From the NCBI GenBank assembly GCA_963752285.1, contig CAVVXN010000002.1, positions 545,729-609,728 of the forward strand: a stretch of DNA of 64,000 nucleotides. The letters are read 5' to 3'. Below, piece by piece: positions 1 to 64,000 of the stretch. The first letter of the stretch is position 1, and every line of letters starts with the position of its first letter. The notes under the pieces are model-generated. The model did not search any database. It was not told where the DNA came from and saw only the letters and a program-made list of their open reading frames with translations. This stretch comes from an uncultured Planctomycetota bacterium (GTDB taxonomy: Bacteria; Planctomycetota; PLA2; JAEUHO01). The translations under genes were made by a program, and so were the position numbers.

Positions 1-244
1 GCAGCGCGTCGCGATCGCGAGGGCCATGGCGATGGACCCGACGCTGCTCCTCTGCGACGAGCCCACCGGCGACCTCGACCGGCACAGCGCGGACACCGTG
101 CTCGACCTCCTCGGCCGGCTCTCCGCCGAGCAGGGAACGACCGTGGTCATGGTGACGCACGACCCGCTGGCGAGCGACCGCGCGGGGCGCGTTCTCCACC
201 TCGACAAGGGCGTCCTCGAAGAGATGCGAAGCGGATCGAGATGA
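1..244 (+). CDS. ABC transporter ATP-binding protein (LolD/MacB type), 5' end outside window
   Basis: QRVAIARA, Walker [13 protein letters not shown] and H-loop VVMVTHD; stop overlaps the next ATG. Confidence 0.9.
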
Positions 245-1410
245 GCCTCCGGCGCCTCGCGCTGAAGCAGGCGTGGAGCCACCCGATCCGGGCGGTGCTC
301 ACGATCCTCGCGGTCACCGTCGCGATGTACCTCTTCTGCTTCCTGCGCTCCGTGCTGAGGAGCCTCGACGTGGCCGTCGAGGCGGCGGCCACGCGGCGCA
401 TCATCACGACCAGCGCCGTGAGCCTGTTCCAGGTGCTTCCGCGGACCTATCGCGACTCGATCGCCTCGATCGACGGCGTGGAGTCGGTCTCGCCGTTCAC
501 GTGGTTCGGCGGTCTCTACCGCGACGAGTCGGGCCGCTTCGCGCAGTTCGCCTCCGACCTGAGCCTCCTGCTGAAGCAGTACCCCGAGGTCGTGTTCCCG
601 GAGGCGCAGCGCGAGGCGCTCCTCCTGGACCCGCGCGGCGCGCTCGTCGGCAGCGACCTCGCCGCGCGGTACGACTGGCACGTCGGCGACCAGATCCCCA
701 TCATCGGGACGATCTACGCGCGGGTGGACGGCTCGGCCTGGAGCTTCACGATCCAAGGCATCTACCACTCGACGCGCGCGAACGTGGACGAGCAGACGAT
801 GTACTTCCACGCTTCCTATCTCCGGGAGACGTTGGACCAGGGCCTCTGCTACGGGCCGAAGGGCACGGGCGTGTTCCTCGTGAAGGTCGCGCCCGACGCG
901 ACCGGGGAGGAGGTCGCGGACCGCATCGACGCGTATTTCGAGGGGGGGCCGCAGCGTACCCGGACCCAGACGGAGGCCGCGTTCCAGGCCGACTTCGTGA
1001 ACATGCTCGGGAACCTGCCGACCTTCCTGGGCCTGATCGTGGGCGCGGTCCTCTTCGCGATCCTCTTCGGCGTCGTGAACACGATGACGATCGCCGCCCG
1101 GGAACGGACGCGTACCGTGGGCATCCTGAAGTCGCTGGGCTTCCCCGACGCGGTGCCGGCCCGCCTGTTCGCGTTCGAGTCCACGTTCCTGCTGGGGGTC
1201 GGTACGGTCCTCGGGATCGCGCTCGCCGTCGTGACGGAGGGGTACTGCCGACGGTGGTTCGGGTCGCAGATCCCCGGCTACCACGTGGCGCTCGAGGTGG
1301 ACGTGCAGGCGGCGGTGATCGGGATCACGATCGCGATCCTCGCCGCGCTCGTCCCCGCGCTCGCGGCCCGGCGCCTTCGCCCCGTCGAGGCGCTGCGACT
1401 CGAGGCGTGA
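241..1410 (+). CDS. ABC transporter permease (MacB/FtsX family)
   Basis: N-terminal TM, periplasmic domain, [14 protein letters not shown] motif and C-terminal [15 protein letters not shown]. Confidence 0.9.
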
Positions 1411-1430
1411 GGGAGGGACCGAGCGAGAGC

Positions 1431-2615
1431 ATGCGCGTCCTGCCCCGCTTCCCCTGGTCGTACCCGTGGCGCAGCCTCCTCGTGCGCTGGCCCGCGTCGC
1501 TCTTCAGCGCCCTCGGCATCGCGATGACGGTGGCGGTCCTCTGCGGCGTGTTCGCGCTCCAGCGCGGGTTCACCGCCCTCTTCGCGACGACGGGACGCAC
1601 GGACGTCGCGATCTACCTCCGCCAGGGCGCGCAGAGCGAGGGCGAGAGCGGGGTGTCGCTCGAGCAGGTGCGGAAGATCGTGAACGAACGGCCCGAGGTG
1701 GCGCGCGACGCCGAGGGTCGTCCGCTGGCCGCTGGGGAGTCGTACCTCGCGCTCTTCCTGCCGCGGGTCGGTGGGGAGGGGAAGGAGGTGAACGTCCCGT
1801 TCCGGGGCGTAGAGGAGGCGTCCCTCCGGATCCACGGCGACGAGATCCGGATCGTCGAGGGTCGGAAGCTCACGTTCGGAACCGACGAGGTGATCGTCGG
1901 CCGTCCCATCTCGGAGCGCTTCGAGGGATGCCGGGTGGGCGACGTCGTGCGAGTCAACGTGACGCCGTTCAAGGTCGTGGGGATCTTCGAGGGCTCGGGC
2001 GCGTACGCCTCCGAGATCTGGAGCGATGTGGATCGCATGAGTGCGGCGCTCGACCGTCCGCTTCGCCAGCGTGTGATCGCGAAGCTGGCGCCGGGGTGGA
2101 CCGCCGAGAAGGTGCAGGAGGACCTCGAAGGCGACAAGGAGATCCCCATGAAGGTCATGTCCGAGCGCGCGTACTACGCCCAGCAGACGTCCGTGCTCGG
2201 CGGCGTGCTCACCGGTCTCGGCTTCTTCCTGAGCAGCGTGCTCGGGATCGCCGCGGTCCTCGGCGCCGCGAACACGATGCTGGCCGCCGTGGGCGCGCGC
2301 ACGCGCGAGGTGGGGATGCTCCGGGCGATGGGGTTCCCGCGCGCGTCGATCCTCGTTTCGTTCCTGTTGGAGGCGGGCGCGATCGGCCTCGTGGGCGGCG
2401 TCCTCGGCGGCTTGATCGTGCTGCCGCTGAACGGCGTCGAGACGGGCACGATGAACTGGAACACGTTCACCGAGGTCTCGTTCGCGTTCCGCGTGGATCC
2501 CTCGCTGCTGCGCCTCGCGGTCGGGATCGCCGTGCTGCTGGGCGTGCTGGGCGGCGTCGTGCCCGCGTGGCGGGCGAGCCGACTTCGTCCGATCCAGGCG
2601 CTGAGGCGCGGGTAG
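1431..2615 (+). CDS. ABC transporter permease (MacB/FtsX family), second subunit
   Basis: ATG at 1431; RTREVGMLRAMGF and PAWRASRLRPIQALR motifs. Confidence 0.9.
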   Translation: MRVLPRFPWSYPWRSLLVRWPASLFSALGIAMTVAVLCGVFALQRGFTALFATTGRTDVAIYLRQGAQSEGESGVSLEQVRKIVNERPEVARDAEGRPLAAGESYLALFLPRVGGEGKEVNVPFRGVEEASLRIHGDEIRIVEGRKLTFGTDEVIVGRPISERFEGCRVGDVVRVNVTPFKVVGIFEGSGAYASEIWSDVDRMSAALDRPLRQRVIAKLAPGWTAEKVQEDLEGDKEIPMKVMSERAYYAQQTSVLGGVLTGLGFFLSSVLGIAAVLGAANTMLAAVGARTREVGMLRAMGFPRASILVSFLLEAGAIGLVGGVLGGLIVLPLNGVETGTMNWNTFTEVSFAFRVDPSLLRLAVGIAVLLGVLGGVVPAWRASRLRPIQALRRG

Positions 2616-2616
2616 G

Positions 2617-5526
2617 GTGGGCCGCATCGGACTCCTGGCGGCGCTAGCATCCGGCGACTCGGCGGCCCGCCGTCTCGTGGCCGCCTCGCTCCTGCCCGTG
2701 GAGCCCGGGAACGTCGTCGTCCGTCCGTGGGGCGGCCACCGGCTCGGCGCGGGTCCTTCGGGCGAGCCGGTCGGCGAGGTCTTCGAGGTCTGCGGCGACC
2801 GTCGTGACGACGAGGCAGCGCTGCATCCGAGCCACGTCCGGCTGCCCGGAGGCGAGACGATCTCGCTCCCCGACCTCCTCGACCTGGCCGGCCCCGACGT
2901 GATGGGCGAGGCGCTCCACCACGAACACGGCCCGAACCTCCCTCTCCTCCCGAAGACGCTCGACGTCCGGAACATGCTCTCGGTCCAGACGCACCCGCCG
3001 GGGCACCCCGAGGTGTACATCGTGCTCGAGGCCGAGCCCGGTGCGACGATCGGTCTCGGCTTCGCGAAGGACGTGGACCGGGAGGAGCTCTCGCGGCGCT
3101 TCGTCGAGGCGCGCGCGGCGCAGGAGGCGATCCTCCGTCTCCTCCGGCCCGAGGCCGACGCGCACGTGCTCGGGCTCGCCTTCGGACCCGCGCTGGCGCG
3201 CCGCGCGACGGCCGACGAGACCGTCGCGCGCCTGGCCCCGCTCGTGCGCCCCGGGGGACCGGTCGTGGACCTCGCGTCGCGCATCCGGACGATCTTCGAG
3301 GCGGAGGCGCTCGCGCTGGGCGTGCTCGGTCGCGTGCCGGTCGCCGCGGGCGACGTCCTGTGGAACGCGACGCTCCCGGAGTCGGGACGCGCGCCGTCGG
3401 CCGAGGTACACGCGCTCGGGGACCCCGAGGGGAACGAGGTCGTGCTGCTCGAGATCCGGCGTCCCGGCCCGACGTACCGCGCGTGGGACCACGCGCGCTT
3501 CCCGCTCCGCGCGCTCGACGTCGAGCGCGCGCTCGGCGCGGCGAGCCCGCGCGCGCGCGCCGCCGACTCGTTTCGCGTCGTGCCCCGGCCCGTCGAAGGA
3601 CGCCCCGGGGCGTACGCGTCGATCGCGTCCGAGGCGTTCGTCGTGGAGCACCTCCGGCCGCGGCCGGGGGCCCCCGTGGACGTGCCGGCGACGCCGACCG
3701 TCGAGACCGTCCACGCGACGCGCGGCGGGGTGCGCATCGAGACGGCGGACGGCCGGGATCTCGGCCGCCTCGAGGCGGGCCGCTCGGCCCTCGTCCCCGC
3801 GGGCGTCGGCGCGTGGCGCGCGTTTCACGACGCCTCCGAAGCGGGCCCGTGCGAGGTCGTGCGCGCCTGGGTCCCCACCACGCCCTCGGCGTCGCTCCTC
3901 GGTCGGCTCGCGAACCTCGACGACCTGAGGGCGACGGTCGCGCGATCCGAGGGGCCCCGCGAGGTCGTCGCGATCGTGAACGGCGGGGACGGCGAGATCG
4001 TGCGCGCGGACCTCGAAGGGAGGCGCCGCTCCCTCTTCCGCGACGACGGCGAGACGCGCGTCTTCGCGCACGAGGAGGTCGCGCGCCGTGGTCAGTGGCT
4101 CGGCCTCCTCGACGCGCTCCGCCACCGCGAGGAAGCGCTCGGCCCGCTCGACGAGGACGCCGTCCAGGTCGGGATCATGCTGCCCGGCCAGGGCACGCGC
4201 CTCGCACCGCTGACCCAGCGCCTCTACGGCATCAAGCCCGACCTGCCGCTGCTCGTGCGCGCGGGGCGCGCGGGCGAGCGGTTCCTCTCGGCGGCCGCAG
4301 CGTCGATCTTCACGTGGACGCTCGTGTCGCGTCACCTCGAGCGACTCGGGTTCCGCGGGGTCCTCTGGAAGTGGGGCGACGAGCCGCAGGTCCCCGCGCG
4401 CGTGCTCGCGGACCTCGCGCAGGACCTCGCGGACGCGGACGCGGTCCGCTTCGGCGCCGCGGCCGAGGTCACCGAAGACCTCGCGCGGAACAAGGACTGG
4501 CTGGTCGTGGAACGGGACACGGGTCGGCTCGTGCGCCCGCTCCGCCGCCGATCGCGCGCGGACCTCCTCGCCGCGCTCTCGTCCGCGAACGAAGGACGCG
4601 CGGTCCAGGCCCTCGTGCACGTCGGGAGCCCGGGTTTCTCGCACGCGTTGCTCGCCGCGGCTCGCGAGGCCTTCGAGGACGTCGAGGGCTGGATCGACGT
4701 GGACGGCTGGCTCTTCGAGGCCCTGACCCTGGACGACGCCGCGTGGGCGGCGGAGCGCGAGCGGGACGCGGGCCTTCGCGCCCTCCTCGCGGAGCACCCC
4801 GACTTCCGCGCGCGCGTGTCGCGTCTCGCCGAGGGCGTGACGCGCCGGCGCGGGCGTCCGCCGGTGGTCCGCGTCGTGGACCTCGACGCGGGACTCTGGT
4901 GGGGGGACGTCGGCCAGCTCTCGCGCGCCCGGGAGACGCTCCTCGAGGTGGCGTGCGACGGCGAGGTCGGACGGTTCGCGCGTCGCCTCGCCTCGATCGA
5001 CCACGTCGTACCCGACCGCTTCGGCAACCGGCTCGTCGGCGACGCGCACGTGCCCGGCGACGGGTCGGTCCGCGCGAGCGTGGTGATCGACGCGCGCGTG
5101 GACGGGCCCGCCGAGATCCGGGGCGCGGTGCTCGTCGGCTCCGACCTCGGCCGCGCGCGGATCGGCCGCGGGTCGGTCGTCGTCGGGACGACGGTGCTCG
5201 ACCTCGAGACGGGCGACGACGCCCTCGTCTTCCGCGCGGTCGCGGAGCGGGCGGTCGTGCCCGCGGGCGGCGTGCTCACGCACGTTCCCACCGACCCGGC
5301 CGACCTCGCGCGAGGCCTCGACGCGTGGCGCGCCGACCAGCGGACCGACCTCGGCGCGGCCGAGGTGCAGCGTCGGCCCGCGTTCGGGAACCCCGCGTCG
5401 TTCGGCGAGAAGCTCCTGGAGATGCGACGGCGCGACGTGGACCCGCTCGAAGTAGAGCGGGCGATCGACGAGCGCTTTGCGGCCCCGCTCCGCGCACGGC
5501 TCGGTCGCGCGGTGGGACGAGACTGA
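2617..5526 (+). CDS. Fusion of type I phosphomannose isomerase-like cupin and sugar-phosphate nucleotidyltransferase-like domain
   Basis: N-terminal RPWGG, KTLD..LSVQTHP, HALG, LEI..TYRAWD; C-terminal PGQGTRLAPLT and a V/I/G-rich beta-helix-like tail. Confidence 0.65.
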   Translation: MGRIGLLAALASGDSAARRLVAASLLPVEPGNVVVRPWGGHRLGAGPSGEPVGEVFEVCGDRRDDEAALHPSHVRLPGGETISLPDLLDLAGPDVMGEALHHEHGPNLPLLPKTLDVRNMLSVQTHPPGHPEVYIVLEAEPGATIGLGFAKDVDREELSRRFVEARAAQEAILRLLRPEADAHVLGLAFGPALARRATADETVARLAPLVRPGGPVVDLASRIRTIFEAEALALGVLGRVPVAAGDVLWNATLPESGRAPSAEVHALGDPEGNEVVLLEIRRPGPTYRAWDHARFPLRALDVERALGAASPRARAADSFRVVPRPVEGRPGAYASIASEAFVVEHLRPRPGAPVDVPATPTVETVHATRGGVRIETADGRDLGRLEAGRSALVPAGVGAWRAFHDASEAGPCEVVRAWVPTTPSASLLGRLANLDDLRATVARSEGPREVVAIVNGGDGEIVRADLEGRRRSLFRDDGETRVFAHEEVARRGQWLGLLDALRHREEALGPLDEDAVQVGIMLPGQGTRLAPLTQRLYGIKPDLPLLVRAGRAGERFLSAAAASIFTWTLVSRHLERLGFRGVLWKWGDEPQVPARVLADLAQDLADADAVRFGAAAEVTEDLARNKDWLVVERDTGRLVRPLRRRSRADLLAALSSANEGRAVQALVHVGSPGFSHALLAAAREAFEDVEGWIDVDGWLFEALTLDDAAWAAERERDAGLRALLAEHPDFRARVSRLAEGVTRRRGRPPVVRVVDLDAGLWWGDVGQLSRARETLLEVACDGEVGRFARRLASIDHVVPDRFGNRLVGDAHVPGDGSVRASVVIDARVDGPAEIRGAVLVGSDLGRARIGRGSVVVGTTVLDLETGDDALVFRAVAERAVVPAGGVLTHVPTDPADLARGLDAWRADQRTDLGAAEVQRRPAFGNPASFGEKLLEMRRRDVDPLEVERAIDERFAAPLRARLGRAVGRD

Positions 5527-5530
5527 CGGC

Positions 5531-6754
5531 GTGGACGCCCGGCTCGTCCTCGTCTGCGCCCGAGACCCTCGCCGGGGTCGGGCGCGGGCCGACGCGTACG
5601 TGCGCGCGCACGCGCGCGCCGCGGCAGCGCTGGACCTCGAGCCGCGGCTCGTCTGCGGGGGAGAGGACGAGGGACGCGCCGCGAGCCCGTCCGGGGTGGT
5701 GCGTCGGGTCCGGACCGGAGGCGCCGGCGGGGCGCTCGGCGTGCCGTTCGTCGTCGAGGCGCTGGCGGCCGCCGCGCTCGAGGAGGCGGAGGGCGCCGGC
5801 GCGGTGCTCTTCCACGGGTTCGGCCTCGGCGCGCACGCGGCGGTCGCCGCCGCCTCCCGCCTCGCGCGGCGTGGCGTCGAGGCGTACGGCGTCGCGAGCC
5901 TCGTCCCCACGGTCGAGGCCGGCACGGGGCCGGGCGCCTCGGCGTGGCTCGGCCGCCTCGGGGGCGCGTGGACGGCCGCGGCGGGGCTCGCCGCCGAGCG
6001 GAGCACGTGCCGGCGGGCCGACGCCGTGCTCGTCCACCACGAGGCGCACGGCGCGGCGCTCCTCCGGCGACACGGACGCGCGGTCCGGGTCCGGGTGGTC
6101 CCGTTCGCACCCGAGCACGCGTTCGACCGCGCGGCGCGCGAAGGCCTTCCGCGGTCGCGCGTGCTTTGCGGCGCGCCGATCGTGGTCGCGGCGGCGCGGC
6201 ACGTCCGGCCGCGCGGGATGGACCTCCTGCTCCGCGCGCTCGCGCGCCTCGAGAGGGACGGTGTGCGGTTCCGCGCGTACGTCCTCGGCGGCGGACCGTG
6301 CTACGAGGCGAACCGGCGGCTCGCGCGCGGGCTCGGGCTCGAGGGACGCGTCGCGCTCCTGGGCGACGGGCCGGAGGTCGAGCCGTACCTCGCGCGTGCC
6401 GACGTGTTCGTATGGCCGGCGCGCGAGGACCCCGGGGGCCCGGGCGCCGTGTTCGACGCGATCGCGGCCGGCGTGCCCGTGCTCGCGACGCGGGTGGGGG
6501 GGCTCGCCGAGGACCTCGTCCACGGGATCAGCGCCTGGCTCGTGCCGCCGGGGAGCGCCGACGCGCTGGCCGACGGCCTCGTCCACCTCCTCGGGGACCC
6601 GGCGCTTCGTGCGCGCCTCGCCGCCGGCGCGCGGGCGCGCGAGGCGACGCGCTTCTCGGCCGACCGGTTCGTGGCGGGGCTCGCCGCCGCGTACGCCGAG
6701 GCGGGGTTCGTGTGGACCGGCGTCGTCGCCGCCCCGGAGGGACGCGTACCCTGA
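5531..6754 (+). CDS. Glycosyltransferase family 4 (GT-B)
   Basis: YLARADVFVWP..AIAAGVPVLATRVGG..LVPPGSADALADGL. Confidence 0.85.
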   Translation: MDARLVLVCARDPRRGRARADAYVRAHARAAAALDLEPRLVCGGEDEGRAASPSGVVRRVRTGGAGGALGVPFVVEALAAAALEEAEGAGAVLFHGFGLGAHAAVAAASRLARRGVEAYGVASLVPTVEAGTGPGASAWLGRLGGAWTAAAGLAAERSTCRRADAVLVHHEAHGAALLRRHGRAVRVRVVPFAPEHAFDRAAREGLPRSRVLCGAPIVVAAARHVRPRGMDLLLRALARLERDGVRFRAYVLGGGPCYEANRRLARGLGLEGRVALLGDGPEVEPYLARADVFVWPAREDPGGPGAVFDAIAAGVPVLATRVGGLAEDLVHGISAWLVPPGSADALADGLVHLLGDPALRARLAAGARAREATRFSADRFVAGLAAAYAEAGFVWTGVVAAPEGRVP

Positions 6755-6758
6755 CCGC

Positions 6759-7526
6759 GTGTTGCGGAAGAGGACCCTCGGCCTCGCGTTCGTCGTCGTC
6801 ATGTCCGTCGCGTGCTCCCGCCGCGACGAGCCGGCGCGGTCCGCGCTGGGTGGCGCGCTGGGTGGCGCGCCGGATGCGAGCGACCTCGCGACGTCCGGTC
6901 GGCAGCTCGCTCCTCCGGAGCCGCCCGACGCGAAGCCCGAGGCGGGTCCCCGATCTCCTTCCCCCCCGGAGACACCCATGGCGACCGCCACGTTCGGCTG
7001 CGGATGCTTCTGGTGCGCCGAGGCGATCTTCGATCGCGTGGAGGGCGTGACCTCGGTCCGGTCGGGGTTCTCGGGCGGTCGCGGGAAGGACCCGAGCTAC
7101 GAGCTCGTCTGCACCGGGACGACCGGCCACGCCGAGGTGGTCCAGGTCGAGTACGACCCCGCCAAGGTGAGCTACGCGGAGCTCCTCCGCGTGTTCTTCG
7201 GGACCCACGACCCGACGACGAAGAACCGGCAGGGGCACGACGTCGGCTCGCAGTACCGCTCGATCATCCTGACGCACGACGACGAGCAGCGGCGCGTAGC
7301 CGAGGACGTGAAGGCGAAGCTGGACGCGTCGGGCGTGTACCCGAACCCGATCGTGACCGAGATCGTCCCCTTCGAGGCGTTCTACCCCGCGGACGCGCAC
7401 CATCAGGACTACTTCGCGCAGAACCCCGGGCAGGGCTACTGCCAGGCCGTGATCCGTCCGAAGGTCGAGAAGTTCGAGCAGGCGTTCCAGTCGATCCTGA
7501 AGGGCCAGGCGAAGCCCGCGCGCTGA
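6759..7526 (+). CDS. msrA: Peptide-methionine (S)-S-oxide reductase, possibly with signal peptide
   Basis: GCFWC, GTTGHAEVVQV, HDPTT.NRQGHDVGSQYRS, HQDYF; alternative ATG at 6978. Confidence 0.93.
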   Translation: MLRKRTLGLAFVVVMSVACSRRDEPARSALGGALGGAPDASDLATSGRQLAPPEPPDAKPEAGPRSPSPPETPMATATFGCGCFWCAEAIFDRVEGVTSVRSGFSGGRGKDPSYELVCTGTTGHAEVVQVEYDPAKVSYAELLRVFFGTHDPTTKNRQGHDVGSQYRSIILTHDDEQRRVAEDVKAKLDASGVYPNPIVTEIVPFEAFYPADAHHQDYFAQNPGQGYCQAVIRPKVEKFEQAFQSILKGQAKPAR

Positions 7527-7537
7527 CCGTCGGGCCG

Positions 7538-9085
7538 CTAGGCCCGGCTCGGACGAAACGCGGCGAGGCAGCGGTCGATCCGGTGGAGCGCGCGCTCCCG
7601 GCCGAGGATCGAGAGGGTGTCGCCGATGCCGGGGCTCACGGCGGCGCCCGTCACGGCCACGCGAAGCGGCTGCGCGACGGGTCCCATGCCGACGCCGAGC
7701 TCGGCCGCGACCCCCTCGACGACCGCCTCGACGGCCTCCGCGCGGAAGTCGTCGCTGGTGGCGAGGGCGTCCCGGGCGCGCGCGAGAGCCGCGAGCCCCG
7801 CGCCGTCGTCCTTGAGGAGCCACTTCTTCGCGGCTTTGTCGTCGTAGCGGATGGCTTCGTCGGGGTCCACGAAGAACCGTGCGAGACGGCAGGGTTCGTC
7901 GAGCGTGCGGCTGCGCGGCTGGTAGGTCGCCGCGAGCCGTCCGAAGTCGTCCTCGCCGAGCGCTTGGAGATACCGCGGCGCGTAGGCCGCGCAGTGGGAT
8001 CGCCACCGATCGAGAAACACCGACGGCTCCAGCGCCGTGAGGTCGTCGGCGCTGAAGCGAAACAGCTTGTCGCGGTCGAACCGGGAGTTCGCCCGTCCGC
8101 AGCGCGCGAAGTCGAACCGCTCCACGAGGAAGGCCCGGTCGAAGCGCTCGACGCCGTCGCCCGGGCTCCAGCCGAGGAGCGAGAGGTAGTTCACGAGCGT
8201 CTCGGGGAGATAGCCGCTGCGCCGGAAGTCGGCGACCTCGATCTCGGGCAGCGCGACGTCGAGGAGCCGTGCGAGGGCCAGGGCGACGCGCGCGTCGTCG
8301 CTCTCCTTGGCCAGGAAGGCCCGGACGGACGCCTCGTCGAGCGCGCCCGCAGCGCCCGCGAGGTCCGCGGGCGAGCGGCCGTCCCGGAGCGCCGCGGCGC
8401 GCGCGGTCTTCGCCTTGTCGCGCTTCGACATCTTCGAGCCGTCGGGGTTCAGGATCGTCGGCAGGTGCGCGTAGCGCGGGCGCGCGTAGCCGAGCGCCTC
8501 CTGGAGCGCGACGTGCTTGGGCGTGTTGTAGAGGTGCTCCTGTCCGCGCAGGACGTGCGTGACGTCCATCGCCGCGTCGTCCACGACCACGCCCATGTGA
8601 TACGTGGGGTAGCCGTCGGACTTGAGGACCACGAAGTCCTCGAGCTCGCTGCCCTTGACCTCGATGTGCCCGTACACCTCGTCGTCGAACGAGACGTCCT
8701 TGCCCATGCGGAAGCGGACCGCGCCCTGGTCCTCGTACGCGTGGCCCGCCGAGAGGAGCCGATCGACCTCCGCGCGGTACGTGGGAAGGCGCTGGCTCTG
8801 GAAGTAGGGCCCGTGCGCGCCCATCTGCCCCGAGGTCTCGTACGGGTCGGCCGCCTCGGGGTCGGGGCCCTCCTCCCAGTCGAGCCCGACCCACCTCAAG
8901 TCCTGGAGGATGTCCCGCGCGCTCTCTTCGGACGAGCGGCTCCGATCGGTGTCCTCCATGCGCACGATGAAGCGTCCGCCGTGGCCGCGCGCGTACGCCC
9001 ACGAGAGGAGGGCCGTTCGGACGCCGCCCACGTGGAGGGCGCCCGTCGGGCTGGGGGCGAAGCGCGTGACGACGTCCGGGCTCAT
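7538..9085 (-). CDS. gltX: Glutamate--tRNA ligase
   Basis: TRFAPSPTG.LHVGG, RMEDTD, THVLRGQEH, KMSKR, PLRVAVTG..SPG. Confidence 0.95.
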   Translation of the reverse strand: MSPDVVTRFAPSPTGALHVGGVRTALLSWAYARGHGGRFIVRMEDTDRSRSSEESARDILQDLRWVGLDWEEGPDPEAADPYETSGQMGAHGPYFQSQRLPTYRAEVDRLLSAGHAYEDQGAVRFRMGKDVSFDDEVYGHIEVKGSELEDFVVLKSDGYPTYHMGVVVDDAAMDVTHVLRGQEHLYNTPKHVALQEALGYARPRYAHLPTILNPDGSKMSKRDKAKTARAAALRDGRSPADLAGAAGALDEASVRAFLAKESDDARVALALARLLDVALPEIEVADFRRSGYLPETLVNYLSLLGWSPGDGVERFDRAFLVERFDFARCGRANSRFDRDKLFRFSADDLTALEPSVFLDRWRSHCAAYAPRYLQALGEDDFGRLAATYQPRSRTLDEPCRLARFFVDPDEAIRYDDKAAKKWLLKDDGAGLAALARARDALATSDDFRAEAVEAVVEGVAAELGVGMGPVAQPLRVAVTGAAVSPGIGDTLSILGRERALHRIDRCLAAFRPSRA

Positions 9086-9201
9086 GGGGCGGGATTCTAC
9101 GGTTGCGGCCGGGCGCCTTGTCCGACGGTCGGACCCCGTCCGTCCGGCGGCACGCCGCCTCCGACCGTATCCTCGGCGCGCGGCACGGGAGGTCCGGATC
9201 G

Positions 9202-10785
9202 GTGGACGCCAAGACGTCGGCGAGAGCAACGGGACGGCTCGTGGGCCTCTTCGCGGTCCTGCTGCTCCTCGCAGGCTGCGGGGGCGAGCCGGCGGGGGCC
9301 GACACCCGCATCGCGGGCCGGAGCGGGACGGACTGGATCCGGATCCTTTGCTCGAACGACGCCGCGGCCGAGCGGGACGCGGAGCGGGAGCTCGCGAACG
9401 CCGGCCCGTCCGGCGTGGCCGTCCTCGTGGACGCGCTCCACGATCCCGGGGCGCGCTGGGCGGCCGGGAAGGGCCTCGCCCTGCTGGGCGCCCGCGCGGT
9501 GCCCGTGCTCCAGCCGATCCTGGAACGGGACCCGGACGTAGACGCCCGGGTGGCGGCGGTCGCCGTCCTCGTGGACCTCGGCGCGCCGGGTTCGAGCCTC
9601 CTGGCCTCGGCGCTCGCGGACGAGGCCCCGCGCGTGCGCGCCGCGGCGGCGGAGGGGCTCGCGAAACGAGGGGACGAGGCGGGGTTCGCGGCGGCCGCGC
9701 TCGTTCGAGCGCTGGTGGACGACGGCCTCGGGGTCGCCGACGCCGCGCGCCGCGCACTTCGCGCCCTGCCCGCCCCCGAGGTGGTGACGGCGCTCGGCGA
9801 GGCGACGCGATCGAAGGACCCGGCCCTCCAAGGCGCCGCCGCCGTGGCGCTCGGGCGCCTCGACGCGCGCACGATCAGCGCCGACCTTCGCGACCGCGCC
9901 GTCGCGGACCTCCGCGCGCTGGTCGCGGGCGCGGACGCCGACGTCGGGCTTCGCGCGGCGCTCGCGTTGCGGGCCCTCGCGCCGGACACCGACGTCACGG
10001 ACGCGCTCCGGCGTGCGCTCCGTTCGGGAACGGTCGAGAGTCGCCGCGCCGCGATCGCCGCGGTGCGCGATCTCGATCTCGGCGAAGGAGGACTGCCGCT
10101 CGCGTCCGAGGGCCTGGCCGAAGCGGACGCGCTCGTCCGGCGCGGGTCCGTCCGCGTCCTCGGCGCGGGCGGACCCGCGGCGGCGCCCTACGTCGCGGCC
10201 CTGGCCGAGCGGCTCGGCGACGCCGACGACGGGGTCCGGACCGCGGCGGCGACCTCGCTCGGCGCGATCGGCGCGAAGGCGGATCTCGTCGTACCCGCGC
10301 TCGAGAACGCGCTGGCCGACGCCTCGCCCGACGTGCGGGTGTCGGCCGCGTCGGCGCTCGGGGCGTACGGACCCGAGGCGTCGTCGGCCGTGGCCCGACT
10401 CGTGGCCGCGGTCACGGCGGTGCCGCACCGGCCCGAGCACGAGGACGTGATGGCGCTCCGCCGGCGCGTCACGGCCCTCGTGGTGTACGTGACCGCGCTC
10501 GGCCGGATCGCCAAGGACGACGCCGGCGTGGTGCGCGTCCTCACGGAGCTCGTCGGGGACGACGCCCGCCACCCCGACGCCCGCACCGCCGCGGCGAACG
10601 CCCTCGCGAAGATGGGCGAGGCGGCCCACTCGAGCTTCGACGCGCTCCTCCAGGCGAGCTGGTCGGAGAACGACGCGTTGCGCTCCGCCGCCTCGGCGGC
10701 GTGTCTCGTCGTGGACCCGGATCGCGCGAAGGAGTCGGCCCGCATGATCGGGCGCCGTCTGCCCGCGGCTCGGCTGCCCCGATAG
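9202..10785 (+). CDS. HEAT-repeat lipoprotein
   Basis: Lipobox LAGC; repeated L.D....VR.AAA..LG; GGAGG upstream of GTG 9202 (start inferred). Confidence 0.8.
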   Translation: MDAKTSARATGRLVGLFAVLLLLAGCGGEPAGADTRIAGRSGTDWIRILCSNDAAAERDAERELANAGPSGVAVLVDALHDPGARWAAGKGLALLGARAVPVLQPILERDPDVDARVAAVAVLVDLGAPGSSLLASALADEAPRVRAAAAEGLAKRGDEAGFAAAALVRALVDDGLGVADAARRALRALPAPEVVTALGEATRSKDPALQGAAAVALGRLDARTISADLRDRAVADLRALVAGADADVGLRAALALRALAPDTDVTDALRRALRSGTVESRRAAIAAVRDLDLGEGGLPLASEGLAEADALVRRGSVRVLGAGGPAAAPYVAALAERLGDADDGVRTAAATSLGAIGAKADLVVPALENALADASPDVRVSAASALGAYGPEASSAVARLVAAVTAVPHRPEHEDVMALRRRVTALVVYVTALGRIAKDDAGVVRVLTELVGDDARHPDARTAAANALAKMGEAAHSSFDALLQASWSENDALRSAASAACLVVDPDRAKESARMIGRRLPAARLPR

Positions 10786-10815
10786 CGCGCGGCGGGCCTG
10801 CGTTCGCGCCCGCCC

Positions 10816-12420
10816 TCAGCGACCGGCGCCCACGATCTCCGTGCCCCGGTCGGGCGTCCAGTAGAGCGTCTTCGGCTGGCGGACGTCGCCGAGGAAGCGG
10901 ATCCGCAGCGCCTCCTTGATCGAGAGGAGCAGGACGAGGACGGAGAGCACCCGGGTCTTGAGCCTCCGCCGGCCCAGGAGGCGGCGGAAACCGTTCCGCA
11001 CCTCGCGGAGCATCCCGCGCGACACGGCGTCCTTGCAGTGGACCCTCAGGCTCGTGACGAAGCACCGCATCAGGCGGAGCATGTCCCGGAACTCGTCCGC
11101 ACGGCAGCGGACGGCCGGGTTCGCGTGGGTCCTGCAGTACTCGTATCCCCGTAGCTCCGTCCGCATGGCCCGGAGGATCGAGGGGCCGTTGCGGTGGTAG
11201 TCGTGCAGGAAGGCCCGACGGAGGAAGGTGCGTGTCTCCGCCGGCGCGAAGTGCTCGTGGCGGAACCAGATCCTGCCCTGACCGTGCTGCGACCGGAAGG
11301 GGACGTCCGACATCAGCTTCCCCTGGGCGCGGTAGCTGGCGTAGAGGGCGGTGCCCGGGATGGGCCCCAGCTGCATGAACTGGAGGTAGTCTGCGCCGAG
11401 CGACGTGGCGAACTCGATGTCGTCCCAGATCGTCAGCTTGTCGTGGTCCTCCAGGAAGAGGATCGCGGAGGCCATCACCGCGATTCCGCGCCGCTGGAGC
11501 TCGTCGATCAGGCGACCGAAGTCCACCCCGCGGTTCTTGGCGAAGACCTCGCGCTTGGACTCCACGCCGACCCAGACGAACGTGACGCCGAGCCGCACGA
11601 GGAGATCGAGGTCGCCGAGTCCCGTCAGTGTCTCGGCCGAGCTGAAGATGGCGAACGAGAACCGGCGCCCAGTCCGCTCCATGATGTCCAGGAGCTCCCG
11701 GGCGCGCTGGGGCTGCTTCAGGAAGTTCTCGTCGAGGACCCCGAAGTCGGTGACCCCGAGCTCGTCCTCGTACTTGCAGCAGACGTCGTAGATCTCCTGA
11801 CCCGTCTCGAGGTACGGCTTGTAGCCGCCGAAGAAGTGGGACGTCGCGCAGAAGCGACACCGGTTGGGACAACCCACGCCCGTGACCAGGATCCCGGCGT
11901 TCGCGGCCCACGGCACGCCCATCACCTGGCGGTTGAACGAGCTGTACGTGAGGGGGTGGCGGATCGGTCTGTCCACGTCCTCGTGGAACAGCTCACGGAG
12001 GAACCGGATTCCCTCGCCGCGGCAGATGTGGTCGTGCTCGATCCGCGTCTCGATCCCGTCCACGGCGACGCCGTGCCCGCCCAGGATGATCTTCGTGCCC
12101 GGGGACAGCCTCCGGACGAGACGCGCCATCAGCCGCGCCTTCTCGAAGTTGGGCACGATGAAGCTGATGCCGACGTAGTCGTAGCCCTTCCGAAGCTCGC
12201 GCGCGAACCGGCGAAGCCGAGGGAAGTCCAGCACGGTCGTGGGGACGTCCACGTTCGCCGCGAGGAAGTAGAGGCCGTGGCTGGCGTGGTGGAAGCGGTA
12301 GGAGAAGATGCCCTGTTCCCGCGTCACCTGGTTGTGGAACAGCTCCATCTTGTTGTCGCTCTCGCCGTACGGGTCGTCCACGCCGTACGGCCCGAAGACG
12401 GACGTCAAGAGCAGCTTCAT
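10816..12420 (-). CDS. B12-binding-domain radical SAM protein
   Basis: CPNRCRFC (CxxxCxxC) preceded by VGISF..IILGGHG region. Confidence 0.88.
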
Positions 12421-12771
12421 GAGTTCCCGGTTCCAACAGGGGCGGGCCGACGCGGGTGCCCGTCATGGGCAGGGTTTGGACCGGGCGGCGCAGGAGCACA
12501 ACATAGCGATGCCGTGTCGCTTCGCGTCGCGAAGACGGGGCGCGGTCCTCCCCGGCTCCCTGCCGCGTCGATTCCGCTCCGGGCCCGCGCGTCCCGCACG
12601 GACGAGCGGCCCGGGGCCCCGCGACCCGCAAGAGGACGGCGTGGTCCCCGCCGTCGCCGTGCCCCCGCAGGAGAGCGCGAGCCGACCGTCGCCCGGTTCC
12701 GGCAGGGGCGCGGCGGGCGTCCCCCGAGGGCCCGCGCGGGGCGTCCGTGCCGCTGCGCGCGAGAACACGCC

Positions 12772-12777
12772 TACAAT
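12772..12777 (+). promoter_or_regulatory. Probable -10 element for glnS
   Basis: TACAAT in GC-rich intergenic DNA about 45 nt before the glnS ATG. Confidence 0.4.
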
Positions 12778-12819
12778 CCCCCGCTTGCGGCCGGCCGACC
12801 GGACGCCCGGGATACCGCC

Positions 12820-14514
<1,695 letters not shown>

Positions 14515-14523
14515 GGGCCGGGG

Positions 14524-15306
14524 TCAGCGCCTCTTCTTGCGCGCCTTCTCGTCGGCCTTGATCGTGTCGGCGATCCAGCCGAACGCCTTCTCGACCGGGG
14601 CGCGGGCCATCGAGTGTCCCTCGGCGTGCTCGAACACGAGGACTTCGTAGCCCTTGTCCTTCAACGCCTTCTCGCCGTCGATCCGGGGCTGCTTGAAGTT
14701 CGGGTCGTTCGGGTCGCCGATCAGGAGGATCGTCGGGGCACGCGCGGGCTTGTCCGCCGGCTCGAACGACTGCTTGGCCGAGCCCACGAGGACGACGCCT
14801 CGGAACTTCCCGATCTCGTCTTTCTGGCAGACCACGTCGTCCCAGAGGCGAAAGCCGCCGCCCGAGAAGCCGAGCGCGAACACCTCCTCCGGGTCGATCG
14901 CGAACTTCTCCTGGAGCGCCACGAGGTACTTGGGCGCGTAGCCGACGGCGTCCTGCTTGTTGTCGCAGCGTTCCAGCGCGACGAGGAGCGGCGGCTTCTT
15001 CCCCGCCAGGGTCTTCGCCTCGCGGAGGAAGTCGAGGGCCTTTCCCCCGTTCCCGTGACACAAGAGCACGACGGGCACGGGGTGCTTCGGCGAGTAGCCC
15101 TTGGGTACGAGCGCCGCGAATCCCTCCTCCTTGCCGTCGATCGTGACGGTGCCCTCCTGCTCGCCCGCCTTCCAGCGTGGGAGCGGGACGGCCTTCTCGG
15201 GCGCAACGGTCGGGTCTCCGGCGAACGACGGCGTGCGCGTTCCGCCCAGGAACGGCACCACGAGGCCCAGGGCGAACGCGAGCGCGACACGGGGCACGCG
15301 ACGCAT
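14524..15306 (-). CDS. Secreted alpha/beta hydrolase (esterase-like)
   Basis: Signal peptide; HGNGG, GFSGG nucleophile elbow, D..H (EGH). Confidence 0.75.
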   Translation of the reverse strand: MRRVPRVALAFALGLVVPFLGGTRTPSFAGDPTVAPEKAVPLPRWKAGEQEGTVTIDGKEEGFAALVPKGYSPKHPVPVVLLCHGNGGKALDFLREAKTLAGKKPPLLVALERCDNKQDAVGYAPKYLVALQEKFAIDPEEVFALGFSGGGFRLWDDVVCQKDEIGKFRGVVLVGSAKQSFEPADKPARAPTILLIGDPNDPNFKQPRIDGEKALKDKGYEVLVFEHAEGHSMARAPVEKAFGWIADTIKADEKARKKRR

Positions 15307-15322
15307 GACGACCTCCACGCCC

Positions 15323-16480
15323 TCAGTGGTGGAACAGGCGCAGGTGCGTGTGCGCCATCGCGATGCCGTGTTCCTCGCACGCGCGCGCGACGTCGTCGTC
15401 CCGCGTGGACCCGCCCGGCTGGGCCACGTAGCGGACCCCGTGCCGCGCGGCGTGGTCGATGTTGTCTCGGAACGGGATGAACCCGTCCGAGACGAGGGAT
15501 ACCCCCTTCAGCGCGCGAACCCACGCCTCGCGCTCGCCGTCTTCCCACATGGAGACGTCGCCGTCGGTCGCGGCGCGAAAGCGGGCCTCCTCCTCGGGCG
15601 TCAGGTCGCCCTCGATGAAGCGGATCCGCCAGTTGATGCGCTCCTGACGCTTGACCTCCGGACGGAACGAGAGGCCCAGAACCTTCGGGTGACGGCCGAG
15701 GTGCCACACGTCGGCCTTCTGGCCGGCGAGCTTCGTGCAGTCCACGCGCGACTGTTGGCCCGCGCCGATGCCGATCATCTGTCCGTCGAGCGCGTAGCCG
15801 ACGGAGTTCGACTGCGTGTACTTGATCGCGACGAGGCCGAGGAGGAGGTCCCGCCTCGCCTCGGGCGGGAGCGAGCCCACCACGACGTCGGCGAGGTGCC
15901 GGTCGGACACCGCTTGCGCGTTTCGCTCCTGCGTGAGCCGCATGCCGTAGACCTCCCGGGCCTCGGTCTCGGGCGGCACGAAGTCGGGGTCGGCGCGCAT
16001 CACGATGAACGAGCCGCCCTTCTTCCCCTCGAGAATCGTGCGCGCCGCGGGCTCGTAGCCCGGCGCGACGATGCCGTCGCTCACCACGCCCTTGAGGAAG
16101 AGCGCGGTCGCCTCGTCCACGACGTCGCTCAGGGCCACGAAGTCGCCGAAGGAGCTCTTCGGGTCGGCGCCGCGCGCGCGCACGTACGCCGTCGCGGCGG
16201 GCGTGAGCGACGTGCCGTGTACCTCGTACGCCCGTGCGAGGTCCTCGGGCAGGTCCACGGCCACGGCGGCCCCCGCGGGCGACACGTGTTTGAACGACGC
16301 CGCGGCGACGACCCCGAGCGCCGCCCGGGCCTCTCGCACGAGCTGCCACGCGTTCAGCGCGTCGAGGAAGTTGATGAAGGAGGGTTTGCCCGAGAGCACC
16401 TCGAGGGGAGGCGCGTCGGGGCGGATGGGCACCGCCGAGGCGCGTCCCTGGTGCGGGTTCGTTCCGTACTTGAGCTCCAT
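15323..16480 (-). CDS. purH: AICAR transformylase (short PurH type, no IMP cyclohydrolase domain)
   Basis: LKYGTNPHQ, SFKHVSPAG, KYTQSNSV, GAGQQSRVDC, SDGFIPFRD, QPGGS, RLFHH. Confidence 0.9.
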   Translation of the reverse strand: MELKYGTNPHQGRASAVPIRPDAPPLEVLSGKPSFINFLDALNAWQLVREARAALGVVAAASFKHVSPAGAAVAVDLPEDLARAYEVHGTSLTPAATAYVRARGADPKSSFGDFVALSDVVDEATALFLKGVVSDGIVAPGYEPAARTILEGKKGGSFIVMRADPDFVPPETEAREVYGMRLTQERNAQAVSDRHLADVVVGSLPPEARRDLLLGLVAIKYTQSNSVGYALDGQMIGIGAGQQSRVDCTKLAGQKADVWHLGRHPKVLGLSFRPEVKRQERINWRIRFIEGDLTPEEEARFRAATDGDVSMWEDGEREAWVRALKGVSLVSDGFIPFRDNIDHAARHGVRYVAQPGGSTRDDDVARACEEHGIAMAHTHLRLFHH

Positions 16481-16552
16481 GCGGCGCATGATGCCCGCGC
16501 GGGCCCCGCTCGTCACGCCTGGGCCCGTGGGGCCGGGGCGCCCCGGCGCCCG

Positions 16553-18430
16553 TCAGCGGGAGGGCGTTATCGTCGGGGGCACGGCCTTCTTCAGGAAGAG
16601 GAGCCCGAACGCGGTGTCGTCGTAGCCCCCGCGCCACGATCCGTCGTCTTCCTGGGTCTCGAGCAGCCAGACGGCGCCCTCGAAGTACCAGTCGCGGCCC
16701 TGCAGCCGCGCGATCCGCCGGATCTCGAGTGCGCGCTCGACCCCGAAGAGGTAGTAGCCCCGCGAGCAGAGGCTGTGGGGGCCGCCGGGGTTCGCGCGGA
16801 CCGTGAAGTGCGTGGCGAGCCAGGCGAGGCCGCCCCGGCGCGCGCGGTCCACGTCCACGCCGAACGTCCCGGGGAAGCCGCGCCGGCGGCCGGTCCCGGA
16901 CTCCGCGATCTCGAGGCTCGCGACGGCGGCGGCGGTCATGCTTCCGCTGAGGTCGGCCCGCTCCACGTAGCCCCAGGCGAGCGGGGCCACGCGCGGTCCC
17001 CGGTCGCGCGTGCTGCCGTCGGTCCCGTAGCCGCCGTGGCGGAGCAGGGCGGCCTCCTTTTCGCGCGCCTCGAGCTCGGCGTGGGTCGGGGTCGAGAGCA
17101 CGATCGGGTCCTCGCCCGGGTCCTGTACGTCCGCGAGCCAGTGCCGCGCGGACGAGCTCCAGGCGGTGGGGGGGATCGCCGCGCCCAGGAGGTGCGCGGC
17201 GTAGAGGCCGAGGAGCGCGTACTGGGTGTTCGAGTTGTCGTAGTCGGCGCTCCGTGCGTACCGCCAGCGGAGGAGGTAGCCGGGGTCGATCCGCGTGTCG
17301 TGCGCCTCGAGGAGCGCGCGCGTCCAGCGATCGACCACCGCGCGGTCCGCGGGGGTCGGGTTGCGCTCGGCGGGCCCCGCCTTGTCGTCGGCCATCAGGC
17401 GGTCGCGCTCGCGCGGCGGCGTGTAGTAGGCGTCGATGGCCATCAGCGCGCACGCCAGGGAGTAGGTGGTCAGGATCTCGCGGCCCCGGAGCTCGTCGAG
17501 CGCGCGGGCCACCACGAGGTCGTCTCGGTAGAGCTCCGACTTGAGGACAGCGAGGAGGACGAGCGCCAGCTCCCCGCTCCCCTGCCACTGATCGAGTCGG
17601 CGTCCGTCGGGTGGCGCGCCGAAGCGTCCTCGCGCGAGTCGCTGGTCCTGGAGGAGGTCACGCAGCCACCGGGCGCTCGTCTCGATTGCGCGGTCCACGC
17701 TCTGGCGGAAGGACGGGTCCGAGGCGCGGAGCACCTCGCGAAACGTCCACGACTCGGTGTAGCGGATGCGTCCCGTCCGGATCTCCTCCGCTTCCCCCTC
17801 GCTCGTGTCGAGCAGGAGCTCGGACGTGAGCGACGTGAGGTGTCCCTCCGCCTCGTCGAACCGCCGCGTCGCGCGGAGCCGACCGTGGAGCGTCCGGCCC
17901 TGCGACCGTCGGGGCCGGTGGTGGGGCGCGTCGCCCTCCGGCTCGGGAAGGAAGAGCGCCACGAAGTCCTGCGACCCGTCCGGGCGCGGGAGGGCGTACT
18001 GGACGAGGACGCGCGTCCGATCGAACTCGCGAAGCCCGTCGAGGACCAGCTCCAACCTCCCCCCCTGCTCGAGGACGTGCACGTCGGAGGCGAGGAAGAC
18101 TGCCAGGTCGCGGAGGTCGTAGACCGGGCCGCGAAGCGAGAGTCCGTCCTTCTCGACTTCGCCACCCCAGACCACCGCGGGGTTCAGGGGCTCGCTGAAG
18201 CCCCGCCGCGACTTCCCCTCGACCCACGCCGACTCCTCGACGCGGCGATAGAGGGCCGCGCCGTCGATCGGCACGCGCCAGCGGGGCGCCTCCTTCTCTT
18301 CCGCGCGCGCTCGACCGAGGACCAGGAGCGGGAGCAGCAACAGGGCCGGGGCGAGGCGGAGGGCGCGCGCGGGAAGACGGAGGGCGAGGCGCACGGGGTG
18401 CCTTCCGGGAGGGGCGAGGGCGTAGATCAT
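16553..18430 (-). CDS. Secreted prenyltransferase/squalene-oxidase-repeat-like protein
   Basis: DNSNTQYALLGL, GSMTAA, YYLFGVERA, DWY..G..WLL..Q..DGSW, DTAFGLLFL; start approximate. Confidence 0.65.
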   Translation of the reverse strand: MIYALAPPGRHPVRLALRLPARALRLAPALLLLPLLVLGRARAEEKEAPRWRVPIDGAALYRRVEESAWVEGKSRRGFSEPLNPAVVWGGEVEKDGLSLRGPVYDLRDLAVFLASDVHVLEQGGRLELVLDGLREFDRTRVLVQYALPRPDGSQDFVALFLPEPEGDAPHHRPRRSQGRTLHGRLRATRRFDEAEGHLTSLTSELLLDTSEGEAEEIRTGRIRYTESWTFREVLRASDPSFRQSVDRAIETSARWLRDLLQDQRLARGRFGAPPDGRRLDQWQGSGELALVLLAVLKSELYRDDLVVARALDELRGREILTTYSLACALMAIDAYYTPPRERDRLMADDKAGPAERNPTPADRAVVDRWTRALLEAHDTRIDPGYLLRWRYARSADYDNSNTQYALLGLYAAHLLGAAIPPTAWSSSARHWLADVQDPGEDPIVLSTPTHAELEAREKEAALLRHGGYGTDGSTRDRGPRVAPLAWGYVERADLSGSMTAAAVASLEIAESGTGRRRGFPGTFGVDVDRARRGGLAWLATHFTVRANPGGPHSLCSRGYYLFGVERALEIRRIARLQGRDWYFEGAVWLLETQEDDGSWRGGYDDTAFGLLFLKKAVPPTITPSR

Positions 18431-18763
18431 CGGTCCCCGGCGCCTCCGGGGACACCCGGAACCCGGGGGGAGCGGCCGCCGGTGGGCGGGTCCCGGCGGC
18501 TCGAGTCGAAGGTCCCATGGCCCGGCCCGGAGGCCGACTTCTTGCCGGGTGCGGGGAGGGCGGCCCGCCGTCGAGAACGCCCGATTTGGCCCGAAACCAT
18601 CCGCGGCCCCTGGTAGGCTCTCGCCGAACTGGTCTCCCATCGACGCGTGCTCGGCTCGACGATTCAAACGCTTCGTCCCTCCGCGCCGCCGTTCGATTGG
18701 CGGCCGTAACCCATTCGAATCGTCTGGCCCCCGACCGGGGGTTCGTTGGAGGGCACCCGAGGG

Positions 18764-19267
18764 ATGTCCGAGAGCAGGCTCTACGTCGGCAATCTGCCGT
18801 TCCAGTCGACGGAGGAAGAGCTCGAGTCCGCATTCGCCGCGTTCGGCTCGGTCCGAAACGTCCACTTGGTCATCGACCGTGAGACGGGCCGTTCGCGCGG
18901 CTTCGCGTTCGTCGAGATGGACACCGATCAGGAGGCGCAGGCCGCCATCGAAGGCATGAACGAGCGCGACTTTTCCGGTCGCAGGCTCAAGGTGAACGTC
19001 GCGCGCCCGCGCGAGGAGCGCGGCGGCGGTGGCGGCGGCGGGTACCGCGGCGGCGGTGGCGGCGGCTACGGCGGCGGCGGTGGGTACGGGGGCGGTGGCG
19101 GTGGCCCGCGCGGCTTCGGCGGCGGCTCCCCGCCCTTCCCCGGCGGGGGCCCCGGCGGTCCTCCCGGTGGCCCTCCCGGCGGCGGTCGCGAGGGCGGCCG
19201 CGGCGAGCGCTACCGCCAGAACCGCGAGCGCAAGTCCCGGCGCGACGCCGAGGACGATCGCTGGTAG
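18764..19267 (+). CDS. RRM RNA-binding protein with Gly-rich tail
   Basis: RNP2 LYVGNL, RNP1 [13 protein letters not shown] repeats. Confidence 0.93.
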
Positions 19268-19386
19268 GCGGGCTTCGTGCGCGGGGGCCCGCGTCTCGCG
19301 GGTCCCCGACTCGTCGGGCCGCGCGACCCGACGCGGGCCAACGGTTCGTCCGACCGCGACCCCGGTCTCCTCGGGAGAATCCCGGG

Positions 19387-20007
19387 ATGAGCCACGATCT
19401 GGTCGCGCGCCGGTGGATCGCGCTGCTGGGTCTCGCTCCTCATCCCGAGGGCGGCTGGTACTCGGAGACGTGGCGGGCGGACGAGGTCGTCCCCGCCACC
19501 GCGCTCCCGGCCCGCTACGACGGAGACCGCGCGCTCGGTACCGCGGTCCTCTATCTCCTGGCCGAAGGGGCGTTCTCCGCGCTCCACCGGGTCCAGAGCG
19601 ACGAGGTCTGGCACCACTACGCCGGCGACACGGTCGAGCTCCTTCAGCTACGGCCGGACGGCTCGGTGCTCCGCGTCCTCCTCGGGCCCGACGTCCTCCA
19701 CGGCGAGCGGCCCCAGGCGGTGGTGCCGCGCGGCTCCTGGCAGGGCGCGCGGATCGTCCCGCTCGGGCGCCGCGCGCTGCTCGGCTGCACGGTATCGCCC
19801 GGCTTCGACTTCGCGGACTTCGAGGTGACCGCGCCCGAGCCGTTGCTCCAGCGCTGGCCGGACCTCGAAGACGAGATCCGGTCCCTCGCCCCGGACCGCG
19901 CGCCCGACCGCGCGGCCGACCGCGCGGCCCATCTCCCGCCCGGCGGCGCGCCGGCGCCGCGGCACGCGGACGGGCTTCCCTCGCCGCCGAGGAGCGCGCT
20001 CACCTGA
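19387..20007 (+). CDS. Cupin (DUF985/Cupin_5)
   Basis: LGLAPHPEGGWY, SDEVWHHYAG, CTVSPGFDFADF. Confidence 0.9.
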   Translation: MSHDLVARRWIALLGLAPHPEGGWYSETWRADEVVPATALPARYDGDRALGTAVLYLLAEGAFSALHRVQSDEVWHHYAGDTVELLQLRPDGSVLRVLLGPDVLHGERPQAVVPRGSWQGARIVPLGRRALLGCTVSPGFDFADFEVTAPEPLLQRWPDLEDEIRSLAPDRAPDRAADRAAHLPPGGAPAPRHADGLPSPPRSALT

Positions 20008-20067
20008 TCGAGGGGCGCGCGGGGCAGAGGGGGGCAGGACGACCTGACCTCGTACGATGTCGTTCCC

Positions 20068-21195
20068 ATGAAGCGGATCGCGGTGCTGGGAGCGGGTCGG
20101 ATCGGGGCGGAGGTGGCGCGCGACCTCTCCCACGCGTTCGACGTGACGTCGTTCGACCTGGACGCCGACCTCCTGGCCCGGCGGCTCTCCGGGAGCGCGG
20201 TTCGGACCGTCGCCGCCGACGTCGGGACGGCCGAGGCGGTCCGGCGCGCGGTCCGCTCGTTCGACCTCGTGATCGGCGCGCTGCCGGGTCACCTCGGCCA
20301 CCGCGCGCTCGAAGCCGCGATCGAAGCCGGCAAGGACGTCGTGGACATCGCGTTCTCGCCGGAGGACGCGTTCGCGCTCGACGGGCGCGCGCGCGAGCGC
20401 GGCGTGACCGCCGTCGTGGACATGGGCGTCGCGCCCGGCATGAGCAACCTCTTCCTCGGCCGTGCGGTCGAGGAGATGCTCGCCGTGGAGCGCTTCGAGT
20501 GCCTGGTCGGCGGGCTCCCCGTCGTGCGGAGTCGTCCGTTCGAGTACAAGGCGCCGTTCTCGCCGGTGGACGTGATCGAGGAGTACGTCCGTCCCGCACG
20601 CGTCGTCCGGGACGGGAAGCTCGAAGTGCGGCCGGCGCTCTCGGAGGTCGAGCCGGTGGAGTTCGAGGGCATCGGGACGCTCGAAGCCTTCCTGACGGAC
20701 GGCCTGAGATCGCTGCTCCGACTGCCCGTCCGTTGGATGCAGGAGAAGACGCTTCGCTATCCCGGCCACGCGGGACTCATGATCGCGCTCCGCGAGGCGG
20801 GTCTCTTCGGCGTCGAGCCGGTCGAGGTGGACGGGAAACGGGTCCGGCCGCGGGACGTCGTGAGCGCGCTCCTCTTCCCCCGCTGGACGTACCAGCCCGG
20901 CGAATCCGACCTGACCGCCTTCCGCGTCACGATCGAGGGCATCTCGCGCGCGAGCGAGCCCGTCACGGTGGGCTGGGACCTCCTGGACCGCGCGGACGCC
21001 GAACGAGGCGTCCAGAGCATGGCCCGTACGACGGGCTACGCCTGCGCGGCCGTGGCGACCCTCCTGGCCGAGGGACGGATCCGCGGTCCCGGCGTGTTCG
21101 GGCCGGAGCACGTGGGAGCCGACGCGTCGTGCTTCGAGGCGGTGCTCCGCTACCAGGCCGAACGCGGCGTCGTGTACCGCCGAAGGCCGGCCTGA
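20068..21195 (+). CDS. Saccharopine dehydrogenase family / lysine 6-dehydrogenase-like oxidoreductase
   Basis: VLGAGRIG, DMGVAPGMSN, DVIEEY, TDGLRSL, EKTLRYPGH, MARTTGY. Confidence 0.88.
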   Translation: MKRIAVLGAGRIGAEVARDLSHAFDVTSFDLDADLLARRLSGSAVRTVAADVGTAEAVRRAVRSFDLVIGALPGHLGHRALEAAIEAGKDVVDIAFSPEDAFALDGRARERGVTAVVDMGVAPGMSNLFLGRAVEEMLAVERFECLVGGLPVVRSRPFEYKAPFSPVDVIEEYVRPARVVRDGKLEVRPALSEVEPVEFEGIGTLEAFLTDGLRSLLRLPVRWMQEKTLRYPGHAGLMIALREAGLFGVEPVEVDGKRVRPRDVVSALLFPRWTYQPGESDLTAFRVTIEGISRASEPVTVGWDLLDRADAERGVQSMARTTGYACAAVATLLAEGRIRGPGVFGPEHVGADASCFEAVLRYQAERGVVYRRRPA

Positions 21196-21199
21196 CGTC

Positions 21200-21925
21200 T
21201 CAGCCCGCGGGCGTCAGCTTCGAGAGATCGTGGATGTCGAGCGCGCGCTCGAGCTCCGCGACCCGTCCGACGGCCCGCTCGAACCCGTCTACGCCGAACC
21301 GTTGCTTCTCCAGGTCCTCGAACTCGTCGCCCAGTTCGCGGAGCTCCTCGGGCTCGAGGATCCGGTGGAGCGCGGGGAAGAGGACGGTGTCCTCGCGTGC
21401 CGCGTGAGGACGGTACATGCGCACGAAGCAGTCGATCGTCTTCACGAGGTCCTCGGCGTGATCGCCGCCGGCGGCGCTCGTGAGACGGAGGATCTCGTCC
21501 GTCAACCGCCGTCCCGCGGCGTGCTGCTTCTCGAGGACGCCCACGAGCTCGACCTCGCGGCCCGCCTTCCCGAAGCGCGGAAACACGTGCTCCTCCTCGA
21601 GCCTCTCGTGGTAGTTCTCGATGAAGTCGTGGATCAGGCTCGCCGCGCCGTGCAGCACCCGCGGGTCGAGGTCGGTTCCGCTCCGGAGGCGTCCGCGCGC
21701 GGCCTCGTAGACGAGCAGCGCGCGGTCCAGGACGCCGTGCTCGCGCATGAGGTCCTCGCCGGCCGTGACGACGCCCTCGCCCTCGTCCCCCTTTCCCGGC
21801 GGGTCGGCCCGGGCGACCGGCACCGCGTTCCATCCAGACGCCGCGCCCGTGAGCGCGAGTGCCGACGCGAGCGCGGCCCCCTCGAGCACCGAACGGCGTG
21901 ACGGTTGCCGCTTCGGATCGGACAT
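21200..21925 (-). CDS. Hemerythrin (HHE) domain protein with Tat signal
   Basis: SRRSVL twin-arginine; LMREH, YHERLEEEHVFP, QH, HAAREDTVLFP. Confidence 0.85.
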   Translation of the reverse strand: MSDPKRQPSRRSVLEGAALASALALTGAASGWNAVPVARADPPGKGDEGEGVVTAGEDLMREHGVLDRALLVYEAARGRLRSGTDLDPRVLHGAASLIHDFIENYHERLEEEHVFPRFGKAGREVELVGVLEKQHAAGRRLTDEILRLTSAAGGDHAEDLVKTIDCFVRMYRPHAAREDTVLFPALHRILEPEELRELGDEFEDLEKQRFGVDGFERAVGRVAELERALDIHDLSKLTPAG

Positions 21926-22216
21926 CAGGATCTCCCATACGTGGGGCGCCCCGCGACGGAGCGCCGCGAGCCGGGCCATGCGGCTCTCGACCGGGCGCCG
22001 CGAGGTCCATGATGCAGAGCCTTCCCGGCTCGTCGGCCGGGTGGGGAGAGCGGTCGCGGGGCCTCGGCCCCGGGGTGGGTCCCGCTCGGCGCGCGGAGCC
22101 GCCGAAGGAGGGGGGCACGTCTTGTTCGCGCCCGCAGGGGCCCCGCGCCGCCCAGTATGACGGGGCGACGATCCTCGGATTGACCGTGGGGTCTGCGTGC
22201 GTAGACTCTTCCCTGC

Positions 22217-23040
22217 TTGGGGGATCCGGGATCCATCGACTGCGCGACGTGTACCGAGTTCACGATCGACGACGCCGTCGGCCGATGCACGCTCCGGGCG
22301 TGCGAGATCGCGGATCCCCACCGGACGTGGTGCGCCAACCACCCCGCATGCGGCGGTCCGCCGTGCACGCACCCCGTGGGGCCCGTGGTGGCCCGCGCGC
22401 CGGGCGGGCCCGAGGTGGTCCGCGCGTCGCCGGACACGTGGAAGGTCCGGGGTGCGCTCCTGAGCATCGTGGAGCAGTCTGCCGCGGTGCACATCGAGGA
22501 GATGACGCCGAGGGAGGAGACCGCGCTCTGGCAGCTCGCGGCGTGGCGGGAGGGCCGGGCTCAGGTGGTGCGGGACCGGATCGCCGGGGTCCCTCTCCTC
22601 CTCGGGACCCCGAGGTCGGGACGCGAGGCGGCTCGGACCTCGGGAAGCCCCGACGGCGGGACCTTCCGGTCGGCGGCACGTCTTGGCCGCGTGGTCGTGG
22701 TGCTGCTCACATGGGGAGCGCTCGTCTCCCTGGCCCTGCTCGTCTCGAACGTCCGCGTGCTCGGCTTGGTGTCCAGGGCCGAGTCGGGGACGGTCCGCCG
22801 GGACGAGCTCGACACGACGTCCGCGTGGCAGCACGGCCTGACGCTGCTCCAGCTCGGCGTGTTCGTCGCCACGGGCGTCGCGTTCCTCGTCTGGCTCCAC
22901 CGTGCGTACGCGAATCTCCGGCCCATCGGGGCGCCGCACGTGAGGCACGCCCCGGGATTCGCCGTGAGCTGCTGGTTCCTGCCGGTGGCGAATCTCGTCC
23001 TCCCGATGCGCGTGGTGCAGGAGCTCGCCGACAAGAGTGG
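22217..23040 (+). pseudogene. Cys-rich N-terminus plus DUF4328-like membrane domain, 3'-truncated
   Basis: WLHRAYANL..WFLPVANLVLP.RVVQEL, then abrupt switch to Rhs sequence at about 23040. Confidence 0.6.
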
Positions 23041-26000
23041 GGGTCGATCAGACCACCAGCCTCGTCACGAGCGTGGTCTGGCCGGCCGGCAATCGCACTG
23101 ACTATCAATTTGACGCAGCGCTCAACCTGCTGGAGCTTCGCCGGAAGGAGACGAACACCCCGAACCAGTCCGGCACGGACATCGTGTACTCCTACCAGTA
23201 CGGCGCGCCGTTCAACCAGAGGTCCCAGTACACGGACCCGCGGGGGAACGTGACCGTCTACCAAGTCGACGCCCAGGGGAACACCACGCAGATCCAGCGG
23301 CCCACGATCAGGTGCTCGACGCGATGGGGGATCACGACGACCTTACGCTCGACCCGAACGGGAACGTCACGACTCGGTCCCACACCGACCTTCCGGCTGG
23401 GGGCGGGAGCGAGACGTTCGTGACGGAGTTCGACTACGACGCGATCAACCGGGTGACCCAGAGGCGCGAGATCGACCGGTCGAACGGAGCCAACATCCTG
23501 ACGACGAGCTTCGGCTACGACAGCCGAAGCGACCTCACGTGGAGGCTCGACGCCGAGTCGCACCCCGTTCGCTGGACCTACGACCTCGCAAGTCGGCTCG
23601 TGACCTACGAGCGGGCGTTCCAGACGGGGCAGACGATCGAGGACTTCACGCAGGAGATCGTGGAGAGCTTCGCGTACGATGGAAACTCGCGATTGACGGG
23701 TCTCACGGACGACAACTTCAATTCCACCTCCTATCAATTCGACGCGCGAGATCGCCAGACCCGCGTCACGTACGCGGACTCCCGGTACGTGGACACGCAG
23801 TACGACCTCGACTCGAACGTCTCGCAGTGGACGGATCAGAACGGGACGGTCGTCCAGAACACTTTCGACGCGCTCGACCGGAAGACCTACGCGAGCGTGA
23901 CACGGGGGACGGGGGTGCTGGGGAGCACGTTCGAGCAGTTCAGCTACGACGCCCTCGGGAGGGCGCTCACCGCCGTCGACGACGACTTCCAGGTCGAGCT
24001 CACGTGGGACAGCGTCGGGAATCTCCTGAAGGAGCGCCAGGGCTACAACGTGCAGGGGCAGGAGAAGTGGAAGTCGGTCGCGACGACGTGGTCGGACGCC
24101 GGAAGCGTCCAGAGCATCCTCTACCCGAGCGCCTTTGCGGCGGCGCACACGCGGGACGCGATCTACCGCATGACCTCACTCCAGGACGTGGGGGCGGGGA
24201 CGAACATCGCGACCTTCACGTACCAGGGGGCGGGGCGTCTCGCCACGACCTCGAACCAGAACGGGACTTCGACCGAGTACAGCTGGGACGGCTTCGCCCG
24301 GATCCGGGATATCGACCACAAGCTCGGCGGCGGGCAGACGCTCCACAAGTTCACGTACGCCTACGACAAGGTCCACAACCGGCGGATGGAGCAGAACACG
24401 TTCGACGCCACCTGGGTCGGGACGCTGCCGCAGGCCGTCCAGACCTTCCTCGCGGCCCGCAACACCAAGGGGGACGTCTACGCCTACGACTGGGCGTACC
24501 GGCTGACGGATGTTCGCTACGACACGACGAACCCGCTCCAGGAGGTCCAGAACCCGGGGAGCCAGGCGTTCGTGAAGAACACCCAGTACGTCATGGACGG
24601 CCTCGGGAACCGGAGCCAGGTCCTGACCTCCCCGCCGACCCCGCCCTCGACGGTGACGTATGCTTCCGACGTGGTGAACCAGTACACCCAGGTCGGCGGC
24701 GTTACGCGGACCCACGACAACAATGGGAACCTGACCGACGACGGGACCTACCTCTTCGCGTACGACTTTGAGAACCGGCTGGTCGAGGTGAAGCTGAAGT
24801 CCACGCAGGCGCTCGTCGCGACCTACCGCTACGACGCGCTCGGGCGGCGGGTCGAGAAGGCCGTCTCGGGCGGCGCGACGACCCGCTACGTACTCGACGG
24901 CCAGCAGGTGATCGAGGAGTACGACGGGCAGGACGTCTGGCAGGCTCGCTACGTCTACGAGGACGGGATCGACCACCCGCGCGTCATGGACCGGGCCGAC
25001 CAGGCGGACGTGAACGGGAACCAGAACACGAGCGAGGTGCTCCGGTTCACGTACCACCAGCAGGCGCTGGGGTCGGTGACCGAGATCTCGGAGCCGGGCG
25101 GGAGCGTCGTTGAGTGGGTGGCCTATGGCGCGCATGGATCACCGACAGTCTATGATGGCAGTGGCCAAGCCGTCGGTCAAAGTCCCATTGGGAACCCCTA
25201 TCTGTACCGAGGGAAGGAATATGACCAGGAGACTGGGTTGTACGCAACGGACCGCGGGGCATATGACCCTGCCACTGGCCGGCTACTGCAGCTCTGCGGT
25301 GATGAAGAAGGTGGCAATGACAAGAAGGAGAAAAAGACGATCAAAAAGTGGAAGTACCAGACTGTGATCGTGACGATTCAGGCCTCAAACGATCTTGCCC
25401 AGGATTCAGATGATGAGCGCGCCTATCGTCCCGACCGGGCCGCTCGCGACCCAGAGACGTATGCACCTCGCCCAGAGCCTGCAAGAGGGGACACGCCTGG
25501 CGAGACAGGCCCCTCTAAGACGGACGTGCCAGTCACGGACGAACAGAAGAAGGATGGCATCAAGAAGATTACGCGGTATGAATTCGTGCGGAGAGAAGAG
25601 AAAGGTGACGTAGTCATTGAGCATCATAGGGTAGTGCTGGTCATTATCATTGAGCAGGATCCGGGGATTCTGTCTAGGGATTCACGCAATAGAGCCAAGG
25701 ACGCTCAGAAGGCAGCAACGGACGCGGCGAAAGAGTTCTGGGACAAGGAAGACTCCAAGGGGCATGAGGCGGACGAGGGGACGTTCAGAGTCTTTATGTA
25801 CGTCGGGCATCAGACTGGAGCAGATGTGGCGGATTTGCAGAGTTGGGCTAACGACGGCTACGCGGTCGTGGTCTACTCGTGCAACCCCGCGGACGATAAC
25901 CCGGACGGATACCCCCCGCTCACGGATTACGTCGAGGACAATGCTTGGCACGTGCCGGGTAACTCGGTGGCGCCGATTAACTCGGCAGCCGGGGATATAC

Positions 26001-26185
26001 TAAACGGCATACTCTGGGGTGGCGCCAACGAGAACGGGGAGCCGGCTGCGCTGGCGGGTAAGGCGAATAGCGATGCCGCCGTGACATTGGGGAATCAACC
26101 AGCGCCGCCCGAGAGCGTTCACGAACCCGCGGCCCCGTACTTCCTCCCGCCGGGCGATCACAGTAACATGCCGAGTTACAGGTAG
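23037..26185 (+). pseudogene. 5'-truncated RHS/YD-repeat protein with variable C-terminal domain
   Basis: Many YD repeats (YDALGRR, YDFENRL), GNPYLY.G.EYD.ETGLY; frame break near 23305; composition shift near 25110. Confidence 0.85.
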
Positions 26186-26235
26186 GCATTCTGGTGAGGA
26201 AGTTCCTGGGTCCGCTCACGGGGAGGTGCCTGAGG

Positions 26236-26413
26236 CTGGGGCTCCTTCGCCTGCGTGACACGATGCGCTATCCGGCCACGCCGTTCTGGGGGACTGTGCA
26301 ATGCCGTTGCTCAACACCCCGCCGGTAAGCCGTGTGCGGGAGAACCGCACGCAAGGTTTGAAGGGGGGGGGCGAAACCCACTCAACGGGTGGGCGAACAG
26401 AGGAGCTACCAGT
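26236..26413 (+). mobile_element. Group II intron 3' relic (IEP tail, domain V, domain VI)
   Basis: DV-like AAGCCGTGTGCGG-GAGAA-CCGCACGCAAGGTTT at 26327-26359 followed by GAAGGGGG; upstream reads LGLLRLRDTMRYP. Confidence 0.75.
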
Positions 26414-27566
26414 GGACCAGACTTCCACTCGTCGCCTGGTTGCGGTCGGTGCACTGCTGATACTGGGCTCGGCGGGGGCCCTAGTTCTGCTCGCCTCGAT
26501 TGGAGAGCGAAGGGGCGAGGGTGTACAGGACGAAGGGCGCCTGCCTGATGTGGGCACTCCGCGCTTGCGCGGCTCTCCAGGTAACCATCCTCGGGGTGAT
26601 GGTGCCACAGGAGCACAGGTACCCGTTCTAGAGAAGGCCGACGAGCGAACCGTCTCGCTCTGCGGTAGAGTCGTGGATCAGGAGTCCGGCTCTGCAGTCG
26701 AGGGGGCTGTGATCTATGTGGACCCCGCCGTCACGTCTGACGAGCCCCGTGCCCTTGGTCTATTGGACATCTCAAGCCCTCCAGTGGCCGTTGAGCCGAA
26801 TGTCGTTAGCATCGGGTCCCTCGTGCGTAGCGGCTCGATAACCGACGCTCGCGGAGCTTTTTGCTTCGATGTTGGGGTGTCTCCGGGCTTCGTAGTCGCA
26901 TTTGACGCTGATCATGTGGCGAAGATTGCACGCGTGTTCCCCGGTCCTGGGGAGATGATAATCGCCTTGGAGCGCGGGGGATCCCTGCGCGGACACGTGA
27001 GCTCATCGCAGGGCTATTCCTTGCCCGGCGCGCGAGTGTATATTCGTCCGCTGCGGAGAGATTACGATGCTACGTTTGGGCGGTTCGTCGTAGCGGATGC
27101 CGAAGGCGCCTTCATAGCAAGGGGGCTAGATCCGGGAGAATATCGGGTCCGAGTTACGATAGGGTGCTGTGAGCGTATTGTCAATGTCATAGTGAGGCGC
27201 GGGGAGGTAAGCCAAGCCGGCCTTAGCTTGAGCCGCGTGGTGGTAGTTCGGGTGAGCGTCTACGGCGGGTTCGAGCAGCCACCTCGTAACGCCGAGGTTG
27301 CTTGGTCGGTGGGGGCGAACAGGCCGGAGTCGAGTCGGAGACTGGAATTGCGTCCTGCACTTGACGGTCGTGGCGCGCCTCGCGGCGGGGCCATCCGCCG
27401 TCTAGATTCCCAGAATTGGTGCATAGGGCTCGGAGATGCGATAGGTCCCGTGCACTTGAGGCTGTACGTCCCAGGATATCGGCCGGTCGAGCGAGTTCTT
27501 GCTGAGGGCGAGTCGGCGTCCGGACGGATCGACTGGAGTGTGCCCCTTGTGCCCGAGGGGGAGTAG
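26412..27566 (+). CDS. Membrane-anchored carboxypeptidase-regulatory-like domain protein
   Basis: AGGAG 6 nt before GTG 26412; TM helix; GRVVD..SG..VEGA, TDARGAF, GLDPGEYRV. Confidence 0.7.
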   Translation: MDQTSTRRLVAVGALLILGSAGALVLLASIGERRGEGVQDEGRLPDVGTPRLRGSPGNHPRGDGATGAQVPVLEKADERTVSLCGRVVDQESGSAVEGAVIYVDPAVTSDEPRALGLLDISSPPVAVEPNVVSIGSLVRSGSITDARGAFCFDVGVSPGFVVAFDADHVAKIARVFPGPGEMIIALERGGSLRGHVSSSQGYSLPGARVYIRPLRRDYDATFGRFVVADAEGAFIARGLDPGEYRVRVTIGCCERIVNVIVRRGEVSQAGLSLSRVVVVRVSVYGGFEQPPRNAEVAWSVGANRPESSRRLELRPALDGRGAPRGGAIRRLDSQNWCIGLGDAIGPVHLRLYVPGYRPVERVLAEGESASGRIDWSVPLVPEGE

Positions 27567-27880
27567 GAGTGATCGGAGTTGCGTGTCAATCCCTTCTGGA
27601 GACTTCTGCCGAGTACTCGAACATCCGGGCCGCGGATCTCCCGCCGCGATGACGGCCGTGGCGTGTGTAAGCGTGGCGGCGGCGCCCCCCAGTCGCGCCG
27701 ACCGGGCATGGGACCCCCGGTGTCGGGTTCCTCCTCCTCGATGTCGTCAGGCGCTGCACACGCCGCAGCGCGCAGCTCGGTTGGCGGCGAGGCGGGCGGC
27801 ACGAGCTTCGCGGCGGTGAGTGGCGCGGAGGTCGAGAATGTGTCCCCGGCTCCGAATGCGCGTCCTGGCCCAGCCACCGG

Positions 27881-27951
27881 TCACGTAGAGCCGCATGAAA
27901 CGGCCTCGCGGAGGCGGAGAGAGTGTTTCGCATGTGGGTTGCGAATGGGGA
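27881..27951 (+). repeat. Non-coding repeat type 1, copy 1
   Basis: 65/71 identical to 35192-35262; ends GAATGGGGA. Confidence 0.9.
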
Positions 27952-27980
27952 GCCACCTCTTCGCAGAAGGCGCCTTGGCG

Positions 27981-28200
27981 GCCGAGAGCACGCCGAGAGC
28001 GCCGGCGCCGGGCGTCCCCCGCAGGGGCCAGAACTTCGCGGGTTCGCGACCCTCGGCCGCCGACCCACGCACGCGACGCGACCCGCCGCTCAACGCACGG
28101 ACTCTACGCTCTCCTCTCAGACTCTCGGTCGCGGGTGGAGAGGACCCGGACGTTTGACTCAGGTGTATGGAATGGGGTCCATTCCACATTCGAAATGGAG
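27981..28200 (+). repeat. Non-coding repeat type 2, copy A (empty IS target)
   Basis: Aligns with 32166-32320 plus 33829-33905 and with 61554-61766. Confidence 0.9.
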
Positions 28201-28525
28201 TGCTGCCGTCCTCGCCCGTGTGGCGCGCCACTCGCGAAGCGTCCCGAAGAGGGCACGCTCCTCAGGCGCGAGGTCGGCCGTCACGTCCGAGGGCGGGGGC
28301 CGGCCCGCGATTCGAGGCGCGCTCGCTTCGCCGGAGGCCGTGGCCACCGGGAGCGGCGGCTCCTGGTAGGTGATCAGGCAGGCGAGGTGGGGCAGGTCGT
28401 GGACGGTGAAGAAGTGCTCGCGCACGGCGAGGATCTCCTTGTCGCGCACGAAGTCGGCCAGCGGGCGCTCGTCGAAGCCGCCGAGCGCGGCGGCACACTG
28501 CAGCGTCAGGACCTTCACTCGCATG
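28200..28525 (-). pseudogene. HRDC-domain DGR accessory-like protein, 3'-truncated
   Basis: MRVKVLTL..GGFDERPL..VREHFF..L.PEERALFGTLREWR, cut by the repeat. Confidence 0.65.
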
Positions 28526-28653
28526 GCGGGCTTGCGGGAGAATAGGGCGTGTCCATCCTTCCGGCCCCCCCTACGCATCCTTCCCGCCGACCAGCCAGAG
28601 AACCTCCTCGGAGCGTCCCACGGGCGGCGGGAAAGAGGTGAAGTGATGAAGCC

Positions 28654-31600
28654 CTACGGGGTGACGGGCCTGGCGGGGCGGACGCCGAGGTTGTTGTCGC
28701 GGTCCCCCGGGTCGTCCCCGTCCCGGGCCGCGGAGCGCGCGTTCCCGGCGACGTTGATCCACGACCCGCCACGGAGCACGCGGAAGCCGGAGCCCTGCTG
28801 CACGAGCGGGTCGGTCGTCGGGCCCCGAGCGTACGCATGGGGCGAGTAGACGTCGCGGCACCACTCCCAGACGTTCCCGTGCACGTCGAACAGTCCGAAG
28901 GCGTTCGGCGCGAAGGACCCGGCCGGAGCGTGCACGCTGTGCCCGTCGTCCACCTCGGGCGTCACGGCGAACGTCGCCCCCCCGTGCCCCTTCAGCCAGG
29001 CGTCGGCGACGTTGGCGACCTCGCCCAGCTTCGAGACATCCCGGCCCGTGAACCAGGGCGTGTCCGTCCCCGCCCGGCAGGCGTACTCCCGCTGGGCCTC
29101 CGTGGGGAGCACGAGGCGGTTTCGCGACAGCCAGAGATCGCAGTCCTCCCATGAAACCTGCTCGACCGGGTTCCGGCCCGTGAGCGGCTTGTCGCCGAGC
29201 GTCTGCCCCGCCTTGTAGCGGCTCGGGTCCAGCCCTCCCGTCATCTCCTTCCACTCGGCCTGCGTGCACTCGTACTTCGACAGGAAGAAGGGCGAGAGCG
29301 TCACCTCGTGGACGGGCGACTCGTCGTCCTCGGCCTCGGGGGCGTAGTTCGGCCCGTCCTTGTCCTTCTTCTGCGCGCCCATCTGGAACGTCCCCCCCGG
29401 GATCAGGACCAGCACGACCGCGGCGTCCTCCTCCGGGACGAGGTGCCCCTTCTCGTCCCGCGTGGGGAATCGAGCCCGAGCCCAGCTGCGCAAACTCGAA
29501 GAGGTGGGAGTCCGGGATCCTCGCCCAACGGGACGAGCCCGAGCTGCCGCGTGATCACACAGGCCCCCGTACTTCGGGGAGGCCTTGATCGCCTCGATCG
29601 TCCGCTTCCACTCCTGCTCGTGGTCCTCGATCGAACGCTCGGCGGAGCGCGGTCACGAAGTCGCGGCGCTTCTCGATGTCGGCGAGGAAGCCGCCCTTTC
29701 CCCGCGCTCCCGCCCCCGTCGAGCCGGTCGAGACCCGCCAGCAGGTCCACGAGCACCTGGTGCTGCCAGTCCACCTGCGGGTCCTCGAAGGTCCAGGATT
29801 GTCGCTCCTCGAGCCCGGTCTCGAGCCTCGCCACCTCCTTCCTCACCGCCTCGGCCTGCTCGTCGAGCGCCTTCTTCTTCGCCTCGGCGTCGTCGCCCTC
29901 GATCTTTGCCTTTGCGGCCTCGATCTCCTCCAGGCGTTTCTTCCCCGTCTCGATCGGCCTTCGGTCCGCCTCGTGGTCCTTGGCCTTCGCTTCGTCCGTG
30001 TAGGGGAGGGCCTGCTCCCGGATCGCGGCGAGGCGCGTCTGATGGTCCCCGCGGCGTGCGAGGACGTCCTTGGTGCGCCTCGATCCAGGCCTCCATGTCG
30101 TGGGCCTTCTCGGGCACGAGCGGCCAGAGCCGGTCTGCCTCGGCCACGAGGTCGGCGACCTTCTTGGAGTCTGCGAGGCGGGCGATCTCGTCGTAGGCGC
30201 GGGTCTTCTCATCCAGGGCTCTGGTTTTCGCGTCGCGTTCAGTTGCAACCTGTTCGAGGGCCTTCGGCCTTCGCGTCGCGCTCCTGGTTCGCCCGGTCGC
30301 GTTCCTTGCCGACCTCCACGAGCGCCTCGGCCTTCTCCGACAGCGCCGCCTCGGTCGCGTGCTTCGCTTCGACCGCCTCCGTCCGCGCCTTCTCCGCCTC
30401 CTTCCTCTTGGCGTTGATTACCGTCGTCACCACGAACGCCGCCACCGCCACGACCGCCAGCGCGACGACCCCGACCCGTCGTAGCGTCCGCCGCGTGCTC
30501 GCCCGCTCCCGCTCCCGGATCGCTGTCTCCCGAAGCGCCTGCGCCCGCTCGGTGAGCGCCCTGGCCCGCCTGTCCGCCCGGCCGCTTCGCTCTCCGCCTG
30601 GGCCAGCGCCGCCGCCGCCCGGTCCACCTGTTGGAGCCTCGCTTCGCCCGTGAGGCGCTCGGCGGACTCCAGCGCCGTGCGGGCGTCCCGGAGCAGCCCC
30701 TCCCGCTCCCGCTCCGCGGCGTCCTCGACCTGCCAGGCCCGGACCGCCTTCGCCATCTCCTCGGCCGAGGCGGGCCGCGCCTCCTTCTCCCGCGCGAGCG
30801 CCTTGGCTGAGAGCGAGGAGAGGGCCTCCGGCACCGAGGGATCCACCTCGCGGGCCTCAGGCGGGTCCTTCCGGAGCAGCAGCGCCGCGTACTCCGCGTA
30901 GGAGCGGAACGCGAACGGCAGCCGCCCCGTCAGGATCTCGTAGAGCATCGCCCCCAGGCTGTAGACGTCGCTTCGCTGGTCCACCTCCGCGAGCCTTCCC
31001 AGCGTCGCCTCGGGCGACATGTAGCCCGCCGTCCCGATCGCGCCCCCCTCCATCGTGTGGAAGCCCGCGTCGTGGCGCATCTCCTCGACGCGCTCCTGCC
31101 AGGCCGAGGAGGCCACGTCCTCCTTCCCCTCCAGCCGCGCGAGGCCCCAGTCGAGCAGCACCACCTCGCCGTACTGGCCGAGAGCGACGTTCGCGGGCTT
31201 CAGGTCCCGGTGGACGACCCCCTTGTCGTGGGCGTAGCGCAGCGTGTCGCAGACCTTGAGGAAGGGCTCCAAGAGCGCGAGCCGCTCCTCGATCGGGACG
31301 CCCTTCTTGTCCCGGATCGCGTCGGCGAGCGTTCGTTCTCCGCGCACGTAGCGCATCGTGTAGTAGGGAATGCCGGTCGGCGTCTGGCCGATCTCGTAGA
31401 CGGGTACGATCCCGGGGTGCTCCAGACCCCCCGTGACCCACGCCTCCTGGACCAGCCGGGCCTTCAACTGTTCGAAGACCTCCGACTCGGGCGTGTCCTT
31501 CCCGGGCTTGGAGGCGTCCAGCGGGTGCGACGGCGTCGCCTCGTCCTTGCCGCGCTCGGCATGGGGCCGAACCATCTTGAAGGCCACCCGGCGGTTCATC

Positions 31601-32040
31601 TCCGTGTCGATGGCCGCGTAGACGACCCCCATCCCGCCGATGCCCGCGGCCTCGAAGCCCACGTAGCGGTCCGCGGGCAGGGAGCGCAGCGGCGCACGGA
31701 TGGGGACGCCCAACACCGAGAGGGCGCGCGTCAGGTTCGCCCCGCCGTGGCCCAGCGCCAGGTGGATCGAGCGGTCCAGGCCGCCGTGGCGGGTGAGGGC
31801 GACCTGTGCGTCCCCCCCCGCTTCGCCCACGAGTCGCTCGACCTCGGCGCGGATTCGGGCGAGCGCGTCGTCGGACAGCCGCGCGATGTGGGCGAGCTCC
31901 GACCCGAAGGACGCGCCCGGTTCATCCCGCCGTGGCCAGTAGCGCATCAGGGCCGCCGCGACGTCATGCGCCTCGGCGACGCCCAGCATCAACGCCGCGT
32001 CGGCCGCGAGCAACTCACGGAACTCCCTGCCGGCTTCCAT
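28654..32040 (-). pseudogene. Ser/Thr kinase - TM - coiled coil - FGE-sulfatase (CLec) protein, multiply frameshifted
   Basis: GIGGMGVVY, HRDLKPAN, DWGLA, GTAGYMSPE; IPGGTFQMG, LPTEAQREYACRAG, PNAFGLFDVHGNVWEW, RVLRGGSW; domains in different frames between about 29480 and 30600. Confidence 0.85.
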
Positions 32041-32165
32041 CCCATGCCCTCCGAAGCCACAGGAGGATACCGACCGGGACTCCGAGAAGGACACGCCCTG
32101 GCACGCCGAGGCCCAGGCCCGCTCCTGCGCAGCCCAGAGCGGCAGGTCGGCCAGGGCACGTAGCA

Positions 32166-32320
32166 CCGCGAGAGGCCGGAGATCAGGCGGAAAGGCCGGC
32201 TTCGGCGAGGCGCCCGCAGAGGCCAGAACTTCGCGGGTTCGCGGCCCTCAGCCGCCGACCCACGCACGCGAGGCGACCCGCCGCTCAACACACGGATTCT
32301 ACGCACTCCTCTCGAACTCT
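32166..32320 (+). repeat. Non-coding repeat type 2, copy B left part (interrupted by IS)
   Basis: Homology to copy A stops at GAACTCT 32320 and resumes at 33829. Confidence 0.9.
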
Positions 32321-32394
32321 GATGTGGCCCCCGCTGTCAAGGGCGTTCTCGCTTGTCAATCCTGCTCGTCAGGGGGGCGCCCGTTCGCGAGGAA

Positions 32395-32575
32395 GGGAGA
32401 CCGGGGAGGAGCGTTCGACAGCGTGACACTCTGATGTGCGCGGATCGGAACCGCATTCAAGCACTTCGTCGGGAGAGTCCTCAATCTCTGGCCGCGAATG
32501 CGCCGGCCGAAGCCGAAGCTCGCACAGAGTTCGCGAGGGTTTCTCCAACGTCAACGCCTCCCCGGTCTCGAACTC
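32395..32575 (-). ncRNA. Predicted bridge/seek RNA of the IS
   Basis: 13-bp closing IR 32397-32409 / 32557-32569, nested stems, loop segments matching target flanks and IS ends. Confidence 0.75.
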
Positions 32576-32579
32576 GTGT

Positions 32580-33698
32580 TCAGGCTCGTGGCGCGCGAGC
32601 AGCCAGGTGCTGCTCCTCGCCACCCATCAGGGCCCACGCGAACCCAGCCAGTTCGCGGGCGACCGCCACCGCGGCTTTCGTGGAGGCGAGCCGCGACTCC
32701 AGCTGCTGGAAGCGCCGGTACAACCTTCGCTGCGCCCGCAGCGCGTGCAGCCGCACCGGTTCGGGCTGTCCCTCGAGACGCGACTCGAGGTCCCTGCCGA
32801 CGCGGGGCGGGTGGCGGCACTGCCAGGCGGCTTCGACGAGAACCCGGCGGCAGGCGGCGTTGCCAGCTTTCGTGATGCCGCCTCGCTTCTCCCTGCCGGC
32901 GGAGGAGTGCTCGCTCACGTTGAGGCCGAGCCAGGCCATGAACGAGCGCGCCGTCGGGAACCGCCGTACGTCGCCGATCTCGGCGGCGAGCGTCATCGCC
33001 GTGAGGACCTTCACGCCGCGTAGCGTGCAGAGACGCCCCACGACGTCGCTCCACGGCTCCTCCTTGGCGATCTCGCCCAGCCTGTCGTCCAGGCGCTTGC
33101 GCAGGAACAGCTTGTGCTCGAGGAGATCGACGTACATAGCCAGCGTCAGGGTGTCCTCGCCCGCCAGCTCGATGCTTCGGAGCCACTTCCAGAACGAGTT
33201 GGTCCAGTTCGTGCCCGCACGATACGAGTGGCCCCTACTCTGCAGGAGCTTCAGGATGTAGTGCCGCGACGCGAGGATCTCGCGAGTGAGGGCGTAGCGC
33301 GCACGCACCAGGGAGCGCACGCGCTCCTCTTCCTCCGTCGGAACCCGGATCGCGGTGAGCTCGCCCGCACGAAACAGATGGGCGAGCCTGGCGGCATCGC
33401 GTCGGTCGGTCTTGAGGCGCTCTCCGGGCCGACGGGGGATCAGGCTCGGCGCGATCACCTCGCACGCGAAGCCCCACTTGGTCATGGAACGCTGCAGCAC
33501 GTAGCCGCAGGAACTGGCTTCGTAACAGGCGTGTACCGGCCCCACCTTCCCGACCGATCGGAAAAAGCGCCGCAGTCGCGCCGGGTCGTTGGCCATCGTC
33601 TCGATTCGACGACACTCCGGCGCCCCCTCCGGGAGGACGGCCAACGTCACCGTGTCCTGGTGGAGATCGACGCCAACGAACTGGGTAGGCTGATGCAT
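32580..33698 (-). CDS. IS110-family transposase/recombinase
   Basis: DEDD RuvC motifs VGVDLH, CYEA, KTDRRDA; C-terminal GL..SEHSSAG, ARELAGF; GAGGAGG RBS. Confidence 0.95.
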   Translation of the reverse strand: MHQPTQFVGVDLHQDTVTLAVLPEGAPECRRIETMANDPARLRRFFRSVGKVGPVHACYEASSCGYVLQRSMTKWGFACEVIAPSLIPRRPGERLKTDRRDAARLAHLFRAGELTAIRVPTEEEERVRSLVRARYALTREILASRHYILKLLQSRGHSYRAGTNWTNSFWKWLRSIELAGEDTLTLAMYVDLLEHKLFLRKRLDDRLGEIAKEEPWSDVVGRLCTLRGVKVLTAMTLAAEIGDVRRFPTARSFMAWLGLNVSEHSSAGREKRGGITKAGNAACRRVLVEAAWQCRHPPRVGRDLESRLEGQPEPVRLHALRAQRRLYRRFQQLESRLASTKAAVAVARELAGFAWALMGGEEQHLAARAPRA

Positions 33699-33828
33699 GG
33701 CTGGGCCTCCTCGGTCGTGACCCGCTGGTCACGTTTGGGACAGGCCCCGGTGTAGGCCGGGGCAACCCCAGGACCCCGGGGAGGCCCCGCCACAGACCTC
33801 CCGCGGACCCGAGCGGGGGCCATGCTGT

Positions 33829-33905
33829 CTCGGTCGCGGGGCGAGAGGACCCTGACGTTCAACTCAGGTGTATGGAGTGGGGTCCACCCTGGGTGCGAAA
33901 TAGAG
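33829..33905 (+). repeat. Non-coding repeat type 2, copy B right part
   Basis: Matches 28124-28200. Confidence 0.88.
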
Positions 33906-33934
33906 ACGTGCACGCGAGGCGGCGCGGGGGGATC

Positions 33935-34516
33935 ATGATCTCCATGGCCGTTTGCCTTGGGACGTCGTTGAAGGAGATCACGGCGCACGAGGACCGGCCG
34001 GCACCGAGCCTGATTGCCTCGATACTCGCGCTGCTCCTCCTTCATGGGGGCTGCTCGGGGCCCGACTCGGACAGCCCGGTGACGCTGGAGGGAGGCTACG
34101 TCGTCTACGTGACGGCAGACGGGTGGATGGCGTCTACCTCTCCATCCGACGCGCGGCCCCCACCGCCGCGCTCCGAGTGGCGCATCGAGATCAGCTTCCT
34201 CCCCAACTCGCGGTTCAGGTATCGATGGTCCCCCGTGCCGCCGTATGTCGGTCAGGGAGGGGAGATTCAGGGCCGCACCTTGGTGCGTGGGTGGCAACAC
34301 CGTGGAGGCCCTCCCGGCTCTGGCCCTCCTGCGTTTTGGTGGGTGTGGCCCGATGGCGACCCTCGCCCCGTCGAAGGGGTGGAGCAGCGAGGGGGAGTAA
34401 TACGCTACCCGCATGTACTGCACGTCCGTGACAGCGAGTGGTTCGTGCCGATGCTGGACCCTGTGGCGAGGCGTTTGGAGAGCACGGTCTGGAAGATGTC
34501 GGGGCCGCCGCGTTGA
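33935..34516 (+). CDS. Hypothetical (lipo)protein flanked by about 45-bp direct repeats
   Basis: ILALLLLHGGC hydrophobic stretch; start uncertain. Confidence 0.5.
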   Translation: MISMAVCLGTSLKEITAHEDRPAPSLIASILALLLLHGGCSGPDSDSPVTLEGGYVVYVTADGWMASTSPSDARPPPPRSEWRIEISFLPNSRFRYRWSPVPPYVGQGGEIQGRTLVRGWQHRGGPPGSGPPAFWWVWPDGDPRPVEGVEQRGGVIRYPHVLHVRDSEWFVPMLDPVARRLESTVWKMSGPPR

Positions 34517-34533
34517 GCGCCGCCGGCCGCCCG

Positions 34534-34577
34534 ACTCAGCAGTATCGAATGGGGCCCACCCTGGGCGCGAATTGGAG
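34534..34577 (+). repeat. Terminal 44-bp motif of repeat type 2
   Basis: ACTCAG..TAT.GAATGGGGCCCACCCTGGGCGCGAATTGGAG versus 33862-33905 and 28157-28200. Confidence 0.8.
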
Positions 34578-34640
34578 TGAGCTCTGGGGGACGAGCGCGA
34601 CTCTGGGTCCGTCTTTGCGCCGGAGAGCGCCTGTCCCCTC

Positions 34641-34725
34641 CGGGCGCCTAGCGCAAAGCGTTGACGTTGTTGCCAAGCTCCCGGTATCGCGCCACGGATC
34701 GTTCGTAGTCCGCCTGATCCGCCTT
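34641..34725 (-). repeat. Duplicated 3' end of the small gene at 36442-36744
   Basis: KADQADYERSVARYRELGNNVNALR* versus KADRADYESSVARYRELGNSVNALR*. Confidence 0.85.
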
Positions 34726-35191
34726 CCTGCCGTGTCGTCGGGGCGGCGGCGGTCAGCGCGCGCGACCACGGCAGGCCTCCTGTCGCGCGGACGCTGCAAC
34801 CTGGTGGTCCGCGGGGAGCGCAACGGCGAGGTCCTTCTCCTCGATCAGAGCGTGGCATGGCACGGTCGGGTCGCCTCGCAGCAGGAGTACGAACGACGTG
34901 GCCGCCCGATCTCGGCCAATGAACTGGCGCACGACCGCCACGCGATCGGCATCCTGGAGACGCGCGGCGAGTCGATCCTCGCAGGTCTTGGTCAGGCGTT
35001 CGACGGGCTCGCCGCGGAAACGCAGCACCTTGCCACCGGCCTCCTCGGCGTCGTCAGGTACTGCACACCCCGCATCGCGCGGCGCGGTTCGCGGCGAGGC
35101 GGGCGGCACGGGCCTTGCTGCGGTCGATGGCGAGAGTTGGGCGACGTGTGCGACGGTGCCGCGGCGGCGTGACGTCGGCCGTGTGGCTCGC

Positions 35192-35262
35192 TCACGTAGA
35201 GCCGCATGAAATAGCCTCGCGGAGGCGGAGAGAGTGTTTCGAACATGAGTTGCGAATGGGGA
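35192..35262 (+). repeat. Non-coding repeat type 1, copy 2
   Basis: 65/71 identical to 27881-27951. Confidence 0.9.
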
Positions 35263-35509
35263 ATCGCTGCATGCACATGCGCGAGCCTGCCTGAGGGTGC
35301 AGGCACGAGGGCGCACGGAGCGAGGGCTGACGGCGACGGGAAGGGGGCGGGGGACGCGGGCGTCCTCCCCTCCCCGGGGGAAGCAGCCCGGGAGCGGCCG
35401 CCTGGCCCGGCCGAGGCCCCTGGATCGCGTCGGTCAGGCGCCTGCGCGGCGACGCACCTGGTAGGCCATGCTGGTGGACTGCGGTGAATGATGGTGTATC
35501 ATGGTGCAC

Positions 35510-35767
35510 ATGCCTACCGACGAGAAGACCATCCGGCAGAGCGTCACGGTTCCCGCCCGCGTCGCCAAGCGTGTGCGCGCCCTTGCGCGAAAGCGCCGGA
35601 TCAGCCAGAGCAAGGTCATCGTGGACCTGATCGAGTCTGGCCTGGAGGCCAAGGACCGCGAAAGGCGCCACTACCTGGAACTCCTGGAGCGCCTTCGCTG
35701 TACGGAGGACCCTGCCGAGCAAGATCGGCTGACCGCGGAGCTCGCCAAGCTGACCTTCGGTGAGTGA
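35510..35767 (+). CDS. CopG/ribbon-helix-helix protein, putative antitoxin
   Basis: RQSVTVP..VAKRVRALARKRRISQSKVIVDLIESGL. Confidence 0.75.
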   Translation: MPTDEKTIRQSVTVPARVAKRVRALARKRRISQSKVIVDLIESGLEAKDRERRHYLELLERLRCTEDPAEQDRLTAELAKLTFGE

Positions 35768-36009
35768 TGCCGGCGATCGAGTGGTCGGACTTGCCTGAGG
35801 CCCTGAGGAGGCACCTGTTCCTGCGCGCCGCGGAAAGGAAGATCTCGGGAGAGGATCTGCTGAAGCTCAAGGCGTGGCGTGAGTCGCTGCCGGAAGCGCC
35901 GGATGGGCCCTGGTACAAGGACTTTGGCTCCTTCAAGCTGTGCGGCGAGGGGCGGTTCCCCAAGACGTTCCTGCTGCGAGGGCAGGCTGCCCAGGGTGAG
36001 CGGCTCTGA
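35767..36009 (+). CDS. Small hypothetical protein, putative toxin
   Basis: 80 aa, TGATG coupling to the RHH gene, WYKDFGSFKLCGEG.FPKTFL motif. Confidence 0.65.
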   Translation: MPAIEWSDLPEALRRHLFLRAAERKISGEDLLKLKAWRESLPEAPDGPWYKDFGSFKLCGEGRFPKTFLLRGQAAQGERL

Positions 36010-36089
36010 CGAGCGGAAGCGTGATCTCGCCGACTGGCAACGATCGTGAGGGGCGAGAAGAGAGAGTGCTCGATCGTTGGATTCGAACG

Positions 36090-36415
36090 GGGACTCTCCC
36101 TGGCGTAGCGGTCGCTTCGAGGTGCCCACTTGGCGCAAATGATTCCACACGAACTCGTCGGGGTTCAGCTCCGGCGCGTATCCCGGGAGGAAGTGAAGCT
36201 CCAGCCGGCCCTGGTAGGACTGCACGAGCTCCGACACCATCTTGGCCCGGTGCGCCGGATGCCCATCGACGACGAGGAAGACGGGACGCCGCCGATATTT
36301 CATGAACCGGGTCAAGAACTCGACGAACGCCGTCGCATTCAGACGCCCTGTGTAGGTCTCCCACCAGAAGGCGCCGAGCTCGTTCACGGCCGAGATCGCA
36401 TTGACCGACTGGCGG
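36090..36415 (-). mobile_element. IS630-family transposase fragment
   Basis: SVNAISAV, FLVVDGHPAH, FLPGYAPELNPDEFVW. Confidence 0.88.
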
Positions 36416-36441
36416 CGCCCGCTCGTGGCGACCTCGGGCGC

Positions 36442-36744
36442 CTAGCGCAAAGCGTTGACACTGTTGCCAAGCTCCCGGTATCGCGCCACGGAGCTTTCGT
36501 AGTCCGCCCGATCCGCCTTGCGCTCGCTGGCCGTGTAGGGCCGGATGCCGCTCGCCTTCTGCGAGAGCCGCTCGCAGGTGGCTCGGAGTCGGCCCGCTGC
36601 ATCCTGCAAAGCTGCGCAGTATTGACGCAGGGTGTCCGTGTCTTCCGGGGTCAACCCCCCAACCCCGTCTCTCAACTCGCCCATGATCGCGGCAAGGCGG
36701 TGGCAGCACCCTGTGAGTGACGTCGTGGAGGTGTCGAAGTCCAC
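36442..36744 (-). CDS. Small helical hypothetical protein
   Basis: 100-aa ORF whose 3' end is conserved in a second copy. Confidence 0.5.
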   Translation of the reverse strand: MDFDTSTTSLTGCCHRLAAIMGELRDGVGGLTPEDTDTLRQYCAALQDAAGRLRATCERLSQKASGIRPYTASERKADRADYESSVARYRELGNSVNALR

Positions 36745-37009
36745 CCGCTCGAAGATCCACGGGATCGGGATCGCCTCGGCGTCAGCCTAGTTGTCGCTCA
36801 GGAGTAGGGAGTCGTGGGGCCCCTCGCCGACGCTCCGGACCTTGCGCGGTAGACCCCCGAGGCCCAGATCGGCGCGCATGGACTCGGACGACGCCGGTCA
36901 GGAGGGCGAGGAGGGAGAAGAGGGGCGCGGGGGCGTGCCCGCAGGCGGACTGGGCCACGCGAGGGGAGGATGGAATGGCCTATGCGTAGCAGGTACCGCG
37001 CGAGCGGCG

Positions 37010-37109
37010 ACGACCCGAGCCGCGGGTCGTGCTGCGCCTCGTCCTGGAGGAGGAAGGGGAGGGCGCGATCCTCGTAGTCCCGCGCGTCGGGGTGGCGCTC
37101 GACGTGCAC
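37010..37109 (-). pseudogene. N-terminal fragment of a GNAT-associated-like protein
   Basis: MHVERHPDARDYEDRALPFLLQDEAQH, then loses coding character. Confidence 0.3.
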
Positions 37110-37194
37110 GGCGGCGAACCTACGCGTCGCCGCGTTCGCGAGAAATCGGCGACGCGCGGCGCATCCGGGTCTCGCCGGCCGCCGGGCCCGGCCG

Positions 37195-37788
37195 TCAGGG
37201 CGCGTCGAAGACGAGCCGCGAGATGTTCGCGCCGTATCCCGAGCCGCCGGTGCCGTACACGCGGACGTAGGCGATGTCGGCTTGGGCGCGAGGGAGGGCG
37301 AGGGTCTGGTAGACGATGTGGCTCTGGAGCGTGACCGTCGCCGTGTCGAGGAGGACGCCGTTCGAGTCGTACGCCTCGAGGACGCCCGTCCCCGCCGTGG
37401 GCGTCTTCGATCCCCCGTCTCTCAGGTCCACGGAGACGAAGTCGGTCCGCGTGGCGAAGTCGGCCTCGAAGATCCGCACGAAGCCGGAGCCGTCGGTCCA
37501 CAGATCATCCAGTCCACCGGTCGAGAACGCCATGCTGAACTTCGTCGGCTCGAGCGGGGCGGTCGAGTTCGTGACGAAGTCGCCCGGAGGGGTGGCGGGG
37601 ACGTCGGCGATCAAGGTCACGCCCGAGAAGGTGCTCGTGAGGTCCGTGTTGTCCGGGAACGTGCCGGGATCCACGGTTCTCGGCGTGAGCGGGGGCGAGG
37701 CGGGACCGGACGAGCTCGATCCTCCTCCGCAGGCGGCGAGCGCGAGGCACCCCAGCGTCACGAGCATCGACATGGACGGTCTCGTCAC
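37195..37788 (-). CDS. Lipoprotein of unknown function
   Basis: LALAACGGGSSSS lipobox; GAGGAG upstream; beta-rich domain. Confidence 0.75.
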   Translation of the reverse strand: MTRPSMSMLVTLGCLALAACGGGSSSSGPASPPLTPRTVDPGTFPDNTDLTSTFSGVTLIADVPATPPGDFVTNSTAPLEPTKFSMAFSTGGLDDLWTDGSGFVRIFEADFATRTDFVSVDLRDGGSKTPTAGTGVLEAYDSNGVLLDTATVTLQSHIVYQTLALPRAQADIAYVRVYGTGGSGYGANISRLVFDAP

Positions 37789-38083
37789 GAGAACTCCTCG
37801 CCGCGAGCGCGATGGCGCGCTCGCTCACCGCTCTGCGGGTACGCCATCCCGCAGTGGGCCGAGGTGGCGTCGAGCGCTGGGGCTCCCCGCCGATCCGCGG
37901 CGGACCGTAGCCGGTCCGGCGAGGGCACGCAACCTCTCTCCCGGGTCGGGACGTGTCCACGGGGGCGGGGACGGGCGTCCCGCGACGGGTCGGGATCGGG
38001 ACGCAGGGAAGCGCGGGGCGGGCGTGCTCCACGCTCGCACATCGCGTCGGAACCCGGCGGTCGTCGCGGCCCGTCACCGCCTC

Positions 38084-38555
38084 TCAGAAGGGGAGTCCGG
38101 TCCCCCAGCCGCTCCCGCCCTTCCTTTGTCGGTCGTGGCGGAGCTTCGCGCTCCGCGCGACCGCGGCGTCGCGCTGCGCCTTCTCCGTCGGCTCCCGCTT
38201 CACCTCACCGGGAACGAACTCGAGCCCGCCGGCCGTGAGGAACGCGCAGAACCGCTCGAATCGTCCCGGCGGAAACCAGATGCCGTGCGGTCCGCAGATC
38301 CCGATCGGCGGGCCCGAGAGCGGCGCGACCAGGCGCCGGAGCATCGGCGCGGCGCAACGGACGCACGGCGGGTGTCGACTCGTCTCGGGCGCCTCGGCCT
38401 CGCACGCGGCGATCGCCTGCCGCACGGCGAGCAGCGTCGGGCGGGGGCCCGGCCGTCCGACGCGGAGGTCGACGGCCTCGAGGAGGGCGCCGTGGTCGAA
38501 CCAGACGCCCCGGCACCGCGGGCACTGTCCCAGGGCGCGGGCCGAGCCGACCTCC
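38084..38555 (-). pseudogene. zf-TFIIB-type zinc-ribbon protein, 5'-truncated
   Basis: CPRCRGVWFD.G, CVRC..PM, ICGPHGIWF; first CxxC and start missing. Confidence 0.6.
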
Positions 38556-38854
38556 GCCGCGTCGATCTGGAGTCGCGCCAGATCACGACGGTGCTCGAGC
38601 TCGAGGCGAAGGGGGACGTGTCGTTGGCCACCTCGGCCTCGGGCCGCGCGCTCGCCGTGGCCGACGTCGTGCACGAGGCATCGACCCGCCAACCGGTCGA
38701 CCTGCACGTGTACACGCTCCGGGGAACCGACCTGGTCGAGACCGCGTCGCTTCGCGCCGTTCTCGACGACACGCTGAACGACCTCGCGATCCTGGAGACG
38801 AAGGGCCTGGTCCTTCTCGCCGGCCAGAAGACGTTCGTCTGGCGCTACCGCTGA
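38556..38854 (+). pseudogene. 3' fragment of a beta-propeller-like protein
   Basis: High-GC3 frame ending LVLLAGQKTFVWRYR*, no start. Confidence 0.4.
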
Positions 38855-38898
38855 CACGAGGGGCCCGTCTCGCCGCCGACGCCGGCGCCGATCCCGGG

Positions 38899-38932
38899 AC
38901 TTCATGTCGCCTTCAGGTCCCGTCGCTATCGT
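38899..38932 (+). promoter_or_regulatory. OmpR-type direct-repeat operator plus -10
   Basis: CTTCATG-TCGC-CTTCAGG-N9-TATCGT. Confidence 0.7.
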
Positions 38933-38984
38933 TGCCTGCCGATGCCACGGACGGCGGCCGCCGTCGAGCGGCCGGGAGGACCCC

Positions 38985-40010
38985 ATGCGCCGAACCCTCG
39001 CCTCGCTGATCGTGTTGACGTGCCTGGCCGTCGTCGCGAGTGCGGCAGGCGAGACCTTCGCCGTGCTGCGGACGTTCCGTGTCGGCGGCGCAGGGGGATG
39101 GGACCTCCTCGCCGTGGACGGTCTCGCGAAGCGGCTCTACGTCCCGCGCGGCACGCACACCATGGTCCTGGACGAGGAGACGGGGGCCGTCCTCGCGGAC
39201 ATCCCGGGCCAGCAGCGGGCCCACGGGGTCGCCGTGGTCCCGGCGCTGCATCGGGGCTTCATCACCGACGGGGGCGATGGGACGGTCGTCGTGTTCGACC
39301 TCGAGACGTTCAAGGTGCTCGGCAAGGTCAAGGCGGACGCCGACGCCGACGACGTGAGGTACGACCCGGCGAGCGAGCGCGTGCTCGTCGCATGCGGAGA
39401 CCCCAGCGTGATGATCCCCCTCCGGCCCGACGTCGATCCGGCCTCCGGCGCCGCCGATCCGGCCATCGACCTCGGCGGGAAGCCCGAGGCGTTCGCGGTG
39501 GACGGGCGGGGGAAGGCCTACGTTGCGATGAACGACAAGGACTGCGTCGCCGTCGTGGACACCAAGGCCAGGAAGGTCGTGGCGCGTTGGCCGACCTCGC
39601 CGGCGGGGGCGCCCGTCGGCGTGGCGCTCGACGGCGCGCAGCGGCGGCTCTACGTCAGCTGCCGCAAGCCCGCGACGATGGTCGTCATGAGCGCGGACGA
39701 CGGGAAGGTCCTGGCGTCGCTCGCGATCGGCGAGGGAACGGACGGTGCGGCCTTCGACGACGGGACCGCCTTCGCGAGCTGCCGCGACGGGTCGCTCTCG
39801 CTCGTGCGCGAGGTCTCTCCGGGCACGTTCCAGCTCGTCCAGACGGTCAAGACGGCCGTGGGTTCCCGCACGCTGGGCCTCGACCCGACGACCCACCGGC
39901 TCTACGTGCCCGCGGCCGACTTCGCTCCTCCGGCCCCGGGGCAGCGGCGCCCCTCCGCGAAGGAGGGCACCTTCCGCGTGCTCGTCGTCGGAGTCGCCCC
40001 GACGCACTGA
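38985..40010 (+). CDS. Secreted YncE/YVTN-type beta-propeller
   Basis: Signal peptide; GGAGGWD, HGVA, P.GVALD..RRLY, GSRTLGLDP. Confidence 0.88.
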   Translation: MRRTLASLIVLTCLAVVASAAGETFAVLRTFRVGGAGGWDLLAVDGLAKRLYVPRGTHTMVLDEETGAVLADIPGQQRAHGVAVVPALHRGFITDGGDGTVVVFDLETFKVLGKVKADADADDVRYDPASERVLVACGDPSVMIPLRPDVDPASGAADPAIDLGGKPEAFAVDGRGKAYVAMNDKDCVAVVDTKARKVVARWPTSPAGAPVGVALDGAQRRLYVSCRKPATMVVMSADDGKVLASLAIGEGTDGAAFDDGTAFASCRDGSLSLVREVSPGTFQLVQTVKTAVGSRTLGLDPTTHRLYVPAADFAPPAPGQRRPSAKEGTFRVLVVGVAPTH

Positions 40011-40028
40011 GCCGGCTCGACGCGCGCG

Positions 40029-40062
40029 CTTCATGTGGGCTTCAGGGTCACCCGCGTACAAG
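40029..40062 (+). promoter_or_regulatory. OmpR-type direct-repeat operator plus -10
   Basis: CTTCATG-TGGG-CTTCAGG-N10-TACAAG. Confidence 0.65.
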
Positions 40063-40110
40063 GTGCGCGTCCGCCCGGTCGTCGGGCGCAAGGAATCCCA
40101 GGAGATCCCC

Positions 40111-41181
40111 ATGGTGAGGCAACCCATCGCCCGCGTCGGATTCGCGCTTCTCCTGCTTGCCGGAACGGTCGTCGCGCTCGTGCGCGGACCGATACGCGCA
40201 CGCGGCGACGAGGAGCCCGGCGCGGCGGGCGCGGCCCTCGCGAAGGCCGCCGCGACGGCCAAGGTCGGCCTCGCGGACGCTGTCCGCGCGGCGGAGCAGG
40301 AGCTCCACGGCCGCGCCGTGCGAGCCGCTCTCGAGATCGAGGACGGCGGGGTCCAGATGTCGGTCCTCCTCCGGGTCGGCGAGAAGGAAGGCCGATGGGT
40401 CGAGCGGACGGTCGACGCGAACACGGGCGCCGTCCTCGAGACGGATGCGGAGGAGGCGCCGGACGGCGACGAGAAGGGGGAACGGGACGAGAAGGACGAG
40501 AAGGACGAGAAGGACGAACCCGGCGAGAAGGCCCAGGCGGCCGGAGAGGAGAGGGAGAAGGCAAACGCCCCGGCGTCGCCGAAGCGGCCAGCCGAGCGCG
40601 CCTTCACCGACCGCTTCGACCTCGACCCCGCGGACCTCGGCCCGACGGGACGGAACCCCTACTGCGTACTCGAGCCAGGCTACGCCCTCGTGTTCCAGTC
40701 CCCGAAGGACGCGACGCACCAGCAGGTCGTCACGGTGCTCGACGAGACGAGGACGATCGAGGGAGTCACGACACGCGTGGTGGAGGAGCTCGAGACGAGG
40801 GGCGGGGAGGAGCTCGAGCGCTCGCGGAACTACCTCGCGATCTCCAAGCGGACGAACGACGTGTACTACTTCGGCGAGGAGACGGGCGGCGGCTGGCTGG
40901 CCGGGCAGGGCGGGGCTCGACCTGGCCTCTTCGTCCCCGCGACGCCGCTGCTCGGCGGACGCTACCGGATGGAGGTGGCGCCCAAGCAGGCGATGGACGG
41001 AGGCGAGATCGTCGCCGTGGACGAGCGGTTCACGTGCCCGGCCGGCACGTTCGAGCATTGCGTCCGCGTCACCGAGACGACGCCCCTCGAGCCGGGCGCC
41101 AAGGAGGACAAGGTCTACGCTCCCGGCGTCGGGCTCGTCTACGATGACGGGCTCGTCCTCGTCCGCTATGGGAAGCGCTGA
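40111..41181 (+). CDS. Secreted PepSY-domain protein with extra C-terminal domain
   Basis: KVGLADAV.AAE..GRAV.A.LE, VDANTGAVL; DEK repeats; KVYAPGVGLV. Confidence 0.75.
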   Translation: MVRQPIARVGFALLLLAGTVVALVRGPIRARGDEEPGAAGAALAKAAATAKVGLADAVRAAEQELHGRAVRAALEIEDGGVQMSVLLRVGEKEGRWVERTVDANTGAVLETDAEEAPDGDEKGERDEKDEKDEKDEPGEKAQAAGEEREKANAPASPKRPAERAFTDRFDLDPADLGPTGRNPYCVLEPGYALVFQSPKDATHQQVVTVLDETRTIEGVTTRVVEELETRGGEELERSRNYLAISKRTNDVYYFGEETGGGWLAGQGGARPGLFVPATPLLGGRYRMEVAPKQAMDGGEIVAVDERFTCPAGTFEHCVRVTETTPLEPGAKEDKVYAPGVGLVYDDGLVLVRYGKR

Positions 41182-41220
41182 GTCGGTCGGCTGGGGACGC
41201 GAATCCCTGGGCGTGATCTC

Positions 41221-41874
41221 ATGCGTGTGCTCCTGGTCGAAGACGAATCCGGACTCGCCCGGACGGTCCGGCGCACCCTCGAGGAGGAGGGGTACGCCTG
41301 CGACTGGTCGGCGACGGGGTCGGACGCGCTCCACCAGGCGACGCACGTCGCGTACGACGCGATCGTGCTCGACCTGATGTTGCCCGAGGTGGACGGGTGG
41401 GCGATCCTTCGAACGCTTCGAGAGAGCGGGTTCGCGACGCCCGTGCTGGTCCTGACCGCTCGGGACGCGCTCTCGGACCGCGTGCGCGGGCTGGACCTCG
41501 GTGCCGACGACTACCTGACGAAGCCGTTCGCCCTGGCGGAGCTCCTCGCCCGGCTCCGCGCCCTCGTCCGGCGTGCGGCCGCGAAGCCGTACCCCGTGCT
41601 CGAGATCGGCGACCTCCGCATCGACACGGTAGCGCGCACCGTCGCGCGCGGTGACGAAGACGTGCCGCTCGCTGCGAAGGAGTACGCGCTCCTCGAGCTC
41701 CTCGCGCTCCGCCGCGGCGAGCTCGTCTCGCGTTCCGAGATCTACGAACACCTCTACGACGACGGGGCCGAGTCGTTCTCGAACGTGCTGGACGTGTACG
41801 TCGCGAACCTCAGGCGGAAGCTCGGACGGGACCTCATCGAGACGCGCCGCGGCCAGGGGTATCGGATCCCATGA
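41221..41874 (+). CDS. OmpR-family response regulator
   Basis: LLVEDE, LDLMLP, GADDYLTKPF, IETRRGQGY. Confidence 0.95.
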   Translation: MRVLLVEDESGLARTVRRTLEEEGYACDWSATGSDALHQATHVAYDAIVLDLMLPEVDGWAILRTLRESGFATPVLVLTARDALSDRVRGLDLGADDYLTKPFALAELLARLRALVRRAAAKPYPVLEIGDLRIDTVARTVARGDEDVPLAAKEYALLELLALRRGELVSRSEIYEHLYDDGAESFSNVLDVYVANLRRKLGRDLIETRRGQGYRIP

Positions 41875-43249
41875 GTCGTGACCCGCGTTGGCGTCTCGGG
41901 TCGGGGTCTCTCCGAGGGACGCTGCTCGGGTCCTACGCCGTGATCCTCCTCGTGGTGATCGGCGGGTTCGGGGGCGCTCTGTACCAGCGGCAACGCCGCA
42001 CGACGCTCCGCGCCGTCGAGGACGAGGTTCGCACGCGAGCGACCGCCGGCGCCGCCGCGGTGGAGTCGGACGCCGAGGACGACTACCGGATCGACGCGTC
42101 GGGCGCCTTCGGCCCGGAGTACGACCGCCGAGACGGCCAGGCGCCCTACCTCGCGGTCTTCGACGCGAAGGGCGCGGTCGTTCGGCAGAGCCGAGGCGTC
42201 CCGCGGGGCCTTGCGCCCATACCGCTGGGACCGCGCGCTCCCGGCGGGCTCCGGGAGTTCGCCGCCGTGGGCCCCGCGGGCACGCGCGTCGTGGCGGGGC
42301 GCTCGACGAGCCACGAGGAGCACGAACTTCGAGAGCTCCTCTGGTCGATCGTCGGTTCCGGTGCGGCGGCGTTCGGCCTCGCCCTCCTCGGCGGGTGGTG
42401 GCTCGTCGGTCGCCTGCTCCGCCCGATCGAGCGCATCAGCGAGGCGGCGGCGCGCATCTCCGCTTCGAACCTCTCCGAACGCATCGACCTGGGGCGCACC
42501 GAGAGCGAGCTCGGGCGCCTCGCCGTGACCCTGAACGACGCCTTCGACCGCCTGCAGGCGGCCGTCGAGCAGCAGGCCCGCTTCACGGCCGACGCCTCTC
42601 ACGAGCTCAGAACCCCGCTCGCGGTGATCCAGTCGAGCGCGGAGTGGGCCCTTCGGCACACGCGCGACGGAGCGTCGTATCGCGAGGCGCTCACGACCTG
42701 TCACGACGCGGCGCGCCGCATGGGCGCGCTCGTCGAGGACCTCCTGACGCTCGCGCGCGCCGACGCCTCGGCGCTGGCGAGAGAGCGACGACCCGTGGAC
42801 CTCGCGGTGGTCGCCGCTGGCGTCGTGCAGGACCTCGCCCCGCTCGCCCGCGAGCGGGAGCTCGACGTGCGCCTCGACGCGAGGGCGGCGCCGACGCGGG
42901 GCGACGCGGCCGAGCTCGCCTCGCTCGCGGGCGCGCTCCTCGCAAACGCGCTCGTCCACGGTGCGGGGGGAAGGAGGTGGTCGTCACGACGGGTGTGCAG
43001 GGCGGCGAGGCGTTCCTCGCCGTCGAGGACCACGGCCCCGGCATCCCGGCCGACGAGCTGCCACGCGTCTTCGAGCGCTTCTACCGCGTGGACCGCGCGC
43101 GCTCGAGCCGGACGGGCGGGACGGGGCTCGGGCTCGCGATCGCCGACGAGATCGCGCGCGCGCACGGCGGACGGATCGAGGTGAAGAGCGAGGAGGGCAC
43201 GGGGACGACCTTCGTGCTCCGCCTGAGGGTGCTCGACACGCCGACGTGA
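41871..43249 (+). CDS. HAMP sensor histidine kinase, frameshifted at G run 42965-42970
   Basis: DASHELRTPL and ANALVH in one frame; DHGPGI, FERFYR, GTGLGL in another. Confidence 0.88.
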
Positions 43250-43250
43250 G

Positions 43251-43405
43251 GATGGCGAGATACGCCTTGCGCCTTCCGTCCCCGCGAGGCCCACGGGCTT
43301 GCCGCCGAGATCGACCTCCGGCTCGGCGATCCCGGAGACGGGGACGACGTTCGGCCGGAGCGGAACCATCCCCACGGGATCCTTGCAGGCGACGAGCACG
43401 CGTCG
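43251..43405 (-). pseudogene. Internal fragment of a paralogue of the YncE-like gene
   Basis: RVLVACKDP..PLRP.V.P.SG.A.P..DLGGKP matches 39378-39530. Confidence 0.8.
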
Positions 43406-43461
43406 CCCGTCCGCGCCTCGCCCACTCGGGCCGAGGCGTTGCCCGAAGAAGGGAGCTCCGA

Positions 43462-43494
43462 AGCGTAGCGGGTCAACATGAAGTCAACATGAAG
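43462..43494 (-). promoter_or_regulatory. OmpR-type direct-repeat operator plus -10 (minus strand)
   Basis: CTTCATG-TTGA-CTTCATG-N9-TACGCT; perfect 11-bp tandem repeat. Confidence 0.7.
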
Positions 43495-43605
43495 CCGGTC
43501 GCCCACGAAACGCGTGCACATGATTCGTCCTGGCGCGCTCCAACACGACGTGGTGGAGCGCCGTAGACGAGCGATGCGGTCAGTCGGCTCGGAGCCAAGA
43601 ACGCG

Positions 43606-44829
43606 ATGGGCGACGGGGCGAGCACGGGCGCGGTGTCGTACGCCGGAGCGGGAGGACACCGACGGAGGTGGCGCCTCCGCGTCCCCGGCGATCGACACCT
43701 GGCACGAGCGGCCTGCACCGCGTGGGTCGTCTACATCGTGGTCCTCGGCGTGGTCGTCGCGATCTCGCTCGCACGGGACCCGACGTACCGGATCGCGTCG
43801 CACGTCTACCGGCACGCGAGCCTGGCGTGGTGGCAGCGGGCCGACATGTACCTGCCGTTCAACGACCGCGGCTTCCTCTACCTTCCCCAGTCCGCCATCC
43901 TCTACACGCCCTTCACCTGGGGGTCGCTCACCCTCGGCGAGCTGCTGCTGCGGGCCGTCACCGGGGTGCTCTTCACGATCGGTCTGGCGTGCGTGGCCGC
44001 CCTCGGTGACCGCCGCCGGTTCGGGGCGCGGTTCCTCCTCTTCACGTTGGTCTGCCTGCCGCTCGCCGGCCAGAGCGACCGGGAAGGGCAGCTCAACTCG
44101 TTGATGACGGCGTTCATGCTGCTGGGGACGGCGGCGCTGGGCACCCGGCGGTGGACGTCGGCGGCCGTGGCCCTCGTCCTCGCCCTCGCCGTGAAGCCCC
44201 TGGCCGTCGTTCTGCTCTTGCTCGCGGTGGCGTCCCATCCGCGCGCGATGCTCGTCCGGGTCGGCGTGGGCCTCGCGGTGCTCTTCCTCGTGCCCTATGC
44301 GGTTGCGCCTGCGTCCTACGCCACCACGCAGTACGCCCACTTCGCGCACAAGATCGCCGTCGCGAACGCGCCACCGACCTCCTACTACGACATCCGCGGA
44401 CTTCTCGAGACGGGCTTCGCTCTCCACCTCGCGCCGTCCGCGCTCACGGCCATGCGCGGGATCGCCGCGATCGTCACCCTCGCGCTGTCCCTCCACGTGG
44501 CGCGACGGCCCGACCTCACCAGAGTTGCGCTCGTGACGTACGCCCTCGCCGTCTGCTACCTCACCCTCTTCAACCCGAAGACCGAGGGGCCGACCTACGT
44601 GCTGCTCGCGCCTGCCTTCGGCATCTTCCTCGTCCGGGCCCTCCTCGATCGCCGTGACGTCCTCCTCGGAGCGACGTTCGTCGCGATGGCGTACGCCTGT
44701 GCGCTGAGCTACGAGATCTGGGGGAGCCGGCAGTACTGGTTTCGTCCCGCGGTGGCCCTGCTCTTCACCGGGATCGTCGCGGCGTCCGCGCTCGCCCGGC
44801 GCGCGCCGCCCCGGTCCGCCCCGACGTGA
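43606..44829 (+). CDS. GT87/DUF2029-like membrane glycosyltransferase
   Basis: FLYLP..AILY.PF, EGQLN, LALAVKP, many TM helices; start uncertain. Confidence 0.78.
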   Translation: MGDGASTGAVSYAGAGGHRRRWRLRVPGDRHLARAACTAWVVYIVVLGVVVAISLARDPTYRIASHVYRHASLAWWQRADMYLPFNDRGFLYLPQSAILYTPFTWGSLTLGELLLRAVTGVLFTIGLACVAALGDRRRFGARFLLFTLVCLPLAGQSDREGQLNSLMTAFMLLGTAALGTRRWTSAAVALVLALAVKPLAVVLLLLAVASHPRAMLVRVGVGLAVLFLVPYAVAPASYATTQYAHFAHKIAVANAPPTSYYDIRGLLETGFALHLAPSALTAMRGIAAIVTLALSLHVARRPDLTRVALVTYALAVCYLTLFNPKTEGPTYVLLAPAFGIFLVRALLDRRDVLLGATFVAMAYACALSYEIWGSRQYWFRPAVALLFTGIVAASALARRAPPRSAPT

Positions 44830-44883
44830 TCGATCCCCCCGCCACGGGAGCCGGCGATGGCCCGTCTCCGGACCGGCGGGCCA

Positions 44884-44916
44884 CTTCATGCCGACTTCAT
44901 GTCGCTTCCCTACGAT
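44884..44916 (+). promoter_or_regulatory. OmpR-type direct-repeat operator plus -10
   Basis: CTTCATG-CCGA-CTTCATG-N9-TACGAT. Confidence 0.7.
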
Positions 44917-45128
44917 TCGGCCCTCGACGCGCCGCCGGCCGAATGTCCCGGCGGTGCCGCGAGTCGAGTGGCGAACGCGTGCCGGCGTCCGGCCGGCCAG
45001 TCGAGCGATGTTGGGAGCGTGACTCCGGGCGTGCGCGTACACGATCCGTGGAGGAGGCTCGGCGGGTGATGCGGACCCGACCCGGCCCGACCTCGGGCGT
45101 GCCCGCGTCCGCCCCCGGCGGAGGGCCC

Positions 45129-46535
45129 ATGACGCAGACGATGCCGGTCCTCGTGCTGTGCCTGGCCGCCGGGACCGGATGCCAACACTACCGACCGCTC
45201 CCGCTCGACGACGCCGGCGTGGAGCGCGGGCTGGCGAGCCCCTCGCCGTCCGAGCTCCGCGTGCGGGCGGCGACGCTGGTTCACCCGCTGCTTCCGGCCG
45301 TCGCCCTCGACGAGCGGGACGGCCTCTCGCCGGACGAGGCCGGGGTCCTCGCCGTGCTCTTGAACCCCGGGCTCCGAGCCCAGCGCGACCGACGCGCCGT
45401 GGCCCGCGCCCAGGTCCTCGATGCCGGGCTGCTGCCCAACCCCACGCTCGACACGAGCTTCGACGTCCCGTCCTTCGGGCTCACCGAGGACACGACCACC
45501 GCGTTCGGCACCGGCCTCTCGATGGACCTGAAGGAGCTGGTCACGCGCGGTGCGAGGCGCCAGCAGGCCGGCGCGTCCGCGCGCTCGGTCGATCTCGAGA
45601 TCGCGTGGGCGGAGTGGCAGGCCGCGGGCGCCGCGAAGGGCGAGGTCTGGAAGGTCATCGGCACGGAAGGCCGGGTCGTGTTGGCGCGGGGGGTCGAGAA
45701 GACGCTTCGGGGGAACCTGGAGGTCGTCCAGAAGGCCGTGGACGCCCACCAGCTCACGGGGCTCGACCTCGCCGCCGCCCGGGCGGCCTTCCACGAGGCC
45801 ACGGCCACGCGCCTCGAGCTTGAGCGGACGGCGCGCGACGAGAGGCTCTCGCTGAACCGCGCGCTCGGTCTCCCCGCGACTGCGCGGCTCACGCTCGGGA
45901 GCGTGGACACGCTCCCCGAGCGCCTCGACCTCCCGCCCGAAGCAGCGCTGCTCTCCGGGCTCGAGCGCCGGCGCCTCGACCTCGTCGCCCTGCGCCTCGG
46001 CTACGAGAGCCAGGAGGCGGCGGTGCGGGCCGCCGTCCTCGCGCAGTTCCCGGCCGTCAGCTTCGGCTTGAACGGAGCCCGGGACACCGGGCGCGTCGGC
46101 ACGGTGGGCGTCGGGCTCACCATCGAGCTCCCCCTCTTCGATCGCAACCAGGCGGCGATCGCCTCCGAGCGCGCCACGCGGAAGATGCTCTACGACGAGT
46201 ACGTCGCGCGGGTCTTCGAGACGCGGAGCGACCTCGCCCAGCTCGAGAACGCCGCGGTCTCGCTCGCCGGGCAGATCGCGGCCGCGAAGGCCGCGGAGCC
46301 GGGCCTTCGGGACCTCGTCCAGACCTACCGCGCGGCGCTCGACCGTGGCCAGGCGGACGTGCTGAGCTACTACACGGCCGTCAGCGATCTCGCGCGGAAG
46401 CAGATCGACGTGCTGGCGCTGCGGCAGGAGCTCGGGGAGACCCAGGTGGCGCTGGAGCTGGCCACGGGCCTCTACCGTCTCCCCGCGACCGGCCTCCCCG
46501 CCGCGCCCGCGGCGCCGAAGGAGGCGCCGAAGTGA
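45129..46535 (+). CDS. TolC-family outer membrane efflux protein
   Basis: Lipoprotein-like start; NPGLRA..GLLPNP; ELPLFDRNQ. Confidence 0.9.
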   Translation: MTQTMPVLVLCLAAGTGCQHYRPLPLDDAGVERGLASPSPSELRVRAATLVHPLLPAVALDERDGLSPDEAGVLAVLLNPGLRAQRDRRAVARAQVLDAGLLPNPTLDTSFDVPSFGLTEDTTTAFGTGLSMDLKELVTRGARRQQAGASARSVDLEIAWAEWQAAGAAKGEVWKVIGTEGRVVLARGVEKTLRGNLEVVQKAVDAHQLTGLDLAAARAAFHEATATRLELERTARDERLSLNRALGLPATARLTLGSVDTLPERLDLPPEAALLSGLERRRLDLVALRLGYESQEAAVRAAVLAQFPAVSFGLNGARDTGRVGTVGVGLTIELPLFDRNQAAIASERATRKMLYDEYVARVFETRSDLAQLENAAVSLAGQIAAAKAAEPGLRDLVQTYRAALDRGQADVLSYYTAVSDLARKQIDVLALRQELGETQVALELATGLYRLPATGLPAAPAAPKEAPK

Positions 46536-47689
46536 GCGGTCGCGCGCTCTGGGTCGTGCTCGTCGTCTTCGCCGCGGCCGCGGTGGGCGCCTGGGCCGGC
46601 GCCCGCTACGGCACACGCGGCCGCTCGTCGAGGTCGAGCCCGACGACGTTCCAGGGCGCCGACCCCGGCGGCGCGGACGCCGCCTCGGCGCCGGCCCCGG
46701 CCGCCGCGGGCGCCACCGACGCGGCGCGGGTCGTCGCGCGCGTGAAGGTGGTGAAGATCGAGCGCGGCACCCTCCAAGAGGACGTCGAAGCCTACGGCAC
46801 CGTGGTCGCCGCGCTCGGGGAGACGACCGCCGTCAGCGTGCCGTACGAATGCCGCGTGCGGAAGGTGCTCGTGGCCGGTGGGCAGGTCGTGGCGAAGGGC
46901 GCCCCCCTCGTGGAGCTCGAGCCGAGCCCCGACGCCGCGCTCGAGCTCGAGCAGGCGACGGGCGAGCGGGACGCGGCGCAGGCGGCGCGCGGCCTCGTCC
47001 AGCAGCGACTCGAGATGAAGCTCGCCACGCGCGAGGACGTGCTGACCGCGCAGCAGGCGCTTCGCACGGCGGAGCGGAAGCTCGAGAGCCTCAAGAAGCG
47101 GGGGATCGACGGCGTCGTCACGCTCCCTTCCCCAGAGGACGCGGTCGTGAACGATCTCCGGGCCGAGCCCGGCGGGATCGTCGGCGCCGGCGCGCCGCTG
47201 CTCACGGAGGTGGGGGAGGACCGGATCCTCGTCCGGCTGGGGATCGAGGCCGAGGACGTCCGGGGGCTCCACCGGGACCAGGAGGTGCGGCTCGACCCCG
47301 TCGACGCGCCCGGGAACCAGACGGTGAAGGGGACGATCCGCCTGATCACGCGACGCGTGGACCCCGCCACGCGCCTCGTGGACGTTTTCGTCGCCCCCGC
47401 GGCCGGCGCGCGTCTCCTGCTCAACGCCTACGTCCGCGGGACGCTGACGGTAGAGGTCGCGGAGGGCTTGATCGTTCCCCGCGCGGCGGTCCGTCCGGTG
47501 GAGGGCACGCCGGTGCTCTTCACGGTTCGGGACGGGAAGGCGGTGCGGCACGAGGTCGCGACCGGCATCGCCACGTCCGACCGGATCCAGGTCCTCTCCG
47601 ACGCGCTCCAGGTGGGGGACGAGGTCGTCGTCGAGGGCAACGCCGAGCTCCAGGACGGCATGCCGGTGGAGCCGGAGCCCGCCCGATGA
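46532..47689 (+). CDS. RND periplasmic adaptor (MFP)
   Basis: V..GQVVAKG.PL, VDPATR, IVPRAAV, GDEVVVEG. Confidence 0.9.
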   Translation: MSGRALWVVLVVFAAAAVGAWAGARYGTRGRSSRSSPTTFQGADPGGADAASAPAPAAAGATDAARVVARVKVVKIERGTLQEDVEAYGTVVAALGETTAVSVPYECRVRKVLVAGGQVVAKGAPLVELEPSPDAALELEQATGERDAAQAARGLVQQRLEMKLATREDVLTAQQALRTAERKLESLKKRGIDGVVTLPSPEDAVVNDLRAEPGGIVGAGAPLLTEVGEDRILVRLGIEAEDVRGLHRDQEVRLDPVDAPGNQTVKGTIRLITRRVDPATRLVDVFVAPAAGARLLLNAYVRGTLTVEVAEGLIVPRAAVRPVEGTPVLFTVRDGKAVRHEVATGIATSDRIQVLSDALQVGDEVVVEGNAELQDGMPVEPEPAR

Positions 47690-50600
47690 GGTTCACGGAC
47701 TGGGTGCAGCACCACCACCGGTCGATCCTCTTCCTCCTCTCCATCCTCGGCATCGGCGGTCTCGCGAGCAGCCTGTCCTTGCCCGTGAGCCTCTTCCCGA
47801 AGGTCGACTTCCCGCGGGTCGTGGTCGAGCTCGACGCCGGCGATCGCCCGGCCGAGCGGATGGCCATCGAGGTGACGTGGCCGATCGAGGAGGCCGTGCG
47901 GGCCGTGCCGGGCGTTCGGAGCGTCCGATCGGCCACGAGTCGCGGAAGCTCGGAGATCTCGATCAACTTCGACTGGGGCGTCGACATGGTCGCCGGGATG
48001 CTCCAGGTGGAGTCGGCCGTCGGCCAGGCGATGGCCTCCGTCCCCGCCGGGGTCTCCTTCGACGTCCGCCGGATGGACCCGACGGTCTTCCCCGTCCTCG
48101 GCTACAGCCTGGTCTCCGACCAGGAGTCGCTCTCGAGCCTCCGCGACATCGCGCTCTACCAGGTGCGCCCCGTGCTCTCGACGGTGACGGGGGTCGCGCG
48201 CGTGGAGGTCCAGGGCGGGGCGGTCGAGGAGTACCGCGTCACCGTCGATCCCGCGCGCCTCGACTCGTACGGTCTCACCTTGGCCGACGTCGCCGACGCG
48301 CTCTCCGCCTCGAACGTGATCATGGCGGTCGGGAGGATGGAAGAGAACGCGCGCCTCTACCTCGTGCTCGCCGACACCCAGTTCGCGAGCTTCGAGCAGG
48401 TCGGCGACACCGTCCTCCGCACGGGAAAGGACGGCCTGGTCCGGCTCTCCGACATCGCGACGGTGAGCCGGGGAATCGAGCCGCAATGGACGCGCGTGAC
48501 CGCCGACGGACACGACGCGGTGCTCTTCCAGGTCTACCAGCAGCCGGGCAGCAACACCGTCGCGATCGCCGACGAGGCGCGCGCCAAGCTCGACGTCATC
48601 GAGAAGACGCTGCCCAAGGACGTGCGCGTCGCGAACTGGTACGACCAGAGCGAGCTGATCTTGACCTCGGCAGACACCACGCGCGACATGGTGGTCGTCG
48701 GCGTGGTCCTCGCGGCGCTGATCCTCCTCCTCTTTCTCCGGAACCTCCGGGTCACCTTCATCGCGGCGATCACGGTGCCGATGGTGCTCGCCGCCACGGT
48801 GCTGCTGCTGAGCGTCCTCGGCATGAGCTTCAACATCATGACGCTGGGGGGGATGGCGGCCGCGGTCGGCCTGATCATCGACGACGCGATCGTGATGATC
48901 GAGCACGTGATCCGGCGCGTGCGAGGCATGCGCGGCGACCACCGAGGAGGGGTGATGACGGCGGCGGCCGAGTTCACGCGCCCACTGGCGGGGTCGTCGG
49001 CCTCCACGATCGTCATCTTCGCGCCCCTCGCCTTCCTCTCCGGTGTGACGGGCGCGTTCTTCAAGGCCCTGTCCCTCACGATGGCGGCGAGCCTCGTCAT
49101 CTCCTTTCTGACCGCCTGGCTCGCCGTGCCGATCCTCGCGCTCCACCTGCTCCGGCCGAAGGACACCGAACAGGAGGAGGCGGGCGCGATCACGCGCTTC
49201 TTCCACCGGGCCTACGGAGGCATCCTGCGGATCGCTCTGCGCTTCCCCGTGCTGATCCTCCTCCTCGTCGTCCCCCTCGCGTACTTCGGGTGGACCTCGT
49301 ACGGCGCGGTCGGGACGGGCTTCATGCCTCCCATGGACGAGGGCGGGTTCATCATCGACACGCTCTCCGCCCCCGGGACGAGCCTGGACGAGACGGATCG
49401 GATGGTCCGCCAGATCGGGGACATCCTCCGTCACACCCCGGAGGTCGCGACCTACTCGCGGCGGACGGGCCTCCAGCTCGGCGGCGCACTGACCGAGGCG
49501 AACAACGGCGACTTCTTCGTTCGCCTGAAGCCGACGCCGCGCCGGGGGATCGAGGAGGTGATGGACGACGTCCGGGCGCGCATCGAGCGATCGATCCCCG
49601 GCCTCGACATCGAGATGGCCCAGTTGATGGAGGACTTGATCGGCGACCTGACGGCCGTCCCCCAGCCGATCGAGATCAAGCTCTTCTCGGACGACGGGAA
49701 GCTGCTCTCCGACCTCGCCCCGAAGGTCGCGGACGCGATCGGGAGCGTGCCGGGCGTCGTCGACGTCTTCGACGGCGTCGTGGTGGCAGGGGACGCGCTC
49801 GAGATCCGGGTCGACCGGACGAAGGCGGCACTCGAAGACATGAAGCCCGACGACATCACGTCGGCGCTCGGGAGCTTCCTCGACGGGGTGGTGACGACCT
49901 CCATCCGCAAGGGGCCGAAGATGGTCGGCGTGCGGGTGTGGATCCCGCGGGAGGCGCGAGGCCGGCGGGACGAGATCGCACGCCTCCGCATCCGTGCGCC
50001 GGACGGACACGTCTTCCCCCTCTCCCGCGTCGCGACGATCCAGGTTCTGACCGGGCAGCCCGAGATCATGCGGGAGGACCTGAAGCGCATGGTGGCCGTC
50101 ACGGGGCGCATCACGGGGCGGGACCTCGGCTCCACCGTCCGGGACGTGAAGGCCGTCCTCGACCGCCCCGGCCTGCTGCCCCCGGGCGTCTACTACCGGC
50201 TCGGCGGTCTCTACGCGCAGCAGCAGATCGCCTTTCGCGGCCTGCTGACGGTGTTCGTCGCCGCGGTCCTCCTGGTCTTCGTCCTCCTCCTCTTCCTCTA
50301 CGAGAGCTACCGGGTGGCGCTCTCCATGATGGTCACGACCCTGCTGGCCGTGGCGGCCGTCTTCACGGGTCTCCTCCTGACCGGGACCGATCTGGACATC
50401 ACCGCGATGATGGGCATGACCATGGTCGTCGGCATCGTCACCGAGGTCTCGATCTTCTACTTCTCGGAGCACCAGACCCTGGACCCCGATCTCCCCGCGT
50501 TCGATCGGCTGATCCGGGCCGGGACGAACCGGATGCGCCCCATCGCGATGACGACCTTCGCCGCGATCCTCGCGCTGCTTCCGCTCGCGCTCGGTCTCGG

Positions 50601-50742
50601 CCGCGGTGCGGCGATGCTCCGACCGCTCGCGATCGCCATCATCTCGGGCCTCGTCGTGCAGCTTCCCCTCGTGCTGACCGTGCTGCCGGGCTTGATGGCC
50701 GCCCTGCGCGCCGGCCGCAGGGCGCCGCGCCCGCAGGCCTGA
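47686..50742 (+). CDS. RND efflux permease
   Basis: LPVSLFP, GLIIDDAIVMIE, RMRPIAMTT, PLAIAIISG. Confidence 0.93.
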   Translation: MRFTDWVQHHHRSILFLLSILGIGGLASSLSLPVSLFPKVDFPRVVVELDAGDRPAERMAIEVTWPIEEAVRAVPGVRSVRSATSRGSSEISINFDWGVDMVAGMLQVESAVGQAMASVPAGVSFDVRRMDPTVFPVLGYSLVSDQESLSSLRDIALYQVRPVLSTVTGVARVEVQGGAVEEYRVTVDPARLDSYGLTLADVADALSASNVIMAVGRMEENARLYLVLADTQFASFEQVGDTVLRTGKDGLVRLSDIATVSRGIEPQWTRVTADGHDAVLFQVYQQPGSNTVAIADEARAKLDVIEKTLPKDVRVANWYDQSELILTSADTTRDMVVVGVVLAALILLLFLRNLRVTFIAAITVPMVLAATVLLLSVLGMSFNIMTLGGMAAAVGLIIDDAIVMIEHVIRRVRGMRGDHRGGVMTAAAEFTRPLAGSSASTIVIFAPLAFLSGVTGAFFKALSLTMAASLVISFLTAWLAVPILALHLLRPKDTEQEEAGAITRFFHRAYGGILRIALRFPVLILLLVVPLAYFGWTSYGAVGTGFMPPMDEGGFIIDTLSAPGTSLDETDRMVRQIGDILRHTPEVATYSRRTGLQLGGALTEANNGDFFVRLKPTPRRGIEEVMDDVRARIERSIPGLDIEMAQLMEDLIGDLTAVPQPIEIKLFSDDGKLLSDLAPKVADAIGSVPGVVDVFDGVVVAGDALEIRVDRTKAALEDMKPDDITSALGSFLDGVVTTSIRKGPKMVGVRVWIPREARGRRDEIARLRIRAPDGHVFPLSRVATIQVLTGQPEIMREDLKRMVAVTGRITGRDLGSTVRDVKAVLDRPGLLPPGVYYRLGGLYAQQQIAFRGLLTVFVAAVLLVFVLLLFLYESYRVALSMMVTTLLAVAAVFTGLLLTGTDLDITAMMGMTMVVGIVTEVSIFYFSEHQTLDPDLPAFDRLIRAGTNRMRPIAMTTFAAILALLPLALGLGRGAAMLRPLAIAIISGLVVQLPLVLTVLPGLMAALRAGRRAPRPQA

Positions 50743-50784
50743 CGTCAAGACCGCGCCGCGGAGGCGGGGCGGGCAGCGAGCGTG

Positions 50785-50817
50785 GTTCATCCTGGCTTCA
50801 GGCAGCGAGGGTAGGTT
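50785..50817 (+). promoter_or_regulatory. OmpR-type direct-repeat operator plus -10
   Basis: GTTCATC-CTGG-CTTCAGG-N9-TAGGTT. Confidence 0.6.
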
Positions 50818-50879
50818 CCGGGGCGATCGCGCGGTGGGCTTGGGACGAGCGGCTCGAAGCCCCCGGAAAGGAGCGAGGG

Positions 50880-51746
50880 ATGCACGTACGTCGGGTGACA
50901 GCCGGGATGGGATGGCTCGGGGCGTTGGCGTTCGCACTGATCGGTTGTGGCCGGTCCCCGACCCGGAACCCGGCTGCGCCGCCCGGTGCGGTGAGCGAGA
51001 CCCGCCCGGGGAACGGCGCGAGCGCGACCGCGGCGAAGGGTCCGCGCACGGTCCCGGCGCCGATGCTGGACGTTCGGGAGGCCGCTCGGTTCGAGACGAT
51101 GGCCCGGGCGACGATCACGGCGATCGACGACGGCAATCGGGCCGAGGTCGTGGCCCACATCACCGCGCTCGAGGGCGCCTGGGACGCCAAGGAGGATCTG
51201 CTCCGGCCCAAGGGACCGGCGACCTGGCGGGTGCTGGACGTGATCCTGGACCGGGCCATCGCGGCCCTCCGCGGCAGCCGGACGAACCTCCCGCGGGGCC
51301 GCGCCGCGCTCGAGGAGCTGATCGCCGGGCTGGATCGGGCGTCCCTGGGTCTCGAGCCCGACCCGGGAGCGCCCCCCGCGCTTCCTGCGGCCCCCGTGGC
51401 CGCAGCCACAAAACCCGCTGCCGCATACACCGCGACCGAGACGGCCCCGTTCGTGGCGTTGGCGCGGGAGACGATCGAGCTGCTCGAGGCCAAGGAGACG
51501 CCTCGGGCCGTGGCCAGGCTCACCGACCTGGAGGCCGCCTGGGACGCCCGCGAAGCCGCGCTCCGACCCCGGGATCCGGCCACCTGGACCCTTTTGGACG
51601 ACACGCTGGACCGGGCCATCGGCGCGCTACGGAGCACGGACGCGAAGGACCTTCCGGCGGGGACGGCCGCCCTGAGGGACCTGCTGCGCGGGCTGGACCA
51701 GGCCACGATCCCGGCGAGCTCGCGACCGGGCGCGCCGGGCCGTTGA
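50880..51746 (+). CDS. Lipoprotein with two tandem helical repeat domains
   Basis: LIGC lipobox; two copies of T.LE.AWDA.E..LRP..PATW..LD..LDRAI.ALR. Confidence 0.8.
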   Translation: MHVRRVTAGMGWLGALAFALIGCGRSPTRNPAAPPGAVSETRPGNGASATAAKGPRTVPAPMLDVREAARFETMARATITAIDDGNRAEVVAHITALEGAWDAKEDLLRPKGPATWRVLDVILDRAIAALRGSRTNLPRGRAALEELIAGLDRASLGLEPDPGAPPALPAAPVAAATKPAAAYTATETAPFVALARETIELLEAKETPRAVARLTDLEAAWDAREAALRPRDPATWTLLDDTLDRAIGALRSTDAKDLPAGTAALRDLLRGLDQATIPASSRPGAPGR

Positions 51747-51794
51747 GAGGGGAGGACCCTCTCCTTCCCGCACGCGCAGCATTGCCTTCGCGGG

Positions 51795-52436
51795 CTACCG
51801 GCGCCTCGTTTCGTTCCGGCGGCTTGCCGGCCTCGTGAGATCGAGCGTCCGGGTCGCGATTCGCCGTCGGTTCGCGGAGGTCGCTCGGGACGAGGGACCG
51901 AGGGGCCGAGAGACGGGGTTCGTCCCCGGGACGAGCGTCTCGACGAACGACGCCACCGCGCGGCGGCTCCGGAGGACGACGACCCGGCCCCCACGCGAGG
52001 CGAAGCTCGCCAGCGCCGTGAGGACGAGAGGACGGCTGTGGCGGGAAAAACCCCAGATCCAGCGGAGGAACTCGAGATCCAAGCATTCCGGGCACCCCGC
52101 GGCGAGATCGCGCCGGACGCGGCCCCGCCCGCGGAGCCAGCGCGTGAGCACGCCGCGGTAGCAGGCGAGGCGACCGAAGTCGAGGAACACGGCGGTGTCG
52201 GCGCGCGCGAAGCGGAGGTGCAGCGTGCCTCCGTAGTTCCCGTCGGCGATCCAGGCGTCCCCGGTCAGGAGGTCCGCCTGGATCCGCTCCCACGCCTCGC
52301 CCGGGGTGGGGACCCAGCCGGGTCGCCAGTAGTGCACGTCGAGATGCACGACGGGAAGCCCGAGCCGCCGGCCCATCTCCCGCGCGAGCCGGGACTTCCC
52401 GGCACCACCGCATCCGAGGACCGCCACGCGTTGCAT
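51795..52436 (-). CDS. FlaR/adenylate-kinase-like P-loop protein
   Basis: GCGGAGKS, HLD..YW.PGW, WIADGNY, GCPE. Confidence 0.88.
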   Translation of the reverse strand: MQRVAVLGCGGAGKSRLAREMGRRLGLPVVHLDVHYWRPGWVPTPGEAWERIQADLLTGDAWIADGNYGGTLHLRFARADTAVFLDFGRLACYRGVLTRWLRGRGRVRRDLAAGCPECLDLEFLRWIWGFSRHSRPLVLTALASFASRGGRVVVLRSRRAVASFVETLVPGTNPVSRPLGPSSRATSANRRRIATRTLDLTRPASRRNETRRR

Positions 52437-52611
52437 GCGACCGGCATGAAACACCCGCCGAAGCCCTCGTCGCCGACTTCGCCCGGAGATCCCCTGATGT
52501 GGCCGCCGCCATCAGCCATGGACGCGGCCCCGCCATCGGTTGCCCACGAGCCGGCGCAAACGCTTGCGGCGGAACGGGAAGGGCGATGTACTTGGGGCTT
52601 CGGGTCGGTCC

Positions 52612-52695
52612 GGGCGAGTGGCGGAACTGGTATACGCAGGGGACTTAAAATCCCCGGGCCGCGAGGCCATGCGGGTTCGACTCCCGCCTCGCCCA
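52612..52695 (+). tRNA. tRNA-Leu (anticodon TAA)
   Basis: Acceptor GGGCGAG/CTCGCCC, anticodon arm GGGGA-CTTAAAA-TCCCC, long variable arm, T-arm GCGGG-TTCGACT-CCCGC; CCA not encoded. Confidence 0.97.
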
Positions 52696-53009
52696 TCGCT
52701 CCAGGTCACGTGTCCCGTGCGACCTCGAGAGATCGAGAATGCACGCATACGGCGCGGTCGATTGGGCCCCCTGGCGATCTGGCTCCGGTGTCCGCCTGTG
52801 ACGTACGACGATCGGACGACCCGCGCACGGCGCACGCACGACGGTGACCCGACGACACGCCACCCCGCGCTCGGGGGCCCAGGCGGCACGGTCCTCGCCC
52901 GGGAATGGGCCCGGGAGCCCCCCGGGATTTCACCCGGACTCCTCGGAGTGGACCTCGATGCCCGTGCCCAGACTCTGCGCCTTCGGATCCGTCCTCCGCC
53001 GTCGTCTCC

Positions 53010-53150
53010 CCGCGAGAGCCGCCCGTTCCAGTTCGATCCCGTGACCGCCTTCGCGACGGCGCTATCGACGTGTACGGCTGCCCCTCGTACTCGAAGCCGT
53101 CCTCGAGTACGCGCACGCGGACCTCGTGGCCCTTGTACTCGCGCGTCAAC
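53010..53150 (-). pseudogene. DUF2924-like fragment
   Basis: LTREYKGHEVRVRVLEDGFEYEG..Y.S / SAVAKAVTGSNWNG with frameshift. Confidence 0.75.
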
Positions 53151-53255
53151 CCGAGGATCCCGCCCGAGGAGCTCCTGGTCGCGCGCCGCGACAAGGGCGA
53201 GCTCATGTTCTCGCAGGAGCACCGGGCCCGGTTCGTCAACGCGGGCGCCGGGTCG
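53148..53255 (+). pseudogene. Possible phage terminase large-subunit fragment
   Basis: NPRIPPEEL..ARR..GELMFSQEH.A.FV resembles the F.QEY.A.F motif. Confidence 0.4.
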
Positions 53256-53369
53256 CGGTCCGGACCGGCCTCGGGCCGTCTGACGGACGCCACCTGCTCA
53301 GCCCTGCGCAGGACGGAGTCGGCGGGGTGCCGAAGACCGCCACCGACTACCGGGGGCCCGCCCCGTGAG

Positions 53370-53693
53370 TTACCGGCGTGTCCTTCGTGCGGGCACGCCC
53401 GGCGGCCGTCGAGAGGCCTTCCGCCGGCGCCGCGGCGGCGCGTGGGGGACCATCCGCAGGAGCGGCCGACCGCTCCCGTCGTCCAGCTGGGTCTCGTGGA
53501 CCGCGGCGTAGAGGAGATCCTCCTCCACGCTGCAGGCCCGTTCGAACGCCGCCTCGGCATCGACGCGGAGGCCCCAGCCGCGGCATTGGATGCGACCGTT
53601 GGGCAGCACGATCACCGCGACGTGCGAGGCGAATGGGCCGTGGAAGCGACCCACGGGTTGACCCTCGTACATGGCGACGACGCGGTGCGGCAT
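53370..53693 (-). CDS. Hypothetical protein
   Basis: 107-aa ORF with ATG and upstream GAGGG. Confidence 0.45.
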   Translation of the reverse strand: MPHRVVAMYEGQPVGRFHGPFASHVAVIVLPNGRIQCRGWGLRVDAEAAFERACSVEEDLLYAAVHETQLDDGSGRPLLRMVPHAPPRRRRKASRRPPGVPARRTRR

Positions 53694-53929
53694 GAGCGCG
53701 GACCGTCCCCTCGCGGACTCGATGATGCTTGGACATGGTACGCGCCGACGAGCGCGCCCCGCGAAGCCGTGCCGGCACCGCGCGCCCTCCGGCCCGTCGC
53801 CTGGCCGGGGGTGTGCGCTCCGCGCCGGACCGGTGGCGGCGGCATTCTGAAAACGGACCTTGCGGCCCCCTGAGAAGGGACCCCCTGGCGGGGTGAGCGG
53901 TCCAGGAGGTCCTGCGTGCCCGGCTCTTT

Positions 53930-54320
53930 CGGAGGGAGGCGTTCGTTCATCGCACGCACCCGCCGCGGCACACGCTCGAGGGGGACTTTGGCGAGTCCTG
54001 GGCGGTCGTAGCCGGCGAGCTGCGGAAGGTGAAGTTCCTCGTGACGTCGCTGCCCTGCAGCAGTGCCTACTTCGCGAAGGCCTATGCGGTGGAGCGCCTG
54101 GAGTGCATGCTGGACGGCGTGGCGGATTCGTTCGCGTTCTTCGGGGGCGTCACCGAGCGCGCGGTGTTCGACAACACCTCGCTGGTGGTGAAGAAGATCC
54201 TGCGCGGCCGGGACCGCGAGATCACGCAGGCCTTCGAGGGCTTCCGTGGGCAGTACCCGTTCGGGGCCGAGTTCCGCGCACCGGGCAAGGGCAATGAGAT
54301 GGGATCCGTGGAAGGGGGCG
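53930..54320 (+). mobile_element. IS21-family IstA fragment
   Basis: EGDFGE, FFGGV....FDN, PGKGNE.GSVE. Confidence 0.85.
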
Positions 54321-54405
54321 CGACCTGTCACCCGAGCTGATCGCCGGGTCGGAGCTTGCGCATCCGCGTCTTCGGGCCGCCGCCGGTTGCGGAAAGACCG
54401 CTGTC

Positions 54406-57400
54406 GTGGCACCTGTCCATCGGCCCGGCATTGCCTGGAGACGAGGGCGCTTGGGTAGACTGGCCTGGGTGCTCCACCTTCGACCGATCGCGCGACGCGG
54501 CAGATGGGTCGGCCTTGTTCTCCTCGCACTCGCAGTCGGTTTGGATCCCGCGCACGGCGAGGATCGGGCTGAGGCAGAACCGCCCTCAGGCCTCTGGGGG
54601 ACTGTGCTCCACGAGGGGAGGCCAGTGCCCGGGGCCTCCGTGCTGCTGTACCGCGGCGTGACGTACGCCGGCTCCATGGCGGACGCTGACCAGGTGCGGC
54701 ACAGCTTCGCCTTGTTGGATCACCTCGAGTCCACGGCGTCGCCTGTCGCCTTCTCGCGGACGGACGGTCGTGGCGCATTCGTGTTTCCCGCGCTCGCGCC
54801 GGGGACCTACGCGGTCGAGGCCCGCGGTGAAGAGGGAACGTCTGGGTGGGCGCCGATCGTCTCGGTCGAGGTCGGTCAGTTTGTCGGTGTCCCCGTCGCC
54901 CTGGGTCACGCTGCGTCCGTGGAAGGCTCCGTCGTTGGGCGGGACGGCGCGCCGTTCCAGGGTTCGGTCCTGGTCGGCGCCCCGGACGCGGGGCCGGGGG
55001 CGGAGCCGGCAATCCCTGCCATCGCTGTTCGCCAAGCGGCTACCGACGCCGATGGGCGCTTCCGGTTGGACCTCGTGCCGGTTGGCGACTGGCGACTCCT
55101 TGCCGGGCAACCGCAAGCGAGTTGGGAGGTCGTGGCGACGATCCGGATAGCGCCGGATCGGGAAGCCGATGCGGTCGCTCACGCCACGGGATCCATCAGG
55201 GCACGTCCGGCACGCATGCTGCACCTCGTGGACGAGGCGGGCAGATCCGTAGCAGGGGCCCGCGTCGTGCTTCAAGGCGACGGGTGGATTGCGGGCGGGA
55301 CCACGTCCGCCGAGGGCCGTATGCGGTTTCGGGCGGACCCGGGGACCGTCTGCCCGGCGCGTGTGGCTGCGCCGGGGTTCCATCCGGTGTGGACCGGGGT
55401 CAAGGTCGATGGCGAGGAGTCCGTCCTCGCGCTCAAGACGGTCGCTCGCCGGGGACAGATCCGCGGCCGCCTGCGGGCGCCCGACGGGACACCGGCGGTG
55501 GGTGTCGCCGTGCGGGCTCTGAGCGGGGACACCGGGTACCTCGTGCCGCGCTCCGGGGCGACGCGCACGGGAGCGGATGGGGCGTTCGTCCTCGACGACG
55601 TCGAGGCAGGCCCGGCATGGCTGCTGGCCTTGGGTGCCGGCTTCGCGGTCCAGCGTCTCTCGGGCGCAGGCGGGCCGCCGAGGGGCGACGACCTGATCCA
55701 GGTTCCGCCGGGTGGCGAGGCCCGTGTGGAGGCAACGTTGAGCAGGGCCGGCTCGCTGGTCGGGCGCGTCGTGGACGACGAAGGGGCACCCGTTTCGGGG
55801 GCGCTGCTCCGGTGGGAGGTTTCGCCGATCGACTTCGTCGGGCACGGGATGGACGACGCGCCGGCGGAGGAACAGGCGGTCCGCTCGGATCCGGACGGCA
55901 CGTTCCGGATTCCCACCGTTGCGGCGCGCGTCCCCGTCGAGGTGACCGCGTCCGCCCCCGGCTACATGGGTGTTCCCGTGACGGTGCCTGCAGGGTCCGA
56001 CGAGGTCGATGGTCGTCTTGTCCTCGTCCGGCTGACCCCGGCCCGATGGCTTGCGGCCGACGTTCAGCGCGGTGGATTGCCGGCCCTGGGGGCGAGGGTC
56101 ACGGTGACGTGCGATGACGAGCGCGGATGGGGCGAGTACCTGCACGTGGTCGCCCCCGTGGGCCGCTCCGGCCAGTGGGTGGCCGGGCCCTTTCCCAGGC
56201 GCGATCTGCGGGTTGAGGTGAGAGATCCCGAGTCGCCCCAGGCGATCCAAGTGCACGTCGCCGCAGAGGACGACCGGCCCCTGGGCGTCTCGCTGGAGCC
56301 GGGCCTGGAGATCACGGGCCGACTGATGGACGCCGCGGGTGCTCCCGTGGCGGGGGTGATCGTTTCCGCAGAGCGTCGCCGAAGCAATCAGCAGTACCGG
56401 AGCGCGACAACCGGCGAAGACGGCCGGTTTCGGTTCGGCGGGCTGGCGCGGAGCGAGTGGTCGCTCTCGGCCCAGCGCGGAGCGGCACGGGCCGAGGTGA
56501 TCGCGGAGGCGGGTGCGCGCGACGTTCGTCTGGTACTGAACGGGGACGCCTCGGTTCCCAGCGCCGTTCGGGTCCTCGTCCGAGGTCATGACGGCGGCGT
56601 GGTGACGCTGGCCGCCATTCGCTGGAAGGCCCCGTGGCAGTCCGGCGAGGGGCTTTGGGCACCAGGCAAGGAGATCGACCTCCTGGGGGAGGAGGGTGCC
56701 GAGGGCCTCGAGATCGAGGTCGTGGACCCCAGGGGCGCCGAGGGGGCAACCCTCCCGTACGGTCCGGCGCGGGTCGGTCCCCTGCGGAGGACCGATCGGG
56801 AGGTCGAGGTCGTCCTTCCGGCGGGACGCAGCTTGAAGGGGCGGGTGTCGGTGCCGGCTGGAGCGGATCCCGGGGGATTCCGTGTCGTCGCCCTGGGCAC
56901 TTCGAGCCTCGACGGTGACAGGATCGCGATCGGCGAATCCACCAGCCGCGCGGACGGGGCCTTCGAGATCCCGAGCGCCGGGGATGCGGACGTGGAGTTG
57001 GCCGTGCGTGCCGGCAGCGCCGCTCGCGTGGGTCTCGTCTCGCCGGTGGAGGCTCGTCCCGGCGGGGAACTCGTTGTGCTGCCTCTGGTGCGCCGGGCCA
57101 ACTTCGTCCTGACGGTGCTCGCGCACGACGGCCAACCGGCAAACGGAGCCTTCGTGACTGCGTCTCGGAGGCTCCTGAACGAGGTCGAGGACCACCGCGC
57201 CCGTGTGGACGAGCACGGCCAGGTCGTCGTTGCCGACCTGGTGCCCGGCGCCGTCTACGAGTTGACGGTGCAGGGCACGAGCGAGCAGGGAGCGACCCTC
57301 CACCTCGACCCGTGGATCGCCGAGGGCGGGGAACTACGGCTCGGCACGCGCTTGCTGATCCGGGGCGTCGTACGGGACGACGCCGGTGCATCCTACCCGG

Positions 57401-58158
57401 GAGCCCTCGTGCTCCTCCGGGCCGCAGGTGCGTGGGCTGGGTTTGCGGCGGCCGACGAGTCGGGCCGCTTCGAGATGGAGGTCACCTCCGACGCGGAGGC
57501 GGAGGTGGTGGCAGTCCCTCCGTGCGACCTGTGGAGCAACGCGTTCTGCGAGTGGGACCTGGGTTCGACGCCAGTTCCAGCGCGCGCCGAAATTCCTGTG
57601 TCCCTCGTAGTTTCGCGCGGAGTGACCATCGAGTTCCGTCTGGACGCGCGCCGTCCGGCGTCGTGGGCGCGCATGCGGCTCGTGCTCACGCGGATGGACG
57701 GGCAAGCCCGCCCCGACATGCCGACAAGCGGCGTTGTGGCTCTCCCGGCGACGGGCCAGGGTCGGCTTCCGCCCCTGGTCTCCGGGGCGCGCTACGCCCT
57801 CTATCTGCCGGAGGGTGAGTCCGGCCATTGCGCCCTGACCTTCTTCACGGCGGCGGAGGGGCAGGAGGTCAGACTGCTCCCCGCGCAGGCCGGAACCGTC
57901 ACCGGGCGCGTGAACGGCGGCCCCGTGGGAGCTTCCGTCCGCGTCCGGGCGCGAGTCCAGGGCGAGGCCACCTCCGTGCCGATGGCGGCCGACGGCTCGT
58001 TCGCACTGGGCGGGCTCCCCGTCGGGATCCGTGTGGGGCTCGAAGCCGCCACAACGCAGGATGGGCAGCGATGGGAAGGGCACGGCGTCGCCCAACCGGG
58101 GGAGGACGTTCTCATCGATCTTGCGCCCGTAGGGACGGCACCGGAGGGCCCGCGGTGA
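54406..58158 (+). CDS. Large secreted protein with carboxypeptidase-regulatory-like repeats
   Basis: Signal region; repeated GRV.D..G.PV.GA and T..DG.F units. Confidence 0.8.
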   Translation: MAPVHRPGIAWRRGRLGRLAWVLHLRPIARRGRWVGLVLLALAVGLDPAHGEDRAEAEPPSGLWGTVLHEGRPVPGASVLLYRGVTYAGSMADADQVRHSFALLDHLESTASPVAFSRTDGRGAFVFPALAPGTYAVEARGEEGTSGWAPIVSVEVGQFVGVPVALGHAASVEGSVVGRDGAPFQGSVLVGAPDAGPGAEPAIPAIAVRQAATDADGRFRLDLVPVGDWRLLAGQPQASWEVVATIRIAPDREADAVAHATGSIRARPARMLHLVDEAGRSVAGARVVLQGDGWIAGGTTSAEGRMRFRADPGTVCPARVAAPGFHPVWTGVKVDGEESVLALKTVARRGQIRGRLRAPDGTPAVGVAVRALSGDTGYLVPRSGATRTGADGAFVLDDVEAGPAWLLALGAGFAVQRLSGAGGPPRGDDLIQVPPGGEARVEATLSRAGSLVGRVVDDEGAPVSGALLRWEVSPIDFVGHGMDDAPAEEQAVRSDPDGTFRIPTVAARVPVEVTASAPGYMGVPVTVPAGSDEVDGRLVLVRLTPARWLAADVQRGGLPALGARVTVTCDDERGWGEYLHVVAPVGRSGQWVAGPFPRRDLRVEVRDPESPQAIQVHVAAEDDRPLGVSLEPGLEITGRLMDAAGAPVAGVIVSAERRRSNQQYRSATTGEDGRFRFGGLARSEWSLSAQRGAARAEVIAEAGARDVRLVLNGDASVPSAVRVLVRGHDGGVVTLAAIRWKAPWQSGEGLWAPGKEIDLLGEEGAEGLEIEVVDPRGAEGATLPYGPARVGPLRRTDREVEVVLPAGRSLKGRVSVPAGADPGGFRVVALGTSSLDGDRIAIGESTSRADGAFEIPSAGDADVELAVRAGSAARVGLVSPVEARPGGELVVLPLVRRANFVLTVLAHDGQPANGAFVTASRRLLNEVEDHRARVDEHGQVVVADLVPGAVYELTVQGTSEQGATLHLDPWIAEGGELRLGTRLLIRGVVRDDAGASYPGALVLLRAAGAWAGFAAADESGRFEMEVTSDAEAEVVAVPPCDLWSNAFCEWDLGSTPVPARAEIPVSLVVSRGVTIEFRLDARRPASWARMRLVLTRMDGQARPDMPTSGVVALPATGQGRLPPLVSGARYALYLPEGESGHCALTFFTAAEGQEVRLLPAQAGTVTGRVNGGPVGASVRVRARVQGEATSVPMAADGSFALGGLPVGIRVGLEAATTQDGQRWEGHGVAQPGEDVLIDLAPVGTAPEGPR

Positions 58159-58469
58159 ACGCGTGGGCCGTCGTCGGGGGAGTCGCGCGGTCCGGTGAAC
58201 CGACGGCAAGCCTGGGAATCGAACGTATGCCGGCGCCTCGCCGTCTCCATGAACGATCTGTGGGGCACGGGCTACGTCGCAAAGCCGGACGACGATTCGC
58301 CGGACGGGCTCCTGGCCCGTGCGTCGGGTCGTTTCCCGGACCTGCCCATGGAAGTCGTCAGCGCGCCGCTGGGAACCAGAACGGACCAGCTCGTCCGAGG
58401 CGAAGGCGGCAACGCGCTCGAAGACCGACGCCGAGACGCTCGTGCTGGCGGTGGACACGGCCATGCGGG

Positions 58470-59072
58470 TCCACGGCGGTGCCGGGGACTTCCCGACCTG
58501 GCATGCCGAGGGGCGGCACCGCGCCGCGCAAGACGCTCTTCATCGAGGGCCACCACGAGGACTTCGCCGGGTTGGAGTGACAGAACGACCCAGAGATCCT
58601 CCCGAACCTGGTCTACCTTCCGAACGGCGCCACGCACGACCTCGACGGCGTGACCGTGGGGGGCGTCGGCGGCTGTCACGGGCCGTCGAACTACGGTCGC
58701 CGGACCAGGTCCCTTCAGGGCTACGCGAAGCGGCACTACACGCGGGAAGACATCGACCGACTGATCGGCGCGGGTCGCGTGGACGTTCTGCTGACTCACG
58801 ATGCGCGTACGGGGTTCGTGTTCCCGCGTCACAGGCGGGGTCGGGACTGGCCGAGCGAGGCGGCCGGGCTGGACGATCTGATGCGAGCGGCCAATCCGCG
58901 GGTCTGCTTCTTCGGCCACCACCACACGCGGGTGGACGGTGTCATCGACGACATCCCGTGCCTGGGTCGGAACATCGTCGGTGGGAGACCGGGAAACCTC
59001 GTGGCGCGGCGGGTAGATGAGGCCGGCTGGGCTCCGCTGGGGCAGTGGCCCGCGGCGGCGCCTGTCGGGTAG
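58470..59072 (+). pseudogene. Metallophosphoesterase (Dbr1-like) remnant
   Basis: GDF, TLFIEGHHED, DVLLTHD, CFFGHHH; frameshift near 58513, TGA at 58578, N-terminus absent. Confidence 0.7.
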
Positions 59073-59205
59073 CCAGGACGCCGGATTGCCATGCCGCTTG
59101 CAGAACCGGTCACATCGTCATTGGTTCTGCGAGCGCATTGGCGGGAAGTTCGTCATTGAGCCCCAGAAGATAGGCTTATGATAGGTAAAAGTCTGTGGAT
59201 GTAGG

Positions 59206-59264
59206 CGATCGCTGACATTCGTGGTTGTCAGCGATCGACGACAATCTAGAATGTCAGCGATCGA
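59206..59264 (+). promoter_or_regulatory. Putative HipB operator array
   Basis: CGATCGCTGACA / TGTCAGCGATCG inverted pair plus a third copy. Confidence 0.65.
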
Positions 59265-59280
59265 ATACATGGAGGCTGCC

Positions 59281-59583
59281 ATGCGCCTGAGAACCCCCGC
59301 CGACTTTGGAGCCGCCATCCGCGAGCAGCGCCGGGTCCTGGACCTCGACCAGGCAGCCCTAGCCAGGCGCGTGGGCGTCAGCCGCCAGTGGATCATCGAG
59401 GTCGAGAAGGGGAAGCCACGCGCTGCGATGCAGTTGGTCCTGCGCACCCTGGAGGTGCTGGGGATCGAGTTGTGGACCGAGAGGAGCGCTCCGCCCTCGT
59501 CGCCTGGGTCCCAGCCAGGCGCCGCGGTGGACCTCGGGAGCATCGTGGATGCGCACCGCAAGCCCCGTGGAGCACGCTCGTGA
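59281..59583 (+). CDS. hipB: HipB-like XRE HTH antitoxin
   Basis: GAAIREQR..LDQAALA..VGVSRQWI..VEKGK; GGAGG RBS; GTGA coupling to hipA. Confidence 0.88.
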   Translation: MRLRTPADFGAAIREQRRVLDLDQAALARRVGVSRQWIIEVEKGKPRAAMQLVLRTLEVLGIELWTERSAPPSSPGSQPGAAVDLGSIVDAHRKPRGARS

Positions 59584-61004
59584 GCACCAAGGAACTCATC
59601 GCCGTCCTGTGGGGGAACGAGGTCGGTCGCCTGATCTGTGACCGCAACGGGCGGCTGCGGTTCACGTACGCGGATGGCTGGCGCACACGCGAGGACGCCA
59701 TTCCTCTGTCCCTGTCGATGCCCCTCGCCGCACAGGAGCACGGGCACAAGCCCGTGTCGGCCTTCCTCTGGGGACTCTTGCCCGACAACGAGGTCGTGCT
59801 GCGCCGTTGGGGGCAGCGCTTCCAGGTCTCGGCGCGAAACGCCTTCGCGCTGATCGCGAACGTAGGGGAAGACTGTGCCGGGGCCGTGCAGTTCGTGCGG
59901 ACCGAGCGGCTCGACGCGGTCCTGGGCTGTGGGCCCATGCAGGTGGAGTGGCTCGACGACGAGGGAATCGCCGAGCGGCTGCGTCTCCTCCGGGAGGACC
60001 GGGGAGCGTGGCGCGGCCCGTCAGACACCGGGCAGTTCAGCCTCTCTGGGGCGCAGGCGAAGACCGCCTTCCTGCTCGAAGGGGAGCGCTTCGGCATTCC
60101 ATCCGGGCGCACCCCAACGACGCACATCCTGAAGCCGCCGCTGCGGGAGTTCCCGGGGCACGTCGAGAATGAGCACTTCTGCATGGCCCTGGCGAGAGAG
60201 CTCGGGCTGGCGACCGCCGTCTCCGAGGTTCGGCGGTTCGGCAACGAGCTGGCCATCGTGGTCACGCGCTACGACCGGGCCCGCACCGCAGAGATCGCGG
60301 CGGCCGCGGCGGCGAGGGCAGCGGCGGCCGCGGCGAGGGCGGCGCGGGAGGGCGACGTGGCGGCGGCGGCGGCGGCAGCGGCAGCCTCGGCGGAGGCGGC
60401 GGCCCTGGGCGAGCTCGCGGAGTCGCAGCCGATCCTGAGGCTCCATCAAGAGGACACGTGCCAGGCGCTCGCCATCGAGCCGACATCGAAGTACCAGAAC
60501 GAGGGGGGACCGTCGCCGGGACAGATCGCCGAGCTACTGCGGGGGAGCTCGAGCAGTCCGATGGAGGACGTCGCGGCCTTCGTGGACGCGCTCGGGTACA
60601 ACTGGATCATCGCGGGCACGGACGCGCACGCGAAGAACTACTCGCTGCTCCTTGCCGCCCGAGGGCAAGTGCGCCTGGCACCCCTGTACGACCTGGCCAG
60701 CGCACTTCCGTATCCCAGTCTGGAGCTTCCGCGGCTCCGCCTCGCCATGAAGATCGGATCCACGTATCGCATCCGGGACATCCAGGGCCGGCACTGGCGC
60801 GCGCTGTGCCAGGCACTACGCATCGACGAGAGTGAGACGATCGGCCGCATCGACGCCATCGCCGCGGGGGCGGAGGACCGGGTGGGCGACCTCGGCGCCC
60901 GCATGATCGAGGAAGGGCTCGACGCGGAGGTCGTGGGCCGACTGGGCGATCGCATCGGAGGTCGCGCGCGCGCGTGTCGGAGGCTCCTGGCTGACGCCAC
61001 GTAG
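59580..61004 (+). CDS. hipA: HipA-family kinase toxin
   Basis: PLSLSMP, GLLPDN, SLSGAQAK, THILKP, RLHQED, TDAHAKNYS, LAPLYD. Confidence 0.95.
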   Translation: MSTKELIAVLWGNEVGRLICDRNGRLRFTYADGWRTREDAIPLSLSMPLAAQEHGHKPVSAFLWGLLPDNEVVLRRWGQRFQVSARNAFALIANVGEDCAGAVQFVRTERLDAVLGCGPMQVEWLDDEGIAERLRLLREDRGAWRGPSDTGQFSLSGAQAKTAFLLEGERFGIPSGRTPTTHILKPPLREFPGHVENEHFCMALARELGLATAVSEVRRFGNELAIVVTRYDRARTAEIAAAAAARAAAAAARAAREGDVAAAAAAAAASAEAAALGELAESQPILRLHQEDTCQALAIEPTSKYQNEGGPSPGQIAELLRGSSSSPMEDVAAFVDALGYNWIIAGTDAHAKNYSLLLAARGQVRLAPLYDLASALPYPSLELPRLRLAMKIGSTYRIRDIQGRHWRALCQALRIDESETIGRIDAIAAGAEDRVGDLGARMIEEGLDAEVVGRLGDRIGGRARACRRLLADAT

Positions 61005-61010
61005 CCCGAG

Positions 61011-61220
61011 TGATCATGCGCGGCGGGAATCGGAATCCGGATGAGTGGGCTGGCCCCGGTTCGGTGGAGGGTCGGGCGCTGGGGTAGGAGATACCCCCGA
61101 TGCCCAAGACCCGTCCCCCCTACCCCCCTGAGTTCCGCCGCCGGCTCCTGGACCTCGTCCGAGCCGGTCGCACTCCCGAGAGCCTCTCGAAGGAGTTCAA
61201 GGTCTCCGCGCAGTCGATCC
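61011..61220 (+). mobile_element. IS3-family left end and orfA fragment
   Basis: MPKTRPPYPPEFRRR..LVRAGRTPE.LSKEF..SAQSI; left boundary approximate. Confidence 0.8.
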
Positions 61221-61246
61221 CGACCCCCGCTCGCGCCGGAACCGTC

Positions 61247-61274
61247 CCGGCGTCGAACTCACGGACTCCATGCC
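61247..61274 (+). repeat. Short fragment of repeat type 2
   Basis: CCGGCGTCGAACTCACGGACTCCATGCC versus CCGGCGTTGAACTCACGGACTCTACGCC at 61667-61694. Confidence 0.6.
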
Positions 61275-61553
61275 TCCTTCTGGCAGGCAGTCGCAGAGGG
61301 GCCCGGTCCGTCACTTGACGCCGTGGACGGGGCCCTTTTCGACCCTGCGGATCGAGCGGACCCCCGCCGCACTGTCCGGGAGCCGGTTGATAGACAGACC
61401 CCCTCCGGCCCCTGATTCCTGGGCTTTGCGGACACAGCAGGGCCCGGTTCGACACTCAGGGTGCGGCGGACCCCCGTTCTGAACCTCCCACTCCTGTTAA
61501 GCGGCGGGTCGGAGTTCGATGTTGCCGACGGGGAGCCACTATCCCGCTTAAGG

Positions 61554-61766
61554 CCGCGAGAGGCCGGAGAGCACGCCGAGAGGACCGCCCCGGAGCGGCG
61601 CCCGCAGGGGCCAGAACTTCGGGGCTCACGGGATGTGCGCCTCGGCGGCGCCGCAGACGCCCCGCCCCGGCGTTGAACTCACGGACTCTACGCCATCCTC
61701 TCAGACTCTCGGTCCCGGGGAGAGAGGGCCCGGTTGGTTAACAGCCAGTCGCGAATGGGCGCCCAC
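61554..61766 (+). repeat. Non-coding repeat type 2, copy D (diverged, empty IS target)
   Basis: Shares CCGCGAGAGGCCGGAGA, CCCGCAGGGGCCAGAACTTCG, CACGGACTCTACGC, TCCTCTCAGACTCTCGGTC and GAATGGG. Confidence 0.85.
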
Positions 61767-62045
61767 CGCACCCGAGACCCCGGTCCGCGGCGGTCCCCCC
61801 CGAGCCGTATGATCCAAGGTGGTCAGCGCCGATCAGGTCCCTCAGGCGACTATCCGACGTCGGCTTGCACTCAGCCAGGGGTCTCGCGCGACGCGCCAAC
61901 GGGGTTGCCCCAAGGCGCGAGCAAGAGGCCGGTCAACGGCGCATGGCGGTGTGTCCGAGGGGCTCTGCCGGTATCAACTCTGGTTCGGGGTCGCGTGGGG
62001 TACGTTGCCAGTGCGATCCAGCCGTGCGCTTAGGGGGATCAACGG

Positions 62046-63733
62046 ATGGTAGACGATGCAGCCTCGGCGTGGCCCCCTGCGTTCACTCTTGACCAAGAGC
62101 GCATCCTGAATCTGCTGACAGGCGATCGCTTCTACTCGGATCCGAGCGCCGCCCTGCGCGAGGCTGTCCTGAACGCCATCGACGCGGCGCATCGGAGGCA
62201 CAAGGGCGTGCCGGAGTTCACGCCAGTCCTTAGGGTGACGTTCGACCGGAACGAGCTGCGCCTCACGGTGTCGGACAACGGCGTCGGGATGAACCAGGAG
62301 GATGTCCGCTCACTCTTCGCCAAGATCGGTGCCTCGGCCGCGAATGCAGAGGTGAGCAAGGACTCTGTCGGTGAGTTCGGCATCGGGGTCATCAGCTACT
62401 TCATGGCGGGAGACCAGTTCACACTTCACACCTTCGATGGCACCACAACTCCGATCGGCTTGGTCTTCGACAGGTCAATGCTCGCCGGAGGAGGCGCAAG
62501 AGAGATCCCTGCGACAAGGGACTCGCAGGGCACAGAACTGACCATTCAGGTGCGCGATCAGCAGACCTTCAACGGGCTGCTCGAGCGTTTTTCGTATTGG
62601 TGTAGGGACGTCGACGGGCTGAGCTGCAAGGTCGTCCCGGAGGGGACTGAACTCTCGCAAGGTGGCATGCGTCGTGCGGTCGACGTCGTTCAAGTGGAAC
62701 ATCCCCAGTGGGTTGAGCGTGCGCACTTGGGACCAGTCGCCGATCCGGTCGGGTGGGATGCCATGACTGGCGCGTCGATCGTAGCCGTGCTCTATCGTGG
62801 TGTGTTTGTCCAGGAGTTTGAGGTGCGTGGCGCGTGGGGCATCGAGGGATCGATTGACGTTGACCCAAAGCACTTCAAGCCGCGCCTCAATCGGGAGGGC
62901 TTCGTCCAGGGACAGTTCCAGACCGAGGTGGAGGCGTTCCTGCGGTCGGCTCATCCCGCGGTGCTGCACGCGATGGCGCAAAGGTTGGAGGCCGCAGTAG
63001 CCAGTGGCCAGCTCGACAAGTGGACCGTCAAGCGCTGGGCGAGCTTGTGGCTGTCCGTCCCCCGACAACCCCCATATCAGTCGGTTGTCACCGCGTGGGA
63101 CTCTGTGTTTCGCGCACTTCCTGCTTTCGAGCTTGCGGTGGGCAACGCATGGGAAGCAGTGTCTCTAGAACGCCTTATGGCGCTTCCGGGCAAGGTGTAC
63201 ATTGCGCCCTTGGCAGAGGACAAGCCCAATGACGTCGTCCAGGCCGCGCTTCGTCTGCTGCGAAACATCGGTCGACCCGTGGTTCGGGGGATTCGCAAGG
63301 ACAAGGGCTGGCTAAAGTACGCACCAACATCACATGGAACCACTGCGGATCTTATCTCCTCGGTGTTCGCGCGCGAGTTGCCGGAACTGGTGTCGATTGC
63401 CTCCGTCGCTGAGGAAGTCCTCTCGGAGATCAGTCGCGTCGCGCCGCTCTACTCGGGTCCGCCGGCGGTCGACATGTGAAGCTCGGTTCCGACAGTCCTC
63501 CCGCCCTGCGACTGCAACGGCGACTGGTCCTGAACGCTGACCACCCTGGGGGTTCCGCCATGATTCGGGATGCGCTCGCGGAGAACGCAGGACACCGGAC
63601 GCTCATCTCATCCGCGTCACGACATGCCTACGAGCAGCTCACTCAGGTAGCCGCAGCGGTCCGCGACGCGGCCCAGCAGGCGGAGATTCTCAGCCCGGTC
63701 CGGAAGCGCTACATTAGGAGTCACCTCGGATGA
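62046..63733 (+). CDS. HtpG/Hsp90-like GHKL ATPase, frameshifted near 63475
   Basis: LREAVLNAIDA, DNGVGM, GEFGIG, GT; middle YRGVFV..LNREGF; tail LVLNADHP in the shifted frame. Confidence 0.82.
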
Positions 63734-64000
63734 GGATCCTGCTATTCGCAGGTGCAGGAACGTCTGTCGAGCTGGGTGTCCCTGGCATGCTCGGCCTCGC
63801 CAAGGAATTCCGTGAGCACAGTAGGCAGTGGGACGTCGAGCCCGAAATCGTAGACCGGCTCATGGGCCAGTCCGAGGACGTCGAGTACTTGATCGAGTCC
63901 CTCGACCAGATTTGCTCCGCGAGGGACTCGCTGGCCGCAATTGGACAGGACACAGCTGCGATCGTGCGCGCGGACAAGGTTCGCGCCGAAGTGGAATGGT
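63730..64000 (+). CDS. SIR2-like domain protein, runs off window end (absent from ORF track)
   Basis: Own translation MRILLFAGAGTSVELGVPGM..; ATGA overlap with upstream stop; open to the end. Confidence 0.75.
   Translation, partial: MRILLFAGAGTSVELGVPGMLGLAKEFREHSRQWDVEPEIVDRLMGQSEDVEYLIESLDQICSARDSLAAIGQDTAAIVRADKVRAEVEW

Follow-up and report, generated by a model that had tools for sequence, protein, structure and literature searches.

How does an insertion sequence that stands in one copy of a genomic repeat find its target, and what reads its own ends? This question is raised by an element within the 64-kb stretch of planctomycetotal DNA analyzed here (the window). A first-pass annotation of the letters alone had described it as an IS110-family element of IS1111 type with a CT core, followed by a bridge RNA whose 13-bp outer stem encloses two arms with four guides. 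All strings quoted there were found at their positions. We consider it highly probable that this is an insertion sequence of the IS110 family built on the IS1111 plan, with a recombinase that would be guided by a single RNA encoded immediately downstream of the recombinase gene.

The limits of the element and its 2-bp core were verified against empty copies of the flanking repeat, which connect 32320 to 33829/33831, the matches of the left and right halves overlapping by 2 bp. The CT core and the insertion into a genomic repeat, both part of the earlier description, are thereby established. The occupied repeat is intergenic, about 160-190 bp long and present in five copies in the genome, and the insertion point reads CGAACT-CT-CGGTC within one of them (Table 1). 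As DNA, the repeat does not fold unusually (z = +1.23). A search of the window for the rejoined 16-nt target with up to three mismatches showed no enrichment (5 matches vs. 5.08 expected); two of the five matches are repeat copies.

Table 1. Coordinates of the element, its putative RNA and the target repeat in the window (strand left empty where none is assigned)
Feature	Position	Strand	Basis or remark
Insertion sequence, 1,508 bp excluding core copies	32321..33828	-	Recombinase gene and RNA both on the minus strand
Core dinucleotide CT (AG on recombinase-sense strand), right-end copy	32319..32320		
Core dinucleotide CT, left-end copy	33829..33830		
Left subterminal inverted repeat	33812..33822		TGGCCCCCGCU on recombinase-sense strand
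Right subterminal inverted repeat	32325..32335		AGCGGGGGCCA on recombinase-sense strand
TTGACA, candidate -35 box of junction promoter	32335..32340	-	Conserved, pointing outward over the right end
Recombinase gene, 372 aa, open, full length	32580..33698	-	Pfam, NCBIfam, homologue coverage
Bridge/seek RNA, putative, ~173 nt, outer stem to outer stem	32397..32569	-	Model R1, covarying helices, outer stem
Arm 1, 5' loop strand (T loop) GCGAACUCUG	32525..32534	-	Positions 2-9 = CGAACUCU = plus-strand flank and core, 32313-32320
Arm 1, 3' loop strand (B loop) GCCAG/AG/AUU	32483..32492	-	Register with homologous 10-nt loops
Arm 2, 5' loop strand (D5) AAGUGCUUGAA	32456..32466	-	UGCU (32460-32463) complementary to left-end nt 3-6, AGCA
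Arm 2, 3' loop strand (D3)	32421..32438	-	Positions 2-8, ACAUCAG (32431-32437) = last 5 nt of right end and core
Second donor guide of the first-pass annotation, CACGCUGUC	32417..32425	-	Overlaps 3' strand of stem P4, UGUCG, 32416-32420
Occupied repeat copy, left half (plus strand)	32221..32320		92% identity to C2:573754-573853, 89% to C4:42-137
Occupied repeat copy, right half	33829..33886		90% identity to C2:573852-573909 and C4:136-195
Empty repeat copy	28026..28181		Reads CAGACTCT/CGGTC; 2 positions differ from guide 1
Empty repeat copy, more diverged	61609..61709		71% identity

The subterminal inverted repeats are 11 bp long, within the 7-17 bp of the IS1111 group, and lie 6 nt (left) and 4 nt (right) inward of the ends. 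The non-coding stretch downstream of the gene (259 nt) exceeds that upstream (130 nt), as is also characteristic of this group. Among homologous loci, AG stands at both ends in 58 of 93, those with placeable ends, in a search that itself required AG. In 49 of 52 loci, TTGAC recurs at a distance of 12-18 nt from the core. Junction promoters are known for IS621 and ISEc21, and TTGACA is a candidate for the -35 box of a putative junction promoter here.

The recombinase contains the Pfam domains PF01548 (5e-14) and PF02371 (9.5e-22), both above cut-offs, in the plan of the IS110 family (sensu lato), with a DEDD RuvC-like domain at the N terminus and Transposase_20 at the C terminus. It scores 228.8 bits against NCBIfam NF033542, "IS110 family RNA-guided transposase" (cut-off 140), and aligns over 100% coverage with 372-aa homologues. 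Its closest proteins are 60-78% identical. Residues D11, E60, D98, D101, and S266 are invariant or nearly so in 45 aligned sequences; their equivalence to D11/E60/D102/D105/S241 of IS621 was set by position and spacing rather than by structure. Following the catalytic serine, the window protein has A267 where 43 of the 45 sequences have glycine (the other two, the window's own protein counted, have alanine), so that the conserved SG of the IS110 family reads S266-A267. The corresponding G242 of IS621 is described as conserved and hydrogen-bonded, and "TA" variants are on record among IS1111 elements.

Homologous loci were gathered from genomes and metagenomes. A search of genome contigs with the single protein yielded no relatives among 52 candidate stretches. 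Relatives came from an order-level genome search (4 of 40 genomes, E <= 1e-40) and a phylum-level one (10 of 401 genomes, E <= 1e-60), with the own genome counted in each, and from metagenome contigs, of which the best 80 of 560 were retained, out of 597 stretches. The locus set leaves out the closest proteins, which were not traced to DNA. Guide counts compare observed with permuted pairings in 52 loci with mapped ends; because many of these loci are kin, the permuted controls overstate independence. Omitted from the counts were 35 of the 93 RNA matches, without AG-bounded subterminal inverted-repeat ends (short contigs or unrecognised ends, including the three copies in G154, which have a right junction other than AG), as well as one duplicate and five loci with flanks shorter than 8 nt.

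A covariance model of the RNA (R1) matched 32394-32569(-) with 143.8 bits, its sole match within the window. In all, it matched 93 of 98 homologous sources, always on the strand of the recombinase gene and downstream of it; the five sources that did not match were four contigs ending at most 68 nt from the gene and one truncated gene copy. Both MFE folding and a stem search recovered the 13-bp outer stem around two arms (GAGACCGGGGAGG/CCUCCCCGGUCUC, 32557-32569 with 32397-32409), as had been proposed, and each arm has an internal loop. The sequence of the outer stem differs in each of 10 of 12 loci examined. The helices covary across homologues, which had been named among the checks of the proposal: in alignment A3, which was fitted to the model and is biased in favour of structure, 92.4% of 2,228 helix cells were paired vs. 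76.9% in shuffles, and 336 cells showed double changes vs. 97.6. These values were reached by none of 500 shuffles, slid controls gave 32-51%, and compensatory changes occurred in 21 of 27 pairs. The MFE energy of the window RNA was not significant (z = -1.91; 11 of 200 shuffles folded equally well or better). Rfam 15 contained no family over the RNA, its sole match being a chance miRNA within the reading frame of the recombinase (E 0.73).

The 5' strand of arm 1 follows the flank adjoining the right end of the element. In the window, guide 1 (the reverse complement of 32526-32533) matches 8 of 8 positions, and across the 52 loci T-loop positions 3-7 agreed with the flank at 0.65-0.90, compared with 0.23-0.28 for permuted pairings. 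Guide 1 of the first-pass annotation therefore exceeds chance. Guide-loop positions 2-7 are highly variable (entropy 1.77-1.97 bits) between near-invariant stems, with 72 distinct hexamers among 85 RNAs. As to the earlier claim of an intact RNA-guided recombinase with new specificity, the reading frame is intact, and a new specificity, given this diversity, fits nearly every member.

The 3' strand of arm 1 follows the 3 nt that precede the core in the opposite flank. Its register was set by 82 of 85 homologous 10-nt loops. The expected loop consists of five flank nucleotides, the core and the first three nucleotides of the element (GACCG/AG/ACA), and the window loop matches it at positions 1, 3, 5, 6, 7, and 8. 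Across the 52 loci, a family signal was present only at positions 3-5, the core and positions 8-9; positions 1-2 showed no covariation with the flank (0.19/0.33 vs. 0.23/0.26). The window loop agrees with its flank at the core and at two of the three covarying flank positions. Positions 8-9 match nucleotides 1-2 of the element in a handshake-like manner (1.00/0.67 vs. 0.82/0.32 in the control). Between them, the two loop strands complement both target strands, with an overlap at the core, as in bridge RNAs and seekRNAs. In the frame of the gene strand, the top strand is complemented by the loop's 5' strand and the bottom strand by its 3' strand, the order of the IS1111 group; together with the subterminal inverted repeats and the long downstream non-coding region, this bears out an architecture of IS1111 type.

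Arm 2 covaries with the ends of the element. D3 positions 2-8 match the right end and core at all seven positions in 52 of 52 loci, against 0.56-0.89 at the variable positions in permuted pairings, and the proposed IS-end guide CACAUCAG on this strand (annotated as CACAUCAGA, the reverse complement of 32430-32438) accordingly exceeds chance. For a handshake of D3 positions 9-11 with the right flank, position 9 alone gave a weak signal (0.38 vs. 0.18), and the window matches at 3 of 3. The 5' strand, D5, agreed with left-end nucleotides 2-5 at 0.79/0.62/0.44/0.69 (control 0.41/0.36/0.25/0.51). By eye, in the four closest loci examined (the window, the C4 paralogue, G007, and G003), GCU/CGU/CUU/CGU follow GCT/CGT/CTT/CGT. 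The signal is modest and comprises 4 nt in the window that do not adjoin the core; judged from these sequences, D5 is probably the left-end guide.

Guides and flanks also change together among close relatives. The C4 paralogue, 67% identical, has the guides CACCACU and UGCCAG, which fit its own, different flanks, and between the near-identical RNAs L072 and L073 the guides differ in concert with the flanks. A metagenome relative (contig X1, record 2) has 13 differences in 592 nt, two of them within guide 1, and a different flank that agrees with one of these two changes.

On this basis we propose the following mechanism. A recombinase with a DEDD RuvC-like domain and a Tnp domain carrying the catalytic serine would be guided by the single downstream-encoded RNA. 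On one DNA strand, 5-7 nt of the right-end flank and the CT/AG core would be paired with the 5' strand of arm 1; on the other, the core and roughly 3 nt of the opposite flank would be paired with its 3' strand, with an extension of 1-2 nt into the left end that resembles a handshake guide. Arm 2 would read the donor, i.e., the joined ends, through a 3' strand that exactly copies right end and core and a 5' strand that is a shorter complement of left-end nucleotides 2-6. The element would have inserted in this way into one copy of the five-copy repeat. By analogy with IS621 and ISEc11, the RNA is presumably expressed, bound by the recombinase and used to direct strand exchange, and we infer that the window copy is still active.

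An alternative is that the recombinase, or a host factor, uses the downstream region as DNA sites and that the flank matches reflect a site preference of the protein. The unexceptional fold energy would suit this reading, which we nevertheless regard as extremely improbable given the compensatory changes, the hypervariable loops between conserved stems, and guides that, like the experimentally proven RNAs of IS621/ISEc11 type, complement the two DNA strands with an overlap at the core. An RNA with the guides as originally drawn is also very unlikely. That map had a 12-nt bulged right-flank guide, CGCGGCCAGAGA (the reverse complement of 32485-32496), a second donor guide, CACGCUGUC, and an atypical donor-guide order. 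Indeed, the 10-nt CGCGGCC[A]GAG, with one A bulged, shares nine identities and one G-T pair with the flank CGCGACCGAG, and CACGCUGUC matches the left end at 8 of 9 positions. The loop part of the 12-nt guide holds, about 3 nt plus the core, but not the guide as a whole, because CGCG is part of UCGCG, the 3' side of stem P3, which has UGCGA as its partner and stays the same whatever the target; B-loop positions 1-2 likewise lack covariation. For CACGCUGUC, the observed match equaled the control at all nine positions in the 52 loci; it lies partly within conserved stem P4 and matches at only 5 of 9 positions in the C4 paralogue. Two of the four guides first drawn are thus retained. Since it is probably arm 2's 5' strand that follows the left end, the guides are not in an unusual order, and the impression arose from misassignment.

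The state of the window copy itself is a separate matter. In informative positions it scores 7 of 10, with 36 of the 52 loci higher, nine others equal, and six lower. Position 4 of loop B and position 10 of loop T mismatch the site, and the last nucleotide of loop T lacks the complementarity to position 5 of loop B that 72 of 85 relatives show. The window loop GCCAGAGAUU equals GUGCCAGAGA of the paralogue displaced by 2 nt. One could read this as retargeting of the bottom-strand target guide by sliding rather than substitution, the former post-core AG now acting as core because of the 2-nt shift and the top-strand loop keeping the old partner nucleotide; we consider this improbable. The shift and both mismatches could also belong to a stranded or decaying relic in which the bridge-RNA architecture holds but transposition has ceased. 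A267 beside the catalytic serine, the presence of a single full copy in the genome, an identical target core standing empty on C5, and a solo left-end remnant (23-31 bp, same IS type) on C4 point the same way. Against a relic speak the full-length, intact ORF, the integrity of every RNA helix, and the occurrence of A267 in one other of the 45 aligned sequences. Moreover, metagenome contigs 95-100% alike (X2 record 12, X3 record 14, X1 record 2) carry the same ends in other flanks, and two independent left junctions read CAG/AG, exactly as the shifted B loop specifies; with depths of 2-10, these contigs show the presence of junctions, not their frequencies. We judge a relic to be somewhat unlikely and retain the reading of an element that may still transpose.

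The element shares features with several described systems, compared here with the portions of the respective reports that we cite. Like the IS1111 elements with seekRNAs, ISEc11, ISPa11, ISKpn4, and ISPst6 (Siddiquee et al. 2024, PMC11187229), it has subterminal inverted repeats, a long non-coding region downstream of the gene, and a top-strand-complementary segment 5' of the bottom-strand one, the two overlapping in the target. It differs from that family, as portrayed there, in the length of its recombinase (372 vs. 330-350 aa; ~24% identity to IS4321), in its clade motif GLNVSE-SSG (GLNVSEHSSA in the window), where V replaces P of GL-P----S(t)G, and in the evident second arm, which probably reads the donor. 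The IS4321 locus gave no match to model R1, and a relative on a Klebsiella plasmid scored a weak 19 bits.

As in IS621 (Durrant et al. 2024, PMC11208160; Hiraizumi et al. 2024, PMC11208158), there are two internal loops with two guides each (the left-end guide a probable one), for opposite strands and overlapping at a CT core, a composite active site of DEDD and serine, and nucleotides beyond the core that fit the exchanged partner in a handshake-like way. Unlike in IS621, according to the same parts of these reports, the RNA lies downstream instead of upstream and the subterminal inverted repeats are long; gene and RNA run the other way with respect to the core as IS621 presents it, and therefore the core is AG on the strand of the gene. 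Protein similarity to IS621 is marginal (phmmer E 8e-10, residues 200-311), as it is to ISCro4. Covariance models predicted bridge RNAs in the right end of 93% of IS1111 elements (Durrant et al. 2024, PMC11208160); compared with the predictions presented there, arm 2 of the window clade is a plain internal loop closed by P4/P5. ISPpu9 of Pseudomonas putida, an IS110-family element that sits in repetitive extragenic sequences and whose transposase is followed downstream by a gene for a small RNA (PMC12288879), is similar in its insertion into a repeat and in the position of the RNA, a likeness taken from its description in the cited part rather than from sequence.

We conclude that the element is real and complete, yet ordinary within a very large, already described RNA-guided family, to which NCBI already gives the name "RNA-guided transposase". 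It opens no new question and offers a well-delimited natural example: both ends are placed, empty sites exist, the same genome holds a paralogue whose guides differ, and variants occur in metagenomes. If the element is active with a slid loop, bridge RNAs would tolerate a non-complementary loop overlap and a mismatch beside the core, and if sliding is also true, register shifts would be a natural path to new targets. For the clade, the guide map comprises a target loop of 10 nt + 10 nt, in which about 5+2+3 bp are read, an exactly copied right end and a weakly read left end, and it could aid in choosing or reprogramming such recombinases.

The genome comprises 4.64 Mb in 5 contigs (73% G+C), and the window is part of contig C2. 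The flanks of the insertion sequence (IS) at 32321-33828 are joined without interruption elsewhere in this genome, at C2:573754-573909 (window 28026-28181) and on contig C4 (C4:42-195). In these empty repeat copies the left- and right-flank matches share 2 bp; the IS is therefore 1,508 bp long, not counting the duplicated CT core. Non-coding sequence extends 259 nt downstream and 130 nt upstream of the recombinase gene. The recombinase yielded 228.8 bits against NCBIfam NF033542, presently titled "IS110 family RNA-guided transposase" by NCBI, and belongs to a very large protein family (among 8,000 scored candidates, at least 7,879 members at E <= 1e-30 and a best non-self match of 78% identity). 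The genome holds one full copy of the IS and three IS110-family genes above the cut-off, the third at C5:342583-343572 (185 bits on NF033542). Additionally, the model of the RNA-guided endonuclease TIGR-Tas matched recombinase residues 186-277 weakly, at 22.4 bits and below its cut-off of 100, which agrees with reportedly published links of IS110 recombinases to further RNA-guided proteins.

Features of the element and copies of its target repeat (window positions unless a contig is named)
Feature	Position	Strand	Description
Recombinase gene	32580-33698	minus	372 aa; domains DEDD_Tnp_IS110 and Transposase_20
Duplicated core CT	32319-32320 and 33829-33830		from the 2-bp overlap of flank matches
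Subterminal inverted repeats	33812-33822 and 32325-32335		11 bp
Loop T (arm 1, 5' strand)	32525-32534	minus	GCGAACUCUG; positions 2-9 (CGAACUCU) match the insertion site, position 10 mismatch
Loop B (arm 1, 3' strand)	32483-32492	minus	GCCAG-AG-AUU; site GACCG-AG-ACA
Segment of D5 (arm 2, 5' strand)	32460-32463	minus	UGCU, complementary to left-end nt 3-6
Segment of D3 (arm 2, 3' strand)	32431-32437	minus	ACAUCAG, copy of right end and core
Target repeat, occupied	32221-32320 and 33829-33886
Target repeat	28026-28181
Target repeat	61609-61709
Target repeat	C4:42-195
Target repeat	C5:~1089570-1089690

The first-pass annotation had placed four guides in an RNA downstream of the transposase, and all four strings that it quoted were found in position. 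Its 13-bp outer stem and arm 1 were recovered by minimum free energy folding, but with an unremarkable energy (z = -1.91, 11 of 200 shuffles as good or better). No Rfam family matched the window RNA. One relative of the recombinase is encoded in the same genome, on C4 (a paralogue with 67% identity in amino acids and 71% in DNA); others came from 9 further genomes among 401 sampled from the phylum and from 80 metagenome contigs (best 80 of 560). At 10 of 12 loci examined, an outer stem of 9-15 bp, unrelated in sequence, surrounds 170-196 nt at the same place. A covariance model, R1, was built from 11 aligned RNAs, with four helices from RNAalifold and helix P4 and one P5 pair added by hand. 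It matched 93 of 98 sources, every time downstream of the recombinase gene and on the gene's strand; of the five misses, four were contigs with at most 68 nt beyond the gene and the fifth was a gene copy that is itself truncated. The only match in the 64-kb window was 32394-32569 (minus strand, 143.8 bits). Covariation across homologues, proposed as a check in the first pass, was indeed observed: over 85 distinct rows, which are related sequences fitted to R1, 92.4% of 2,228 cells were paired (76.9% when shuffled), with 336 double-sided changes (97.6 in shuffles). No observed measure of pairing or covariation was equalled in shuffles (0/500), and sliding the partner by 1-3 columns gave a paired fraction of 32-51%.

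Arm 1 consists of helix P2, a 10-nt loop, the P3 hairpin, another 10-nt loop and P2 again, the loop length being 10 nt in 75/85 RNAs in one strand and 82/85 in the other. Across the family, the 5' loop strand is close to random at positions 2-7 (1.77-1.97 bits; 72 distinct hexamers in 85 RNAs), and the adjoining stems are conserved. IS ends were set independently of the guides, from subterminal inverted repeats and an AG on both sides, for 58 of the 93 R1 matches (57 unique; both flanks at least 8 nt in 52); the core agrees by construction, because AG was required. With permuted loop/flank pairings as a control for these 52 loci, loop T positions 3-7 agreed with the flank adjoining the right end at 0.65-0.90 (control 0.23-0.28), and position 10 with the last nucleotide of the other flank at 0.85 (control 0.57). 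Loop B positions 3-5 agreed with that other flank at 0.52/0.87/0.96 (control 0.28/0.31/0.54) and positions 8-9 with the first two IS nucleotides at 1.00/0.67 (control 0.82/0.32), while positions 1-2 gave no signal. The B-loop match running into the IS is reminiscent of the handshake guides described for IS621 (PMC11208160, PMC11208158). Three copies of a distant relative in genome G154 (L077, L079, L081), with identical right flanks and a right junction other than AG, were excluded from the guide counts; either this element extends further than assumed or it is located inside another repeat.

Arm 2 consists of P4, an 11-nt loop, the P5 hairpin, an 18-nt loop and P4. In 52/52 loci, the 3' strand of this arm repeats at positions 2-8 the final 5 nt of the right end followed by the core (control 0.56-0.89 at variable positions), and its 5' strand agreed with left-end nt 2-5 at 0.79/0.62/0.44/0.69 (control 0.41/0.36/0.25/0.51; 52 loci). 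Read by eye, the D5 trinucleotide and the left end vary together among the four closest loci examined (window, C4 paralogue and those in genomes G007 and G003). Two of the four guides of the first-pass annotation stand and two are corrected. Its second donor guide showed no excess over the control at any of 9 positions in the 52 loci and overlaps the P4 3' strand. The longer, bulged right-flank match holds for its loop part, where window loop B fits at 2/3 informative positions, the core and position 8; its CGCG is part of UCGCG, a stem strand conserved for any target.

The window guides score 7 on ten informative positions (over the 52 loci: 10 in 5, 9 in 15, 8 in 16, 7 in 10, 6 in 3 and 4 in 3). 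The window B loop is that of the C4 paralogue moved by 2 nt, and the last T-loop nucleotide suits the unshifted register; in 13/85 RNAs, the window's among them, this nucleotide and B position 5 are not complementary. CAG-AG, as specified by the shifted loop, was found at two other left junctions, in metagenome contig X2 record 12 and at a solo left end (C4:8021-8051). The latter, 23-31 bp of a window-type IS, adjoins ...GCAGGCAG-AG, with no recombinase gene or RNA alongside; the C4 paralogue is ~700 bp away.

The IS occupies one of five copies of an intergenic repeat of ~160-190 bp, which holds a tandem CGAGAG..(C/T)GAGAG motif and whose DNA fold is not exceptional. Three empty copies each have two differences from guide 1, the loop T target guide; the diverged fifth copy, on C5, carries GACCG-AG-AGTTCGAGAGG, a 19-bp target core identical to that of the occupied site, without an insertion. 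Metagenome contigs from four runs, whose depth of 2-10 shows only that such junctions exist, include one across the left junction of the window copy itself (X2 record 11) and others in which the same IS ends adjoin different flanks (X2 record 12, X3 record 14). X1 record 2 has 13 differences in 592 nt, including two substitutions within guide 1 (CUGACUCU), and its flank ...CCGACTCT agrees with one of them. A conserved, outward TTGACA of the right end (32335-32340, minus) is oriented towards a Ser/Thr-kinase-like ORF of 579 aa (30427-32166, minus) that starts ~155 bp away, and the insertion may change transcription of this ORF.

IS1111-type elements are described by subterminal inverted repeats, a downstream non-coding region and a match to the top strand placed 5' of the match to the bottom strand (PMC11187229, PMC11208160); the window IS has all three. 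Seen on the other DNA strand, its loops show the IS621 geometry, the 5' guide being identical to the left target followed by CT, and the 3' guide forming the complement of CT and the right target. The recombinase is distant from IS4321 (~24% identity), and phmmer matches to IS621 and ISCro4 are marginal. Bridge RNAs were predicted earlier in 93% of IS1111 elements (PMC11208160), and seekRNAs were reported as required and programmable in four IS1111 members (PMC11187229). A267 stands where glycine follows the catalytic serine (G in 43/45 aligned sequences, A in 2/45 including the window's); in IS621 the conserved glycine G242 is described as hydrogen-bonding D102 (PMC11208160, PMC11208158), and by this analogy the substitution suggests caution about activity.

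Judged from its sequence, the element is real, a bridge-RNA insertion sequence that looks intact and is a new member of an already known type. Its C4 paralogue (C4:~5900-7330, locus L069) has the same RNA architecture, with guides CACCACU and UGCCAG that differ from the window's and match its own flanks. The two elements are a natural retargeted pair in one genome.
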